From Promethearchaeota archaeon (GTDB taxonomy: Archaea; Asgardarchaeota; Lokiarchaeia; Sigyniarchaeales; SOKP01): a stretch of 64,000 nucleotides of DNA. This document shows, piece after piece, positions 1 through 64,000 of this stretch. The notes under the pieces were generated by a model, which saw only the letters and a list, made by a program, of their open reading frames with translations, did not search any database and was not told the origin of the DNA. Both the position numbers and the translations under genes were made by a program. The stretch spans positions 1-64,000 of the forward strand of contig SHMW01000015.1 in the NCBI GenBank assembly GCA_008080735.1, in the 5' to 3' direction. The first letter of the stretch is position 1. Each line of letters opens with the position of its first letter.

Positions 1-120
1 AAGTTTGAAATATTGAATAGTGATGAGTTTTTAAAGGACGATAGAACTCATATTAAGATTGAAATTCGTATGGAATCAAATGTTACCTCACTAATGTTTG
101 TGTTTGATTTGACTGACTGA
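1..120 (+). CDS. 3' end of a gene entering the window (partial, unknown function)
   Basis: Frame 1 is open from base 1 (KFEILNSDEFLKDDRTHIKIEIRMESNVTSLMFVFDLTD) to TGA at 118-120, followed by a T-rich tract. Confidence 0.5.
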   Translation, partial: KFEILNSDEFLKDDRTHIKIEIRMESNVTSLMFVFDLTD

Positions 121-589
121 TAAAACACATTTTTATTTATATTCTGATATGTTAGGCAAATGGGTATATATCAGTCAAGAGAGAAGATATTACATACAAT
201 GCATTGACTACATCAAAAAAATTATTCCAGAATTATAATATTCTTATTTTTTTTCGTTTTTTTTCTTGCTCTTTCATATTTTTCCAATATAAATTTTAGA
301 ATAATGATAATTTTGAAATGGTTTTAGTATGATATGACTTTATTTCACATTATTAGTTATTTGAAATTTAATTCTTATCTTATAAAACACTCCTTCACCT
401 TCATCTAAATAATGAATTTTATATCCTTTATCGAGATTTATATATGGCATTCCATTCACCACTCTTTAAATAATTTTTAAATTCAGTAAAATTCAGTTAT
501 ATTTCGTTTAGGGCCTATATAAATGTTCATTTGTTTTAGGAGATCATGGATCTATGGCAAATTTCATTAGGTAATTATTTTTATACATC

Positions 590-2257
590 TTGATGTCAAG
601 AAATCGAATAGAACGCGATCCAAGGAAAGCTTATGAGAGGGCATTATACCATGGATGTGGATACTCCTATGAAGATTTAAATAAGCCCCGAATTGCCATT
701 GTGAATTCTTGGAATGAAGTAAATCCCGGACATATCCATCTTCGACAACTCGCTAAAATAGTAAGACAAGGGATAGAAAAGTCCAGTGGCACACCCATGG
801 AATTTAATACCATCGGTGCTTGTGACGGTATCGCGAATTCTGGAAATTTCTCCAAATATATCCTTCCTTCGCGAGAAATAATTGCTAATTCTATTGAAGC
901 TATGGTAAAAGCATATGATTTTGATGGGATGGTGATGCTCTGCTCATGTGATAAAATTATTCCCGGCATGCTACTTGCAGCAGCTAGATGTAACATACCC
1001 ACAGTATTTCTTACAGGTGGAATAATGGATCCGAAAACCTTCAAAGAAGGACCGCTTAAAGGAAAAACATTTGTAACCAGCGATATTAAAGAAGCAATCG
1101 GTAAATGTAATGCCGGAAAATTATCGAAAGAAGAATTTTTTCTCATTGAATCCCAAACATGTGCTTCAGCGGGAGCTTGTAATATGATGGGGACCGCAAA
1201 TACAATGGCATGTATCGTGGAGGCTATGGGCCTTTCTCTTCCTAATTGTGCGACCGCCAGCTCCCATGGAATAGAAAGAGAGAATATCAGTATGGAAACG
1301 GGAAAAATTATCATGAAGCTAGTGAAGCAAAATCTTACAGCATTGGATTTCATCACCCATAACGCAATTGAAAATGCTATTAAGGTCTCCTTAGCCTTTG
1401 GAGGCTCAACAAATATGATTTTACATATGTGTGCTCTCTCCCATGAAATAGGGGGAGATTTAGACCATTTTGAATTTGATAGACTAAGTAGAACTGTCCC
1501 TCTTTTAGCAAAATTTAAACCCGCATCGGAGATTACCCTCACGGAATTTCACAATGTCGGAGGAGTAAAAGTATTGATGAAGATACTCAGTCCTTTACTC
1601 ACTTTGAATACAAAAATGGTTATTGGAAAATCTTTGAAAGATTATCTTGATGAGATAGAATATGAAGAAAATTTCATAATACGTGAACGTAATAATCCCA
1701 TAGAACCACAAGGGGGAATTGCGATATTAAGAGGGAATTTAGCACCGGAGGGAGCAGTCGTTAAACAGAGTGCGATTGATGAGAAGATGAGACATCATAA
1801 AGGGGCAGCAAAAGTATTTGAATCAGAAGAAGAAGTGAAAGAGGCGTTGATGAATAACCAAGTAAAGGAAGGAGATGTTCTGGTAATTAGGTACGAGGGT
1901 CCAAAAGGCTCTCCTGGGATGAGGGAATTATCGATCCCAGCTGCAATCTTAGTTGGAATGGGATTAGGAGATTCGGTTGCGATGGTCACTGATGGAAGAT
2001 ATTCGGGTGCAACACGGGGACCTTGTATTGGTCATGTTTGTCCCGAAGCAATCGAAGGCGGACCCATCGCAATTGTTAAAGACGGAGATATGATCGAAAT
2101 CAACGTTGATGAGCGTTTATTAAATATACTAATTCCTCAATCTGAAATTGATGAAAGGTTAGAAAATTGGAGTCCTCCAGAACCAAATATAACCACCGGA
2201 TACTTAAACATCTATCGTAAAATTGTAAGCTCTTCAAAATATGGGGCTCATTTATAG
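590..2257 (+). CDS. ilvD: Dihydroxy-acid dehydratase (IlvD/Edd family)
   Basis: 555 aa. Motifs NPGHIHL, CDGIA, SREIIA, CDKIIPG, GTANTM, GGSTN, RYEGPKG.PGM.E, TDGRYSG. Confidence 0.93.
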
Positions 2258-2272
2258 AAGAGGGAAAATTTA

Positions 2273-3445
2273 ATGCCAGATGAAAACTATATAAAAGAAA
2301 TTCTTGAAAAAGTTTCTTTTCCCCGGCTTTCAGGCACAATATCTGAACGGAAAGCGGCACAATGCATTAAAAAAGAAATAGAGCATCTCAATTTACTTCC
2401 AAAAATTCAATCTTTCCAATTTACTTCATTTTATCCTCGGATTTATAAAAAAATAGCGTTTTTATTACTCTTTTGGGTGATTCTGGTATTGTTTGTTAAT
2501 TATAATACTATGTTTACTATAATGAATATTTTTATTGTGTTATTGATATTCCTTCCATTAGTATTAATTACCAGAAAACCTGAGGATATTCGACTTGGGA
2601 AGAAATATTGGTCTGAAAATGTATATGTGACTCTGAATCCCGACAGGCAAGATGGGCTGAATCAAAATATGATTACCAAAAGACTTCAAGTATTATTTCT
2701 CTGTCATATAGATTCTAAATCTCAGAAGCTCTCCATCAAATTAAGAGTTATTAGTGTTAAGCTATGGATCTACTCGCTTTTTATAATAATAATTTCTCTG
2801 GTGCTTAAATATCTCTATTTCAGCGAGAATCTTATTTTTAATCTCATTCTATCAATTATTATCGGATTTCATTTTATTGCGACAATCCTACAACTTATTA
2901 ATAGTACGCATAACAAATCTCCTGGAGCCATAGATAATGCATCTGGAATTAGTTTGGTATTAGACTTATTATCTTATTTTAGTAAACCAGAACATAGCTT
3001 GAGCAAAATAGATCTCTGGTTTGTATTTACGGGAAGTGAGGAGACGGGGACTATGGGAGTGCGACACTTTTCTGAGAATATTAAAAATTACGATGAATCT
3101 AATGTGCGATATCTTAATCTCGATTCTATAGCGAAAGCGTTGGATATTTTCGGACCTTTGAAAAGCAAGGTAAAAATGGATAAGTTCTTATCAACTTTTT
3201 TTGAATTCTCAAAAGAGCTTGAGCCGAAATTCCATCTAAAGAGATATTTAGTTGCGGTGAATCGTAGTGATGGATATTATCTAAAGAGATTAGGTCTAAC
3301 TGGCATAGGCCTTGGGGATAAATCGTCCTATAAATATATTCACTCCCCTCAAGATACTCCTGATAAAGTTTCAGCCAAATTCTTGGCAGATGTTTCCAGA
3401 GTAATTGTAAAATTCTTAAAGGAGTTTGACAATAATCTAATGTAA
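2273..3445 (+). CDS. Membrane-embedded M28 family metallopeptidase
   Basis: HIDSK, GAIDNASG, GSEETG, NLD and YIHSPQDT zinc/catalytic motifs, with two inserted TM hairpins. Confidence 0.85.
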   Translation: MPDENYIKEILEKVSFPRLSGTISERKAAQCIKKEIEHLNLLPKIQSFQFTSFYPRIYKKIAFLLLFWVILVLFVNYNTMFTIMNIFIVLLIFLPLVLITRKPEDIRLGKKYWSENVYVTLNPDRQDGLNQNMITKRLQVLFLCHIDSKSQKLSIKLRVISVKLWIYSLFIIIISLVLKYLYFSENLIFNLILSIIIGFHFIATILQLINSTHNKSPGAIDNASGISLVLDLLSYFSKPEHSLSKIDLWFVFTGSEETGTMGVRHFSENIKNYDESNVRYLNLDSIAKALDIFGPLKSKVKMDKFLSTFFEFSKELEPKFHLKRYLVAVNRSDGYYLKRLGLTGIGLGDKSSYKYIHSPQDTPDKVSAKFLADVSRVIVKFLKEFDNNLM

Positions 3446-3493
3446 AGATGAGAAGAATTCGACTTAAATATAATAATTTGTCTTTGGTTATCG

Positions 3494-5035
3494 ATGAATA
3501 GAGAATTCAATGAAAAAGAATTAGGCCTAATAACTACACCAGAAAAAACTGCTCGTTATTTAATCTCTAAACTGGGAGATATCAATAAAAATGGCAAAGT
3601 CTTGGATCCATGTGTCGGACCGGGCGTATTTATTAAGATTCTCTTAGAAAACAATATAGATCCTTCGCAAATATATGCGTTTGATCTCAATGAGAAATAT
3701 AAGAAACCCCTTGAAGAATTAGCTATCCATTTTAAGATTAAGGACACTCTCCTCGATATCAGTGAAGATAATTTTAGTAGATTCGATTTTATCGTAGGAA
3801 ATCCCCCTTATCTAAACAAATCGAGCAAATACATTAAAAAAAACAAAAACAAATTAAAAAAATTATACGGAAGTATAAATGCCCATGAAACATATTCAAT
3901 GTTCATAGTGAATAGTGTGTGGAGATTAAAGGAAGGAGGGATTCTGAGCTTTATCACAAGTGATTCATTTCTGACTTTAAAAACACACAAAAAGCTAAGA
4001 AAATTTATATTAGAACATTGTATCGTAAAAGAATTATTATTAGCTCCATCTGATTTATTTCTCAATCAAGATGTAAATACGTCACCAGCCATCATCGTTT
4101 TAGAAAAAAAAAGTGGAAAATCTAACCAACCTAAGAGATTAAATAACGTCATGAGGGTAATTCCAAGAGTTAAAAACGAGAATCAATATCAAAATCCGCC
4201 CAAAGTAATTAGATTTAAGCAAAAAAAATACCATCTTTTACCTTTCAATGTGTTTTTTATTGATATAGAAGAGGAAATTATTGATCTATTTGACCAATCT
4301 CCACGTATGAGAAATTATATGCGTGGTTTTATCGGGATGCACACCCATAACAATCGTAAGTATATAGCAGCCATAGAGGGCACAGAATTGAGCCAAATTT
4401 TTCAAAATCGAAATGAAAAAATTAAGAATCCCGAAAAAAAATATAAAATCATTCCCAGAAAATCATTAAACTCAGATGAATGGAAACCTTATATGAAACG
4501 AGGAGGCTTGGACCAATATTATCGCCCAATTATGGAAGGGTTAGATTGGAGGGAAGAATCCAGAAAGATTTATGATATCCCGAGTAATGCTCCATTTGAA
4601 CAGGAAGGGATTGTTATAAGTGGTGTAAGTTCACGATTAGCCGCTCGATATATGCCTCCAGGATGCTACTGGGATTCTAATAAGGCAATGGGTTTCATCA
4701 TTAAAGATTCTCGCTTTTCCATTGAATATATTTTAGGTCTTCTCAACAGTTCATTATATAATTATCTCGCTAAAGGTATAATCAATAATACTGCGAGTAT
4801 TCAATTAACGGGACTTCATTCGCTTCCAATTATATTGCCCGAAAAAGATGTTAAAATTAAGGTTGAAAAATTGGTAAGAGAAATAATTTCCAGTAAGAAA
4901 AAAAACGTACATTATGACTATTCTCGAGAACAAAAAGAAATCGATAGATTGATTTTTGAATTCTATGCTAAAAAGTTTGATTTTCCCATTTCACTGAAAG
5001 AAAAGTTGGAGAGAAAATATACGATTTACGCGTAA
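3494..5035 (+). CDS. N6-adenine DNA methyltransferase (TaqI/Eco57I-like gamma class), apparently orphan
   Basis: Motif I VLDPCVGPG, motif IV IVGNPPY, LKEGGILSFITS, and a TaqI-C-like C-terminus (YILGLLNSSLYNY). Confidence 0.88.
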   Translation: MNREFNEKELGLITTPEKTARYLISKLGDINKNGKVLDPCVGPGVFIKILLENNIDPSQIYAFDLNEKYKKPLEELAIHFKIKDTLLDISEDNFSRFDFIVGNPPYLNKSSKYIKKNKNKLKKLYGSINAHETYSMFIVNSVWRLKEGGILSFITSDSFLTLKTHKKLRKFILEHCIVKELLLAPSDLFLNQDVNTSPAIIVLEKKSGKSNQPKRLNNVMRVIPRVKNENQYQNPPKVIRFKQKKYHLLPFNVFFIDIEEEIIDLFDQSPRMRNYMRGFIGMHTHNNRKYIAAIEGTELSQIFQNRNEKIKNPEKKYKIIPRKSLNSDEWKPYMKRGGLDQYYRPIMEGLDWREESRKIYDIPSNAPFEQEGIVISGVSSRLAARYMPPGCYWDSNKAMGFIIKDSRFSIEYILGLLNSSLYNYLAKGIINNTASIQLTGLHSLPIILPEKDVKIKVEKLVREIISSKKKNVHYDYSREQKEIDRLIFEFYAKKFDFPISLKEKLERKYTIYA

Positions 5036-5115
5036 AAAAATAAAAATGATAAAGTTTTTCAGTCTATCTAGCTTCCTATTTGATAAAAATTAAAATATAT
5101 AGATAGGTGTTTATC

Positions 5116-5310
5116 ATTCCTTTAGTGCAAATTAATATGTGGAAGGGAATTGAAGAGGAAAAAATTAAACAACTAATCGAGAGAATTCCGGAAGTATTCG
5201 TAGAAATGGATATCCCAAGAGAAGCTGTAGAAGTGATTGTTCATGAGATTCCCAAAACTCATTGGGGAATTGGCGGTGTTCAACATTCAGAAAAGTTTAA
5301 AGATCGTTAA
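5116..5310 (+). CDS. 4-oxalocrotonate tautomerase family protein (probable ATT start directly before catalytic Pro1)
   Basis: PLVQINMWKG...EAVEVIVHEIPKTHWGIGG is typical of the family. The GTG at 5107 used by the ORF track lies inside the SD-like AGGTG. ATT at 5116 precedes CCT (Pro). Confidence 0.8.
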   Translation: MPLVQINMWKGIEEEKIKQLIERIPEVFVEMDIPREAVEVIVHEIPKTHWGIGGVQHSEKFKDR

Positions 5311-5394
5311 GGTAAAGTAGAATGTATCCTAAGCTCATTAAGAAAGATTAGCAAATCCCTTAATTATATCTAAAAAAATAAAGAGAGAAAAATA

Positions 5395-7221
5395 TTATCC
5401 CAGTTTTTCTTCTTTTTTTTCTTGCTCGTATTGCTCCCTTCTCTCAGAAAGGTATTCGGGAATTGGCACATCCCACCATCCTACTGCTGGACTCCCTGTA
5501 TAGGGAAACTCACGCTGTACTTTAATTTCGATTAACGCAGGTTTGCCCGATTCCTTAGCTCTCTCTAAAGCGGGTTGGATTTCTTCTTTTTTAGAAATCT
5601 GCTCAGCGTAGCATCCATAAGCCTCTCCAATCTTAGCAAAGTCCGGGGAGTAGGTCTCTCCGTTTTCTTTACTGAATGCAGTTCCATAACCTCTCTCTTC
5701 TCCAAAAGCTGATTGTTGCAAATCTTTTATCGCTATCCAACCATGATTATTGATGACGATAAAATATAAATTTTTCAAGCCCAATTGCACTGCAACTGAA
5801 AGTTCTGATATTGTCATCATAAGATCCCCATCTCCAACCAGAGCAGCTACTTGTCTCTCAGGATCCCCATTATCTATAACACCTAATTTCGCTCCTATAG
5901 CTGCTGGCACACTATATCCCATGGTTGAAAATCCTCCCGCTGTTAGGCATGTTTTTGGTTCATAAAAAGGAAATTCTTGGAGCATCTGCGCTTGGACATT
6001 TCCAGAACTCGTCACGACAATAGCATCGCGATCTAGAAATTTCCTAACTTCTTGGAGAACGGTCGAAATCATTACTGGATCCTTATTGTCGTCTCGATGT
6101 TCTTCTAGAAATTCAAACCACTTTTTCTTTTCTTCTTGGATTTCCTTGAAGTACACGGTGTTTTCATAATCTTGGTTATAATTTTGATCTTTTAATTCTG
6201 TTATGATTTGGCTCAGAACAGACTTCGCATCACCAACAATACCAACTTCTGTAGGATAATTTTTTCCAATTTCATTGGGATCGATATCCACATGGATTAA
6301 TTTAGTAGGTGGAATGGAAAAGCTAACTCCTTGTTTATAGGAACTAGATGATTCATCGGCAAATCTGCATCCGACTGCTAATAAAACATCAGCTTCTGAA
6401 GTCATTTTGAGTCCGACGGAAGTCCCTTTAGATCCACTAGCCCAACAGAATAATGGATGATCATTGGGAAATGCATCTTTTCCCATCATAGTCGCAACCA
6501 CCGCTGCTCCAGTCATTTCTGCTAATACTTTAACCTCTTCGAAAGCCTCAGCTGTAATGACTCCACCACCCAAAAATATAACCGGTCGTTCAGCTGATTT
6601 TAGTAAATCCGATGCCTCTCTTATCAATTCGGGATCTCCAAGCACTCTTCCCAATGGTCGTCGCTCCTTCGGTTCGGGAATTTCAGTCTCAAAAGCCGCC
6701 GCTTGAACATCCATAGGCAAATCGATATGAACAGGTCCCGGTCTTCCAGTCAGCATCTGATTGAATGCACGTTGCATTATTGAGGGCAATTGCTCAACAG
6801 CGACAACTTGCCATGCACGTTTTACGATGGGTTCTAGAATACGAGGAAAATCTGAATCTCTACGCCTTTCTATTTCTTGAAGTACTCCTTTTCCACGCAT
6901 ATGCACGTGAGTATCTCCCGTGAGTACTAACACTGGCATACTATCAACATATGCATCAGCAAGTCCTATTGCCGTATTGATAGCACCCGGACCTATTGAT
7001 GTAAATACACATAATGGTTGCTTTGTTATCCGATAATATCCAACGGCGAGATGGACACCCGCCATTTCTTGTTTTGGTTGGATGAGTTTAATTTTATCCC
7101 GATTTTTGTAAAACGCATCCACTAAGGCTAAACATCCGTGTCCTGGAATCCCCACAACATAGGGGACTTTTTCTTTGATGAGATATTTGGTAATTATTTC
7201 GCTTCCAGTATATTTTGGCAT
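5395..7221 (-). CDS. ThDP-dependent enzyme, acetolactate-synthase superfamily, IolD-like
   Basis: GIPGHG, TSIGPGAIN, GDGDLMM...NN ThDP motif. VLQEIE and the C-terminal WWDVP...YE segment resemble IolD more than AHAS. Confidence 0.8.
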   Translation of the reverse strand: MPKYTGSEIITKYLIKEKVPYVVGIPGHGCLALVDAFYKNRDKIKLIQPKQEMAGVHLAVGYYRITKQPLCVFTSIGPGAINTAIGLADAYVDSMPVLVLTGDTHVHMRGKGVLQEIERRRDSDFPRILEPIVKRAWQVVAVEQLPSIMQRAFNQMLTGRPGPVHIDLPMDVQAAAFETEIPEPKERRPLGRVLGDPELIREASDLLKSAERPVIFLGGGVITAEAFEEVKVLAEMTGAAVVATMMGKDAFPNDHPLFCWASGSKGTSVGLKMTSEADVLLAVGCRFADESSSSYKQGVSFSIPPTKLIHVDIDPNEIGKNYPTEVGIVGDAKSVLSQIITELKDQNYNQDYENTVYFKEIQEEKKKWFEFLEEHRDDNKDPVMISTVLQEVRKFLDRDAIVVTSSGNVQAQMLQEFPFYEPKTCLTAGGFSTMGYSVPAAIGAKLGVIDNGDPERQVAALVGDGDLMMTISELSVAVQLGLKNLYFIVINNHGWIAIKDLQQSAFGEERGYGTAFSKENGETYSPDFAKIGEAYGCYAEQISKKEEIQPALERAKESGKPALIEIKVQREFPYTGSPAVGWWDVPIPEYLSERREQYEQEKKEEKLG

Positions 7222-7355
7222 TTTCTTAATCGTTTAACTTATAATTATGCAATATAGTGGCAGCGATCTAAAATAGTTTTTAGTAAATAAATATAGGAAT
7301 GCATTTTTGAGAGTCAATTATAAAATAAAAAAATTCTAAGAAGGGATAAAAAAAT

Positions 7356-8783
7356 TTACAATTTTAGTTCTTTTAGTTTTTGTTTTATTTTAGCGGTTTT
7401 TTCAGGGAATAAATCATATACTCTGAAGAATATAATCAATCCTATTAGTGTCAATATCATTGGTATCAAAGCAGTATGTAATCTAATACCAAATTTCGCT
7501 AATTCTGTTTGATTTGGTAAATTAGCATTAAATCCCGTAAGTTCATGAACTACAGCGAAAATTATACCTTGAGCAATTAAAGCAAATCTATTGAAAAAGG
7601 TGTATACACCCATAAACGCCCCCTCTAAGTGTCGTTTTGAATTCAGAGTTGCCTCGTCAATAGCATCTGCCATAACAGGATTTCTGCCAATTCGTAAGGC
7701 TCCACCTCCAATTCCCAATAAAACAGCAGCGATAACTAGCCAAAATAAGTCGTTAGCAAACATGAAAGGAAGTAAAAAAATAGTGTTTAAAAATACTCCA
7801 ATTATCAACATCCTACGATTATCGTTAATTTTTTCTGAGAAAAATAACCAAGGACCGAGAGAAATCAACGCCCCCAAAATAAATCCCGCTAAAATATAAA
7901 TCGATGTTTCCGCTTCTGCCTCCAGAACATATTTAGCCACATACTGAACCGACGCCGTTAAGCTAACCCCTATTATAGAATCAAGAAAAAAGATTAAAAT
8001 AACCACAAGAAAGTTTTTATGTCGGAGAACAATTCTGATTGAGTCCCAAAAGGAAATCTGTTCTTTTTGCTCCTCTTTTTCTTTCATGTACCTTTTTTTA
8101 AGATAATTTGATTCACGATGTCCAGGAATAAGGCTAAGAAAGAATATGAGGTTAAAAATGACAAAGATCCAGACCATATTAGTATAAGACGCTCTATTTT
8201 CATATTCAATCAATAATGGGGGAACAATAAAACCTATTGCCGTTCCAACTAAAGCTAATGCCATTCTAATACCCCCAGCTCGTCTTCTCTGTCTGTCCGT
8301 TTTAAATTTTTCTGGGTAAAGAGCATAATGATTTAGAGAACTTAAAGTAAAAAATAATTCATAAGAGCATGTCGTAATCAAAATCCAGGCAAAGTATATC
8401 CAGGCTCCTTGAACAGGGTCGAGAAAAGGAGGTGAAAAAATTGCTGCTAACGTCAAGATAGCCGGTACAGTCCCAATCATGACCATTGGAAATCTTTTTC
8501 CATATTTTTTCCAAAATCTATTCGGACGGTCAGTCAAATATCCAATTAACGGATCATTTGCAGAATTCCAAATAGCAAATATCACGTAGGCCAATGTTAC
8601 TATCCAAATATCTAATTTTACTTCTGTCTCCCAATAAAGAAAAAAGAAAGCCCCAAAGATTCCATTAAACACCTCATAGATAAAATCACCCATTCCAAAA
8701 GAAAACATAGTTGAAATCCGTTCAGTAGGAATATTTTCATTACGATCGTTGGCAATATCGATATTGTTATCCTTTTTATGCAA
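7356..8783 (-). CDS. MFS transporter, glycoside-pentoside-hexuronide (MelB-like) family
   Basis: About 12 TM segments; WNSANDPLIGYLTDR, GKRFP, MADAIDE...EG motifs. Confidence 0.88.
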   Translation of the reverse strand: MHKKDNNIDIANDRNENIPTERISTMFSFGMGDFIYEVFNGIFGAFFFLYWETEVKLDIWIVTLAYVIFAIWNSANDPLIGYLTDRPNRFWKKYGKRFPMVMIGTVPAILTLAAIFSPPFLDPVQGAWIYFAWILITTCSYELFFTLSSLNHYALYPEKFKTDRQRRRAGGIRMALALVGTAIGFIVPPLLIEYENRASYTNMVWIFVIFNLIFFLSLIPGHRESNYLKKRYMKEKEEQKEQISFWDSIRIVLRHKNFLVVILIFFLDSIIGVSLTASVQYVAKYVLEAEAETSIYILAGFILGALISLGPWLFFSEKINDNRRMLIIGVFLNTIFLLPFMFANDLFWLVIAAVLLGIGGGALRIGRNPVMADAIDEATLNSKRHLEGAFMGVYTFFNRFALIAQGIIFAVVHELTGFNANLPNQTELAKFGIRLHTALIPMILTLIGLIIFFRVYDLFPEKTAKIKQKLKELKL

Positions 8784-9110
8784 TTAATTCACCTTTTTGG
8801 TCAATCCTTTACATTTCCGTAAATATAATGCGTCCTATAAGTATATAGAAAGTGAATATAGATAAGACATCAATTTTAGAACATATAAATCTTTTTATGA
8901 GAGAAACAGAATTAAAAATAAATCAATTCTAAATGGAATGATTTATTTATTAAGGAAAATAAGCTAAGGGATTATAGTAATTACCTATATATTACCTATA
9001 ACGCTTGAATAGCTGGATAATTTTCAGGATACAGCGAGTATGAAATAATTTGAGAGAGATCCCGTGTGAAATTAGAATCTTTAAAGAAGATAAAAGTAAA
9101 GTAGAAATAG

Positions 9111-9887
9111 TTATATAATTGTTCTAAAGATTTCTTTTGCTTTTTGGTAGACTTTTTCGTCTTGCTCTAATTCCAACAGATTTTTACCCAAAAAGTTGTA
9201 TTCTGATATTGTTTTATCATCTGGAAGGAAACCCAATAACTTAATATTACTTTCGGATATTTCTTCAACTTCTTTCTCCAACGCTTCTTTAAGAGAGTCA
9301 GGAAAGCGATTACCAATAATCCAAATGTTTTCAAATTCCAGACTCACTTCTTTTGTTAATTCAATAATGCGTTTCATCGTATGGATTCCCATTTTTGAGG
9401 GATCTGTCACGATTATTAAGTCTGTCACGTTTCTTCCCGTCTTTCTTGAAAAATGCTCTAATCCCGCTGGTGAATCTAACAGAGTAATGTCATAGTTTTC
9501 GGAAAGTGTATCAATTACATTCTTAAGGACAGAATTAATGAAGCAATAACATCCACTTCCCTCTTGTCTTCCCATTTCGAGAATATCAAACTTATCCATC
9601 TCGATTAATGATCTAAATACATCTCCTTCAATTATTTGATTTTTTGGCATATCTAAGGGAAGTGATCTATTTTGAATTTTCTCCTTCAACTCGGTCATTT
9701 TTGAAGCTAAGGTCTGATTAAATGAGATTTCCTTCCCAATTACATCCCCCACATTGGCATCTGGGTCGGAATCGATTACTAAAATCTCACTGGAATCTTT
9801 TTCTATGAGATATTTAAGGAAGAGAGCTAATGAGGTCGTTTTTCCAACCCCGCCTTTGCCCGCGAACGCTACCACTCGTTTTTTCAT
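9111..9887 (-). CDS. cooC: CooC/AcsF-type CO dehydrogenase nickel-insertion ATPase
   Basis: GKGGVGKT, IDSDPDAN, MGRQEGSGCYC, DSPAGLEHFSR. Confidence 0.88.
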   Translation of the reverse strand: MKKRVVAFAGKGGVGKTTSLALFLKYLIEKDSSEILVIDSDPDANVGDVIGKEISFNQTLASKMTELKEKIQNRSLPLDMPKNQIIEGDVFRSLIEMDKFDILEMGRQEGSGCYCFINSVLKNVIDTLSENYDITLLDSPAGLEHFSRKTGRNVTDLIIVTDPSKMGIHTMKRIIELTKEVSLEFENIWIIGNRFPDSLKEALEKEVEEISESNIKLLGFLPDDKTISEYNFLGKNLLELEQDEKVYQKAKEIFRTII

Positions 9888-10053
9888 TATGTATTACCTC
9901 TTAATTAAATTTTATAAACTATTTGAGAAAATCATTACAGAGTTAAAAATTTGTTAGTGATAAAACAAAAATCGGCACCACAGAAAAATAAGAATCTATA
10001 ATCATTTCGAGTGAGAAATTAATAGAAAATAAGGAATAAAAGACAATCTTAGT

Positions 10054-10896
10054 TCATTGTTCTTGCTCTTGCTGTTGTTGTTGTTGTTTGTAGTATGGGA
10101 TGATATTGCTTGTAAAATCTTGGAGTGTATAAGGAAAATCATCTTCACTTGCGATTTTACCTAATTCCATTGAAATCCCACGTGCAAGAATCCAAAATGC
10201 TAATCCTAATGCCTTTTTTCCGCGATTATTTGCGGGGATTGCTAAATCAATCCCAGAAAGACTGTCATCGGTATCAAATAGTGAAACAACCGGAATTCTG
10301 GCAAGTTTCGCTTCATTTAAAATCACCTTATCTGCATGTGGATCTACGATTACGACGACGCTTGCATCTTTTATATAAGTATCTATGTTGGGATTGGTAA
10401 GTGATCCTGGAATAAATCTATCTGTGATAGATCGACATCCAAGGGCTTCACAGAATTTTCGGACTGGCTCTTTTCCATATCTTCGTACTGAAGAGACTAT
10501 TACTTTATCACTGCCCTCTTCAACATATTTACTGAGAAATTTTGCCGCAATTTTTAAGCGTTCCTCTGTTTGAGTAAGATCAATGACATATAAACCATAA
10601 TTAGTTTGTCGATAAATAAATCGTCTTGCGTCTCCTGTTAAAAGTTTCGTACCGATATGTATCCCTGCGGAAAGATAGAGATCCTTTTTCTCCTCATCCT
10701 TGTCAATAAATGTTTCCTCTTCCTCTTCCAAAAGGTCTATATCTTCTGTATCCAGTAAGTCAAGCTCCTCCTCTAAATCTAAATCCTCATCGAAGTCTTC
10801 TTCAAAATCTTCTTCAAAATCGACGAGTAAATCTTCATCTATCTCTATCTCATCGGAATCTTCCGTATTTTCTGAATTCTTTTTCTTTTTAGCCAA
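10054..10896 (-). CDS. rps2: 30S ribosomal protein uS2 with long acidic N-terminal extension
   Basis: YLSAGIHIGT, RFIPGSLTN, DPHAD, IDLAIPANNRG. Confidence 0.95.
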   Translation of the reverse strand: MAKKKKNSENTEDSDEIEIDEDLLVDFEEDFEEDFDEDLDLEEELDLLDTEDIDLLEEEEETFIDKDEEKKDLYLSAGIHIGTKLLTGDARRFIYRQTNYGLYVIDLTQTEERLKIAAKFLSKYVEEGSDKVIVSSVRRYGKEPVRKFCEALGCRSITDRFIPGSLTNPNIDTYIKDASVVVIVDPHADKVILNEAKLARIPVVSLFDTDDSLSGIDLAIPANNRGKKALGLAFWILARGISMELGKIASEDDFPYTLQDFTSNIIPYYKQQQQQQEQEQ

Positions 10897-11030
10897 GTTA
10901 ATACCACGTACTTTAAAGATAAATTGATTAAATAATTATTAAATAGATACTAAACAAAATGTACTATATATTATAATTTTTATTATAGAAATCATAATTA
11001 CAAATTAAATAAAGTTATTTTGTAAACAAA

Positions 11031-11516
11031 ATGAGGCTAGCAATTGGAGTTGTCGTGGGGTTGGTTCTAAGTTTTTTCAGTGTCTCTCTATTCGATCAAT
11101 GGAATACTTTGAGTATGGCAGTCACCTTAGGGCAATATAACTTTTTTTCTGGAATAAGTACGTTATTAAGTGCTAATTTTGAATTTAATCTCATTGGATT
11201 TTTTGCATCAGGACCATGTACTATTCCTGGCTTCTTTCAGCCCGCATTTCTATCGTGCTTGTTTTTAGGTTTTCTTTCGGGAGTCATTGTTCAAGGAATA
11301 AAGAGAGGAATGATCGGCAGTTTCTTAGTGATTATTATCACTCTCTTGATGTGGATTATTTTTAGTATCTTTTCGGGGCAAGATTTAATGAGTATTTTTA
11401 CGGGGACTCAGTTAATTGAGACGATAGGAGGAATCTTAGGAGCTTTATTAGCGGGAGTAGGAGGGGGGTTATTAGGAGGATATTTAGGTGGACCATATGA
11501 AGAGGAAGTATATTGA
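11031..11516 (+). CDS. Hypothetical membrane protein (Gly-rich TM helices)
   Basis: 161 aa with about 4 hydrophobic segments. Confidence 0.7.
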   Translation: MRLAIGVVVGLVLSFFSVSLFDQWNTLSMAVTLGQYNFFSGISTLLSANFEFNLIGFFASGPCTIPGFFQPAFLSCLFLGFLSGVIVQGIKRGMIGSFLVIIITLLMWIIFSIFSGQDLMSIFTGTQLIETIGGILGALLAGVGGGLLGGYLGGPYEEEVY

Positions 11517-11684
11517 ATAATTTAATAATAGATTTTTTATTTTTCAGAACTTTTTGCCGTTTAATTTTTTCAGATAAATTTTATATTTCTAGATTATGTT
11601 TTAGGAGGGACTAATTGCTACGGAATTTTCGCAAAAATCTTAATTCTTAAAGCTTAAAGTTATTCTTTAATTTGCATAATTAAT

Positions 11685-12221
11685 ATGGGAAAAAGTGAAA
11701 TGGTTATTCCCGATCGAGATTTTGCCTTAGAATTATTACGGAAAGTTCGACTTCCGTTTCCAATAAGACAGCATTCTATTAATGTTGCAAATAAGGCAGT
11801 CGAGATTGCGAACAATATAACTAAAGCCAAAGTGAATACGCGACTTGTAGAAATCGGGGGCTTACTTCACGATATTGGCAGATCGGTGACACATGGATTC
11901 GAACATGCCTTAATAGGCGGGAGGATCTTGAGAGAGAGAGGATTACCGAAGGAATTAGCCAGAATCTGCGAAACTCATATTTTAGGGGGACTTGACAAAG
12001 ATGACGCTAAAAAAGTGGGATTACCAGAAAAGGATTATCTCCCTGAAACCGTAGAAGAAAAAATCGTCTGCTTGGCAGATAAGCACATGACGGGAAATCA
12101 CGAGGTCAGTATCGGAGAACGATTTCAAAAATGGTTCACTAAATATGGAAAAACATCGCTTTTAATAAAGTCAAGAAAAAGAATAATAGAAATGGAAAAA
12201 GAAATAAAAAAACTAATGTAA
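11685..12221 (+). CDS. HDIG/HD-domain metal-dependent phosphohydrolase (archaeal TIGR00295-like)
   Basis: HS..VA, LLHDIGRS, HA..G, CETH, EEKIVCLAD. Confidence 0.88.
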   Translation: MGKSEMVIPDRDFALELLRKVRLPFPIRQHSINVANKAVEIANNITKAKVNTRLVEIGGLLHDIGRSVTHGFEHALIGGRILRERGLPKELARICETHILGGLDKDDAKKVGLPEKDYLPETVEEKIVCLADKHMTGNHEVSIGERFQKWFTKYGKTSLLIKSRKRIIEMEKEIKKLM

Positions 12222-12230
12222 TTTTTTGGA

Positions 12231-12722
12231 TTATAAAGAATTTTTCAGTTTCGGGATAACTCCACCTTCTTCTAAAATATTCAATAAAAATTCTGGTAAT
12301 TGACTAAAACGCAGTATCTTATTTTGAGTAATATTTCTAAGAATACCCTTTTCTAACTCTATTTCTAAATGATCTCCCTTTGAAAAATCTGTTTTTTTCC
12401 ATTCCAGGGTGATTCCAGGGATGCCTTGGTTTATTAAATTTCTAAAATAAATACGGGCAAAGGACCTTGCTATAATAGCTTTTATTCCGAGGATTTTAAA
12501 TACATTAACCGCTTCTTCTCGGGAACTCCCACATCCAAAATTTTCTCCCGCCATAATGATGTTGAGCTTTTCGGTTTTTTGAGCGAAATTGCGATCAACA
12601 GTTTCGCACGCACATTGCGCCATCTTACATTCATCTCGCAATGTAAGGGCATATGACGGCACTATATCGTCCGTGTTAATATCATCACCCATCATGTAGA
12701 CAAACCCTTCAATTAAATTCAT
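12231..12722 (-). CDS. leuD: 3-isopropylmalate/homoaconitate dehydratase small subunit
   Basis: GDDINTDDIVP, AGENFGCGSSRE, ARSFARIYFRN. Confidence 0.9.
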   Translation of the reverse strand: MNLIEGFVYMMGDDINTDDIVPSYALTLRDECKMAQCACETVDRNFAQKTEKLNIIMAGENFGCGSSREEAVNVFKILGIKAIIARSFARIYFRNLINQGIPGITLEWKKTDFSKGDHLEIELEKGILRNITQNKILRFSQLPEFLLNILEEGGVIPKLKNSL

Positions 12723-12806
12723 AGATGTTTTGAGTGTATAGATTTAGAATATTATAGAATAGTATAATTTTTCTTAGGATATTAATCAAATTTTTTCTTA
12801 AAAGAT

Positions 12807-13385
12807 CTATCTTTTTGCGTAAAATGCTTTGTTCGTTTTTTCTGCGAAATGCTGCAATGCTTGTATAATCCTCTGAACGCTCTGTTTTTTATAATCTAAT
12901 CCTCCTATTAAATCAATTGCTCTGTCTCTTCCTTCACGGTGAACAAAATATACTTCATGGTATTTCATTTTTCTATTAGCATGCTCCACTTTCTTTTTTT
13001 TTTTACTTATACGTATTTCAAAAATATCGGCTAAATTGAGTTTTAGACTTTTTCTCTCAGGAACATCAAATTCAACTTCTTTAGCGGAAATATAAAAATA
13101 TCTCTCTTTTCCTACGCCCTTATAAAGTGAGAAAGCATCAGATAATTCCACACTACTATAGCAAACAACGGCTAAAAGTGAAAGTCCAGCAACGGCTATG
13201 GAAACCGTCAACGCTAAGAAGAGATCACCAGTTGCTTGTTGGATTGCAGCAAAAATTCCCACACCAATTATAATCAAAAATATCCCAAGACAAGAGAGCC
13301 CACAAAATAGACTTGCATTTCTCCTCCCAGCAAGCGTCTCTTTAATTTCAAAATATTCCTGATTTGGAATTTCTGGATTATTCAT
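12807..13385 (-). CDS. Hypothetical membrane protein (2 TM plus soluble C-terminal domain)
   Basis: 192-aa ORF lying between leuC and leuD. Confidence 0.7.
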   Translation of the reverse strand: MNNPEIPNQEYFEIKETLAGRRNASLFCGLSCLGIFLIIIGVGIFAAIQQATGDLFLALTVSIAVAGLSLLAVVCYSSVELSDAFSLYKGVGKERYFYISAKEVEFDVPERKSLKLNLADIFEIRISKKKKKVEHANRKMKYHEVYFVHREGRDRAIDLIGGLDYKKQSVQRIIQALQHFAEKTNKAFYAKR

Positions 13386-13571
13386 TTTTTAACAGTTTTA
13401 AAAACTTTACTCTTTAAAAATTGGATTAGTGAATTATATGACATTTCATAATTTAAGCATTACCATTTCTCCTAACATAAGATAATTGCATAAAATCAAG
13501 TTTCGATATAAGCTCGAGAGTTTTATGATTTTTTTACATTATTAAAAAGAATTAGTTTTTTTGCTATCCAT

Positions 13572-14831
13572 TCAAATATAGTCTCTGGGATCGGTTATTA
13601 CCCCAGTTAAAGCAGAAGCAGCCACTGTTGCTGGGGATCCAAGATATATTTCAGAGGAAGAACTTCCCATACGACCTTGAAAATTTCTATTCGTACTACT
13701 GATACATATCTCTCCCGGTCCCAAAACGCCCAAGTGCCCGCCAATACACGGTCCGCACGTGCAATTCCCAATTATAGCACCCGAATTTACAAATTCCTCG
13801 ATAAGTCCTTCCGAGAGAGCATCTAAGTAGATTTTTTTCGATGCGGGTATTATTATAAATCTGGTGTGTGATTCCACCGACTTTCCCTTAATTATTCTAG
13901 CAGCTATCCGTAGGTCTTCAAGTCTACCATTAGTACAACTTCCCAAAAAGGCTTGATCAATTTGAGTTCCTTCAACTTCATGAATTGGTGCTAAATTTCC
14001 TGGACTGTGTGGTTTTGCCACCACCGGAATAAGCTCGGACAAATCATAATTATATTCCTTCTGATATTTCGCATCTTCATCGGGATGGATAAAAGCATAA
14101 GGTTTATCGGTTTTTTTCTGAAGCCATTGTTCTAATTTTTTGTCAGGTAAAAATATTCCGAATTTCGCCCCCGCCTCCACGACCATATTTGAAACTGTCA
14201 TCCTTCCATCAATGGAAAGAGATTTTGCTCCCTCTCCGTGGAATTCCAGTGATTTATATAATGCCCCCTTTGTGGAGATATCTGCAATTAATTGTAAAAT
14301 TAAATCCTTGGACATTACACCTTCTGAAAGCTCTCCATCTAATATTATCTTATATGATCCCGGTACTTTAAACCAGAGTTTTCCGGTTGCGAATACCACA
14401 GCAACATCACTGGCGCCAATTCCCGTTGCTAAGCAATTAAAAGCTCCATACGTCGTGGTGTGGCTATCGCTCCCAACGATTAGCATTCCAGGTCGTGCAA
14501 AACCTTTTTCAGGGAGGACTTGATGGCAAATACCTTCATTCATACCCATATTATGGATAAATTTATATTTTTCAGCAAAATTCCTACAATCTTGATGCAT
14601 TTGAGCCGCAGAGATCGTAGGTGCAGGTACCCAATGATCTAAGATAAAAAAGATTTTGTCCGGATCCCATACGTAATTGATACCTAATTTTTCATATTCT
14701 TTATGAATGCGACCACCCAGTTGCTCATGCACCATCACTAGGTCTATAGGCGCTTCAATATATTGATTTGGTTCAATATCTTTTAGACTAGAATGTTCCT
14801 TAAAAATCTTCTCGCAAATAGTATAACCCAC
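13572..14831 (-). CDS. leuC: 3-isopropylmalate/homoaconitate dehydratase large subunit
   Basis: DHW.P, GICHQV, GSDSHTTTYGA, GSCTNGRLEDL, CGPCIG, STNRNF.GRMG. Likely GTG start at 14831. Confidence 0.92.
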   Translation of the reverse strand: MGYTICEKIFKEHSSLKDIEPNQYIEAPIDLVMVHEQLGGRIHKEYEKLGINYVWDPDKIFFILDHWVPAPTISAAQMHQDCRNFAEKYKFIHNMGMNEGICHQVLPEKGFARPGMLIVGSDSHTTTYGAFNCLATGIGASDVAVVFATGKLWFKVPGSYKIILDGELSEGVMSKDLILQLIADISTKGALYKSLEFHGEGAKSLSIDGRMTVSNMVVEAGAKFGIFLPDKKLEQWLQKKTDKPYAFIHPDEDAKYQKEYNYDLSELIPVVAKPHSPGNLAPIHEVEGTQIDQAFLGSCTNGRLEDLRIAARIIKGKSVESHTRFIIIPASKKIYLDALSEGLIEEFVNSGAIIGNCTCGPCIGGHLGVLGPGEICISSTNRNFQGRMGSSSSEIYLGSPATVAASALTGVITDPRDYI

Positions 14832-14832
14832 A

Positions 14833-16110
14833 TCAATCACATTCTAAGATGTTATTACCACATAATTCTTGATAATTCTGATCGAGATTTAGCACAACTC
14901 TCCTTATTAGGATACATGCATCCTTCAAAACTTCACCGTCTACTTTGTCTGGTGTATCATTTTTAGTATGGCTATATTTTGAGGCTGCTCTGGTGACTAA
15001 ATCGATCGAAGCAAAATTCCTCTGATGATAGGGAACTGAATCTGTATGAGCTCCCGTGGTTAGATGAAATCCATAGATTTCGATATCCTCTTTACTTGCA
15101 GCGGTTTCTAAATATTCAGCTAATAATGGAGCAATCTTCCTTCTGGGAAAAACCCCATACGATTTTAAATACTCTACCCTATTCCAACGATGACCTTTAC
15201 AGGAAATCATATCCAAATTTATTTGAAATATCCTCCCTTTTTCAAATTGGACTTCATGATTATCAACAAAGACTCGACTTCCCATGGTTCCAAGTTCCTC
15301 TGCTGAATACTGACAGAACCAGAGATTAAAATTGTTCAAGGGATGGTTTTGAAAATAGGAACTCAGTTCAAACACCACAGCCATCCCAGAAGCATTATCA
15401 AGAGCACCATCAGACTTATTATGGGTGTTTAGATTCATTAGGAAAATATTTGTAATAGAAATAAGGATTGTTGGTACCCACAGTCCGATTTGAAAAAATA
15501 GACTGGGAAGAGAAAACGGCCCGATAAGAGTGGCTATATATAATGCAAATGTAATTCCTAAAAAAATTGCGCTAAAAAGCCAAATCCTATAGAAAATTAC
15601 TCTCCATTGTGTTTGAAAAGATTGTGACTTCGAATCTAAGTGCGCAGAGATTATAATATCACCAGCTCTTTCTTCACTCATATTTTTTGATGGGATTTTG
15701 ACAAATACATTTGTAGCATTAAACATTTTTCCATAATATTTGCCCCAAAATCCTGGGTGCTCCGGAGATCTTAATCCTCGCAAAATAAATAGGATAATAA
15801 TCACTAAACCAATAATGACCAAAATAGAGATGATAAATTGTAAATATGTAAAAAACACAAACATCAGAAGAAAAACCAAATTTATCATCGCAATCAATTT
15901 GATGAGTGTGGTGGAATAAAAATCTGAAGATCTAAACGATTCAGTCTCTATCTGTTCTTGTGAAAATCCTAATTGATTGAATAGATCTGAGGTTAACTGA
16001 ACCGCTTTCTTTTCACCTGGAGAGCCCGCAAGTCTCGGAAAGGAGAATTTCTTGACATATCCATGCAACCTTTCCGCGCGAAACTTTTGGCCCAATTTAC
16101 GTTTTTCCAT
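14833..16110 (-). CDS. Membrane-embedded M28 family metallopeptidase (paralog of 2273..3445)
   Basis: SAHLDSK, GALDNASG, AEELG, NLD, HTKNDT; same TM insertions as the paralog. Confidence 0.85.
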   Translation of the reverse strand: MEKRKLGQKFRAERLHGYVKKFSFPRLAGSPGEKKAVQLTSDLFNQLGFSQEQIETESFRSSDFYSTTLIKLIAMINLVFLLMFVFFTYLQFIISILVIIGLVIIILFILRGLRSPEHPGFWGKYYGKMFNATNVFVKIPSKNMSEERAGDIIISAHLDSKSQSFQTQWRVIFYRIWLFSAIFLGITFALYIATLIGPFSLPSLFFQIGLWVPTILISITNIFLMNLNTHNKSDGALDNASGMAVVFELSSYFQNHPLNNFNLWFCQYSAEELGTMGSRVFVDNHEVQFEKGRIFQINLDMISCKGHRWNRVEYLKSYGVFPRRKIAPLLAEYLETAASKEDIEIYGFHLTTGAHTDSVPYHQRNFASIDLVTRAASKYSHTKNDTPDKVDGEVLKDACILIRRVVLNLDQNYQELCGNNILECD

Positions 16111-16214
16111 GTGTATTTTTTAAAACCAGAATTACTGATTATTTTTTTGAAAAATTAAGTGTAAAATACCTTCCATTATAGGAAAATAGTAATAATCATA
16201 TATTTGTTGGTATT

Positions 16215-16826
16215 CTAAAAAATATTTTCTTTATTTAAATGTTCGAAAAGTATCTTCTGTATTTTATTCTGAACTACTTCAATAATCTCATCAGTATTAA
16301 TAATAGCATACTCCTCCTTCTCAGCCCGCTCTAAATACGCGTTTCTGACTTTATTCAAAAAAGATACGTTTTCGAATTTTTCCAAATTTTGTTGAGATTT
16401 TCTCGCAAGTGAAATTTTAGGATCAATGTCCAAAATGATGGTAAGATTAGGTTTTCCGACAAATTTATTGATTATTTTAACCCATTCCACGGAAATCTGT
16501 GTAGATTGAAGAGATTGATATACAATTGATGATTCGATATATCTATCTGAGATAACAATATAGTTTTCCTCTAATTTTGGTTTAATTTCAGTTTGATAAT
16601 GATAATCTCTGTCAGCGGCAAATAATAAGGCATCTGTAGTTGGAGGCGCTTCGTTTTTTTTTAGAAATTTTCTGACTAATTCTCCGATTTCATTTTTGGT
16701 TGGCTCTTGGGTATGATGAACCTTAAATCCTTTATTTTTTAGGAAGCCCGCTAGTAATTTCGAGTGTGTAGTCGACCCACATCCATCTATACCATCCAAG
16801 ACGCAAAAGAAAGGAGCTTTATTCAA
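16215..16826 (-). CDS. tmk: Thymidylate (dTMP) kinase
   Basis: DGIDGCGSTT, TQEP, LLFAADR, ISDRYIESSIVYQ. Confidence 0.93.
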   Translation of the reverse strand: MNKAPFFCVLDGIDGCGSTTHSKLLAGFLKNKGFKVHHTQEPTKNEIGELVRKFLKKNEAPPTTDALLFAADRDYHYQTEIKPKLEENYIVISDRYIESSIVYQSLQSTQISVEWVKIINKFVGKPNLTIILDIDPKISLARKSQQNLEKFENVSFLNKVRNAYLERAEKEEYAIINTDEIIEVVQNKIQKILFEHLNKENIF

Positions 16827-17115
16827 TTCTGTTTTAACCTAATAAAATTCTATTATCTTCATTAGATTCTTAATGAAATTTAAGATTATTTATTGGAGAA
16901 GAAATATCTTTCAAATCTATTTTAACATAAGGTAAATTTGGTAGCCACTAATGTTAGTGAATTTGTTCAATTACTTAGAATTCATACTAATTACAAAAAG
17001 AGGTTACGATTCACGATTTCGGCTCATTTTCTATTTTTATCAAATTAATTATATTTCAAACTAACCTTTTTGTCATTTAAATCAATTAAGAATAAAAATA
17101 AGAGTGTAATTCAAA

Positions 17116-17516
17116 ATGGAAAAAGGTTATTGTCCTTAGTGTGGGTCAATAGTAAAAGCTAAAGTCTATATATTTATTTCTGGGAAAAAACCCACCCAAC
17201 TTAGGATATCCCCATTTCAGATGGAACAAAAATTCAATTTCTGGGAAAAAAAAGAGAAAACTCTGTGTTTTTATTGTGATAATATTCTGAGCCCTGCTGA
17301 AATATATCATAAGAATATACCTAGGCAAGACTTATCCCGTGAAAGATCGATAAATCCCCGCCCAACTTAGCATATCCCCATTTCAGATGGAACAAAAATT
17401 CAATTACCTGAGGAAAGCGTTCAAAGAGGTAAATTACATATTGTCCATTATGTGGAGCGGAAATTATCAGTGATGCGAAATTCTGCCGAAGTTGCGGTAA
17501 TAAATTTCAGATTTAA
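17116..17516 (+). pseudogene. Degenerate copy of the LITAF-like zinc-ribbon membrane family
   Basis: MEKGYCP*CGS... has an in-frame TAG in the first CxxC. The TM segment is mostly deleted, CFYC is retained, then a second TAG and a frameshift precede YCPLCGAEIISDAKFCRSCGNKFQI*. Confidence 0.8.
17191..17405 (+). repeat. 49-bp internal duplication (17191-17239 and 17357-17405)
   Basis: ccc[a/g]cccaacttag[g/c]atatccccatttcagatggaacaaaaattcaatt, 2 mismatches. The first copy is bracketed by ATTTCTGGGAAAAAA at 17176-17190 and 17237-17251. Confidence 0.9.
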
Positions 17517-17684
17517 CACCAAAAGGTCTGTTCTTTATAGTCAATTAAAACCTTGGAAAACTTAAAGTCTAATTCTTTTTGGAGGGCAAAGCATTCCTTA
17601 TAAGATTAATTTATTATAGTTCGAAATTTAAAGTTGTAAATAGATTAAAATATAGTATAATTACATTATTATTAGTGAAGAATA

Positions 17685-18122
17685 ATGCCTAAGAAGAAAC
17701 ATGCATTTTGTCCAAGTTGCGGTAAACCCGTAAAACCAATCCGAAGACCTCTTACTTCGTTCCATTATCAAATATTAGTAATTTCGACGATTGCCAGTTT
17801 AGGATTCGCTTTCATCGCATTTCTAATATATCGCTTTTTGATACAAAAAAAGGTTTATTGCCCAAAATGCGGTTCGAAGGTGGAATTCTATGCCAACCCC
17901 GAAGAATATCCAAAAAAGATGCCTGTTATTAATTTAATGGAGAAATTAGAGCAAGAGAAATTGCAGAAACAAGAAAAAAAGCAAAAGACCGAGCAAAATG
18001 AATCTCAAGGGGAGAAAGAATATATTTTATGTGAGAATTGTAGTCGGGAAATCGATAAAAAAGCGAAAATATGCCCTTTCTGTGGTTGGGAGCAAGGTAA
18101 AGAGCAGATTGAAACGGTATAA
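17685..18122 (+). CDS. LITAF-like (CxxC-TM-CxxC) plus C-terminal double zinc ribbon protein
   Basis: CPSC, hydrophobic hairpin, CPKC, charged linker, CENC...CPFC. Confidence 0.8.
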   Translation: MPKKKHAFCPSCGKPVKPIRRPLTSFHYQILVISTIASLGFAFIAFLIYRFLIQKKVYCPKCGSKVEFYANPEEYPKKMPVINLMEKLEQEKLQKQEKKQKTEQNESQGEKEYILCENCSREIDKKAKICPFCGWEQGKEQIETV

Positions 18123-18229
18123 TAACCATTTTCAATTTAACCAAAAAATTATAAAACCACTTTGCTTTTTTAATTCTTGATAAAATAAAAAATCATTTAA
18201 AAGTATAAACCATCATCGTGTGAATAAAA

Positions 18230-18628
18230 ATGACGACAGGTTATTGTCCGCACTGCGGCGAGGTGGTATTAGGAAAGCGGGAAGATATAGACATCTGTTT
18301 GGCAATAATATTGGCTATTTTTACTGCAGGTATTGGCTTAATTATTTATCTAATAATTTGGTATAGTAAAGATGAAAATCGATGTGTACATTGTAATTCC
18401 GTCCTTAGACCGACGGAAACCCAATTTCAACCATCTCAAGGTCAACCCTATAGGCAAGAACCTACACCCCCACAACAAAATCCTTACAAGATGGCATCTT
18501 CTAGTACATCCACTTCCAATTCGAAAGAGGAAGTGATCTCGGGAGGAAATACAAAATATTGTCCATTTTGCGGCTCCGACATTGAGCCAGGGGCTAAATT
18601 TTGCCCCAATTGTGGTAGTAAAATATAA
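18230..18628 (+). CDS. LITAF-like (CxxC-TM-CxxC) plus C-terminal double zinc ribbon protein
   Basis: CPHC, ICLAIILAIFTAGIGLIIYLIIW, CVHC, P/Q-rich linker, CPFC...CPNC. Confidence 0.85.
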   Translation: MTTGYCPHCGEVVLGKREDIDICLAIILAIFTAGIGLIIYLIIWYSKDENRCVHCNSVLRPTETQFQPSQGQPYRQEPTPPQQNPYKMASSSTSTSNSKEEVISGGNTKYCPFCGSDIEPGAKFCPNCGSKI

Positions 18629-18680
18629 TCATCATCTCATTTTTCATCATTTATTTTCTCCTAACTATTTAGATTTCAAT

Positions 18681-18720
18681 TTTACATACTAAAAATTGGT
18701 CTAAAGATATTTTTAATAAA
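18681..18720 (+). promoter_or_regulatory. Promoter-like segment duplicated with the paralog array (second copy 19241-19280)
   Basis: catactaaaaattggtctaaagatatttttaataa versus catattaaaaattggactcaaaatctttttaataa, upstream of two paralogs, with a TATA-like TTTTAATAA. Confidence 0.55.
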
Positions 18721-18767
18721 ACCATGGACATATTTCTCATAATATAATAATATCAAGAGGTTAAAAC

Positions 18768-19175
18768 ATGACAGTTGGATATTGTAAGAAATGCGCTCAG
18801 AATACCCTTCTCAAACGGGAAGAGATGGATATTTGTCTCGCAATCATATTAGCAATCTTTACTGCAGGAATCGGGCTTATCGTCTATTTAATAATTTGGT
18901 ATAATAAAGATGAAAACCAATGTGTCCATTGTGGCACTGTTGCTACACCAGCTTCAGCTCAGCCCGCATCTATAGAAGAAAATAGTTTATATAATTATCA
19001 ACAAGCGATTAATGAACAACTAAATCCGTACAGAACGACTCAACAAAAAGGAGAAGCTACACCAGAAATTTCCTATACTAAAGTCATTGGAGAGAAAGTC
19101 CTTTATTGTTCATTTTGCGGGGTAAAATTGGACAATAATGCAGAATATTGTCCCGATTGCGGGATGAAAATCTAA
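18768..19175 (+). CDS. LITAF-like (CxxC-TM-CxxC) plus C-terminal double zinc ribbon protein
   Basis: CKKC, TM nearly identical to 18230, CVHC, CSFC...CPDC. Confidence 0.85.
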   Translation: MTVGYCKKCAQNTLLKREEMDICLAIILAIFTAGIGLIVYLIIWYNKDENQCVHCGTVATPASAQPASIEENSLYNYQQAINEQLNPYRTTQQKGEATPEISYTKVIGEKVLYCSFCGVKLDNNAEYCPDCGMKI

Positions 19176-19341
19176 ATTCCTTTTATTTATTTCTTTTTTC
19201 TAAATTTGCCTTCAATTTCTATAATAAAGTTGAGCTCTCATTTCATATTAAAAATTGGACTCAAAATCTTTTTAATAATATCAAAAATCTTTGCAAATTA
19301 GAATAAATATCAATTAATTGCATAATGGAGGAAAAAGAAAA

Positions 19342-19728
19342 ATGTATTGTAAAAAATGTGGAGCTGAAGTTCCCACAAAACGCGAAGAGATAGATTGGTT
19401 TCTTTTGGTAATTCTAACAATATTTACAGCGGGATTTGGGGTATTGATTTATCTGGCTATTTATTTTGATAAACCGGAAAATAGATGTGTGTATTGTAAT
19501 TCGGTCTGCGTTGCTTTGAATGAATATCAACCCTATGAACCTGCAAGGAACGCGAATAGGTCCACCTCAACATCGGCTGATTATCCACGTAAGCAAGTTG
19601 CAGTTGCAACTGTTCAAGAAGATCGAGATACTGAATCAATTGGAAAATTCTGTCCGAGTTGTGGTGCAAAATTAGATGAAAGAAGCAAAGTTAATTTCTG
19701 CGCTTACTGTGGGTTTGATCTTTCATAA
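19342..19728 (+). CDS. LITAF-like (CxxC-TM-CxxC) plus C-terminal double zinc ribbon protein
   Basis: Probable start MYCKKC after GGAGG. KREEIDW...FTAGFG...CVYC, then CPSC...CAYC. Confidence 0.85.
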   Translation: MYCKKCGAEVPTKREEIDWFLLVILTIFTAGFGVLIYLAIYFDKPENRCVYCNSVCVALNEYQPYEPARNANRSTSTSADYPRKQVAVATVQEDRDTESIGKFCPSCGAKLDERSKVNFCAYCGFDLS

Positions 19729-19751
19729 TAATTAATTTTTTTCTTTTCTAT

Positions 19752-20666
19752 TTATTCATTCTCATTCTGTTTCAAAATCTTCATAAACTTGTAAAAGAAT
19801 TCATATGAGCGTTCAAAGTGAGGATCTTCATTCGAATACTGGATTCCTTTAGAAAAGATTTCTTTAAATCGCTCTAGATTCTTGGTTTCCATAATTGATG
19901 AATAATCGTCAACCAGCTCTTTAAATTTTCTGAAAATTTTGTGGAATTGGGGATTATCCATTTGTATCTCCCCAAACATTTCTACTTCTCGTTGGATAAT
20001 ACTCTCAGCAAAAATTTTCTGTAAAAGAAACGTGGTCCCTGTAAATTCCATGAGCTTAGAGAGAGGAATGCCGATCCTTTGTAGGAATTCAATGAAGAGA
20101 ATATTAATCATATGTGGGGCACCAAGGACGATAGCCATCATCTTATCATGCTCCTCTGGATCTCCAACATTGGTAATATGCAATCCCTCAGATTGGAAGA
20201 GGTTTCTTAGTGCATTAACTTTTTTCGAAAAATATTTAGTCCCTCCCACTTCCAAAAAAATCATGTTATAATTTCTCATATTTTTGATGCCTGGTCCGAA
20301 CATCGGGTGGAGGGAGAGAGAATTGATAGGATGTTGTCTACAAATCTCATCTAATGCGGGATAGGCTTCCCTCTTTAATGAGGTTACATCAAATATTAAA
20401 GCATCCTTTTTTAGCATTGGTCCTATTTTTCTTATCATGGCAGGTGTGGAATGAATTGGAATTGAGATCATTATAAGGTCTGCCTTAGAGACGCTTTTTT
20501 CTAGATTCAGTTCATATCTTACATCTAATTTATTCGCCACTCGTACCAATTTTGCTTTCGAACGTGCCATTAACGTGACTTCAAACCCGTGGCGCTTAAA
20601 TAACTTTGCAAACACTTGCCCTAATCCTCCAGAACCACCGATTATTGTGATTGAATTACCTAACAT
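19752..20666 (-). CDS. tyrA: Prephenate dehydrogenase
   Basis: IIGGSGGLG, DVTSLK, LHPMFGP, EEHDKMMA. Start MLGNS follows GGAGG. Confidence 0.9.
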   Translation of the reverse strand: MLGNSITIIGGSGGLGQVFAKLFKRHGFEVTLMARSKAKLVRVANKLDVRYELNLEKSVSKADLIMISIPIHSTPAMIRKIGPMLKKDALIFDVTSLKREAYPALDEICRQHPINSLSLHPMFGPGIKNMRNYNMIFLEVGGTKYFSKKVNALRNLFQSEGLHITNVGDPEEHDKMMAIVLGAPHMINILFIEFLQRIGIPLSKLMEFTGTTFLLQKIFAESIIQREVEMFGEIQMDNPQFHKIFRKFKELVDDYSSIMETKNLERFKEIFSKGIQYSNEDPHFERSYEFFYKFMKILKQNENE

Positions 20667-21531
20667 TAGTCTCCTCCAAATAATCAAGTATTTTTGTTTT
20701 CATGAGTTTAGTATCCGGGGTTTTCCCAGTCCACCATTCGAATGCGAGTGCACCTTGATTGACTAACATATCTAATCCACCCAATATTCTGCATCCTTTT
20801 TCCTCGGCTTTTTTTAATAGTTTTGTTTTTAAAGGATTATAGACTACATCAAAAACAAACAGATCTTCATGTAAAAGATTTTCGGGAAGTGGAAGTTCAT
20901 CCGTGGTGGGATGCATTCCTATAGGTGTTGTATTAATGAGAATTTGAGAATTTGAGATTAGGGTTTCCAATACGGCTTTTTTATTTGAATATCCTTCAGC
21001 TATAGCATCAGTTTTTTTATTAATTTGTTTTGCCAAGGAAAGGGCTCGTTTTTCTGTTCTGTTAGCGATGAAGATTTTATCAACCTCATCTGTCAGGGCA
21101 AAGCAAACGGCTCTCGAGGCGCCTCCCGCCCCTAAAACCAAAACATTCCTCCCCGATAAAGTACATCCCGCATCAATTAAGCTCTTTTTAGCACCTTCAG
21201 CGTCAGTATTTTTTCCTATTAACACACCACTATTTTTTTTTATGGTATTCACCGCCCCAATTTTAGCTGCCAGTGGATCTATTTCGTCTAAATAAGGGAT
21301 AATCGTTTCTTTATGAGGTATTGTTATATTTACTCCCTTAATGTCTAAAGCTTTAATCCCATATATCGCGGGTTTTAATCCCTCTTTTTTCACATTGAAC
21401 GCTAAATAAACATAATTGAGCTTTAATTTTTGGAGTAACGCATTATGCATAATCGGACTCATTGAATGCCTAATCGGCCATCCGATGAGGCATAGTAAGC
21501 TTGTTTTAGAGTCAATAGAAAAAGGTTCCAT
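20656..21531 (-). CDS. aroE: Shikimate dehydrogenase
   Basis: HSMSP.MHN, NITIPHK, GAVNT, NTD, GAGGASRA, NTTPIGM, DVVYNP, GLDMLVNQG. Confidence 0.95.
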   Translation of the reverse strand: MEPFSIDSKTSLLCLIGWPIRHSMSPIMHNALLQKLKLNYVYLAFNVKKEGLKPAIYGIKALDIKGVNITIPHKETIIPYLDEIDPLAAKIGAVNTIKKNSGVLIGKNTDAEGAKKSLIDAGCTLSGRNVLVLGAGGASRAVCFALTDEVDKIFIANRTEKRALSLAKQINKKTDAIAEGYSNKKAVLETLISNSQILINTTPIGMHPTTDELPLPENLLHEDLFVFDVVYNPLKTKLLKKAEEKGCRILGGLDMLVNQGALAFEWWTGKTPDTKLMKTKILDYLEETNVR

Positions 21532-21602
21532 TATTTAAATTATATTATTTATTATAAATAATTAAAATTCGCTTTCTCAAAAGCATTTTCAATCTGAGTA
21601 AG

Positions 21603-22151
21603 ATGCCTAAAAATTCCATCGCGCTAATCGGGTTTATGTGTACAGGAAAGTCTACTGTCGGGAGAGCATTAGCGAAAACATTGGGGATAGAGTATAGATT
21701 CGTTGAAACTGATGAGATTATTGAAGATTTGGCAAATAAGTCTATTCCTGATATCTTTTCTGAGGAGGGGGAATTAAAATTCAGAGAATATGAAATTGAG
21801 GCATGCAAGCAAGTTTCCACTTATAATAAGGTAGTAATTTCTTGCGGTGGGGGAGTAGTGTTAAATAAGATAAATATAGACTATCTCAAGCGAAACTCAT
21901 CTATTGTGTTATTAGAAACAATGCCCGAAATCATTTATGAACGCGCGATGAAAGATGGAAAAGAAACGAGACCCGTTATAAATAAAGAGAATGTGCGAGA
22001 GGAAATTAATAAGAAATTACAATTCAGGGAACCTTTTTACAAGGCAGCAGCAGATGTTGTCATTAATACCTCAAATAAACCTATCAAACTTATTGTTAAT
22101 GAAATTATTAGCAAAACGAATCTCAGAGACTTTATAAAAAAATTGGATTAG
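21603..22151 (+). CDS. aroK: Shikimate kinase (bacterial P-loop type)
   Basis: IGFMCTGKSTVG, GELKFREYE, VISCGGG, RP, R..FY. Confidence 0.92.
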   Translation: MPKNSIALIGFMCTGKSTVGRALAKTLGIEYRFVETDEIIEDLANKSIPDIFSEEGELKFREYEIEACKQVSTYNKVVISCGGGVVLNKINIDYLKRNSSIVLLETMPEIIYERAMKDGKETRPVINKENVREEINKKLQFREPFYKAAADVVINTSNKPIKLIVNEIISKTNLRDFIKKLD

Positions 22152-22184
22152 AATGATTAAAAAATTAAATTTTTTATAATGAGA

Positions 22185-23603
22185 TTATGGTAGCTGTGGT
22201 CTTTTTTCTTGCCACGGTTTTTCACCTTCAAATACTTTAGATACCTGAAGTATCGTAGATTCAGCGAATTTTGGTCCAATAATTTGCATTCCGATTGGTA
22301 ATCCGTCTTTTGACCATCCACAGGGAATTGATGCGGCGGGTTGTTCAGTAAGATTAAAGGGGAATGTAAAAGCTTGCCATGCCGTGGGAGAAACTTTTTT
22401 ATTGTTAATTATCGGAGGAAACATTATATCCGTATCGAATGCTGGAACCGCTGTGGTTGGAGTGATCAATATATCAATTTCTGTGAAGATCTTATAAAAG
22501 GTCTCATAAATTTCTTTTCTGGCCTTTTGTGCTCTTATAAGCGAAAAGGCATCATATCCCATACCTCCTTTAACTAATCTTACAATATCTGGATCCATTT
22601 TGTTTTCCCATTCATTTAATTTTGGGGCTAATTCAAAAGCAAGTTTTGATGTCCATAGAGTATAAAATGGTAATTCTGGTTTTCTTAATTTCATTTTAAT
22701 CTCATTTACATCCCATCCAAAATCTCTGAAGACCTCAAGTGAGTCTAAGACACTTTTTTTAACTTCAGTATCGACAACTTTAGCATATCCCAAATTTAAG
22801 GTATATCCGATCTTTAGCTTATTTGGTATATTTTCAATAGCTTCAAGATAATTCTCATCATCATCGGGTAAGGAATGTCGATCACCTAAAAATGAACCCT
22901 TCATCACTTGAAGCATAAGCGCAGCATCTTTTACATATCTCACAATAGGACCATTCACACCCAAAGACTCACCAAAAATCAATTCCTTTGGATAATTTGG
23001 AGTTCTACCAAAGGTTGGTTTCAATCCGTATACCCCACATAGGGCACTTGGAATCCTTATAGATCCCCCACCATCAGAGCCTTGAGCTAAATATGCCATA
23101 CCACATGCTGCCGATATTCCCGCACCTCCACTAGATCCCCCTGAAGTTTTGCTTAAATCCCAAGGATTCTTCGAAGTTCCAAAAATGAGATTGTCAGTCA
23201 CTCCTTTAAATCCGAATTCTGGAGTATTTGTTTTTCCCAATAATACACAACCTGCATTTTTAAGTCGTTTTACAACAATATCATCTATTTCTGGTACAAA
23301 ATGCTCATAGATTTTAGAACCGAACGTAGTTCTGACTCCCTTGGTCCAATTAAGATCTTTAACAGAAAGAGGGATACCATCCAAAAGACCAAAATCTTCT
23401 CCTTTTTTTATTCTCTCATCTGCTTTAGAAGCCATTTCTCGTGCGATATCAAAAGTGGGCGTACAATATGCATTCACAGAGGGGTTTATTCGTTGGATTC
23501 TCTTAATCATTATTTCGGTTACTTCCTCAGAAGTTAACTCTCGAGTGTGAAGTTTCTCTGCAAGTTCATATGCAGGCAAAAAGGCAATATCTTCATTATT
23601 CAT
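22185..23603 (-). CDS. Amidase signature family enzyme
   Basis: KD, GKTNTPEFG, GGSSGG, GSDGGGSIRIPS. Confidence 0.92.
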   Translation of the reverse strand: MNNEDIAFLPAYELAEKLHTRELTSEEVTEIMIKRIQRINPSVNAYCTPTFDIAREMASKADERIKKGEDFGLLDGIPLSVKDLNWTKGVRTTFGSKIYEHFVPEIDDIVVKRLKNAGCVLLGKTNTPEFGFKGVTDNLIFGTSKNPWDLSKTSGGSSGGAGISAACGMAYLAQGSDGGGSIRIPSALCGVYGLKPTFGRTPNYPKELIFGESLGVNGPIVRYVKDAALMLQVMKGSFLGDRHSLPDDDENYLEAIENIPNKLKIGYTLNLGYAKVVDTEVKKSVLDSLEVFRDFGWDVNEIKMKLRKPELPFYTLWTSKLAFELAPKLNEWENKMDPDIVRLVKGGMGYDAFSLIRAQKARKEIYETFYKIFTEIDILITPTTAVPAFDTDIMFPPIINNKKVSPTAWQAFTFPFNLTEQPAASIPCGWSKDGLPIGMQIIGPKFAESTILQVSKVFEGEKPWQEKRPQLP

Positions 23604-23752
23604 AAAATCACTTTTTCAAAAAATTTCTACTAAAGAATGATGATGTGATAATCCTTTATATAAGTTTCTTTATATCAAAGGAGTTGCTTCTTTTCATATA
23701 GTTTGCAAAAATAAGATGATAACCTAATGAAATACCTTTTATTATATTATAT

Positions 23753-24595
23753 ATGTCCATAAATAAGGTTTTTGTTGATATCATTAAGAAAATTGAAAAA
23801 AGAATTCGATTTGATAAAATCAAGAACGCTTTTTTCCCATCTAATGATGAAATTGATCAAGACATCCGATTTGATAATTTCGGGGTTATCCAATTAGCTG
23901 ATGAATCAATTGGGATAGTATATATTGCCCTTTCTGAGGAAGTAAGGGAAAAGGCAGCTCAATTTGATGTAAATGACATTATCGGAAAAAATCCTATAGA
24001 AATTGCTAAGAATTTTATTAAGTCTGACCTCTTCCAAAGGTGTTTGGCACTGGGAGCGATTAACGCCATTACCCAGTCTTTCTTTAAAAAAGCGAATTTT
24101 GAATATGACTTTTCGACTAATTCGCTGGGCTTACTTGATCTTGTGGAATACGACAAGGTTGGGATGGTTGGATACTTTCCTCCTTTAGTTAAGAAAATAG
24201 AAAAATTAAATATCCCTCTTGTGGTAATTGAAAAGAAGAAACTCGAGATTGAGACAAAAGAAAATTGGCAAATTACCTCAGATCCCTCCGAGCTCAAGTC
24301 TTGTACGAAAATACTCTGTACAAGCACCACTGTCTTAAATGATTCCATTGACGATATTCTTTCCTATATAAAAAATGCAAATAAGATTTCGATGGTAGGG
24401 CCGACGGGGGGGTTTATTCCCGACCCCGTCTTTCAACGTGGTGTGGATGTGCTCGGAGGTACCTATATCGAGAATCCAAAATTATTCATGAAATTGATAC
24501 GACAAAATAAAAAATGGGGCCCTTCGACAAAAAAGTATTGCATTCAAGCTAAGAATTATCCAAATTATAAAATGTTGATGGAAAATATTTCTTAA
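23753..24595 (+). CDS. DUF364 / Rossmann-like domain protein
   Basis: LGAINAITQ, VGMVGYFPP, TSTTVLNDSID, VGPT. Confidence 0.8.
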   Translation: MSINKVFVDIIKKIEKRIRFDKIKNAFFPSNDEIDQDIRFDNFGVIQLADESIGIVYIALSEEVREKAAQFDVNDIIGKNPIEIAKNFIKSDLFQRCLALGAINAITQSFFKKANFEYDFSTNSLGLLDLVEYDKVGMVGYFPPLVKKIEKLNIPLVVIEKKKLEIETKENWQITSDPSELKSCTKILCTSTTVLNDSIDDILSYIKNANKISMVGPTGGFIPDPVFQRGVDVLGGTYIENPKLFMKLIRQNKKWGPSTKKYCIQAKNYPNYKMLMENIS

Positions 24596-24792
24596 TCAGA
24601 ATTTTTTTCATTAATAACCAAGTTTCAGTTTGAAAATAGAAGAAAAATATTTTTTCTAGTATTTCTCTTCTGAATTTTTGGATTTTTTTTGGAGTTTATG
24701 GAACTATCTCGACTTTCTAAAACCTTAGATTTAAATTTTAATGCACTATGTGTAAAATAAAATAATATTAGGTTAAAGTTTAGGGGTTAGAT

Positions 24793-24960
24793 TTGGCAGA
24801 TTATAAGCGAATTAAATGTCCTCAATGTAGTAACGAAAATCCACGGATGCTCCATGAAGAGCCCGATAAAAGCCAAGTACTTTATTACAGCATGCAAGGT
24901 ACTCCAGTTTATAAAAAGATAATGAAATGCGGCAACTGTGGAGCTACTTTCGATAAATAA
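24793..24960 (+). CDS. Small zinc-finger protein (55 aa, not in ORF track)
   Basis: TTG start after AGGGGT; MADYKRIKCPQCSNENPRMLHEEPDKSQVLYYSMQGTPVYKKIMKCGNCGATFDK*; T-rich tract after the stop. Confidence 0.8.
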   Translation: MADYKRIKCPQCSNENPRMLHEEPDKSQVLYYSMQGTPVYKKIMKCGNCGATFDK

Positions 24961-25038
24961 ATGTGTAAATTCTTTTCTTTTCTCTTTTTTTAATTAGGGT
25001 AGTTGCATTTATCTATAGCAAGTTAATAAAAAATTATT

Positions 25039-25773
25039 TTATTTAGAAAGTCTGTTTGCTATGTTCTCCGGCAAAAAGAAACCGAGATAATAGCAAATAG
25101 AGCTAATAATTAGGAAAATTCTGATGATAAATCGATAATTCGGATCAAAAACAAACAAATCCAATGCTACTGAAGCTGTAAAGATTAATATTGCCAATAA
25201 CAAAAACCTCCCTCTCCACCGTGTTACCGGTTTTTCAGAGCTGACAGATTTCTTTGCGAAAATAAACCCAGTGATCAGTGCCGAGCCTAATACAAACAAG
25301 GCAAATATTAACGTAAAAGGCTTTCGACTGAAATCGAAATAAGATCCTTCATATTGTCCTATAAATTCATAATCTAAGAGAAACAGAATAATAAAAACCA
25401 CTTCATATACCACTGATATTATAAAATAGGGGATAAAAATCTTATTCTTACTATCTGGATAAATCAAATCTGCAAATGAGTAAATCCAAGATACAATAAT
25501 AAAAGCTACAAAAAAATTCATTAAAAATACATAAAGTGGGGGGTCAAACGCATAGCCAAACAATAAAATAGAGAAAAAACTCAAAGAACGTCCCCACCAA
25601 GGGCTCGAAAGGAATATTAATGTAAGGCCAACAGTAATATAGACTTTTTTCTTCAATGAAAAATATTTGAGCAAGATCCGGAGACCGATGATAAAGGATA
25701 TTAATACAAAAATTAATGTAAAGAAACCATTAAAAATTTGAAGAGATGTTAGATCTGAAATATTCACATTCAT
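25039..25773 (-). CDS. Polytopic (about 7 TM) membrane protein, paralog of 35051..35797
   Basis: Shared motifs FVLIS..IGLR..SKY, GLT.IFLSS.WW, WRGRFLLLA, YYL.FFLP. Confidence 0.8.
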   Translation of the reverse strand: MNVNISDLTSLQIFNGFFTLIFVLISFIIGLRILLKYFSLKKKVYITVGLTLIFLSSPWWGRSLSFFSILLFGYAFDPPLYVFLMNFFVAFIIVSWIYSFADLIYPDSKNKIFIPYFIISVVYEVVFIILFLLDYEFIGQYEGSYFDFSRKPFTLIFALFVLGSALITGFIFAKKSVSSEKPVTRWRGRFLLLAILIFTASVALDLFVFDPNYRFIIRIFLIISSICYYLGFFLPENIANRLSK

Positions 25774-25962
25774 ATATACAATTTAGAAGTATTCCTATTT
25801 AAGATTTTTAATAAAAAAAGAAAGAAAATTTTGAGTTATTCCTCTTCTCTGTGTCTCATAAAAAATTGACCGTAAAATATCACAATTGAGAAGATCAATT
25901 GAAAAATGGAGAGAAAGAACTATAGAGAAAGAACTATCGTCATAAATTATGTAAGATTGATT

Positions 25963-27165
25963 TTATAACGACAAAATTATATTATTATGCGCTTTAAGCA
26001 TGTCGTGCATAATTAAATCCGCAGCATCTTGTATATCTGGTGCATTTTCTGGTATACTCCTTTTAGCGTTAACACTTGCCATTAAAACTTGATTTAGGCC
26101 TCTCATTATCATGTCAGGGGAATACCAAGGTCTCCTTGACGCCCACCATTGTTGACAGCTGTGAACCCCTCTATCAAGAAGGTTTCGCGCATTATCCAAA
26201 ATCCGCTTCCTCTCATCGTCCATACTTTCTCTGTATTTATTCGTAAGGTGAACTAATGTTAATGCGTACATAAAAAATTTATGCTGTTCAATATGGATTT
26301 CATTGTTCGGGTCAAACCAGAGAGGAAATGGAATATCGTTAGCAATATCATAAGGCATCGTCGACCAGCTCGATGCTCGTGGTTCTTGAGATTGATCTAC
26401 GGGGAATCTATCAACGATTTCTGAGATTGTACATATTTTAATATCATTCCGAGACGGCAGAGCATCAAACAAAGGGATTAAAAAGTTATCAATGGCATGT
26501 TTAACATGATGGCCAAAAGTTTCACCGTCCATTGCCAAAAGTACATAATAATCTTCATTAGTATTTCGATATTTTAAACGATTTGCAAAACTCTCCACAT
26601 TGTTTATTTTGTCGAAGGCGCAATCTATTGAGATATAATCGTCTCGAAACAGCAATTTCAGCCCATTATGATAGCGAGAAATAAATGTGGTAGGAAATTG
26701 GGGTAAGGTGTTTGCAATACCACTCATAATTATCCAATCAAATCCCAGATTCTCCACGGAACGCAACACTTCTTCTGAGATTGCCATTTCTGGAGGGAAG
26801 ATTCCCCTGGGTTGATATACATCCCCAAAAAAATTTCTGTTAGTTTCATCATTTAACTGTATTTGGCGTTCGATTTCCGGTTGAGGAATCAGTGGTAGAA
26901 GGGGATGAAATTTAGCCGAAGAAGTCAGCTCAATTTGCCCTCGAGAGGTTAGAGCACTGATACCTTCGATAATATCCGTAAAGCCATAATCGTAAAGCTG
27001 TTCGACTAATGTACCATTAACGTTTAGGGTAAGTTTTGCCTCTTGATGAGATCGTATAGCATCTATGATAGGAATATATGATTCTTTGGCAATTTGTTTA
27101 ATGACCGGGGCGATCTGGGTTGGTGGCTGATAAATATGAAATAGAAACGAAAAATAAACGACCAT
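25963..27165 (-). CDS. Glycoside hydrolase family 57
   Basis: HIYQP, HPLLPL, FPPEMA (nucleophile), DGETFGHH (acid/base), SSWS. Confidence 0.9.
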   Translation of the reverse strand: MVVYFSFLFHIYQPPTQIAPVIKQIAKESYIPIIDAIRSHQEAKLTLNVNGTLVEQLYDYGFTDIIEGISALTSRGQIELTSSAKFHPLLPLIPQPEIERQIQLNDETNRNFFGDVYQPRGIFPPEMAISEEVLRSVENLGFDWIIMSGIANTLPQFPTTFISRYHNGLKLLFRDDYISIDCAFDKINNVESFANRLKYRNTNEDYYVLLAMDGETFGHHVKHAIDNFLIPLFDALPSRNDIKICTISEIVDRFPVDQSQEPRASSWSTMPYDIANDIPFPLWFDPNNEIHIEQHKFFMYALTLVHLTNKYRESMDDERKRILDNARNLLDRGVHSCQQWWASRRPWYSPDMIMRGLNQVLMASVNAKRSIPENAPDIQDAADLIMHDMLKAHNNIILSL

Positions 27166-27345
27166 AGATATTTAGGCGTATTGTTAAATTATTTATCAAT
27201 TTAATAATCATAATATAAAATAGTAATTTATAGATTTATGGGACATTATTTGAAAGATAAATTAGGAAAGTCAATCTAATAAATCGTATAATATTTCAAA
27301 TAAATATATCATTGAACAATTGGAAAATTATACTCAAAAATTACT

Positions 27346-28860
27346 ATGAAACCCGCTTGGCCGATACTGATTAATGCTTCACAATATGTACACCAAAAAA
27401 CTAAAGATGAGCGATTAGACCCCCTCAAATTGATGTTTAAGTCTGCTAAGAAAGTATTAAGCATTCCGAATGCGAGTAAACTGAGAGAGCTTATTGATGC
27501 AGTATATATGGTAAATATAAATTCATGGTCTTATAAAGATGCACCTGGAGAGCTGAGCGCACTTTTAGCCATCACTCCTACCGAGAAAATCTACCTCTCT
27601 GATGGGGGAAATACCCCTCAGATGCTAGTTAACAGAGCTGCTAAAAAAATTCAAATGGGCACTAGGAAATGCATTCTCATTGTCGGAGGGGAAGCATCTT
27701 ATTCTGTATATAAATCTAAAAAAGAGAAAGAAGATTTATCGTGGTCAAAAAAAAAAGAAGAACCAGACTATATGGAAGGTAAAATTTGGCATGGGACAAA
27801 CGACTTTGAAAATTCATATAAGCTCATTATCCCTCCATACTCTTATGCGTTGTTTGAGACTGCATATCGAGCAGCAGCAGGATTAAGTCTGCAAGAGCAT
27901 CGAATGAAGATGGGAAATCTATTTGAAAGATTTTCGGAGGTTGCTGCTAATAATCCATATGCATGGACACAGAAATCTTATTCCGCAGAAGAGATAATAA
28001 GCCCCTCCCCAAATAATCGGAATGTATGTTATCCCTACACCAAAAGAATGTGTTCTAATATGTTCGTGGATCAGAGTGCTGCGATTTTAATTACGAGTGA
28101 AGACATCGCTAAAAAGCTTGAGGTTCCTAAAAAACGCTGGGTGTATCTTAGAGGAGCTTCAGATTTTCAAAATATTTTTGCTATAACGAGACGACCCAAA
28201 TTAGCTACGTCACCAGCAGCACGGATCGGCTCTAAAGTTGCACTTAACCAAGCAGGACTCATGTTAGATGATATCGATCGGTTTGATATTTATAGCTGTT
28301 TTCCTTCGATTGTAGAGATTATTTCTGATGAAATTGGAATTATAAAGGATGATACGCGAGATCTGACTATCACAGGAGGACTGCCATTTTTCGGGGGTCC
28401 ATGGAGCAATTATTCCTTACATGCTATCGCAACGGCGGTTAATATCATACAAAAGAATCCAGAAATAACGATAATGGTAATCGCAAATGGGGGCTATAAT
28501 ACTAAACAATCCTTCGGGATATATGGAAATCTGCCACCTCAGAAGGGATTCGATGAGAATGATGCAAAAGAACTTCAGAACCAAATCCTTGAAAAAATAT
28601 TGCCAGAACCAGTCGAAAAAGCTAATGGAGTATGCAAAATTTTAGGGTATACAGTAATATACAATAGAGACGGGACCCATAAATATGGAATCGCTCTTGG
28701 AGCAATGGAAAACAAACGACACACACTCGCTACTTTGAACGGAACTGATGAAGAATTAGCTCAATTGGAACATCATGAGATTGTGGGAAGAACATATAGG
28801 GTATATTTTGATGAAAGAAGCCAAAAAAATATAATTAATTTAACCGAAATTAAAAATTAA
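27346..28860 (+). CDS. Thiolase-like protein (acetyl-CoA acetyltransferase superfamily)
   Basis: GGNTPQ.LVN, GGEA, YPYTK.M, VDQSAA, DIYSCFP, TITGGLPFFGGP.SNYSLHAIA. Confidence 0.85.
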   Translation: MKPAWPILINASQYVHQKTKDERLDPLKLMFKSAKKVLSIPNASKLRELIDAVYMVNINSWSYKDAPGELSALLAITPTEKIYLSDGGNTPQMLVNRAAKKIQMGTRKCILIVGGEASYSVYKSKKEKEDLSWSKKKEEPDYMEGKIWHGTNDFENSYKLIIPPYSYALFETAYRAAAGLSLQEHRMKMGNLFERFSEVAANNPYAWTQKSYSAEEIISPSPNNRNVCYPYTKRMCSNMFVDQSAAILITSEDIAKKLEVPKKRWVYLRGASDFQNIFAITRRPKLATSPAARIGSKVALNQAGLMLDDIDRFDIYSCFPSIVEIISDEIGIIKDDTRDLTITGGLPFFGGPWSNYSLHAIATAVNIIQKNPEITIMVIANGGYNTKQSFGIYGNLPPQKGFDENDAKELQNQILEKILPEPVEKANGVCKILGYTVIYNRDGTHKYGIALGAMENKRHTLATLNGTDEELAQLEHHEIVGRTYRVYFDERSQKNIINLTEIKN

Positions 28861-28864
28861 TCCT

Positions 28865-29614
28865 TTATTCTTGAAGTAATTTGTAAAACTCTCTCATTAG
28901 TTCTATATTAATCTGACCTGGAGCGGTTTGAGCAACTAAGGACCCAAACGTAAAAAAGCCTCCGCATAATGCAGAAAGCAGACGGGAGAAAATTCCGAGC
29001 TCACCCATACAAAATGATATAATTTTTCCCTTATTATCAGCAATATTTCTACAAAATTTTAAGACCTCTAAATTGTCTTCAAATTGAATTGCCGTAAAGA
29101 TTAACTTCCACACAAAAGAATGAGAGATGGAAAAACTGGATTTAAATGAAGTGATAGTTTTCAATTTAGATCTGAAGGATTGGATGATATTATACATCTC
29201 TTCTGAGGTTGGAGTATCTGTAAAATTATGATGAGAAAAAATTATTGCAATATTGTTTTTATTAGCTTTCGAGATGATATCCTCTAAAATTCCTATAGAG
29301 TTATCCATCTCAATATCAATGAAATGGGGCTTGGCTTTTATGATTTCATTGAGAATAGAAATACGTTGGGTTTCGGAAATGTCGGCATTACCCCCTTCTG
29401 AGAATTTTCGAAAGGTACAAATCATCGGAATACTAGAAAAATCTAATAAAGAGTGAATAAAGTCTGAAGAAATTCCATTTGTGGTATCTAAATAATCAAA
29501 CCTGAGCTCTATAAAATCGGGATCGTGGGAAACTGCTTCAGATAAAAGTTCCTTATTTTCATATATACTTAACGAAGTAATCGGTACTGCAATACAGATT
29601 TTAGGAACATTCAT
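28865..29614 (-). CDS. aroD: Type I 3-dehydroquinate dehydratase
   Basis: ELRFD, TFR..SEGG, DIE, SHHNF..TP, K, MGELG..SR, TAPGQ. Confidence 0.92.
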   Translation of the reverse strand: MNVPKICIAVPITSLSIYENKELLSEAVSHDPDFIELRFDYLDTTNGISSDFIHSLLDFSSIPMICTFRKFSEGGNADISETQRISILNEIIKAKPHFIDIEMDNSIGILEDIISKANKNNIAIIFSHHNFTDTPTSEEMYNIIQSFRSKLKTITSFKSSFSISHSFVWKLIFTAIQFEDNLEVLKFCRNIADNKGKIISFCMGELGIFSRLLSALCGGFFTFGSLVAQTAPGQINIELMREFYKLLQE

Positions 29615-29634
29615 AGAAAAAAAATGGAAATGAG

Positions 29635-30303
29635 TTAAATTTCGACTATATCTTTAATTTCCTCTTCTGAGAGTTCCAACGTATTTTGGGCATCCACTTT
29701 CTTGAGTTTATCCTTTTCTGTGTAATATTTTTTAATTGGACTGGCATTTAATTCATACACATCCAGCCGCTTTTCTAAAGTCTCCTCAGTATCATCACTT
29801 CGCTGTTCAAACTCTATCTCTGCCCCGCACTCATCACAAATCCATCTTTCTTCCCCAATTTTCTTTTCGGGTTGGAGTGTGTACTTATTGTATATCTCCC
29901 CACATTCATGACACGAAAATCTGCCAAGAATCCGTTTCTTGAGAATATCTCTGGGAACATCTAAAAGGAGGAAGAGATCAATCTCCGTGATCTCAGAGAG
30001 TGCTTTTGCTTGGTCTAAAGTTCTTGGGAATCCATCTAGTATAAAACCATTTTCCTGTACATCCTTTTGATTCAACCGATCATCCACCATATCAATAACC
30101 ACATTATCGGGAACTAGTTCTCCCTTTTCCATATATTCTTTTGCTTTCAGCCCTAATTCGGTTTCATTATTTAGATTCTCTCTGAAGATGTCTCCAGTAC
30201 TCACGTGTGCGATATCTGGGAGAGCTTTCTTTATTTGTGAGGCAAAGGTACCCTTGCCGGCGCCTGGCGGCCCAAAAAGAACAATCTTTCGTTTTTCACT
30301 CAT
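29635..30303 (-). CDS. adk: Adenylate kinase (bacterial/eukaryotic type with Zn-lid)
   Basis: FGPPGAGKGT, HVSTGDIFR, GELVPD, GFILDGFPRT, CHEC...CDEC, QRSDD. Confidence 0.93.
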   Translation of the reverse strand: MSEKRKIVLFGPPGAGKGTFASQIKKALPDIAHVSTGDIFRENLNNETELGLKAKEYMEKGELVPDNVVIDMVDDRLNQKDVQENGFILDGFPRTLDQAKALSEITEIDLFLLLDVPRDILKKRILGRFSCHECGEIYNKYTLQPEKKIGEERWICDECGAEIEFEQRSDDTEETLEKRLDVYELNASPIKKYYTEKDKLKKVDAQNTLELSEEEIKDIVEI

Positions 30304-30568
30304 TTATATTTCACTTATCAATTTAGATTAAATAGAAGTAATTTCTTGTAAAATAAAAGTTATTACTAAATAGTATGAAAATTCATGTCATAGCCAATAT
30401 ACTTTCAAAACCAAATCTATTTTAGGTAGGATCTTCTTAAGAATATAATTATATTCTTTCTTTAATTGAAATTTCTTTTGTTATAGTTCAACAAAAGGAA
30501 TAAATATTAGAGTATAATAAAAATAGATATAAATTATATTTTATAGAAAAATTAAAAAGGTAATTAAA

Positions 30569-32137
30569 TTGAAAATTTTATATGTGAACCCTGCTCGAAT
30601 TAGAGTAGGTCTAGATTTCATAATTAAGGGCCAACCGCTAAATTTAATGACACTGGCGGCCGTAGTTCCCGAGCATGATGCAAAACTTATTGATTATAAA
30701 ATTCAAGAATTTGATAAAGAACAATTAAAAAATGAATTAAATCGGTCTGATGTTGTTGCGATAACCAGTATGACACCCCAGATTTATAGCGCGTTTGAGA
30801 TTGCGGATATTGCCAAGCAGACGGGTTGTCCCACCATTCTTGGAGGATATCATCCGACTCTGGCATCGGAATATGTCATAAAACACCCCTCTGTTGATTA
30901 TGTGATAAGAGGAGAAGGTGAACATACTTTTCGAGAGTTGATCGATTATATTGATGGAGATCAAAATAAAAAATCACTAGAGGAAATTGATGGAATTTCC
31001 TATAAAGACCAAGTTGGAAATGTTATTCATAACCAGGATCGCAGACTGGAAAAGGACTTAGATAAATTTCCTTTGCCTCGAAGAGATTTAATTGACGATT
31101 CGAAATATTTGTATTTAGGAGTAAGAGTGGCCTCCCTTGAAAGCTCCCGTGGATGTCCTCACTCATGTAAATTTTGTTGTATCCAAAAAATGTGGAGAGA
31201 TCCATACTCACATTTATCTTACCGGTCGAAAAGTGTTAAAAGGATTATGCAAGAAATTTATGATATTGATTGGAAGAAAAATGACTTCATTTTCTTCTGT
31301 GAGGACAATTTCACTATCAATATCAAACGTACTAAGAAAATCCTTAACACAATCATTAATTCGGGAGTGAATACCAGGATGTATTTTAGCTGTCAATCTA
31401 GAGTTGATACGTTATACCGAAACCCGTGGTTGGTCGAATTGATGCATCAAGCAGGTATGAGACAAGTCTTTTTAGGGATCGAGTCTGTTCACCAGCAAAG
31501 TTTAAATGCAATGAATAAGAGAGGTACTACCCCTAAAATGACGAGAAAGGTGGTTGAGATGCTTCAAGATTACGGTATTTCGATCTTTGGGGGTGTAATT
31601 ATTGGATTCCCCGGAGAAACTAAGCGAATGGTTCGGCAAACGATTCAATTCACAAAATCTCTTAATCTCACATGTGTTCAATTTACTCCTATAACTGCTT
31701 TCCCTGGAACTGCCTTCTATGATGAAATGAAAGCGCAAAAAAAGATCACCAGTAAAAATTATCGACATTATAATCTCTTTTATTCGATGATGAGAACTGA
31801 CGAGTTGACCAGTAAGGAGTTATATGAATTAGTCGTGGAAGCCTATTCATCATACTATTTTGGGAGAGAATGGATCTCGATGGTAGCAAAAAGATATTGT
31901 AATCCTATCGGCAAATTTAATTGGATGTTGGCAAGTGTTCCACGATTTGTCAAAGTGGTTATAAAGAATGGATTTGAAATGTTGCGTAGTCAAGGTATAT
32001 CTACATCTAAGATAAGTGACGAATTAAAAGAACTTAGTAATGCAGCAAAGGAAATAGAGCATAAAACCGGTACTACTTTCAAAATAGAAGATATTATCTC
32101 CCCTTCCGCTGCCTCAAAGGAAGAATCCATTTCATAA
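30569..32137 (+). CDS. Cobalamin-binding radical SAM protein
   Basis: B12-binding N-terminal domain (GGYHPT, GEGE) and SRGCPHSCKFC. Confidence 0.9.
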   Translation: MKILYVNPARIRVGLDFIIKGQPLNLMTLAAVVPEHDAKLIDYKIQEFDKEQLKNELNRSDVVAITSMTPQIYSAFEIADIAKQTGCPTILGGYHPTLASEYVIKHPSVDYVIRGEGEHTFRELIDYIDGDQNKKSLEEIDGISYKDQVGNVIHNQDRRLEKDLDKFPLPRRDLIDDSKYLYLGVRVASLESSRGCPHSCKFCCIQKMWRDPYSHLSYRSKSVKRIMQEIYDIDWKKNDFIFFCEDNFTINIKRTKKILNTIINSGVNTRMYFSCQSRVDTLYRNPWLVELMHQAGMRQVFLGIESVHQQSLNAMNKRGTTPKMTRKVVEMLQDYGISIFGGVIIGFPGETKRMVRQTIQFTKSLNLTCVQFTPITAFPGTAFYDEMKAQKKITSKNYRHYNLFYSMMRTDELTSKELYELVVEAYSSYYFGREWISMVAKRYCNPIGKFNWMLASVPRFVKVVIKNGFEMLRSQGISTSKISDELKELSNAAKEIEHKTGTTFKIEDIISPSAASKEESIS

Positions 32138-32307
32138 TCTCCAATTTTCATTTAATCTTTAAAAAGCTCCAAGTTTTTTCTTTTACTATTTTGAATTATC
32201 TTTTATTCATTAATGCCTCTCTTCTTCATTTTATATTATGTGAATAATATTGAGGTTTTTATGATTTAATTTTCAGAGAATAATGTGTTGAATTTAGATA
32301 AACTACA

Positions 32308-32658
32308 ATGATTCTCATGAATAATAAGAAAAATGGACATTCTGGGGAGAAAATCTATAGTTATACTATCATGGATATCCAGATAGAGTTATCTTCTGCT
32401 CAGAATGAAAGAACAAAACAAAGAAAGCGCTTTTCGTTAATTACCAAACTCGTAAATGACTTATTTAAATATAAAGAAAGAAAGGGATGTTATGAAACGA
32501 TTTCTAATCTTATTGTCTCGACGCTTATATCTTCTGATATGGATTGTCCACTTGATATCTATAGCTGCAAAGATGACTCGTTTGAGGATATCGACTATGA
32601 ATGCAAGAAAATACTGGAAAGTGAGCTTTTTGAGTTTTCTAATGAACTTCCGAATTAG
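32308..32658 (+). CDS. Hypothetical protein
   Basis: 116-aa ORF; no recognisable motif. Confidence 0.5.
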   Translation: MILMNNKKNGHSGEKIYSYTIMDIQIELSSAQNERTKQRKRFSLITKLVNDLFKYKERKGCYETISNLIVSTLISSDMDCPLDIYSCKDDSFEDIDYECKKILESELFEFSNELPN

Positions 32659-33271
32659 AAGAAGGGCAATCCATCAATATAGCTCGGTCAAAATATTTCA
32701 GAAGGTGTTTAATTGTCAAATGTTCTTTTAAACTAAATAATCTCGCAAATTTAGCTTTTTCACTAATAGTTTTGCCATAATAGGAATTTCCCAAGAAGGT
32801 GTGTGATTTTTCAACTATCTTAATAATCTGAGCTGGATTTCCTAAATGCAGGTAAATAGACATGTCATTTATTAGCAGATAGGGTGTTGGAGCTTTTTCG
32901 AAGGTATGCAGTAGAGGGATGGTCTGATTATAATTATGGCACGCATTCTTATATAATTGTTTTTTATTAGTTGCATTTAATCTTGGAGGTATGATCTCAT
33001 TTTTGGGATCCAAATAGCGGCAGAGAGTACTTTTACCATAGTAATCCTTAAATTTCCCACCGATCTTTAAATCATTAAAAGTTTGTAATTTAGGAGCAAA
33101 ATCGATGATCGAGATGAGATTTGGATCAATTTTTTTTTCTTCAAGAAGGAATTGAATAAATTCGGCAGAGCAAAACGTTTTATAGGTATTCGTCTCACCG
33201 TAAAGGAAAACCTTCTTTTCTAGAAAAGAATTAAATTCTAATTTAGTTCTACACTCCATTATTCTTATCAA
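32639..33271 (-). CDS. Hypothetical protein with degenerate P-loop
   Basis: FLYGETNTYKT Walker-A-like segment; IIDFAP, PPRL, LLINDMSIYL, GNSYYG. Confidence 0.7.
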   Translation of the reverse strand: MIRIMECRTKLEFNSFLEKKVFLYGETNTYKTFCSAEFIQFLLEEKKIDPNLISIIDFAPKLQTFNDLKIGGKFKDYYGKSTLCRYLDPKNEIIPPRLNATNKKQLYKNACHNYNQTIPLLHTFEKAPTPYLLINDMSIYLHLGNPAQIIKIVEKSHTFLGNSYYGKTISEKAKFARLFSLKEHLTIKHLLKYFDRAILMDCPSSNSEVH

Positions 33272-33290
33272 TAAAAAGGGAAGAAAGCAT

Positions 33291-33851
33291 TTAAAAGAAA
33301 TCCTTCCAAGTTATTTCTGCTCGTTCTAATATTTTGATTGTGAGAAAACCCATTATTGAACCGGGAATACAACTAGCGGCAAACAATCCCCACCATGTAA
33401 AGAGCCCTGTAATAACCGTTCCGAGAGGATTAATAAGGAATGCGATGCTGCCACCAATAAAGACCGTTCCAATAGGTTCTAGAAATGCTGCATACTCAGT
33501 ATATTTCTCGGCTTTTTTTCGTAATATATGTGCAACCCATCCCACAATTATGGCTCCTGAGATACCTCCGTGAAAGGCATGGATAGAACCAATGGTTAAA
33601 GTGAACCTTAAACTCGCTATAGCTAATGCAGTTATAATTGAGAAGGAAAGCCCAACTAATACGCCTGAAATTGAATTAATTACATGTGCAAATGGATTTA
33701 CTTTTGATCCGAATATAGGAATATATGCAAATGGATTAATATAACTCAGAATTAATCCTACCGGAATTAATACTCCCGCAGTAGCTGTTCTTTTTGCGAT
33801 ATTCGCACGTTGTTTTGAACGAATTTCATTTATTTCGTTTTCTTTACTCAA
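33291..33851 (-). CDS. thiW: ECF transporter S component, ThiW family
   Basis: PFAHVINSISGVLVG, LRFTLTIGSIHAF.G.I.GA, EPIGT..IG. Confidence 0.85.
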   Translation of the reverse strand: MSKENEINEIRSKQRANIAKRTATAGVLIPVGLILSYINPFAYIPIFGSKVNPFAHVINSISGVLVGLSFSIITALAIASLRFTLTIGSIHAFHGGISGAIIVGWVAHILRKKAEKYTEYAAFLEPIGTVFIGGSIAFLINPLGTVITGLFTWWGLFAASCIPGSIMGFLTIKILERAEITWKDFF

Positions 33852-34006
33852 TAGATATTCCCCTTAATTATCTTAAATATTATAAAATAACAAAATAGAA
33901 GACTTAAGATGTTTTTTATAATATAAAGGATGCTATTCCTTAAAAAATTCCCTTGATACGTCTATTAGCAAATTAGCAGTACAATTAGCAATCTTGATAA
34001 AGGTTT

Positions 34007-34693
34007 ATGGATTTTTCTTATTCAAGTATGATAAAAATTGGTAAAACTACACTGAAACCTAATAAAGTCATTTGTTTGGGATTAAATTATAAGGATCACA
34101 TCGAAGAGACGAATAGAGAAGTCCCCGAGGAGCCTTTGTTATTCAATAAAACGTTAAATTGCTTGATAGGTCATAATGAACCGATTGTCTATCCGAAAAT
34201 ATTGTATGACAATAGAAAGTTCAACAGAGTTGATTATGAAGTAGAGCTTGCGGTTATTATTGGGAAGGAAGGGAAATACATCTCCGAAGACAAAGCCTAT
34301 GAATATATTAAAGGATATACTGTTTTCAATGATATAACTGCGCGAAAAATGCAGATTAAGGACATTGCCTCAAAAAGACCGTGGTTTAAGTCAAAATCGT
34401 TTGATACCTTTGGAGTAATTGGTCCGAAAATTGTTGATTTGGAAGATCCGCATAATTTAAACTTAAAACTGACGGTTAATGGGGAATTAAAACAATCATC
34501 AAATACTAAATACCTTCTCTTTAAAATCCCATATCTTATTGAATATATTTCGCAATTTGTTACCTTAAACCCCGATGATATCATCGCTACCGGAACGCCC
34601 AGCGGTATTGGCCCCATCTCACCAGGAGATGTAGTTGAGGCCTCCATCGATAAAATAGGAACACTCCGCAATGAAGTCATCTTAGAAGAGTGA
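34007..34693 (+). CDS. Fumarylacetoacetate hydrolase family protein
   Basis: CLGLNY..H..E, DYEVELAV, NDITAR, KSFDTF, DIIATGTP.G. Confidence 0.93.
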   Translation: MDFSYSSMIKIGKTTLKPNKVICLGLNYKDHIEETNREVPEEPLLFNKTLNCLIGHNEPIVYPKILYDNRKFNRVDYEVELAVIIGKEGKYISEDKAYEYIKGYTVFNDITARKMQIKDIASKRPWFKSKSFDTFGVIGPKIVDLEDPHNLNLKLTVNGELKQSSNTKYLLFKIPYLIEYISQFVTLNPDDIIATGTPSGIGPISPGDVVEASIDKIGTLRNEVILEE

Positions 34694-34762
34694 TCAATTT
34701 ATTATTTTAAAATATAAAAAACACATATTTAAAAATTAATTCGCTCTTTTTTATAGAAGATA

Positions 34763-34951
34763 ATGAAAGAAATAGATGAAAAAGTTAAAGAACAAATATT
34801 GGAGTTAATTTCTATACCCGGGATGGATATAGAGGATATTGCGGTTAAAGTAAATTTAGATTATGAAACGGTACATGAAGTTCTTTCGGAAGAATATTTG
34901 AAAAATAATTTGGATTTTGGCAGGCGTCTCTGCTGTCGCTGGACACTGTAA
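34763..34951 (+). CDS. Small hypothetical protein (HTH-like)
   Basis: 62 aa, GMDIEDIAVKVNLDYETVHEVL. Confidence 0.6.
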   Translation: MKEIDEKVKEQILELISIPGMDIEDIAVKVNLDYETVHEVLSEEYLKNNLDFGRRLCCRWTL

Positions 34952-35050
34952 AATTAGTTATTATCGTAGGTTTTCACTCAATATTTCCTCTTTATTCTAA
35001 GATTTCATCCACTTATTCAATATGAATATTACTTAGATTTAAAAACTTTT

Positions 35051-35797
35051 ATGGGAATATTTTTATTAACTATGGCAGATCAATTACAATTTTTTGTTCG
35101 GGGAAGTTTTAGTTTAATCTTCGTAATTATTTCTATATTGATTGGGCTTCGATTAATATCCAAATATTTTCAATATGGGCAAAAAAACTTCATCAGTGTA
35201 GGATTAACATGGATTTTTTTAAGTAGTTCGTGGTGGTGGTCGGGTTTTAATTTCATTGCAAATTTATTTAATTATTCCTTAAGTGAAACATCTTACTTGA
35301 TCTTATCAAATGGTTTTATCGCTCCTGCCCTTGTTAGCTGGTTATATTCGTTTACCACATTAGCATATGAACAATGGAAACAAAAGATACTTATTCTGAG
35401 CTTAGGAATTGCTATACCTTATGAGTTTATCCTTTTGATATTAATATTTGCCCAACCCACCTTAATCGGGTGGGAGGTTAGTGAAAATGTAATATCGAGA
35501 ACACCACTCACATTATCTGTTGCAATTATTGCGATCGTCATCGCTTTGATTACGGGGCTGATTTTCAGTAAAAACGCTATGAAAAGTCAGGATAAAGAAA
35601 TCAAGTGGAAAGGACGGTTTTTATTACTGGCATTTGTCCTCTTTACAATAGGGGCGGGATTAGATTCAGTCAGTTGGACGAGTTTCTTTATGATTATTTT
35701 AATTAGGTTGATTCTGATAATGAGTTCGATTATCTATTATATTGCATTTTTTCTCCCCGATAGGGTCAAAAAAGTTCTAATCAAGGAAGAATTATGA
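35051..35797 (+). CDS. Polytopic (about 7 TM) membrane protein, paralog of 25039..25773
   Basis: Same conserved motifs (KWKGRFLLLAF, YYIAFFLP). Confidence 0.8.
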   Translation: MGIFLLTMADQLQFFVRGSFSLIFVIISILIGLRLISKYFQYGQKNFISVGLTWIFLSSSWWWSGFNFIANLFNYSLSETSYLILSNGFIAPALVSWLYSFTTLAYEQWKQKILILSLGIAIPYEFILLILIFAQPTLIGWEVSENVISRTPLTLSVAIIAIVIALITGLIFSKNAMKSQDKEIKWKGRFLLLAFVLFTIGAGLDSVSWTSFFMIILIRLILIMSSIIYYIAFFLPDRVKKVLIKEEL

Positions 35798-35889
35798 TTA
35801 TCAAATTAAACTCAATTTTTCTCATCCTATTTTTAATAAAACTTTTTAATTTTACAGAACTATTGCAATCACTAAGTCAAAACAATTCT

Positions 35890-35969
35890 AAAAGGCTTAG
35901 TACGTCTATACGGTTTCAATATGGTTCGATATAATATATTGAAATGATAGGAACTGAAAGTAGCCTTTT
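35890..35969 (+). promoter_or_regulatory. Long interrupted hairpin in the leader of the rpl11-rpl1-rpl10-rpl12 operon
   Basis: Nested stems AAAAGGCT/AGCCTTTT, TAGT/ACTG, CTAT/ATAG and TTTCAATAT/ATATTGAAA. Confidence 0.5.
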
Positions 35970-36008
35970 TATAATTTGTTTTGGACAATTAGTTATTCAT
36001 AAAGAGGA

Positions 36009-36515
36009 TTGCAAATGAGTGAACAAACGGAAAAGGTAGTTGTCAAAGCACTTGTTACAGGAGGAAGTGCATCCGGTGGCCCTCCAATCGGCCCAGCTGT
36101 CGGTCCGACAGAAATCAACATTAAGGATGTCATCGATAAGATAAATGAGGAGACGCAGATGTTCAAAGGTCTTAGTGTCCCTGTACGGATTATATGTGAT
36201 CCTGAAACCAAACAATTTGAGATATTTATTGAGACGCCTTCTACAGCATCGTTACTAATGAAAGAATTGGGGGCTTCTCAAGGAAGTTCAAACTGTATTG
36301 AAGAAAAAATAGGAGATTTAACATTGGAACAGATAAAATCAGTTGTAGAAGCAAAAAAAGATACATTTTTAGAAAAGACATATAAGGCAGCAGTAAAGTC
36401 TGTTCTCGGTACCGCGTTATCCGTAGGGGCTACTGTGGAAGGAGAGGACCCTCGAACAATTCAGCAACGTATTGATAATGGAGAATACGATGAGCAACTT
36501 GAGGAGGACTTATAA
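36009..36515 (+). CDS. rpl11: 50S ribosomal protein uL11
   Basis: GGSASGGPPIGPA.GP, IN..T..FKG..VPV, P.TASLL, LGTA.SVG. True start may be ATG at 36015. Confidence 0.95.
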   Translation: MQMSEQTEKVVVKALVTGGSASGGPPIGPAVGPTEINIKDVIDKINEETQMFKGLSVPVRIICDPETKQFEIFIETPSTASLLMKELGASQGSSNCIEEKIGDLTLEQIKSVVEAKKDTFLEKTYKAAVKSVLGTALSVGATVEGEDPRTIQQRIDNGEYDEQLEEDL

Positions 36516-37243
36516 TGAAGGTGGATGATAAATTATTAAAACAATCGCTTGATTTGGCAATTGACTTTTCAGTTCGAGAAAAAGAAGGACATAAGCCAAA
36601 GAAAAGAAATTTTGATGAATCCGTGGATTTAATCATCAATCTTAAAGATATAGACTTAAATGATCCAAAGCAGAGAATTGATAAAGAACTTATCTTGCCA
36701 AATCCCGTCGCAAAAGAGAGGAAGTCAGAGCTGATTGTAATCGCGACAGGCGAGTTACTCTTACAAGCAAAAAAAATGGATGTGGATACGATGGATGATG
36801 AAGAATTAGATAGGCTAAACGCACAGGAAAAAAAGGACAAGAAGAAACTGGTCAAAAAATATAAATTCTTTATTGTTCAAGACAGACTAATGCCTACTGT
36901 CGCGCGATATTTAGCACGATTTCTCGGTCCAAGAGGGAAAATGCCAAAACCATTTCCCGACGGATACGGAATTATCTCATCAGTAGAAGAGCTTGAAAAC
37001 GCCATCAACAGATATAAACGCATTATCAGAATTCAAGTGAAAAAAACACCAATGGTCCAAGTGAAGGTCGGGAAAAAATCAATGGAGATGAAAGAGATTT
37101 TTGAAAACATTGAAACTGTCGTAGATTATATTGTTGACCAGATGCCTCATAAATATAACAACATCCGAAATATGTATATTAAAACAACAATGGGAAAGCC
37201 TGTGAAAGTTGACGAGGAATTCCTTGAGGAGAAAGGTGAATAA
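36515..37243 (+). CDS. rpl1: 50S ribosomal protein uL1
   Basis: RNFDESVDLIINLKDID, LGPRGKMP, YIKTTMGKPV. Confidence 0.96.
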   Translation: MKVDDKLLKQSLDLAIDFSVREKEGHKPKKRNFDESVDLIINLKDIDLNDPKQRIDKELILPNPVAKERKSELIVIATGELLLQAKKMDVDTMDDEELDRLNAQEKKDKKKLVKKYKFFIVQDRLMPTVARYLARFLGPRGKMPKPFPDGYGIISSVEELENAINRYKRIIRIQVKKTPMVQVKVGKKSMEMKEIFENIETVVDYIVDQMPHKYNNIRNMYIKTTMGKPVKVDEEFLEEKGE

Positions 37244-37248
37244 AAAAT

Positions 37249-38223
37249 ATGATGTCAGAAAAAACGATACCTCAATGGAAAAAAGATGAAATAAAGTACC
37301 TCGTTGATTTAATGAAGAAATATAGCAACATCATCGTAATTGATGTTTCGCGTATTAACGATAGACAAGTGCAAGAAATGCGAAAGATCTTACGTGGGGA
37401 TGCGGTCATTCGAATGTCAAAAAAGTCACTCCAACAAAGAGCTCTGGAAAAATATGCTGAGGAAAGTGGAAAGGAAAATCTTGATGAATTGCAAGAAAAT
37501 ATTCCCGGACAATCTGCGTTAGTGTTTACGGATATCGATCCTTTTGAATTACGACGAATATTTTTGGATAATAAATGGATGGTTGCCGCGAAACCGGGAC
37601 AAGTGACGCCAGTCGATATTACTGTATCCGCCGGAGATACTGGGTTACCCACCGGTCAAGTAATCAGTGAGCTTAACATGACGCTGAAACTTCCTACTAT
37701 GATTAAGAATGACACGATTCACATCCGAGATGATACCGTTACCCATAAAGTAGGAGAGACTGTCTCAACCAAGGAAGCATCGGTACTTAAAAAGTTGGGT
37801 ATTAAACCTATTGAATCTATCTTGGATATTCATTTCGCATGGGCAGATGGGGATATTATTCCCGCGGATGTTATATACATGGACATGGATAAGTTCAGAG
37901 AGGAGATTGCATCATGCTATATCACGGCTCAAACACTTGCGATTGAATTGGGGATCATGGATAAAGAAACGATCACACCATTGACTCAAAAGGCCTATAG
38001 GGAAGCATTGGCATTATTATTTGAGATGCCCATTATAGATGAGACCTTTATCGAAGAATATTGTAAAAAGGCTCAGATAAATGCAAGTGTGGTGAACGCT
38101 ATGGTTTTTGGAGAGGGCATCGCAACGCCACCAAGTGGAACAGCGGAAAAAGTAGAAAAAGAAGAAGAAAAAAAGGAAGAAGAGGAAGAAGAGGAAGTTT
38201 CTGGAATTGGGAGTCTATTCTAA
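37249..38223 (+). CDS. rpl10: 50S ribosomal protein uL10 (P0)
   Basis: IPQWK, R..LRG, AKPG, AGDTG, LKKLGIKP; acidic tail GIGSLF. Confidence 0.96.
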   Translation: MMSEKTIPQWKKDEIKYLVDLMKKYSNIIVIDVSRINDRQVQEMRKILRGDAVIRMSKKSLQQRALEKYAEESGKENLDELQENIPGQSALVFTDIDPFELRRIFLDNKWMVAAKPGQVTPVDITVSAGDTGLPTGQVISELNMTLKLPTMIKNDTIHIRDDTVTHKVGETVSTKEASVLKKLGIKPIESILDIHFAWADGDIIPADVIYMDMDKFREEIASCYITAQTLAIELGIMDKETITPLTQKAYREALALLFEMPIIDETFIEEYCKKAQINASVVNAMVFGEGIATPPSGTAEKVEKEEEKKEEEEEEEVSGIGSLF

Positions 38224-38279
38224 TTTGACTCAAACATAATATATTAAAAATTAAAAAATAAAAATTAGAGGAATAGAAA

Positions 38280-38585
38280 ATGGAAAGTATTTACGCTGCG
38301 CTTTTGCTTCATAAAGCATCAAAAGATATTACAGAATCGGGTATTGAAAAGATTCTCAAAGCTGCTGGTGTGGACCCTGATAAAACTCAGATCACTAAAC
38401 TTGTAGCTGGTCTTAGCGAAACGGATATTGATACTATTTTAAAATCCGCATCAGCTGCTCCGGTAGCATCAATGCCGGTTGCTGGTGGCGGAGGCGCTTC
38501 TGAAGCAAAAGAGGAAAAAGAAGCAAAGAAAGAAGAAGAGGAAGAAGAGGACGAAGAACCGGCAGGTATTGGTTCTTTATTCTGA
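38280..38585 (+). CDS. rpl12p: Ribosomal stalk protein P1/P2 (L12p)
   Basis: MESIYAALLLH, Ala-rich hinge, acidic tail GIGSLF. Confidence 0.96.
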   Translation: MESIYAALLLHKASKDITESGIEKILKAAGVDPDKTQITKLVAGLSETDIDTILKSASAAPVASMPVAGGGGASEAKEEKEAKKEEEEEEDEEPAGIGSLF

Positions 38586-38620
38586 GATCCCGAGATTTGC
38601 GTCGCATGTCTTGTTCGGAT

Positions 38621-38657
38621 AGGCAATTATTGCCTTCTTTTTCCTTTATTCTTTCTT
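38621..38657 (+). terminator. Hairpin plus U-rich tract after rpl12p
   Basis: AGGCAAT-T-ATTGCCT inverted repeat followed by TCTTTTTCCTTTATTCTTTC. Confidence 0.5.
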
Positions 38658-38857
38658 AAGGCTCAAAAAAAATTAATGATTATATTTTTTACTCTTTTTA
38701 TCTTTTGGATAATTTCTATTAAAATCTGTAGGTTCTTTTTGCGAATGAGTTTTGGATATAAAGCATCAAAAGGTTTTTTTTTAATTGCTTTTTATTATTA
38801 TCAATATTAATTATTGTTTGTAAAAAAAATCAAAATTAAATATTAATTATTAACGCT

Positions 38858-40312
38858 ATGACCTCTAAGTTTCTCCGTTTTTTTGCGCCATTTGTAAAGG
38901 TGACTCCAGAGATAAAGGCGCCACAACGTGAAGTCTCATTCAAGGAAAAGTTTATATGGACTGCGGTCGTGCTCATTATTTACTTAATTATGAGTAATAT
39001 CCCTATGTATGGAGTTCAGCTCGAGGAATCAGCAGATTATTTTTATTGGCTCCGTGTAATTTTGGCGAGTAATAGAGGAACCCTCACTGAATTAGGAATC
39101 GGACCAATAGTGACTGCTGGATTAATTATGCAGCTACTCCAAGGCTCGAAGCTAATCAATGTCAATATGGCAGATCCCTATGATAGATCAATGTTTAGCG
39201 GTTCGCAAAAGGTATTGGCTATGTTTCTCACGGTATTCAATATTATCGCATATCTTATGGGAGGTGCGTTTGGACCCGTGAATCAATTAGGAATTATGAA
39301 TATCGTGTTCATCTTCTTACAATTATTTTTTGCGGGTATTATCATAATACTGATGGACGAATTGCTCCAGAAAGGTTGGGGCTTAGGGAGCGGAGTGTCA
39401 TTATTTATTGCCGCGGGTGTCGCGGGGCAGATTTTTTGGAATGCTTTTAGTTTTATCCAAGGTCCTGATGGTTTACCCAGGGGGATAGTAATTGCCTTTT
39501 TTACCGCATTGTTCGATGGCAATCCTGATACAGACGTTGGAGCAATTTTCTTGCGCGGAGAAACACAGTTGCCGTCAATTTTGGGGGGAATTACAACAGT
39601 TATTATCTTTTTGGTGGTTATTTGGTTTGAATCGACGAGAGTGGAAATCCCGTTGCAGTATAGAGGCTATCGAGGTTTTAAAGGAAAGTATCCTATGAAA
39701 CTGCTGTATGTATCCAATATTCCTGTTATTTTGGTAAATGCTTTATATGCGAATTTCTTATTCTTTGGACAAATCATTTGGAATTTTCATCAAGGGTCTA
39801 ATTTTTTTCTAAGTTTAATAGGTACTTTTGAATCTTCAGAAGCTGCGGGCACCCCCGGTGGGTATTTAACACCCACAGGAGGTTTAATGTATTATCTCTC
39901 GCCACCGCAAGGGATCGCGGCATTACTCGCAGACCCGTTCAGAGGCGTAATCTATCTCGGAATTTTCATCATATTATGTATTTATTTAGGACGGGTGTGG
40001 GTGGAAGTAAGCGGTCTTGCACCTCGAGATGTCGCAGGTCAGATCCTTGATTCGGGAATGCAAATTCCAGGATTTAGAAGCTCTGAAAAGATTATAGAAC
40101 GGATCTTAAAGCGTTATATTCCCACATTAGTCATATTGAATGGAATGATCATTGCCGTGTTGAGCTTCTTTGCAGATAGCCTTGGGGCACTCACATCCGG
40201 GACGGGTCTATTAATCGCAATAGGTATCACGCACCAATATGCAGAAACCATAAGCAAAGAATTAGCTGCCGCGCAATATCCAGGCATGAGAGGGATGTTA
40301 GGTCTAGATTAA
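38858..40312 (+). CDS. secY: Preprotein translocase SecY / Sec61alpha
   Basis: LGIGPIVTAGLIMQLL, DELLQKGWGLGSGVSLFIA, YP.KLLYVSNIP, GMQIPGFR, SGTGLL. Confidence 0.97.
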   Translation: MTSKFLRFFAPFVKVTPEIKAPQREVSFKEKFIWTAVVLIIYLIMSNIPMYGVQLEESADYFYWLRVILASNRGTLTELGIGPIVTAGLIMQLLQGSKLINVNMADPYDRSMFSGSQKVLAMFLTVFNIIAYLMGGAFGPVNQLGIMNIVFIFLQLFFAGIIIILMDELLQKGWGLGSGVSLFIAAGVAGQIFWNAFSFIQGPDGLPRGIVIAFFTALFDGNPDTDVGAIFLRGETQLPSILGGITTVIIFLVVIWFESTRVEIPLQYRGYRGFKGKYPMKLLYVSNIPVILVNALYANFLFFGQIIWNFHQGSNFFLSLIGTFESSEAAGTPGGYLTPTGGLMYYLSPPQGIAALLADPFRGVIYLGIFIILCIYLGRVWVEVSGLAPRDVAGQILDSGMQIPGFRSSEKIIERILKRYIPTLVILNGMIIAVLSFFADSLGALTSGTGLLIAIGITHQYAETISKELAAAQYPGMRGMLGLD

Positions 40313-40427
40313 GTGAATTCTATCCTTATATATACTAACTTTCTATAACCTAAGCTTTCTGATAGCTATCCAAATTATTTCATATAATTCTACTAAATCT
40401 TAAATTTGGGGCATAGAGAAAAAGAAA

Positions 40428-40856
40428 TTAGGCTTTATTTATATCTTTTAACCTATCGCTCAAGCTATTTTTGTTTATTTTATTCTTCAATTCATTCATC
40501 ACGGGGACGCGCTTGAGATCTCTCTCGTCATATCCTGATCTTTCCAATGTTTTGCTGAATTTAGAATTGGTCCGTAATGAATTTTCAAATGTATTTACTT
40601 CTGCAGATTGTGGCGGTGCTGAAGTGGAGGATTGCTGAAATTCTGATAAAATGCGTTCTTTCGCCTTTTGCCGATTGGGTTCTTTCTTTGAAAAGGTTAC
40701 ATCCTCAAATGTACAGAAGATAAATCTCTCATTCTCCTTAGAAAATTTCGCGCATCGCCGACAATAAAGACTTTGATGATAGAGATTCGTCTTAGGACAT
40801 AATACCAAATCAATAATGACTTTTTTCGGTTTTACATTAATTTTTTTAATTTGCAT
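40428..40856 (-). CDS. Hypothetical protein with N-terminal Cys4 motif
   Basis: CPK...CRRC...C, low-complexity linker, helical C-terminus. Confidence 0.65.
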   Translation of the reverse strand: MQIKKINVKPKKVIIDLVLCPKTNLYHQSLYCRRCAKFSKENERFIFCTFEDVTFSKKEPNRQKAKERILSEFQQSSTSAPPQSAEVNTFENSLRTNSKFSKTLERSGYDERDLKRVPVMNELKNKINKNSLSDRLKDINKA

Positions 40857-41037
40857 GTATATCCCTTAAAATCCTATAAAATTAGATACGTCTATCAATT
40901 ACATCAAACGAGAGGAGACATATAAAGTTCGGTTTTTCCTATATCTCACGCGAAAAGAATAAATTTGAAAATCAATTTGATAGGTTTCTAATAAAGGAAA
41001 ATTTTTAATTTGTTTATGATTACATACATCTGTAGAT

Positions 41038-41706
41038 ATGTTATCATTAATGATTATTTTTCAAGCGGGTTCCATAAATTGGATTACAGACCCACCAGGA
41101 TCGATGTTCTTTATACTACTATTGGCATGTGCGATTGCGCTCATCAGTGCGGGACTTACAAAATGGCTTGTCGATACTGACGAGTTGGAACGTAAGCAGC
41201 GTCAAATTAAGGCACATGAAGAAAAAAAGGAACAAATAATTGAAATCGCGGAAAAGGATCCTCACAAATACCAGAAATTACGAAAACGCTGGGAACGCAA
41301 GGATGAAATGCTTAAGAAAACCCAACAAAGTATAGCTATGCAGCGATTAAAACCGACATGCATCACATTTCTTCCGATGATTATCCTCTTTGGAGTGATT
41401 AGAGGTCTTTTTGGGAATGAGCCCGTCGCCCTAACGGCCATGAATGCGAATGATGTACCCCTACTTGGGGGTATTCTTGCCTCCGAAACTGGTGCAGAAG
41501 CTTGGACTGCCTTATTCTATGGAAGCACTAGAGCTCTAGGGTTAACAGCTGGCTGGATTAATTTTACAGCATGGTATTTCTTATGCAGTCTGGGGATTAA
41601 TACATTGGTACAAAGGTTACTCGGATTGCAAACTCAGAGCTCTGGCGGGATGGAACAAATGATGGGTGGAAGTAAGGCAAAAGCACTGGAATTTCCGGAC
41701 GTTTAG
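41038..41706 (+). CDS. DUF106 / EMC3-TMCO1 (Oxa1 superfamily) membrane insertase
   Basis: TM1, coiled coil, LKP..ITFLP, WYFLCS...QRLLG; located near secY. Confidence 0.88.
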   Translation: MLSLMIIFQAGSINWITDPPGSMFFILLLACAIALISAGLTKWLVDTDELERKQRQIKAHEEKKEQIIEIAEKDPHKYQKLRKRWERKDEMLKKTQQSIAMQRLKPTCITFLPMIILFGVIRGLFGNEPVALTAMNANDVPLLGGILASETGAEAWTALFYGSTRALGLTAGWINFTAWYFLCSLGINTLVQRLLGLQTQSSGGMEQMMGGSKAKALEFPDV

Positions 41707-41815
41707 ACAATGTGCTCTTAATTATATTTCTTAATTTTCCTTCCATTAATTATTATATACATTAAGTCAAGGTCGAATCATTTTGAATCTTGGAATTCTA
41801 TATTAATTCTTTTAT

Positions 41816-42172
41816 TTATTCCAGCTCAGAAAAATATTGATGTGGGGGAATTCCGTGTAATAAAGCCGTATGCAATAGAAGAATATTCATTTCCTCAGCC
41901 TGTTCTACTCCTGCCCTTCTAATTTGTCTCATATTATTCAGAGATTTTTTGAGTGAAAAATGTTCTTGAGGGAATTGACCAAAATATCCCCCATAAGCTA
42001 AAAACATATTAAGCATTATTTCCAAATCCTCATCAGAATACTTTCTCGAACATTCCTCGCATGCTGGGATAGGGATGAACTTAGATGTATATATATTCAT
42101 TGAATTGTCAATCTTATTATTGCAAATTCCACATTGGTTATTATGTTTCAAGATTTTTGTTACGGATTTCAT
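41816..42172 (-). CDS. Hypothetical zinc-finger protein
   Basis: CGIC...CEEC followed by MFLAYGGYFG and LLHTALLHGI.P. Confidence 0.7.
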   Translation of the reverse strand: MKSVTKILKHNNQCGICNNKIDNSMNIYTSKFIPIPACEECSRKYSDEDLEIMLNMFLAYGGYFGQFPQEHFSLKKSLNNMRQIRRAGVEQAEEMNILLLHTALLHGIPPHQYFSELE

Positions 42173-42289
42173 ATATCTTATTCTGAAAAGAAGTATTTAA
42201 ACTAGGAGAATATTAGGTTTATTTAATAGTGAGATATTTTAATTATAAAAATCTAGCAAAAGGAGAAAAATAGAAGAGAAAAAAGGTGC

Positions 42290-42667
42290 TTAGTTGGAAT
42301 GGGCTTGGTTTGTTCCAGTACAGCTCGGACCGCCCAGAGGTTTTAGATTCTCTTCAAGTAGATGTTTAACATTTTCTTCTAAACTTCCCTCTACTCCTTG
42401 AAAAAGATTAATACCAACTTGTAAAAACCCCATATAGGGTCTCCCCCCAATTCCGCCGACAATCATATCAGTCACGTTTTTGTCCTTCATATTCAAAACG
42501 GGCTCCATGCAGCTGGAATGACCATCATTTTTAATCGCAAATTCCTTTGAAAGTGTTTTATCTTCATCAACCAGAATCCCCACAAAGTAATTACAGTGTC
42601 CAAAATGATTTGAAATTTTATCCTCTAATTCCGGACCATCCGCGGGTATGCCAATAATTCTTTTCAT
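42290..42667 (-). CDS. NifB/NifX (dinitrogenase FeMo-cofactor) family protein
   Basis: SNHFGHC.YF, IVGGIGGRP, GI..F.G..G. Confidence 0.88.
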   Translation of the reverse strand: MKRIIGIPADGPELEDKISNHFGHCNYFVGILVDEDKTLSKEFAIKNDGHSSCMEPVLNMKDKNVTDMIVGGIGGRPYMGFLQVGINLFQGVEGSLEENVKHLLEENLKPLGGPSCTGTNQAHSN

Positions 42668-42949
42668 TCTTTATTACCTCTAATAATGGTGTTTTTGTGT
42701 TTTCTAACAATTTGACTTTGATTTTGGAAGTATTTCAAAAAAAATATAGTTTGGGCTTTTAGAATAAAAACGAAGGAATAATATGAGGGTGATATCCAAG
42801 TATATATGGAGAGATATACGAAACGAAATGAAATAAACCTTTCACGATCTCTTTTTATCGAAAAAAGTAAAAAATTTGAGTAAAAGTGATTTTTCAATTT
42901 TGAAACAAAGGTTTCATAAAAATTAAAGCAATTTAGGAAAAATCATATT

Positions 42950-44899
42950 ATGGAAAGTTATTTAGAGTGGAAGCCGATAATCAGTCCCGAAGAGGTTTAT
43001 TCTGATTTAATAGGATTGAATAATCTTAGCTTAATAAATTCGCGTGTTTGCTGGTTAGAGAGTCGGCCTTCGGAGGGCGGAAGAAATGTCTTAGTCTTAG
43101 AAGATTCAAATAATAACACTACCACTGACATCACCCCAGAAAACTATTATATTCGAACACGAGTTCACGAATACGGGGGAGGAGCATATGCAGTAAATGA
43201 TGATCATGCATACTTCGTGAATTTTGGAGACCAAAGGATATACAGACAATTTCTCCATCAAAACGACAAAATAGTCCCGATTACTCCAGAACTAAATGAG
43301 GATGGTTCTTTAGGAAAATATGCGTCCTTAGAACTTATGCCCAACGGAAAATATTTAATATTTGTATATGAAAAGGAATATAAAAATAAGGAAAATAAAA
43401 ATTTTCTCGCTTGTATCGATATTAAGAGATCTGACTCGAAAGCGGAGCCCATCCTATTACATGAGGGATATGATTTTTATGGTGTACCCCGATTCTCCAA
43501 TGATGGCGCAAAAATAGCTTGGCTCTCTTGGAATCACCCTCATATGCCATGGGACAAGACGATTCTATGGGAAGGAGAATTTAAAGACGGAAAAATAAAA
43601 AATCCGAAAAAAATTATTGATATGCCACTTAGTTCCATATGTTTCCCACAATATGATCCAGAAGGGAATTTGTATTTTGTAATGGACAAGGCGAATTATT
43701 CTAATAATGATTATCAGAATTTTTGGAATATATACTCATATAGCAGAGAGAATGGAGAGATCTTTCCTATCACGGATAGTTTTAAGGAATTTGGTGAACC
43801 GTTATGGTGGTTTGGAAATAATAAATATACTTTTCTTGACACCAAAATAATTATTTCCTCATACACAAACAAGGGGAGAATGCATCTTTGCGAAATTAAT
43901 ACTATAAATAAAAACATAAAACCATTCGATTTCTCCTTTACCGAATATTCTTCGGTAATAAAAGTAGATGACAACGTTATCGCGTTTATAGCGGCAGGAC
44001 CTAAAACGATTCCTTCAGTATACAAATATAATATAAAAGAAGATGAATTGAAACGCCTAAAAAAAAGTACGGATGTGTCCATCCCTGAAAAAGATATTTC
44101 TACTCCCAAATTGATTCAATATGAAAGTGAACAAGGAAACAATGCCTATGGTCATCTTTATCTCCCAAAGAATCATAACTACAGCAAAAATGAAAAGAAA
44201 AAACCTCCTTTATTAGTTCGTATTCATGGGGGGCCCACTGCACGGGCAAGCACGAATTTATCGCTTATCACTCAATATTGGACATCATCCGGGTTTGCGG
44301 TATTTGATATCGATTATCATGGAAGCACGGGGTATGGAAGAAAATATAGAGACGCTTTAAAGGGGGAGTGGGGCATCCTAGATGCATATGATATTAAATC
44401 TGGAGTTAGATATCTAATCGAAAACAATATTGTAAATAAAGAGCGATGTGCTATAACAGGTGGACGCGCGGGAGGATATGCTGCTCAACGAGTCTTAACA
44501 CTTTTTCCTGAATTATTCCAAGCAGGCGCAAGTTATTTTGGTATCGGAAACTTAAAAACCTTGGTAGAGTTGACTCATAAGTTTGAATCGCGATATATTG
44601 ATGCTCTTGTAGGGGGAAATATCAAAAACAAGCCTAAAGTATTTAAAGAGCGCTCTCCCATAAATCATCTAAAACGATTGAAGTCACCCTTAATTATTTT
44701 TCAAGGTGAAGATGATAAAATTGTCCCCCCCGAAAATTCTCGTGAAATGGCAAAAATTCTCACAGAAAAGGGTATCTCCAATCAATATGTCGAATATGAA
44801 AACGAAGCACATGGGTTCCGGATACGTGAAAATAAAATAGATTCCTTGAGAAAGGAATCGGACTTCTATCGAAAAATATTCAAATCAAATAAAGAATAA
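42950..44899 (+). CDS. S9 family (prolyl oligopeptidase / acylaminoacyl) peptidase with Ser-to-Arg at the nucleophile
   Basis: ESRPSEGGR, RTRVHEYGGG, HGGPT, GSTGYGR, GGRAGG (normally GGSAGG), QGEDD.IVP, EAHGF. Confidence 0.9.
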   Translation: MESYLEWKPIISPEEVYSDLIGLNNLSLINSRVCWLESRPSEGGRNVLVLEDSNNNTTTDITPENYYIRTRVHEYGGGAYAVNDDHAYFVNFGDQRIYRQFLHQNDKIVPITPELNEDGSLGKYASLELMPNGKYLIFVYEKEYKNKENKNFLACIDIKRSDSKAEPILLHEGYDFYGVPRFSNDGAKIAWLSWNHPHMPWDKTILWEGEFKDGKIKNPKKIIDMPLSSICFPQYDPEGNLYFVMDKANYSNNDYQNFWNIYSYSRENGEIFPITDSFKEFGEPLWWFGNNKYTFLDTKIIISSYTNKGRMHLCEINTINKNIKPFDFSFTEYSSVIKVDDNVIAFIAAGPKTIPSVYKYNIKEDELKRLKKSTDVSIPEKDISTPKLIQYESEQGNNAYGHLYLPKNHNYSKNEKKKPPLLVRIHGGPTARASTNLSLITQYWTSSGFAVFDIDYHGSTGYGRKYRDALKGEWGILDAYDIKSGVRYLIENNIVNKERCAITGGRAGGYAAQRVLTLFPELFQAGASYFGIGNLKTLVELTHKFESRYIDALVGGNIKNKPKVFKERSPINHLKRLKSPLIIFQGEDDKIVPPENSREMAKILTEKGISNQYVEYENEAHGFRIRENKIDSLRKESDFYRKIFKSNKE

Positions 44900-44925
44900 A
44901 AAGAGTTTTTTAAGTAGAAAAAAAG

Positions 44926-45027
44926 CGCAGCGAGAGGGATTCGAACCCCCGCATGGATTACCCACACTGGCTTTCTGGATATCTCCAGTTTCCAGGCCAG
45001 CGCTCTACCAGGCTAAGCGACCGCTGC
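44926..45027 (-). tRNA. tRNA-Ser(GGA) with 17-nt intron at 37/38 (44973-44989)
   Basis: Acceptor GCAGCGG/TCGCTGC with G73, anticodon stem CTGGC/GCCAG, long variable arm, T-loop TTCGAAT. CTGG/CCAG helix with AAA bulges. Confidence 0.93.
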
Positions 45028-45076
45028 ATAAAAAGGAAAAGATTCTGATTTATAATTAAAAATTCTTCACAATAAC

Positions 45077-45355
45077 CTATCTAATAGGAACTTCAACTCT
45101 ACTGTTTAATAGGTCTTCTAAGTCTGCATCTTTTATTGCGCTGAGAACATCCTCATGTTTCGCACCCTTCTTGATATCAATTACTTCATCAATAGGTTCT
45201 ATATGTTTATAATTTACTCTCCTTCTCTTAACTTTTGTCCCATCGATAAGAAGATAATTTTTGTCTACAATATCAACAATTACGCAATAATGGGCGGCTT
45301 CACGCCCCATCGTTTTCACGCAGACTCGTCCAATGTCGTATACACTCATATCCAA
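45077..45355 (-). CDS. rpl14e: 50S ribosomal protein eL14
   Basis: IGRVCVKTMGREA...CVIVDIVDKNYLLIDG, VKRRRVN..HIEP. Confidence 0.95.
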   Translation of the reverse strand: MDMSVYDIGRVCVKTMGREAAHYCVIVDIVDKNYLLIDGTKVKRRRVNYKHIEPIDEVIDIKKGAKHEDVLSAIKDADLEDLLNSRVEVPIR

Positions 45356-45572
45356 TTTGTCACCAAATTTTTTGATTCCATTATCATACTAGTCTCCACC
45401 AGTCTGATAACGTTATTTGTTAACCTTTGAAATTATTGATTTCTAAAAAAATTATTGGATTATTGCTTATGATTAGGGCTAAAGTTCTTTTGGTCTTTTC
45501 TATAATGAGATAATAACATTAATATGATGAGAAATTATAATATGAGTAATTAAAACATAATTAGGTGAATAT

Positions 45573-46466
45573 ATGGTTAGTAAAGGTATGGAAAATGTCA
45601 TAAAATTGCTCAAAAAATTTCAAGATATGACTAAGGAGACAACGGTTGAATCAACCAGAAAGGGATTAGAACAAATGGGAGCAATGAGTAAAGTTCCAGA
45701 TGATATTAGGTGTGAAAAGGTGGAGATAAATGGTATAGAAGGAGAATGGATAATAGCTCGTGAAGTTAAACAAAATAAGGTATTATTATATTTACATGGA
45801 GGAGCATTTATAGCTGGGTCGATAAATACGCATAAAGATCTCATATCTCGGATCTCTCGTGCGGGAAGGATCAAAATATTAGCAATAAACTATCGCTTAG
45901 CTCCAGAACATCCCTTTCCCGCAGCTTTAGAGGATACGTACAACACTTATCAATGGCTCATTTCTGAAAAGAATTATGATCCAAAGGATATCATAATAGG
46001 AGGAGACTCCGCAGGAGGAAACTTAACATTAGCTACTTTAATAAAGATTAAGAAGGAAGGGTTCTTTTTTCCTGCAGCGGCCTTTTGTCTTTCTCCGGCA
46101 ACTGATATGACTGGATCGGGTGAGTCCTACACGACTAAAGCAGATATTGATCCTTTTCTTACCCCCGATTTAGGAGAACTCGTCTTAAATAATTATTTAA
46201 AGAACGCTGATCCTGAGAACCCCCTTGTATCGCCTCTCTATGCCGATCTTGAAGGATTACCCCCTATATATATTCAAGTCGGAACTTCAGAAATATTATT
46301 CGATGATTCAATTAGAATTGCGGAAAAATTGGAAGATGCAGATGTAGAAGTAGAATTGGATGTCTGGGAAGATATGATTCATGTGTTTGCTGCCTTTGCC
46401 GCATTTGCTCCAGAGAGTAGAGAAGCGATAAAAAAGATCGGACATTTTATCGAAAGGCATACATAA
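45573..46466 (+). CDS. HSL-family esterase/lipase (alpha/beta hydrolase)
   Basis: LHGGAF, YRLAPEHPFPA, GDSAGG, E/D, HVF. Confidence 0.93.
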   Translation: MVSKGMENVIKLLKKFQDMTKETTVESTRKGLEQMGAMSKVPDDIRCEKVEINGIEGEWIIAREVKQNKVLLYLHGGAFIAGSINTHKDLISRISRAGRIKILAINYRLAPEHPFPAALEDTYNTYQWLISEKNYDPKDIIIGGDSAGGNLTLATLIKIKKEGFFFPAAAFCLSPATDMTGSGESYTTKADIDPFLTPDLGELVLNNYLKNADPENPLVSPLYADLEGLPPIYIQVGTSEILFDDSIRIAEKLEDADVEVELDVWEDMIHVFAAFAAFAPESREAIKKIGHFIERHT

Positions 46467-46486
46467 GAATAACCAATTGTCTATTT

Positions 46487-47032
46487 TTACTTAATATTAT
46501 TATTTTCCAAATATTCTATTATTTTTTCAACGACAGCTTCTACAGAATGAGTTCCCGTGTCAATAATTAAATCAAAGACCTCATCTCTGTCTTGAGTATT
46601 CATGAGGTCTATATCGTATAGCTCGATAAAGCGTTGAATCTCGGATTTTTCCCGTGATTTTGTTTCTTTTAATTTTTCCTCAAAATCGGAATTGTCTCGT
46701 TCGACCATTCGTTTCACTCTCGTCTTAAGCGGAGCTTTTAAGAGGATTTTACAATCTGCTTGATCTTTAAGAAGGTATGCGCTTAGCAGACTTTCAATGA
46801 TAATTTTATCTGTATTTTTTGCAACTTGAATCACCTTTTCATCTAAATTTTTATCAATTTCGGGATGAGCTTCCGCATATTTTGAGAATTCTTCTAAATT
46901 CATACCAAATTCTTCTGCAAGGTCTCTGAATGCTTCTCCAGTAGAATAATATTTTAAATTAAGTTTTTCTGCTAATTTTTTTGCCACCGTGCTCTTGCCA
47001 GTACCATGAAATCCACCTATAGCTAAAATCAT
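46487..47032 (-). CDS. cmk: Cytidylate kinase (archaeal type)
   Basis: GGFHGTGKSTVA, STGEAFR, ID..LD, RE.SE..RF..LY.ID; next to eL34. Confidence 0.92.
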   Translation of the reverse strand: MILAIGGFHGTGKSTVAKKLAEKLNLKYYSTGEAFRDLAEEFGMNLEEFSKYAEAHPEIDKNLDEKVIQVAKNTDKIIIESLLSAYLLKDQADCKILLKAPLKTRVKRMVERDNSDFEEKLKETKSREKSEIQRFIELYDIDLMNTQDRDEVFDLIIDTGTHSVEAVVEKIIEYLENNNIK

Positions 47033-47192
47033 TTTCGGAAAAAATCATCAAATTTTATATTTTTTGTGTAAATAAAGGTATCTATCTAAAAAAGAGTTCT
47101 GGAAAGAAAAGAACTTAGAAAAGCAGAGTCAATAAAAGTGTATAGGGGATTGAATTATACTATTTTGATAAAAAGAGATTGAAACGAGTTGA

Positions 47193-47459
47193 TTAACGCC
47201 TAATTTGTTCTTGAATAATTCGCTGTAAACATTTTGCACAATAACGTCCACTTTCAAGGCGTGTAGGTCTTCGGTCTGTTTTATTTGTTTTTTTCATCTC
47301 AGAAGGTCTTTTCCTTGGAACAGATTGTAATGGTTTTTTGCAAATTGCGCATTGTGCTCTACTTGGTCGTTTTCTCCAATAATGCTTTTTATTCTCGTTT
47401 CCGGGAGTTCTAACATCCTTACGCTTCTGGCTCTTCGATCTCAAACCTGGTCGCGGCAT
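47193..47459 (-). CDS. rpl34e: 50S ribosomal protein eL34
   Basis: VRTPG, CAIC...L, RP.R...G.YC..CL. Confidence 0.95.
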   Translation of the reverse strand: MPRPGLRSKSQKRKDVRTPGNENKKHYWRKRPSRAQCAICKKPLQSVPRKRPSEMKKTNKTDRRPTRLESGRYCAKCLQRIIQEQIRR

Positions 47460-47529
47460 TTTACTCGTCCATTCAATTGATTTTATAATTCAAAAAAGAA
47501 TCGAAACTTAATTAATTTTTTTATTTCTT

Positions 47530-48174
47530 CTAAACTTTAAGACTGAGAAGATATTGAAATTCTTGGAAGAGATCGTATAAATGATTTACCACTTTTTCTT
47601 GGTACTGCCGATTAGTTTTTAATGTGTCTATGTGAGTGGTCACATGTTTATAGATTTTGGTTATTTTTTGGGAAAGATTTTGTAAACCCGGGAACGTTCT
47701 TGTTTTTTCAATAAGATCCTGAAAGAGATTTAAAATAAATGACTCTCCAATGGAGATTTCTAACTTTATAGCATCCATTAAAGTGATAAAAGAGCTTGTG
47801 ATTTCAGATGTAATTCCCGGGATATGAAGTATTGAAGATTTTAAAAGGCTTCCATACCGATTATTTGCATTTATTCTATGTTGATATGAAGCTTTCGCTA
47901 CATTTAATTCTGAAATTTTGTCTATAGTTCTCATAGCTTTATTATATTCATCTACATAATTATTTTTCTTAATGAGGTCTGAAAAAATTATGTTCTTTTG
48001 TTTGAATGCAATTTTAATTTGTAATAGTTCATAAACCGCATTCTTAAAAGATTTTTGGAAAAAATCAGCATTTAATTGTCCTTTTTGATATTTCTCATCT
48101 AGTTTATTTATAATGCTAATATTTGCGAATAATTCAGATTCTAATTGTGAGACTGATTTCTCCCGAAAACTCAT
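47530..48174 (-). CDS. Vps28-like ESCRT-I subunit
   Basis: N-terminal ESELFANISIINKLDEKY..G matches the Vps28 N-helices. SEITSSFITLMDAIKLE matches the Vps28 C-domain FIT.MDALKL. Ends LYDLFQEF. Confidence 0.75.
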   Translation of the reverse strand: MSFREKSVSQLESELFANISIINKLDEKYQKGQLNADFFQKSFKNAVYELLQIKIAFKQKNIIFSDLIKKNNYVDEYNKAMRTIDKISELNVAKASYQHRINANNRYGSLLKSSILHIPGITSEITSSFITLMDAIKLEISIGESFILNLFQDLIEKTRTFPGLQNLSQKITKIYKHVTTHIDTLKTNRQYQEKVVNHLYDLFQEFQYLLSLKV

Positions 48175-48236
48175 AAATAATCTTAGTTAGAATTGAATAG
48201 AGTTGTTATAAAAGTGGTCTTCTAAGTTTATAAAGT

Positions 48237-49166
48237 TTAACTAAAAAAAACGGGACGTAAGAAATAAAAGAAGACCGCGATTAAAATCGAAATTCCGAAT
48301 GAAGGAATTAATACTCTCCAGGTAGAGGAATTTGACAATTCTCGGATTGCGACTGTGATTAGGATCGGTACCCAAATGGCAAGTACTAAACCATCCACAG
48401 TATATAATGCAACCCATATATCAGATTCAATCATCGCAGAAAATATAGAGGGATCCAGTAACCCGCTCACACTGAGCGAAATATTGGGAAATCCAATCAA
48501 AACGACAAGAAAATTAATGAAATTTGCAATTAAGAAGGGGAAAAACGCACAAAACATAACCTTAGATTTATAAGCCTCTTGTTTTTGTAATAATGTTCCT
48601 CCTTTATAGATACTGAAAGGACTTAAATCACGATCCTTATATTTTGTGCCTTCCGAAGGACTTGTCCCAAAGCGAGATTCAATTCGTTCTGTGAATCCAA
48701 CTGAATAGTTTGCTCCTAGTGTATATAACCAGATAAGGAATTTATAGAATAAGAACTGAAGCATCAAACCAAAAAGAAAAAAGCCAAGGAAAAAACTAAA
48801 ATCATACACAAAAACCCATAAAGCAAAAGGAGGTGATACTCCTCCAATTGATATAAACTGAAAATGAATTGTAAACGCCCATCCTATTAATGCATACATT
48901 AATGAGTTCATTAAAAGAATAATATACCCCGGAGCTGATTTTCTTAGGTGATTTATATCCCAAAACGCGCGAGCAGGATTAATTAAAAGATAAAAAAATT
49001 TCATATACCAGGGATAAGGATTAGTCCATTCTTCTTCGATGCGTTTAAAGATAGGAACCTTCTCTACTTGTTCAATTCTTAATCTTTTACCACAGAATGT
49101 GCAAGCAAATGAGTCCGAACGATTTTCGTTCCCACAGCGTGGGCAGCGTTGAATAGCTGTTGACAT
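48237..49166 (-). CDS. Zinc-ribbon plus Yip1-like membrane protein
   Basis: CPRC...CTFC N-terminus, LINPARAFWDI, five TM helices, AIRELSN.S. Confidence 0.7.
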   Translation of the reverse strand: MSTAIQRCPRCGNENRSDSFACTFCGKRLRIEQVEKVPIFKRIEEEWTNPYPWYMKFFYLLINPARAFWDINHLRKSAPGYIILLMNSLMYALIGWAFTIHFQFISIGGVSPPFALWVFVYDFSFFLGFFLFGLMLQFLFYKFLIWLYTLGANYSVGFTERIESRFGTSPSEGTKYKDRDLSPFSIYKGGTLLQKQEAYKSKVMFCAFFPFLIANFINFLVVLIGFPNISLSVSGLLDPSIFSAMIESDIWVALYTVDGLVLAIWVPILITVAIRELSNSSTWRVLIPSFGISILIAVFFYFLRPVFFS

Positions 49167-49264
49167 ATTTTAAAAAGTTTGGAGTTTATATAAATAACAT
49201 AAAATTTACAAATAAAAATTTTTCTCGTTCTAGCTCAAATTTTTGAAAAATATTATTTTTAAGA

Positions 49265-50344
49265 TTATTCATTCATTCTTTCATATACAATAATTGAGAA
49301 ATTGTTTTTCTTATGAATACGGTATTCTCTTTTTGTAAATTGTTTTAAGAGTTCCATGTTGGTTTTTGTATGGCTAGTTATCTCTAAAACCTTGATTTTA
49401 GATGATTCGGGAATAAATGCCATAAGGGGTATCAATTGATCACTTAGATATTCATCAACGGGAATCTCATTGTTAATATAATTAACTATCTTATTTGCCG
49501 CCATTTTACCTACATCTTCCGACGAGACCTGCTTTTCTCCGATAATTGTTCCGGAAGATATTATTGCGCCCGTGCTGGAATGAGCCCATAATGAAAGTCC
49601 AACTCCAGTACTATATGCATTTACATAATCATAGATGATGTTTGTATCTATACCTAATTCTTTTCTAATAGTACTCTCTGCGGAATTTTTAATCCTTTCA
49701 GCTACATTAGCATTTGAGAGTGTCTTGGTAGAGATGATGCGTCCTTGTATGAGCTTTATCTCTCCGAGTTCAGTTAGATTTATTGGTTTCATTTGATCTT
49801 GAGGAGGATGGATAATACAACGCGTTTTAGCACCCCCTTTAGGGTAAAATCCATATTTCTCGATATCAATTTCAATATTGTATCCCAAATTTCCATAGAT
49901 CTGATATGTAACATTCTTAAGATAATGCAGACCTGGCGCCCATTTTCCCAATGTTCCACCCCCATTGAGATGAATATTAACCTGTGAAGGTTTAGTGAAG
50001 TTCATACATGCAATTTGTAAAGGTTGTAACAACAACCCAATACTAGCTGCTGTTCGAATATCCACATTAATTTGTTGCTTTAATTTTTTAGTGTTGGGTT
50101 GGAAAGTTATTTCTTCTGTACCTACAGAGCATTCGCTTAGTTTACTATTTGTCAATTTTGCCAATGTTTTCAGACCTAAAACATGCTGAAGGCGTAATCC
50201 TGGTTTGGAGCGATTTGCTCTGATATTAAACACCTTAATAGGCAGATTAAAGAGGATGGAAAATCCCGCACTTAATCTAAGTATTGACCCACCGCCTTCA
50301 CCAAAAGAACCATCTATTTCTAAAATCTCCTTCTCATCATTCAT
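49265..50344 (-). CDS. rtcA: RNA 3'-terminal phosphate cyclase
   Basis: IDGSFGEGGG.ILR, NIRANR.KPGL..QH, GFYPKGG, DEYLSDQL, ITSHTKTN. Confidence 0.95.
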   Translation of the reverse strand: MNDEKEILEIDGSFGEGGGSILRLSAGFSILFNLPIKVFNIRANRSKPGLRLQHVLGLKTLAKLTNSKLSECSVGTEEITFQPNTKKLKQQINVDIRTAASIGLLLQPLQIACMNFTKPSQVNIHLNGGGTLGKWAPGLHYLKNVTYQIYGNLGYNIEIDIEKYGFYPKGGAKTRCIIHPPQDQMKPINLTELGEIKLIQGRIISTKTLSNANVAERIKNSAESTIRKELGIDTNIIYDYVNAYSTGVGLSLWAHSSTGAIISSGTIIGEKQVSSEDVGKMAANKIVNYINNEIPVDEYLSDQLIPLMAFIPESSKIKVLEITSHTKTNMELLKQFTKREYRIHKKNNFSIIVYERMNE

Positions 50345-51485
50345 TATTGTTTTCCTCTTTATATAAATCTTGAATTCGTTCTACCCCATTAAATTCTTCC
50401 ATTTTATTTAATACTTCATTAGGAATAAGTAACCTATATTTTTCAATTTTATTTGAAATTAAGTTCCTAATATGGGTCCCGCTGTATTTATTCTTAAAGA
50501 TCGTTATCTTTTTTGATAATTCATATCCTTCATTTTTAAACAATTCGCGAACCCAATCACTATTAGAGTAAACGATATCAAAATTTCCCACGATTGAAAC
50601 GAGATGATCCACCCATTTATTTGCGTTAAATATATCAGGCACATAATAAATACTATAGTTATCTTCAGAGATTGCCCTTTTTTTTAAGGCGGTTGTGATA
50701 AATTGTTTTCGCTCTTCTTTTGTAAAGGGGTTATCTTTTGTGTGTGAGATTTGGGAACTTCCAATAGCGATCTTAAGGAAATTATAATCTTCAAAAATCC
50801 GATAAATAACATGGATATGACCATGATGGAGGGGTTGAAATCTGCCCACAAAAAGCGCTACATCCTCACTTGTCTTTTTTTTCTGACTTTCTTTATCTTC
50901 AAAAAGGGAATTTAAATCCGAGTTCAATAATTCTTTCCAAATCTCTTCCGAATAATCCACTGCCTCCTTTTCCTCAAAAATATTCTGAAGTTCTGAGCGC
51001 GTATAAAACTTGCTATCATTAATATCCAGCTCGTCCTCATTTGGCTCTGGTTCCACCTCAGTTTTTGCAACTCCCACAAATATATAGGCAACTTCACGTG
51101 ATAATTTGTCCTTCTCTGATTTAAAATCATAAAAATTTAGTTTAATAAGGTCAGTTGATTTTAAGCCGAATTCTTCTTCCAATTCTCTATATGCATTTTG
51201 TTTTATTGTTGATAAATCTAAATTCTTCTCATATACTACATGTCCGCTAGCAGAATCCGTGTAATAGCCAGGATATGTTTTTTTATTTTTCCCTCGTTTT
51301 TGAACTAGATATTCAATCCGATCTTTTTGATTTTTTTTAATAATGAAAATTCTCACAATCAGATGAGGGATTCCTTTTTTATGAGCTTCTTTTCTCTTAA
51401 CTGGGAAGATGTGCTTAGATATTTGACCAGAATGAAGATATTTAATTTCATCTTTCTTGATACATGCTAAAGTCTCATCTTCCAT
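50337..51485 (-). CDS. Nudix (IDI/YfcD-like) domain fused to nicotinamide-nucleotide adenylyltransferase
   Basis: N-terminal QKR..KK.YPG..SASGHV...AYRELEEEFG; C-terminal FVGRFQPLHHGH, IGSSQ, NPFT..ER, SGTHIR. Confidence 0.88.
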   Translation of the reverse strand: MEDETLACIKKDEIKYLHSGQISKHIFPVKRKEAHKKGIPHLIVRIFIIKKNQKDRIEYLVQKRGKNKKTYPGYYTDSASGHVVYEKNLDLSTIKQNAYRELEEEFGLKSTDLIKLNFYDFKSEKDKLSREVAYIFVGVAKTEVEPEPNEDELDINDSKFYTRSELQNIFEEKEAVDYSEEIWKELLNSDLNSLFEDKESQKKKTSEDVALFVGRFQPLHHGHIHVIYRIFEDYNFLKIAIGSSQISHTKDNPFTKEERKQFITTALKKRAISEDNYSIYYVPDIFNANKWVDHLVSIVGNFDIVYSNSDWVRELFKNEGYELSKKITIFKNKYSGTHIRNLISNKIEKYRLLIPNEVLNKMEEFNGVERIQDLYKEENNNE

Positions 51486-51496
51486 TTTCCATCACT

Positions 51497-52315
51497 TCAT
51501 TGAAATTGTAATTCAATATTATCTCCAGAGAAGATATTCAAATCTGCAGAGGCATTCCCTTGATTAAGAGAAATTTCAAGATAACTCGTAGATCCTTTTA
51601 GAAATAATAAAGATTTTTTCGGTACTGCTCCGAAATGGGATGTGAATTTCCCCCGTTTTTCAGAATTCCCTTTTAATAGTGATATATTCTGATTTTCCAA
51701 CAGAATAATATCAGTTCCCTCGATTTTATTTTGTTTGATAGCGATATTTGTAGTTATATTCCCAAAATCATCAACATATTGGACGGTGCAATTGATTTTC
51801 TTTTCCTTTTCATTAATCTCGAAAGGTATTTGAACTTCTCGTAAATCTATTGGATCAACAGCAGAGCCAAGATCTTCTAGGAGTACTCCAGAATGAATAT
51901 GTGCCGCCACAGGACTCATAATATCCCTTCCATGAAAAGTATTCGAAACTGGTTTATGAAAAAATTGTTCATTTTCAACCATATAACCCTCTTTAATTGC
52001 ATCTCTTAATGCTGCGGGAAAAATCCCATTATCAGGTCCCACAAAATAATACTCATCGGCAGTCTCTATCGCGACAATGCCGCGTTGACTGCCCACTCCA
52101 GGATCCACCACCACAACAAAGGCAGTGCCTTTCGGAAAATAGGAATAAGTGGATTTAAGCAGATAAGCCGCCTCAATTATGGAAAATGCCTCTGTGGTAT
52201 GAGAAATATCGATAATTTTGAGCTTGGGATTAATATCTAAAATAACTGCTTTCATAGCTGCGACATAATGAGAACCTCTTGGACCAAAATCGGTTAATAA
52301 CGCAATTATACTCAT
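51497..52315 (-). CDS. SAM hydroxide adenosyltransferase (DUF62, chlorinase/fluorinase family)
   Basis: LLTDFG, IDISH, VVDPGVG, GPDNG, TFHGRDI, DDFGN, LEISLNQG.A. Confidence 0.93.
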   Translation of the reverse strand: MSIIALLTDFGPRGSHYVAAMKAVILDINPKLKIIDISHTTEAFSIIEAAYLLKSTYSYFPKGTAFVVVVDPGVGSQRGIVAIETADEYYFVGPDNGIFPAALRDAIKEGYMVENEQFFHKPVSNTFHGRDIMSPVAAHIHSGVLLEDLGSAVDPIDLREVQIPFEINEKEKKINCTVQYVDDFGNITTNIAIKQNKIEGTDIILLENQNISLLKGNSEKRGKFTSHFGAVPKKSLLFLKGSTSYLEISLNQGNASADLNIFSGDNIELQFQ

Positions 52316-52348
52316 AAGAATATTGTGAAGAAATTAAATTAGCTCCCA

Positions 52349-53254
52349 TTATTTATTTTTATATTTCTGATCAACGGTATAAAAGTCGTTAAGAGCTTTC
52401 GATTTCAATCGATATTCCTCTTCTTTATCAAACTGGACTAATTCCTTCGACAATTCACTAGCTTCTCTATATAATTTATATGCTTCATGGAAATCCTCAT
52501 TACTTAAGGCATCCCTGGCTTTTTGGACAATTTTATCACGTCGGCGTGAGAGATCGGGAATTTTTTGACAGAATGAAGCACGTTCCTTTAATGTCTTTGT
52601 AATTTCATAATCTTCTCCCAGTAGCTCTTCTGATACCTCTTCGGCTTTACAATAATTTTTCGCAGCTTTTTCAAATTCGTTTTCTTTTAGGAGTTTTTCT
52701 GCCTCTTTATAAAGTTTGGAGATTTTGATATGATCCTCATCCTCAACTCTTTCGAGCAATTCTTGAGCAAGTTTTCTGTCTTTTTTACTTCCTGATAATA
52801 ATGATTTGGTTCTACTAATTATGCTTTGTTTGATTGTTTCTGGATTTAACAAATCTATTAGTGGTTCCAAGATGGCTTGATACACTTCTTTTAACTTTTG
52901 TTCGAATTTCTCTCGCTCCATATTTAACAAATCTAGGTCCTCAAGCTCTTCGGCAGCATCTTTCAACAAAGGTCGAAATTTCTCTGGTTTTTCGTTTTCC
53001 TCTAAAAGCAGTCCAATAATTAGCCCAGAAGCTTTTATTTTAGTTTTACCAGAAAATCTATAAATATAGGAAAAAATTTGATGATCTCCAATCTTTAAAA
53101 ACGAATAGTCATTCCTTTCAAGGTCAAGGTTTAATCTTAAAAAGAGATTACTTGTGATTTCGAAATCCTTACCTTCTTGATCTTTAAAAAATTTCCCAAG
53201 GACTTTATAGTCTGAATCGAAGGGAAGAACGATAACATAGGTTCCTTTAGGCAT
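52349..53254 (-). CDS. Longin/uDENN-like N-terminal domain plus TPR/MIT-like helical repeats
   Basis: N-terminal beta/alpha pattern ending LIIGLLLEENEKPEKF..LL..AA; C-terminal repeats A......EFEKAA..Y..A.. Confidence 0.55.
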   Translation of the reverse strand: MPKGTYVIVLPFDSDYKVLGKFFKDQEGKDFEITSNLFLRLNLDLERNDYSFLKIGDHQIFSYIYRFSGKTKIKASGLIIGLLLEENEKPEKFRPLLKDAAEELEDLDLLNMEREKFEQKLKEVYQAILEPLIDLLNPETIKQSIISRTKSLLSGSKKDRKLAQELLERVEDEDHIKISKLYKEAEKLLKENEFEKAAKNYCKAEEVSEELLGEDYEITKTLKERASFCQKIPDLSRRRDKIVQKARDALSNEDFHEAYKLYREASELSKELVQFDKEEEYRLKSKALNDFYTVDQKYKNK

Positions 53255-53512
53255 ACTTTATCACTTTTTTATGATGAAATTTAATAATGGTTGTATTTCA
53301 AATAAGCTACTTACATTTATTAAATATCGATAATATTAATTTCTTTTTTAGAATATTTAATTAGCTGGAATTTAAAGCTATATATGTATTGATAAAAATC
53401 GACTTAAAAGAATAATATAAGCAGTTTCAGCCTCTCAGCCAGCATATAAATAAGTAAAAAAAGTTCAAAAAAGAGCTTCCCTCAGGGAAAATAAAAATTG
53501 TTTTAAAAAAAG

Positions 53513-53944
53513 TTATACATCACAGCCGGTAAGTATTCGATTCGTCTCTTCACGGATGCTCTGGATTATAGTTAAAAGTTGCGCATAATACAAATTATCA
53601 GACACAGTCTTCTGGGCTTTCTTGATGGTCTCAATCGCTTTCTTCTCATCTTCTAAAATTACCTCAATAGATTTGTTTTCCCATAAATCTTCGATTTTCT
53701 CGTTTAATTCATCAGAAAGTTCCTGCATACTCTTATTAGATTGGACGCGGAACTGCTTCAACGCTTCAACAATCAGTCTGACGTTCTCAGTTAAGCTTAC
53801 AATCTCTTGGGAAAATTTATCACTCATTGCGTTTATTGACTCATTCATCGACTCAATTTGAGAGATGGTCCCATCAAGACTCTGCATTATCTGATTGATT
53901 TTATCAATCATTTCTCCAAGAAGCTTTTCCATTTCATCACTCAT
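53513..53944 (-). CDS. Coiled-coil protein (143 aa)
   Basis: Heptad-rich all-alpha ORF with GGTGA SD; tandem with 53979..54410. Confidence 0.8.
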   Translation of the reverse strand: MSDEMEKLLGEMIDKINQIMQSLDGTISQIESMNESINAMSDKFSQEIVSLTENVRLIVEALKQFRVQSNKSMQELSDELNEKIEDLWENKSIEVILEDEKKAIETIKKAQKTVSDNLYYAQLLTIIQSIREETNRILTGCDV

Positions 53945-53978
53945 TTATTCTTTCACCTTTAGATTATATTTGTTTTAA

Positions 53979-54410
53979 TTATTCTTCTTGCTCAGTGGTT
54001 TGTTCCACAACTTGAGTTTCTTGCTTCTGCTTTAAATTTTTTACGGATGAGATCGCTTCTGATAGGAGCAAATTGACCGTATCTTGATTTAAAACTTCCT
54101 CTGCGAGTTTAGAAAAGTTTTCCATATCAGAAATCATTTTTTTTAAGTTTTTCAATCCTAAACCTTCTTGGACGACCTCAATTTCTTTCTTCGCTCCCTC
54201 TCCAATCTCTGATATTACCTCTAAATGCTTCGTCTGTGCGACTGTAATCTCTTGGGCAAAATTTTCCATCTTTGTATTAAGATTGGTAATCTTGTCTTCT
54301 ATGTTTTGATTTAGACCATCAAGTGAGTTCTTCAGACCTTGAATAGCCTTTCCTAACTGTGCTATACGACTATATATGTTTTGAAGCAAATCCGTTAACA
54401 TTTCTGCCAT
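53979..54410 (-). CDS. Coiled-coil protein (143 aa)
   Basis: Heptad-rich all-alpha ORF with GGTGA SD. Confidence 0.8.
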   Translation of the reverse strand: MAEMLTDLLQNIYSRIAQLGKAIQGLKNSLDGLNQNIEDKITNLNTKMENFAQEITVAQTKHLEVISEIGEGAKKEIEVVQEGLGLKNLKKMISDMENFSKLAEEVLNQDTVNLLLSEAISSVKNLKQKQETQVVEQTTEQEE

Positions 54411-54658
54411 TTAAATCACCATTCTCGGGTTTTTCAGTTTGATTATTCTTTTTTTTCTCTTACGAACTTAATATAAGATTACTTCTTTAATCTTTTCGAA
54501 TTCGTAACAAATTGTTTAATAAAGATGTAAGGAAACATATTTATATTTTTTTAGTTCTATAAACTCACTCTAAGATTTGAAATTCAAGGAACTGATGAAT
54601 TCAAAAATTTTGTAGGAAGGCGTCCAAAGGCAATGAAAGAATAGTCAGACCACTCATC

Positions 54659-54988
54659 TCACACTTTACAGATATCTTTCGTTTTGGCTTCAATATTGGA
54701 AACTATTAAGATTTTATCAAAAAATCCTTTCATATCCAAATAAAATTCATTGCGGGGTCCGAAAGTTTCAAGAAATCTATTCGAGATATACAATTTTAAA
54801 TTCTTTCTCTCGACAAGTTCTGCATATTGAATATCTAAATCTGAATCTGATGAATGTGAGATAATGGTGAGATTTGGACTATAAATTGCCGTGCATCCTT
54901 CTTGAATAGTATTAACATCCAATAATAAGGAATCAATTCTATGCTCTTGGATGTATGTTTTCGCAGACTCGGTCAGTTTTATTGACAT
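54659..54988 (-). CDS. HesB/IscA-like small protein
   Basis: True start is probably MSIKLTESAKTYI at 54988, since the ORF-track extension overlaps the tRNA. GC..YSP and LYIS pattern. Confidence 0.6.
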   Translation of the reverse strand: MSIKLTESAKTYIQEHRIDSLLLDVNTIQEGCTAIYSPNLTIISHSSDSDLDIQYAELVERKNLKLYISNRFLETFGPRNEFYLDMKGFFDKILIVSNIEAKTKDICKV

Positions 54989-55005
54989 AGTTGAATAAGA
55001 AGATA

Positions 55006-55185
55006 TGCTCCCGGGGGGATTTGAACCCCCGATTTCCCGGCAAATTGGAACCCAATTGTACACTCAGGTTTTTACTATTATGGACACGGTTAATGGATGT
55101 ATGTCCATCGGCCATTTATAAGACCTGCGCTTGTCGATCAAGACAAGAAACCTATCGCTTGTTAACCAAGCTAAGCAACGGGAGC
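55006..55185 (-). tRNA. tRNA-Ile(UAU) with three introns: 21/22 (55133-55162), 37/38 (55071-55116), 45/46 (55034-55062)
   Basis: Removing 30+46+29 nt gives a 75-nt cloverleaf: GCTCCCG TT GCTT AGCTTGGTTA AAGC G CAGGT CT TAT AA ACCTG AGATC GGGGG TTCAAAT CCCCC CGGGAGC A. Introns 1 and 3 have BHB-like motifs; intron 2 does not fit a clean BHB. Confidence 0.8.
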
Positions 55186-55341
55186 AAATGATTTTTATTT
55201 GTTAGATAACAGCTCAGAGGAAATCTCTCAATATCACTAATCTCAGTTGGGTATCTATACCAAATCTATTTTGAGATATTGGAGCTATAATCCAGTATAA
55301 ATTATAAAAAATACTAAACCATAAAAATTTTTTTGTTAAAA

Positions 55342-55390
55342 TGAACCTAAAAGAGTTTATAGAGGAAATTTGGAAGAAAGAGAAAGGTTA
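55342..55390. repeat. 49-bp perfect direct repeat, copy 1
   Basis: tgaacctaaaagagtttatagaggaaatttggaagaaagagaaaggtta, identical to 57272-57320. Confidence 0.97.
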
Positions 55391-56575
55391 CTCGGAAGAA
55401 TGTTGTTCATAGCCAAACGTAATATCCTTCTTAAAATAATTCTGAGGATTATCTCCATAAATCTTCTTATAGAGTTCCTCCAAAACGGGTGGAACCGAAT
55501 TAAAGTTGTTTCCATCAAGTGAAGGAAGTATATTCAACCCTATCAGCGAGTCGGGAAGCGTGGTGAGCCGATTATTTTCGAGCTGAAATCCTTTCAGCTT
55601 GGAGAGATTTTCAAATGAATCCGGAAGTGAGTCGAGGTTGTTATCGTTTAAATATAGAGACTCTAATTGAGTGAAATTACCGATCGTATCTGGCAAGACT
55701 ATTAAGTTATTATGTTGCAAATAGAGAGTTCTCAAATGAACGAGGTTCCCGATGGAAGCGGGTAGCGAAGTCAGTTGATTATGGTCGAGATAAAGCGTTC
55801 GAAGCTCCGTAAGGCGTCCGACCGAGTCAGGGAGCTTAGTAAGTTCATTATGAGAGAGTTCCAAAACTCTAAGAGTGTCTAAATCGCCTATGGAGTCGGG
55901 AAGCTCGGAAATCTTGTTATGCATCAAATTCAAAGTGTGTAAATTAGAGAAATTACCTATAAACTCGGGTAAAGATGTAAGCTCGCAGTGATCTACATCC
56001 AACCCAATAAGGTTTGGCAAGTCCACAATATATTCGGGGATTTCGGTAATCGGGTTATGGCTAAGAGACAATATGTTTAATGACTTCACTTTACCGATTA
56101 CTTCGGGTATTTTTGAGAAATTGTTTCCGCCTAAACTTATAGCGGTAAGAGATGTTAGATTCTCTACCGACTCGGGGAGAGTTGAAAGTTTGTTGTATCG
56201 TATATATAAATCTTTTAACTGTTTTAAGTTCCCTATCGACTCGGGAAGTCCTACTAACGGATTCTCGAAGAAATAAATATTTTTCAGAGCTTTTAAGTTC
56301 CCTACCGACTCGGGAAGCTCTTTTAGGTTACATCTACCAATATAAAATTGTTCCAAGGCAGGCAAGTTCCCGATCGACTCGGGAAGCTTTGGTATATCGC
56401 ATTCATAAAGACTTAGCGCGTCTACCCGATTGCCTTGTATCGTACATGCCGTCTTCTTGATAAGATGTGGCCCATCGATAACCTTAATTGTCTTCCCTAT
56501 AATATTCTCAATCTCCTCTAACACCTTAGCATCCTTCTCATCAACCATAGAGTTCCGAAAGTTTGTGATTGTCAT
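55388..56575 (-). CDS. Leucine-rich repeat protein (23-aa LPxSIGNLxxLxxLxLxxNxL repeats)
   Basis: About 12-13 tandem LRRs; the stop codon lies within the 49-bp repeat. Confidence 0.93.
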   Translation of the reverse strand: MTITNFRNSMVDEKDAKVLEEIENIIGKTIKVIDGPHLIKKTACTIQGNRVDALSLYECDIPKLPESIGNLPALEQFYIGRCNLKELPESVGNLKALKNIYFFENPLVGLPESIGNLKQLKDLYIRYNKLSTLPESVENLTSLTAISLGGNNFSKIPEVIGKVKSLNILSLSHNPITEIPEYIVDLPNLIGLDVDHCELTSLPEFIGNFSNLHTLNLMHNKISELPDSIGDLDTLRVLELSHNELTKLPDSVGRLTELRTLYLDHNQLTSLPASIGNLVHLRTLYLQHNNLIVLPDTIGNFTQLESLYLNDNNLDSLPDSFENLSKLKGFQLENNRLTTLPDSLIGLNILPSLDGNNFNSVPPVLEELYKKIYGDNPQNYFKKDITFGYEQHSSE

Positions 56576-56710
56576 ATAGATTTGTCTGGTTTTTTTATTC
56601 TTTATATACTACATTTTATTATTGCGACTTTAATAAATATATAGTGTTTCTCGATTTATTGTTTTTTTATAATGGAAATTTTCATTTTTGACGTTCTCAA
56701 AAGGTACTAA

Positions 56711-57271
56711 TCAAAATAATGAATACATATTGATGTATTCCCTTACCAGCATTTGATTTCGTAAAGAGCCAAAGTCCTCAAAGAAATTATAAAATTCCGT
56801 CTTCGGCTTTATTAATTTATAATATTTAAGAGCATCGTTATATTCTTGTTCGTCGAATTCAGGTGCTCGCAATTGATCCGCTAATTCGTTAAGGTAGACT
56901 TGCTTGACCTTGTGATTTTCCGGCTCGTCCAGCCATTCAATAAACTTACCGTTAAGAAAAGTCTCTAGGTGGGGGAGCATATCATAGGGGTTAAACTCTA
57001 TTGCCTCCCCTTTCTCGTTAAACATCACGCACCCGATCTCCAAGCCCTCGTCCACCTGACTCTGTATCAGCAGCGCATACCCGATCAATTGGGCCATCCC
57101 GTTGATAAAATGGTGATTAGGATTGCCGTCAAATTTATAATTCGGCTTATAATCAGCGATAATAATCTTGTTTCCCTCTTTTAGGATTAAATCGGGGCGA
57201 CCCGTCCAATATCGTTTCGTGTTTTTGAAATGGATTGCTAACCTGTTTTCACTAGAAAGACACTCCTCAAG
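56711..57271 (-). pseudogene. 5'-truncated PD-(D/E)XK (RecB/Cas4-like) nuclease domain
   Basis: Frame stays open upstream of the ORF-track Met: LEECLSSENRLAIHFKNTKRYWTGRPDLILKEGNKIIIADYKPNY...MAQLIGYA. There is no ATG/GTG/TTG before the in-frame TAA inside the repeat (57287-57289). Confidence 0.8.
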
Positions 57272-57320
57272 TGAACCTAAAAGAGTTTATAGAGGAAATT
57301 TGGAAGAAAGAGAAAGGTTA
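57272..57320. repeat. 49-bp perfect direct repeat, copy 2
   Basis: Identical to 55342-55390; contains the stop codon and pyrimidine-rich 3' region of 57318..58001. Confidence 0.97.
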
Positions 57321-58001
57321 TTCTTCTTTATCTAAATAAGAACTAATCAGATTCAAAACCCATCGTTTAATCTGCATTAAATTTTTTAGTAATCCGGGAA
57401 CCCGTTCTTCTGGAAACGATTCCTCGGGAGGGAGATTTTGAGCTGTCGCCATCCATTTATTTAACGCCAGTTGGACAAGTCTTGACCCCTCTGCTTCCAT
57501 AAATAAAGGAACTACCGCAGCTGATTCTCTCGCATCGCCAATGGCAAAATATATCTTACGATTTATATCTTTCAACATAACCAGATTGGCGCATTCATCA
57601 ATTTTTCGTTCTACTAAAATCGATTTTAAAAGCTGGGTTTTAATCTCTTTTTCTTTATTATTGAATCTGGTCTTTCGCTCTTGGAGTAAGGGGAAAATCG
57701 TATTGGTTAATCTATTTGCATGTTCATCATCATTATAATAGCACACCGCATTCAATTGGTCGTCTAAATTCTCAATTGAGAGGAATGTTTTGTTTTTTGA
57801 ATATAAAATCGCTCGTGAGCCCTTTTTAAAATCTTGATATAACTTCATAAACACACATCTTGTTCCCACATTATTCGCGGTATGATATGTCAAATCGAAC
57901 AATTCTCTGTGAGTAAGCGGCTCAAAAGGTTCATTAATCTCTTCAGTTAGCCATTCTCTTGAAATAACACTTTCAAACTGATTCAAAAGTCTGTTTTCCA
58001 T
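57318..58001 (-). CDS. Hypothetical protein
   Basis: 227-aa ORF with native codon style; IYFAIGDARESAAV.P.FMEAEG..LVQLAL.KW block. Confidence 0.8.
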   Translation of the reverse strand: MENRLLNQFESVISREWLTEEINEPFEPLTHRELFDLTYHTANNVGTRCVFMKLYQDFKKGSRAILYSKNKTFLSIENLDDQLNAVCYYNDDEHANRLTNTIFPLLQERKTRFNNKEKEIKTQLLKSILVERKIDECANLVMLKDINRKIYFAIGDARESAAVVPLFMEAEGSRLVQLALNKWMATAQNLPPEESFPEERVPGLLKNLMQIKRWVLNLISSYLDKEE

Positions 58002-58166
58002 AGTTTATACCTAATATTATGATAATTAGTTAAATATGTAATGAAAATCTTGTTTTAAAAATTCTAACTGTTTTTAATAAAATATAGTTAGAATAATTTT
58101 AAATTTTTATATTAGTTGCAATTTTCATCCATCTATGTGTGTATTGAGAGATGCTTAAAAAAGCAA

Positions 58167-59531
58167 TTAGGTTTTGATTTGTTTGTATGCTTTTTCAAGA
58201 CGAGCAACTGCTTTATCAATATCCTCTCGAGTGGAGCCAATAGCTGCATTCATAACAATATAAGGCGTCGGATATCCATTTACACAAGTTCCAAATGCTT
58301 TTTGGTTCGGATCATATACTCGTGGACCTGTTACCCGTAGGTTATATAAGGCACCGCCTAAGGCATAAAGTTGATCTTCTTTAAGGGTATTGAGAGTCAT
58401 CGCCACAGCTACGGGATTAAAGATATCCATAATTCTTTCATTTATATCTTTAGCAAAAGAGGAAAGCCGATCTTCTAGATACTTTCGGTTTTCTTGTTGG
58501 GTTTGGATCAGATCTTCATATCCTTGTACCCCTAAGGAAAGCATTGATATGAGAAAATTTACCACCGGAGACGCTGAAGCTCTACCAGGATAAGTCTGAC
58601 TGATAACTTCGATTTTTTCTTGTTCAGGTGAAGCGATGAGTGCACCGCCAACGGGACTGAGGAAATTTTTATCTGTAGATTGAATAATTGCATCAACTCT
58701 TCCCGCATCAATTGCAGATCTAATCATTTTCATCCATTCAGGGCTTTGAACACCATACGCGTTAACGATTATGTGAACGAGATTCTTCACTTTTGCAAAT
58801 TTGCTGATGCCTTTAACATCATCGGCTTCTCTTGGAGGAAAAAAACTCGTAAATGAAACGATAGCATAGCATTCATCGTCATATGCGTTTTGTATATCTT
58901 CGAGTGGGATTCTAACCGAGTCTCCAAAAATTGTGCCTTCCACTATTTTGGGTTCAAGCCCGAGAAATGAGATGGATTTTAAGATGGAATTATGGTCTAA
59001 TCTCGGTAGAAGTATTTTTCTCTTATTTTGAAGTTCTCTCTTGCTCCAGTCAGGTTTAAATGCGGATAATGTAAGTGCTAAAGACATTCCCGTTGCGATT
59101 GGGGTGACAATTGCCTTTTTGATATTCGGGAGACCACATTTTCTCAGAATATCCCGTGCCAGGTAATTGGTTATTTCATACATTATGGAGCCGCCCGGAG
59201 CTTTAGGTTGAGGGGCTGTGAGAAATCCACTCCGTCCTACACCATGACAGAATCCTCCAGAGGTTTTCAAGCTAAGTTTTGAGGCGATTCGTGCCTCTCG
59301 TTCACCTACTTGGGAGGCATTTTGGTCTTTATCAGTGTCCATATTCGCTAATATATGCAATAAGAACTCTATCTGCTCATCACCCCATCCTTCAGTAGGT
59401 ATTGCTTTTTGTTGGAATAATATTCTTATAGGGTCAATATATTGATTGAGGACAAGTTGACCTCTATTGAGCATATTTTCTGGAATTTTTGAATTTTTAA
59501 AAAAATTGATAATGTTATTTAAATCAACCAA
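58167..59531 (-). CDS. spcS: O-phosphoseryl-tRNA(Sec) selenium transferase (SepSecS)
   Basis: VGEREAR, HGVGRSG...QPKA.G, ATGMSL, NAYG, QSTDKNF (PLP Lys), YPGRAS, AAIG; tRNA-Sec nearby. Confidence 0.96.
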   Translation of the reverse strand: MVDLNNIINFFKNSKIPENMLNRGQLVLNQYIDPIRILFQQKAIPTEGWGDEQIEFLLHILANMDTDKDQNASQVGEREARIASKLSLKTSGGFCHGVGRSGFLTAPQPKAPGGSIMYEITNYLARDILRKCGLPNIKKAIVTPIATGMSLALTLSAFKPDWSKRELQNKRKILLPRLDHNSILKSISFLGLEPKIVEGTIFGDSVRIPLEDIQNAYDDECYAIVSFTSFFPPREADDVKGISKFAKVKNLVHIIVNAYGVQSPEWMKMIRSAIDAGRVDAIIQSTDKNFLSPVGGALIASPEQEKIEVISQTYPGRASASPVVNFLISMLSLGVQGYEDLIQTQQENRKYLEDRLSSFAKDINERIMDIFNPVAVAMTLNTLKEDQLYALGGALYNLRVTGPRVYDPNQKAFGTCVNGYPTPYIVMNAAIGSTREDIDKAVARLEKAYKQIKT

Positions 59532-59673
59532 AAAAAATCACCAAATCCATTTTTGAGACATACTATTCTAATATCTAATAATATAATTCAATAAGACTTA
59601 ATCAAAATTAACTATTCGCATGAAATTCTAAAAAAATCAATCAAGAGAAAAGAAAATCTTAGCTTGAGAGCAC

Positions 59674-60123
59674 TTAGCAAATTTTTCTGTATTCATCCAA
59701 AATCTTATTTGCGACATCTTGAGTGCTTCCGAATTTCCCATTTTTTCTGAATTTGGTCGGAACAGCATCTCTTGGTAAATATTTCCAATTTTCTTGGGGA
59801 TTTTGTCCACCAATAAGCGTATTTTCTACTGCTTTCATTAAATTGTGTGATTCTTGGGTATAATTTAAATAATCTAACATTAAAACTGTAGAAATTATGG
59901 CGGCAATTGGATTAGCGACTGGCTCACCTGCATAATTTTTTCTTTGTAATACGGCTGGAGCAGAACCGTGTGTTGGTTCAAAATATGATGTTTTTGGTCC
60001 ATACACTCCAGATCCAGCAACTCCCAAACCCCCAACAATTTCAGCGGCTTCATCACTTAGAGCATTGTATGCCCCTGGAGCTTGAATAAACGTTCCATTC
60101 TCCAATAATTTTCGTAAATTCAT
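59674..60123 (-). pseudogene. In-frame chimera: PrpB/ICL-PEPM N-terminus fused to the C-terminal third of an isocitrate/isopropylmalate dehydrogenase
   Basis: MNLRKLLENGTFIQAPGAYNALS joined to SDEAAEIVGGLGVAGSG...FEPTHGSAP...ANP.A.I.S..LMLDYL. Confidence 0.75.
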
Positions 60124-60226
60124 TTTAAATCAACTCTAAATCTATTTTTACTTGATAATAATAAAACTTTTTCTTTGATTATAACCCGATATAAAAGAGT
60201 TATTAAGAAGAAAAGAAGATTTTCAA

Positions 60227-60370
60227 TGGCGGCCCAGGGGGGGATTTCCTTGAACGCAGCACACTACGATCATATCGAACCCCTATCCCTCCGCGGGATA
60301 ACTGGATTTCTTCTTATTTGTAGATTAAATTGAAGTCCAGCGTCAAAGACCACTTCGACCGCCCCGGGCC
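60227..60370 (-). tRNA. selC: tRNA-Sec(UCA), 9/4 fold, two introns: 37/38 (60308-60329) and T-loop 59/60 (60245-60273); encoded CCA
   Basis: 9-bp acceptor GGCCCGGGG/CCCTGGGCC, 7-bp D-stem GTCGAAG/CTTTGAC, 6-bp anticodon stem, CT TCA A|A, variable arm TATCCC/GGGATA, 4-bp T-stem, G73-CCA. Clean BHB (CTTC/GAAG) at intron 1. Confidence 0.95.
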
Positions 60371-60492
60371 ATTGGGTTTAATTAGGTTGTTATTAAAAAA
60401 ATATTGCTTTTTTATTGAGTTTTATGTTTTTATACTATTGGTTAAGTGGTTTCTTTATATCTATTTATTAATTCTCTTCTAAGATATTTATA

Positions 60493-61188
60493 TTATTTAT
60501 AATTTCTTCTCATTCGTTCTCGAAAGTCGCTGCAGTTCAAACGTCTGTAACCCGATCTCATTAATTCTAAATCATAAACAGATTGAAGATAATGAACGAT
60601 TATATGGGTAGTAGCTCCAAAGATTACATATTTTTTCCCCTCAGACGTCCGATATATGTATTTTCCGACCGCAATTTTATTCCCATGGAGTAAATAAGTT
60701 CTTTCTCTATAATTATTTCCATCAGCGAAAAAAGTTATAGGGATTTTTACTATTTCCTTAACTTCACTTTCTTCTTTCACCATTTCTTGCTCGGGAGAAA
60801 TATATCCGACAATTGGAGTAATAATGAAGAATTTTGGTGTGATATGGTCATCGAAGGAGCCCAAAACATTGATCTTATGTCGGGGAATTCCTAGCTCCTC
60901 TTCAGTCTCTCGTAGAGCCGTATCAATATATGATCTATCTCTAGTTTTTTCGAACTTTCCCCCGGGAAAACTCATCTCACCTGAATGTTTATCTCCATCT
61001 CTATGGGTTCGCCGAATAAGCACAAGATCATACGGTTTATTAGAATATGCGATTATGAGAAACACCACAGCTCCTTTCGTAAACCTTTCATCTTCCAAAC
61101 ATAATCGTAAATCAGACTCATATTCTAAAAGTCCCTTAGAGATAATTTCTTCATCAAAGATAAAATCATTCAAGGTGTATTTTTTCAT
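60493..61188 (-). CDS. Nudix CoA pyrophosphatase (NudL/Pcd1 family)
   Basis: R...HSGEMSFPGG, TALRETEEELG, VIFGAT. Confidence 0.9.
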   Translation of the reverse strand: MKKYTLNDFIFDEEIISKGLLEYESDLRLCLEDERFTKGAVVFLIIAYSNKPYDLVLIRRTHRDGDKHSGEMSFPGGKFEKTRDRSYIDTALRETEEELGIPRHKINVLGSFDDHITPKFFIITPIVGYISPEQEMVKEESEVKEIVKIPITFFADGNNYRERTYLLHGNKIAVGKYIYRTSEGKKYVIFGATTHIIVHYLQSVYDLELMRSGYRRLNCSDFRERMRRNYK

Positions 61189-61280
61189 GGTTTGTCTGAA
61201 GATTATTTCTAAATTACATTTTAGAAAATATAATTTATATTCATCTATCTATGGCAGGAATATTTTGAAGTTTATAGGTA

Positions 61281-62003
61281 CTATATATCATTATTTATTT
61301 GAGAAGTGATTTTGTCTCTGTATCGTAAAAAATCTTTCAAAGATACTATCTCATTAAGCTTAAATCTCTTGATACCGAGTTCTGACATCTCATAACCGTA
61401 AATTCTTTCGATAAATGATACAATCATGAACGCAGTCGCGCCCCAGATGAGATAACTCTTATTAGATTGCTGATTTTTATAAGTAAAATAAAAAACTGGA
61501 AATTTTTTATCCATTATCTTGAACGCTTGCTCTTGAAAATTAATCTTATTTATGAAAAAATCAATTGGGACTTTTAATATTTCTTGTACCTCCCTCTCTT
61601 GGCGTATTAATTTTGCCTGAGGATTAATTTTCGCAACGAATGGTGAGATAATATACTTTGTCATTGTGGGAAAATCATTTAGACAGCCTAAAACTTCAAT
61701 ATCACTTCGAAAAACACCAATCTCCTCCATAGCTTCTCGGATTGCTGTATCTAATAATGTTTGATCCAATGATGGATCGAATTTACCCCCCGGAAAGGAC
61801 ATCTCACCTCTATGTTTCCTCCCCCTATTCGTTCTATGGATAATGATAAGGTCATAAGGTCTGTTATCATAGGGGATGATAGAAAATAGTACTGCAGAAT
61901 TTATAAACATCTTATCCGATAATCGAATCCTCTGCGGATCATCGCATGGAATTAGCTTCTCTTTAATTAATGTGTCGTTGAAGATAAAATTTTCCGGATC
62001 CAT
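61281..62003 (-). CDS. Nudix CoA pyrophosphatase (tandem paralog)
   Basis: SAVL, R...HRGEMSFPGG, TAIREAMEEIG, IWGATA. Confidence 0.9.
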   Translation of the reverse strand: MDPENFIFNDTLIKEKLIPCDDPQRIRLSDKMFINSAVLFSIIPYDNRPYDLIIIHRTNRGRKHRGEMSFPGGKFDPSLDQTLLDTAIREAMEEIGVFRSDIEVLGCLNDFPTMTKYIISPFVAKINPQAKLIRQEREVQEILKVPIDFFINKINFQEQAFKIMDKKFPVFYFTYKNQQSNKSYLIWGATAFMIVSFIERIYGYEMSELGIKRFKLNEIVSLKDFLRYRDKITSQINNDI

Positions 62004-62085
62004 AGCATAGAAGGGGCAAAAATTTTAAGATTATCCTTAATTGTTTAACATAATCTTTGATTTTATAAATTTTTTAGCAGACTAG

Positions 62086-62391
62086 TTGATAGATATGAAA
62101 CTACCTAAGGAACTTCGAGAAAAACAAGAATTGCAGACTTCTGGGGGCAAAGCAAAAGCGTGTTCTGTGGTTGATTGTAAAAAACAAGCCGTGCGGAGTC
62201 TTTCTGAAAATAAGTGGAAAGATTATGTGGAGCAAGCAAATTTAATCTATAAAGAGAACCGTTTGCATAAGATCTATTTATGTAAGAAACATTATAAAGA
62301 AGCTAAGAAAGTCAGGCAAAAAGAAGAGAAACAATTTACGAAGAAAGGCTTTTTAGATGATGCGCGCCCCAGCGGCAGAGAGAGATACTGA
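62086..62391 (+). CDS. Small basic C-C-C-H zinc-binding hypothetical protein
   Basis: CSVVDC..QAVRSLS...YLCKKHYK. Confidence 0.75.
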   Translation: MIDMKLPKELREKQELQTSGGKAKACSVVDCKKQAVRSLSENKWKDYVEQANLIYKENRLHKIYLCKKHYKEAKKVRQKEEKQFTKKGFLDDARPSGRERY

Positions 62392-62572
62392 TTTACTTTA
62401 TTTTTGAATTTGAGATTAAGAAAATCAAAAATTCATTTCTCCAATGATTCAGATAGCCGAATAGTTACTTGCCAATCACTTTTTTTCATATACATTAGAA
62501 TATATTTGTCCTCTTATCACAAAAATGTAAAATTTTAAAAGAGGTTAAATAAACCATTTACATTACAAAGTT

Positions 62573-63400
62573 ATGAAAAAATTTGTAAAAATTGGAATTA
62601 TTTGTTCTGTTGCTTTAATGGGTTTAACCCCAACATTGAGTTTTTTCATTACTCCACAATTTAAACCGCTAAATATGGAATATTTCCCTCTAAACATAGG
62701 AACGGAATTATATTACAATAGTACTGATGATACAGGAACTTGGGATACAAAAAGATATATTGAAGAGGGTGGTGGATTTTTACACGGCATCTTCGGGACA
62801 TTCACGGTTTTATGGGGTGAGGCTCATCAACAAATAGGTGAAACTTCCTATACTTGGATTAATCAAATGTGGTTAAGTAAGAGAGGGAATTCGCTACTAT
62901 GGTGGGGATTTAAAGATGAGAATGCCCAAGTGATCGCAGACCAGGGATTGATTTACGTAACGGAGCCTGTTCAAGTTGGAAAGTCGAATTATGGAGAAAC
63001 CTCCTCCGTTCTAACACTATCGGGTGGCGGAAGTCAAAGCATAAATTTTGTGGGGAATTATACAGTGGAAGCAGTAGAGGCGGTGACGGTTCCAGCAGGG
63101 ACTTTTAATGACACAATAAGAGTCCATGAGCAAGAAATCACTCCAGATGGTAAAATCGATTTCTATGTATGGTACGCTCCCAATGTAGGAGCTATTAAGT
63201 ATTGGTACCCGAATGATGATAATCGCACCGATATGTTGACAAACTATACTCCCGCCGAGAATAATGATCCGTGGAATGATTGGATTTTACCCTATGTACC
63301 AGGTATGCTTATATGGACGATTCCCGTGTTAATTATTGGAACATGTGCTATTATCGCAATAATTTTAGCAAATAAATTATATTTCAACAAGAAAGAGTAA
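62573..63400 (+). CDS. Secreted, C-terminally anchored beta-rich protein (VTVPAGTF / WYAP.VG motif family)
   Basis: Signal-like N-terminus, YFPL..G, VTVPAGTF, WYAPNVG, C-terminal TM plus basic tail. Confidence 0.75.
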   Translation: MKKFVKIGIICSVALMGLTPTLSFFITPQFKPLNMEYFPLNIGTELYYNSTDDTGTWDTKRYIEEGGGFLHGIFGTFTVLWGEAHQQIGETSYTWINQMWLSKRGNSLLWWGFKDENAQVIADQGLIYVTEPVQVGKSNYGETSSVLTLSGGGSQSINFVGNYTVEAVEAVTVPAGTFNDTIRVHEQEITPDGKIDFYVWYAPNVGAIKYWYPNDDNRTDMLTNYTPAENNDPWNDWILPYVPGMLIWTIPVLIIGTCAIIAIILANKLYFNKKE

Positions 63401-63462
63401 TTTTATAGAAGAGATGGTTTTATAAATTTATTTTTTCTAATTCTTTTTCTCTTATTGCATAA

Positions 63463-63585
63463 CTAAATACTTGCCATTTGATTATAGAGCAGCTCTATGA
63501 GATTAAATTGGCCCAAAATGATGCCATAAGCCAAAAATGATAAAGCGATTAGAAGGATGATGATTCCGATTAATTTTTTTCTCAT
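63463..63585 (-). CDS. Small single-pass membrane protein (40 aa, not in ORF track)
   Basis: MRKKLIGIIILLIALSFLAYGIILGQFNLIELLYNQMASI*; co-oriented with the upstream gene. Confidence 0.55.
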   Translation of the reverse strand: MRKKLIGIIILLIALSFLAYGIILGQFNLIELLYNQMASI

Positions 63586-63651
63586 ATCAATTATCTTTGA
63601 GTAATTATTTTCTCAAATTAACAAAAATAAATAAATATTTAGAATTCTCAT

Positions 63652-64000
63652 TTACTTAGTCAATTTTTCCAAGGTGTCGATTTTAGCCCTCACTTTCTTT
63701 AGTTTGAACTCTAAATCTTCCCGTGTTTTCTTATATTCATCCTCTTGAATCTCTTTTGAGGAATATCTCCCTTTATTCAGTTTCAATAGCCCTACTAAAT
63801 CATTCTCCTCCATTTTCAGCTCTTGAATCCATTGATTCATCCCATCCCGTAAATCAGAGAGTTGTTGTTCAATGTCTTCTTTTGTGGACTTGTATTTCTT
63901 TTTAAGTTTTTCAAAGGTGCTTTTATCTACCTTTTTAAGTCTGTATTGTCGAGTAAGATTTTTCAATTGATAGACTTTTGCATCGAGTTCATTATTGAGC
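63652..64000 (-). CDS. Coiled-coil protein, partial (runs off the window); CdvA-coiled-coil-like pattern
   Basis: Frame is open to the window end; repeated Y..K.(V/I)....(F/Y) motifs within heptads. Confidence 0.7.
   Translation of the reverse strand, partial: LNNELDAKVYQLKNLTRQYRLKKVDKSTFEKLKKKYKSTKEDIEQQLSDLRDGMNQWIQELKMEENDLVGLLKLNKGRYSSKEIQEDEYKKTREDLEFKLKKVRAKIDTLEKLTK

What the first reader, a model, noticed from the sequence alone, without database searches (positions are those of the whole stretch)
55006..55185. Triple-intron tRNA with a UAU anticodon (tRNA-Ile(UAU)) and 16-nt and 8-nt internal exons
Seen: a 180-nt gene splices to a perfect 75-nt cloverleaf if three introns are removed (D-arm 21/22, 30 nt; anticodon 37/38, 46 nt; variable loop 45/46, 29 nt). 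Introns 1 and 3 show bulge-helix-bulge-like geometry (TGGT/ATCG with TAA/ACA bulges; CCTG/CGGG with AGT/AAA bulges). Established: most archaea read AUA with tRNA-Ile(CAU) modified to agmatidine by TiaS. UAU anticodons are the eukaryotic solution and rare in archaea, and three-intron tRNAs are mainly known from Thermoproteales. Inference: this Asgard-type genome may decode AUA in a eukaryote-like way with a tRNA that standard annotation would probably miss; here a spurious ORF extension overlaps it.
Basis: partly seen in the sequence, partly recalled or inferred. Interest (0 to 1): 0.85.

Follow-up and report, generated by a model that had tools for sequence, protein, structure and literature searches.

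The report
Asgard tRNA-Ile(UAU) with self-marking intron
This is a real isoleucine tRNA gene split by three introns that very probably reads the common AUA codon in a Loki-type Asgard archaeon lacking the usual enzyme TiaS; that much is known from other archaea, but its middle intron folds back on the anticodon arm into a conserved shape that probably tells the cell's pseudouridine enzyme to modify the tRNA's own wobble base.

Summary
Real gene, minus strand 55185-55006. It splices to a 75-nt tRNA-Ile(UAU). One correction: the middle intron's bulge-helix-bulge sits at 38/39, not 37/38 (4/4 pairs in 43/43 orthologs), so the inner exons are 17 and 7 nt. TiaS is missing here, in 0/111 genomes of nine Asgard families, and in single-contig genomes such as Promethearchaeum syntrophicum; 171/189 other Asgard genomes have it, Heimdallarchaeia included. 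Archaeal Ile(UAU) and three-intron Asgard tRNAs are published, and a eukaryote link is not supported.

The less ordinary part is the middle intron. It pairs with nucleotides 29-32, runs 13 nt through a covarying stem and ends in ACA. This copies the tRNA T-arm/acceptor/CCA geometry that archaeal Cbf5 needs, with U34 where U55 would be. ANA at 13-14 nt was present in 30/30 genes found by exon sequence alone, built in two architectures, and Nanopusillus has the same fold-back. Best reading: a cis signal for pseudouridine 34, which would block Elp3-type U34 modification and AUG misreading (about 50%; nothing tested biochemically, no RNA data). I found no paper on it. The scan noted the same idea earlier on other genomes.

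The parts
55163..55185 (-). Exon 1 (tRNA positions 1-21, 23 nt): acceptor 5' strand, D-stem 5' strand, D-loop
55133..55162 (-). Intron 1, position 21/22, 30 nt, strict BHB. Holds a copy of the anticodon-stem 5' strand (UAGGUUU, about 55154-55148) able to pair with 39-43
   Evidence: 6-9 bp possible in 28/37 orthologs; absent in several orthologs
55116..55132 (-). Exon 2 (positions 22-38, 17 nt) with the anticodon UAU at 55120-55118
   Evidence: CUUAUAA nearly invariant in 42 aligned orthologs
55070..55115 (-). Intron 2, position 38/39, 46 nt, relaxed BHB (helix UUAU/GUAA, partner strand at 55075-55072)
55110..55113 (-). Fold-back strand GGCC (consensus GRCC), complementary to exon G29-C32
   Evidence: pairing probability 0.98 in the folded precursor
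55080..55108 (-). Intron stem, 7 bp (55108-55102 with 55086-55080), around a variable loop
   Evidence: 5 of 7 pairs show compensatory changes, 98.6% of cells paired
55098..55100 (-). ACA box, 13 nt after the G that pairs with C32
   Evidence: 41 ACA, 1 AAA, 1 AUA in 43 orthologs; 30/30 ANA in the exon-only set
55063..55069 (-). Exon 3 (positions 39-45, 7 nt)
55034..55062 (-). Intron 3, position 45/46, 29 nt, BHB
   Evidence: patchy among orthologs
55006..55033 (-). Exon 4 (positions 46-73, 28 nt): T-arm, acceptor 3' strand, discriminator A73; CCA not encoded
54659..54988 (-). Downstream HesB/IscA-like ORF starting 17 nt after the tRNA; its GTG extension to 55063 is spurious
   Evidence: PF01521 E=1.2e-5, just under the cut-off

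Best explanation
The gene encodes the cell's AUA-reading tRNA-Ile(UAU), which replaces the agmatidine tRNA-Ile2(CAU)/TiaS system (confidence about 0.9). A two-subunit splicing endonuclease removes all three BHB introns. Before splicing, the middle intron refolds the anticodon arm: GRCC pairs with G29-C32 and stacks on a 7-bp stem, followed by one unpaired base and ACA. That is 13 nt and then NCA, the geometry of tRNA positions 61-73 plus CCA, so U33 and U34 sit where U54 and U55 sit in a T-loop. Cbf5 (with Nop10/Gar1) would dock its PUA domain on the ACA and convert U34 to pseudouridine without a separate guide RNA. Pseudouridine 34 uses C5 for the sugar bond, so Elp3 could no longer add the C5 group that would let the tRNA also read AUG. 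The precursor then switches to the BHB fold and is spliced. Shown: gene, splice sites, TiaS absence, conservation and covariation of the element, presence of the enzymes. Inferred: transcription, the fold switch, the enzyme, the target base and the decoding effect.
For: Splicing and orthologs. TiaS 0/111 in nine families versus 171/189 in the rest; also absent from single-contig genomes of P. syntrophicum, Ca. Lokiarchaeum, Ca. Harpocratesius and Atabeyarchaeia-2. The only CAU tRNAs found are initiator and elongator Met. Element: fixed 13-nt spacing with ACA/AAA/AUA variants, the variants H/ACA boxes tolerate (PMC7991803); stem covariation; spacing kept when the splice site moves between 37/38 and 38/39; 30/30 exon-only hits carry ANA at 13-14 nt. 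In five other TiaS-less families the lower stem is made with tRNA nucleotides 21-26 instead, with exon-intron compensatory changes (5.6 Watson-Crick pairs of 6 against 4.6 when families are swapped). Nanopusillus shows the same 11-bp fold-back. The fold-back is locally more stable than the splice fold (-12.3 versus -10.0 kcal/mol). Eleven other anticodon-intron-type tRNA genes of this genome inspected by eye lack the element. Cbf5, Nop10, Gar1, Elp3 and two EndA subunits are present. P. furiosus Cbf5 needs the 3' CCA to modify U55 (PMC1616971) and modifies a T-arm-like rRNA hairpin without a guide (PMC6138745).
Against: The loop is UUAUA, not the T-loop UUCRA, and the ACA is internal rather than at a 3' end. 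The exon side 29-32 barely varies, so the upper helix has only one-sided changes, and several non-Loki genes have a C31-A mismatch. Exceptions: G042 has no box, G045 has UCA, one gene has 12 nt and several have 14 nt, so the target could be U33 in some. In P. syntrophicum, Ca. Lokiarchaeum and Ca. Harpocratesius the upper helix is only 2-3 bp. In Nanopusillus the AGA overlaps the BHB, so it is not independent evidence. Related genomes are not independent samples.
Confidence: 0.52

Rival explanations
1. The element is a real modification signal, but for another base or enzyme: Cbf5 at U33 (strict H/ACA counting) or U36, Pus10 reading the T-arm mimic, or TruD/Pus7 acting on the exposed U34-A35-U36-A37-A38, which fits the Pus7 U-N-U-A-R motif recalled from memory.
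For: Spacing varies from 12 to 14 nt and the loop from 6 to 8 nt. Pus10 and TruD are in the genome. Pseudouridine 35 in archaeal pre-tRNA-Tyr involves aPus7 or an H/ACA guide (PMC2651775, abstract only).
Against: Pus10 does not need CCA (PMC1616971), so it would not explain the conserved ACA at a fixed distance. Modification of U33 would not solve the AUA/AUG problem.
Confidence: 0.2
2. The fold-back only controls folding or splicing order (or hides U34 for a while). U34 stays unmodified, as I recall for Mycoplasma mobile, and the ribosome discriminates against AUG.
For: The fold-back competes with and is more stable than the BHB fold. Intron 1 carries a strand that could hold the displaced 39-43 strand. 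Introns can arise as local duplicates.
Against: It does not explain two invariant adenines at a fixed distance across lineages that build the lower stem in two different ways. Hiding U34 ends when the intron is spliced, and Elp3 is present.
Confidence: 0.15
3. The excised (possibly circular) intron acts in trans as a small H/ACA-like guide, as the euryarchaeal tRNA-Trp intron does as a C/D guide (from memory).
For: In Loki genes the stem and the ACA lie wholly inside the intron.
Against: In five other families and in Nanopusillus the lower stem needs exon nucleotides 21-26, so it cannot form after excision. There is no second guide strand and no K-turn.
Confidence: 0.06
4. The gene is the ancestor-type of eukaryotic tRNA-Ile(UAU) and its intron-dependent pseudouridines, inherited from Asgard archaea.
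For: Eukaryotic pre-tRNA-Ile(UAU) also needs its intron for pseudouridine 34 and 36 (PMC9602550). The trait spans nine Asgard families.
Against: The Heimdallarchaeia genomes identified keep TiaS and gave no Ile(UAU) hit (pattern biased to known members). Eukaryotes use Pus1. Nanoarchaeota share the trait. No tree was built.
Confidence: 0.1
5. Splicing at 33/34-35/36 gives a UAA anticodon (Leu), or the gene is a pseudogene.
For: The A-run makes those registers give a 7-nt loop; 33/34 reaches 4/4 pairs in 2 of 43 orthologs.
Against: 38/39 is 4/4 in all 43. The body has a short variable loop, unlike Leu. Distant orthologs have a canonical 37/38 BHB that also gives UAU. The stems covary.
Confidence: 0.02

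Closest known systems
tRNA-Ile3(UAU) of Nanoarchaeum equitans and Ca. Korarchaeum cryptofilum (PMC8450103, PMC6000648)
   Same: UAU anticodon replacing tRNA-Ile2(CAU); the Korarchaeum gene also has an intron.
   Different: Here it is the state of whole Asgard families (0/111 TiaS), has three introns, and splices at 38/39. No intron function is described in those papers.
Multi-intron tRNA genes of Asgard archaea (PMC11291895; bioRxiv 10.64898/2026.10.13.758758)
   Same: Two to four BHB introns at non-canonical sites, often missed by annotators. An Ile-TAT gene is in the supplement, marked 'possible pseudo'; it is the G081 hit at 35441.
   Different: The main text of neither paper mentions Ile or UAU; the preprint also has no TiaS or pseudouridine. 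The anticodon intron here is kept and conserved, while the others come and go.
Guide-independent pseudouridine-55 formation by archaeal Cbf5 (PMC1616971, PMC6138745) and box H/ACA guides (PMC7991803)
   Same: Stem followed by ACA/ANA at a fixed distance from a loop uridine.
   Different: Target, helix and box are on one molecule; no two-sided pocket, no K-turn, ACA internal; loop UUAUA.
Eukaryotic pre-tRNA-Ile(UAU) with intron-dependent pseudouridine 34/36 by Pus1, including the three-intron gene of Cyanidioschyzon merolae (PMC9602550)
   Same: UAU anticodon, anticodon-loop intron needed for wobble modification (inferred here), three introns.
   Different: Different proposed enzyme and signal; intron positions differ; probably convergent.
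H/ACA-guided pseudouridine 35 in pre-tRNA-Tyr of Sulfolobales (PMC2651775, abstract only)
   Same: Cbf5 machinery acting on an anticodon of an intron-containing pre-tRNA.
   Different: Uses a separate guide RNA in trans.

Membership tests
tRNA-Ile3(UAU) | Cloverleaf with UAU anticodon after splicing | tested here: met
tRNA-Ile3(UAU) | Ile identity elements (A35, U36, A37, A38, A73, C4-G69, U12-A23; list from memory, E. coli based), short variable loop | tested here: met
   read from the spliced sequence; the E. coli C29-G41 pair is G29-C41 here
tRNA-Ile3(UAU) | Host lacks TiaS | tested here: met
   (genome 93% complete); 0/68 in the family; single-contig relatives also lack it
tRNA-Ile3(UAU) | Host lacks tRNA-Ile2(CAU) | tested here: inconclusive
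   only initiator (C35) and elongator Met (C88) found; several tRNAs are still missing from my inventory
tRNA-Ile3(UAU) | Expressed, charged with Ile, reads AUA and not AUG | not testable with these tools
Archaeal BHB tRNA introns | 4-bp helix between two 3-nt bulges at each intron | tested here: met
   intron 2 is the relaxed form, at 38/39
Archaeal BHB tRNA introns | Endonuclease able to cut non-canonical sites | tested here: met
   two EndA subunits, one with Tyr/His/Lys and one lacking the His, consistent with the (alpha-beta)2 type (PMC5829648 abstract)
Box H/ACA guide RNA | ACA/ANA box after a stem | tested here: met
Box H/ACA guide RNA | Target U 14-16 nt from the box | tested here: inconclusive
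   13 nt from the base that pairs with C32, which is 14 counted to U34; 12-14 in some orthologs
Box H/ACA guide RNA | Two-sided pocket, upper stem with K-turn, box 3 nt from the 3' end, separate RNA | tested here: not met
   none present; it works like a guide-substrate hybrid but is not a member
Guide-independent Cbf5 substrate (tRNA top-half mimic) | About 12 stacked pairs, one unpaired base, then NCA | tested here: met
   4 + 1 + 7 + 1 nt then ACA
Guide-independent Cbf5 substrate (tRNA top-half mimic) | T-loop sequence UUCRA | tested here: not met
   loop is UUAUA plus 1-3 nt
Guide-independent Cbf5 substrate (tRNA top-half mimic) | Pseudouridine formed by Cbf5 | not testable with these tools
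   needs biochemistry
Eukaryotic Pus1-dependent pre-tRNA-Ile(UAU) | Pus1-type enzyme and common descent | not tested
   no Pus1/TruA search and no tRNA tree were made

The most novel reading that the evidence does not exclude
Archaea that lost TiaS (nine Asgard families and Nanoarchaeota) share a pre-tRNA-Ile(UAU) whose anticodon intron folds the precursor into its own Cbf5 substrate, a self-guided pseudouridylation of U34 that is required for reading AUA without AUG. This would be an undescribed function for a tRNA intron and would settle how TiaS-less archaea keep Ile and Met apart.
Probability: 0.5. Interest if true: 0.85.

Novelty: new variant of a known kind. Interest (0 to 1): 0.7.

Why it matters
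How a UAU anticodon avoids the Met codon AUG in archaea is unexplained in the papers I could read. The element gives a direct test: cultured P. syntrophicum and Ca. Lokiarchaeum carry a one-intron version, and a short synthetic precursor with recombinant Cbf5-Nop10-Gar1 would answer it. If true, it gives a selective reason why one tRNA intron is kept while others turn over, adds a cis mode to the H/ACA machinery, and shows a parallel to the intron-dependent pseudouridines of eukaryotic tRNA-Ile(UAU). The TiaS map across Asgard families also argues that this is not simply the eukaryotic ancestor state.

Tried and rejected
37/38 splice site for intron 2 (1 of 4 pairs; rejected for 38/39). UAA/Leu registers (not conserved). 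A hidden CAU micro-exon inside intron 2 (the CAU is not conserved). ARAGORN's second 'Ile(tat)' at C1:105532 is a mis-parsed Val(UAC). Rfam search of 53-57 kb gave only chance hits. Two loose patterns were at chance level; only real tRNA rows were used. The covariance model missed distant members because only 65 candidates per genome were scored. The single Ile(UAU)-like hit in a TiaS-positive family (G182) is not a tRNA. 'Eukaryote-like' GCUC acceptor stem: not conserved. First intron-1 pairing test trimmed off the motif and was redone. Literature searches for Asgard with TiaS/agmatidine, and for Asgard tRNA intron pseudouridine Ile, found no paper; PMC4615378 was not held; subscription papers were not searchable.

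Full report
Observation. The gene lies on the minus strand, 55185..55006. ARAGORN and the Rfam tRNA model miss it. Removing 30, 46 and 29 nt gives a 75-nt cloverleaf called tRNA-Ile(tat). Intron 2 does not fit 37/38 (1 of 4 pairs) but fits 38/39 (UUAU/GUAA). All 43 distinct family orthologs give 4 of 4 at 38/39, with pair-preserving changes at two of the four positions. The mature tRNA is the same; the inner exons are 17 and 7 nt. Orthologs lacking intron 1 and/or 3 show those junctions in DNA. A close relative is labelled Promethearchaeia. The ORF that overlaps the gene is an upstream GTG extension of a HesB-like ORF whose first ATG is at 54988.

Role in decoding. AUA is 29 per 1000 codons and 30% of Ile codons in a crude ORF set. 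TiaS is not found by HMM or tblastn. The genome is 93% complete, but the absence is clade-wide: 0 of 111 genomes in nine families against 171 of 189 in the other Asgard families. Single-contig genomes identified as P. syntrophicum, Ca. Lokiarchaeum and Ca. Harpocratesius repetitus, and the Atabeyarchaeia-2 genome (matched by tRNA coordinates), also lack it. Ca. Heimdallarchaeum aukensis, a 4.9-Mb Heimdallarchaeota genome, a Thorarchaeota genome and Freyarchaeum have it. An exon-only pattern for Ile(UAU) hit 32 genomes of TiaS-less families and one TiaS-positive family, where it is not a tRNA; the pattern is biased to known members. In this genome I found initiator and elongator Met but no third CAU tRNA; the inventory is incomplete. 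So this tRNA is very probably the AUA reader.

What is already known. tRNA-Ile3(UAU) replacing Ile2 is described for Nanoarchaeum and Korarchaeum (PMC8450103, PMC6000648). Three- and four-intron tRNAs are tabulated for Asgard genomes, with one Ile-TAT marked 'possible pseudo' (PMC11291895), and a 2026 preprint covers hidden Asgard introns without mentioning Ile, UAU, TiaS or pseudouridine. C. merolae has a three-intron tRNA-Ile(UAU) (PMC9602550).

The middle intron. Unlike introns 1 and 3 it was present in every ortholog found by exon sequence alone, and its first 18 nt are conserved. GRCC is complementary to G29-C32 (4 of 4 in 41 of 43). Thirteen nucleotides after its G comes ACA (41 ACA, 1 AAA, 1 AUA; 14 nt in three genes), and the sequence after it is variable. 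The strand between forms a 7-bp stem with compensatory changes in 5 of 7 pairs. In distant relatives the splice site is the canonical 37/38, yet the spacing is kept: 13 nt in six of seven model hits and 12 in one, and 13 in Ca. Lokiarchaeum and Ca. Harpocratesius. In five other TiaS-less families the same 13 nt plus ACA occurs, but the lower stem is formed with tRNA nucleotides 21-26, and exon and intron change together. Because that search included ACA, I repeated it with exon sequence only: 30 of 30 genes have ANA at 13 or 14 nt, 29 of them ACA. Metagenome hits from Nanopusillus/Nanobsidianus have an 18-nt intron with the same 11-bp fold-back and AGA at 13 nt, though there the box overlaps the BHB. 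Exceptions exist: no box in G042, UCA in G045, an apparent second nested intron in G060. Other intron-containing tRNAs of this genome lack the element (by eye). For the window gene the fold-back is predicted to dominate in the precursor.

Mechanism. Thirteen nucleotides then NCA is the tRNA 61-73 plus CCA arrangement, with the loop's second base, U34, in the place of U55. Archaeal Cbf5 modifies U55 without a guide only if the CCA is intact (PMC1616971), its PUA domain binds ACA and tolerates AUA, AAA and AGA, and the box-to-target distance acts as a ruler (PMC7991803). Cbf5, Nop10, Gar1 and Elp3 are encoded. I infer that the precursor presents its own U34 to Cbf5, that pseudouridine 34 blocks C5 modification and so AUG reading, and that the two-subunit EndA then splices. 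The element being under selection is well supported (about 0.9); enzyme and target are inferred (about 0.5). It fails the membership test for H/ACA guides (no pocket, no K-turn, internal box) but may work like a guide and substrate in one. Intron 1 carries a copy of the 27-31 strand that could pair 6-9 bp with the displaced 39-43 strand in 28 of 37 orthologs, with a few matching changes; it may assist the switch or merely reflect origin by duplication, and it is dispensable.

Independence. I noted the ACA idea before opening the scan's earlier notes, several of which reach the same reading on other genomes; they are not independent support. They led me to three papers, which I read. A sibling note on this window prompted the intron-1 test. 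No RNA data could be examined.

Verdict. Observation confirmed with one correction; interpretation partly supported; new variant of a known kind; interest 0.7, resting on the untested intron function.

Noticed in passing
window 55190-55300 (minus strand): Long imperfect hairpin just upstream of the tRNA (z = -2.5), single copy in the genome, no clear match in relatives; followed by an ACA. Function unclear.
   Followed up: partly
window 58167-59531: SepSecS gene (PF05889) 3 kb from the tRNA; a scan note reports a two-intron tRNA-Sec beside it, which I did not check.
   Followed up: no
G000 contig C5: 954-1232, 3489-3562, 32265-32337: AT-rich tRNA genes unlike the host's archaeal set, some with inserts; possibly a mobile element or contamination (genome contamination 7%).
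   Followed up: no
L214 (G060:C5 near 412418): tRNA-Ile(UAU) with what looks like a second intron nested at the start of the anticodon intron; removing it restores the 13 nt plus ACA element.
   Followed up: partly
L007, L008, L126, L191; G000 C74:7561: Many Asgard Ile tRNAs have A54 (T-loop AUCGAAG) instead of U54, including this genome's Ile(GAU).
   Followed up: no
L292, L351, L365 (metagenome contigs): Unidentified archaeal tRNA-Ile(UAU) genes with short fold-back introns; host names could not be obtained.
   Followed up: partly
G355 C5 and C359 (L114, L115): Two different tRNA-Ile(UAU) genes in one assembly; duplication or bin contamination.
   Followed up: no
G000 C1:34205 and C1:35202-35305: The cbf5 gene lies within 1 kb of an intron-containing tRNA-Lys(UUU) gene.
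   Followed up: no
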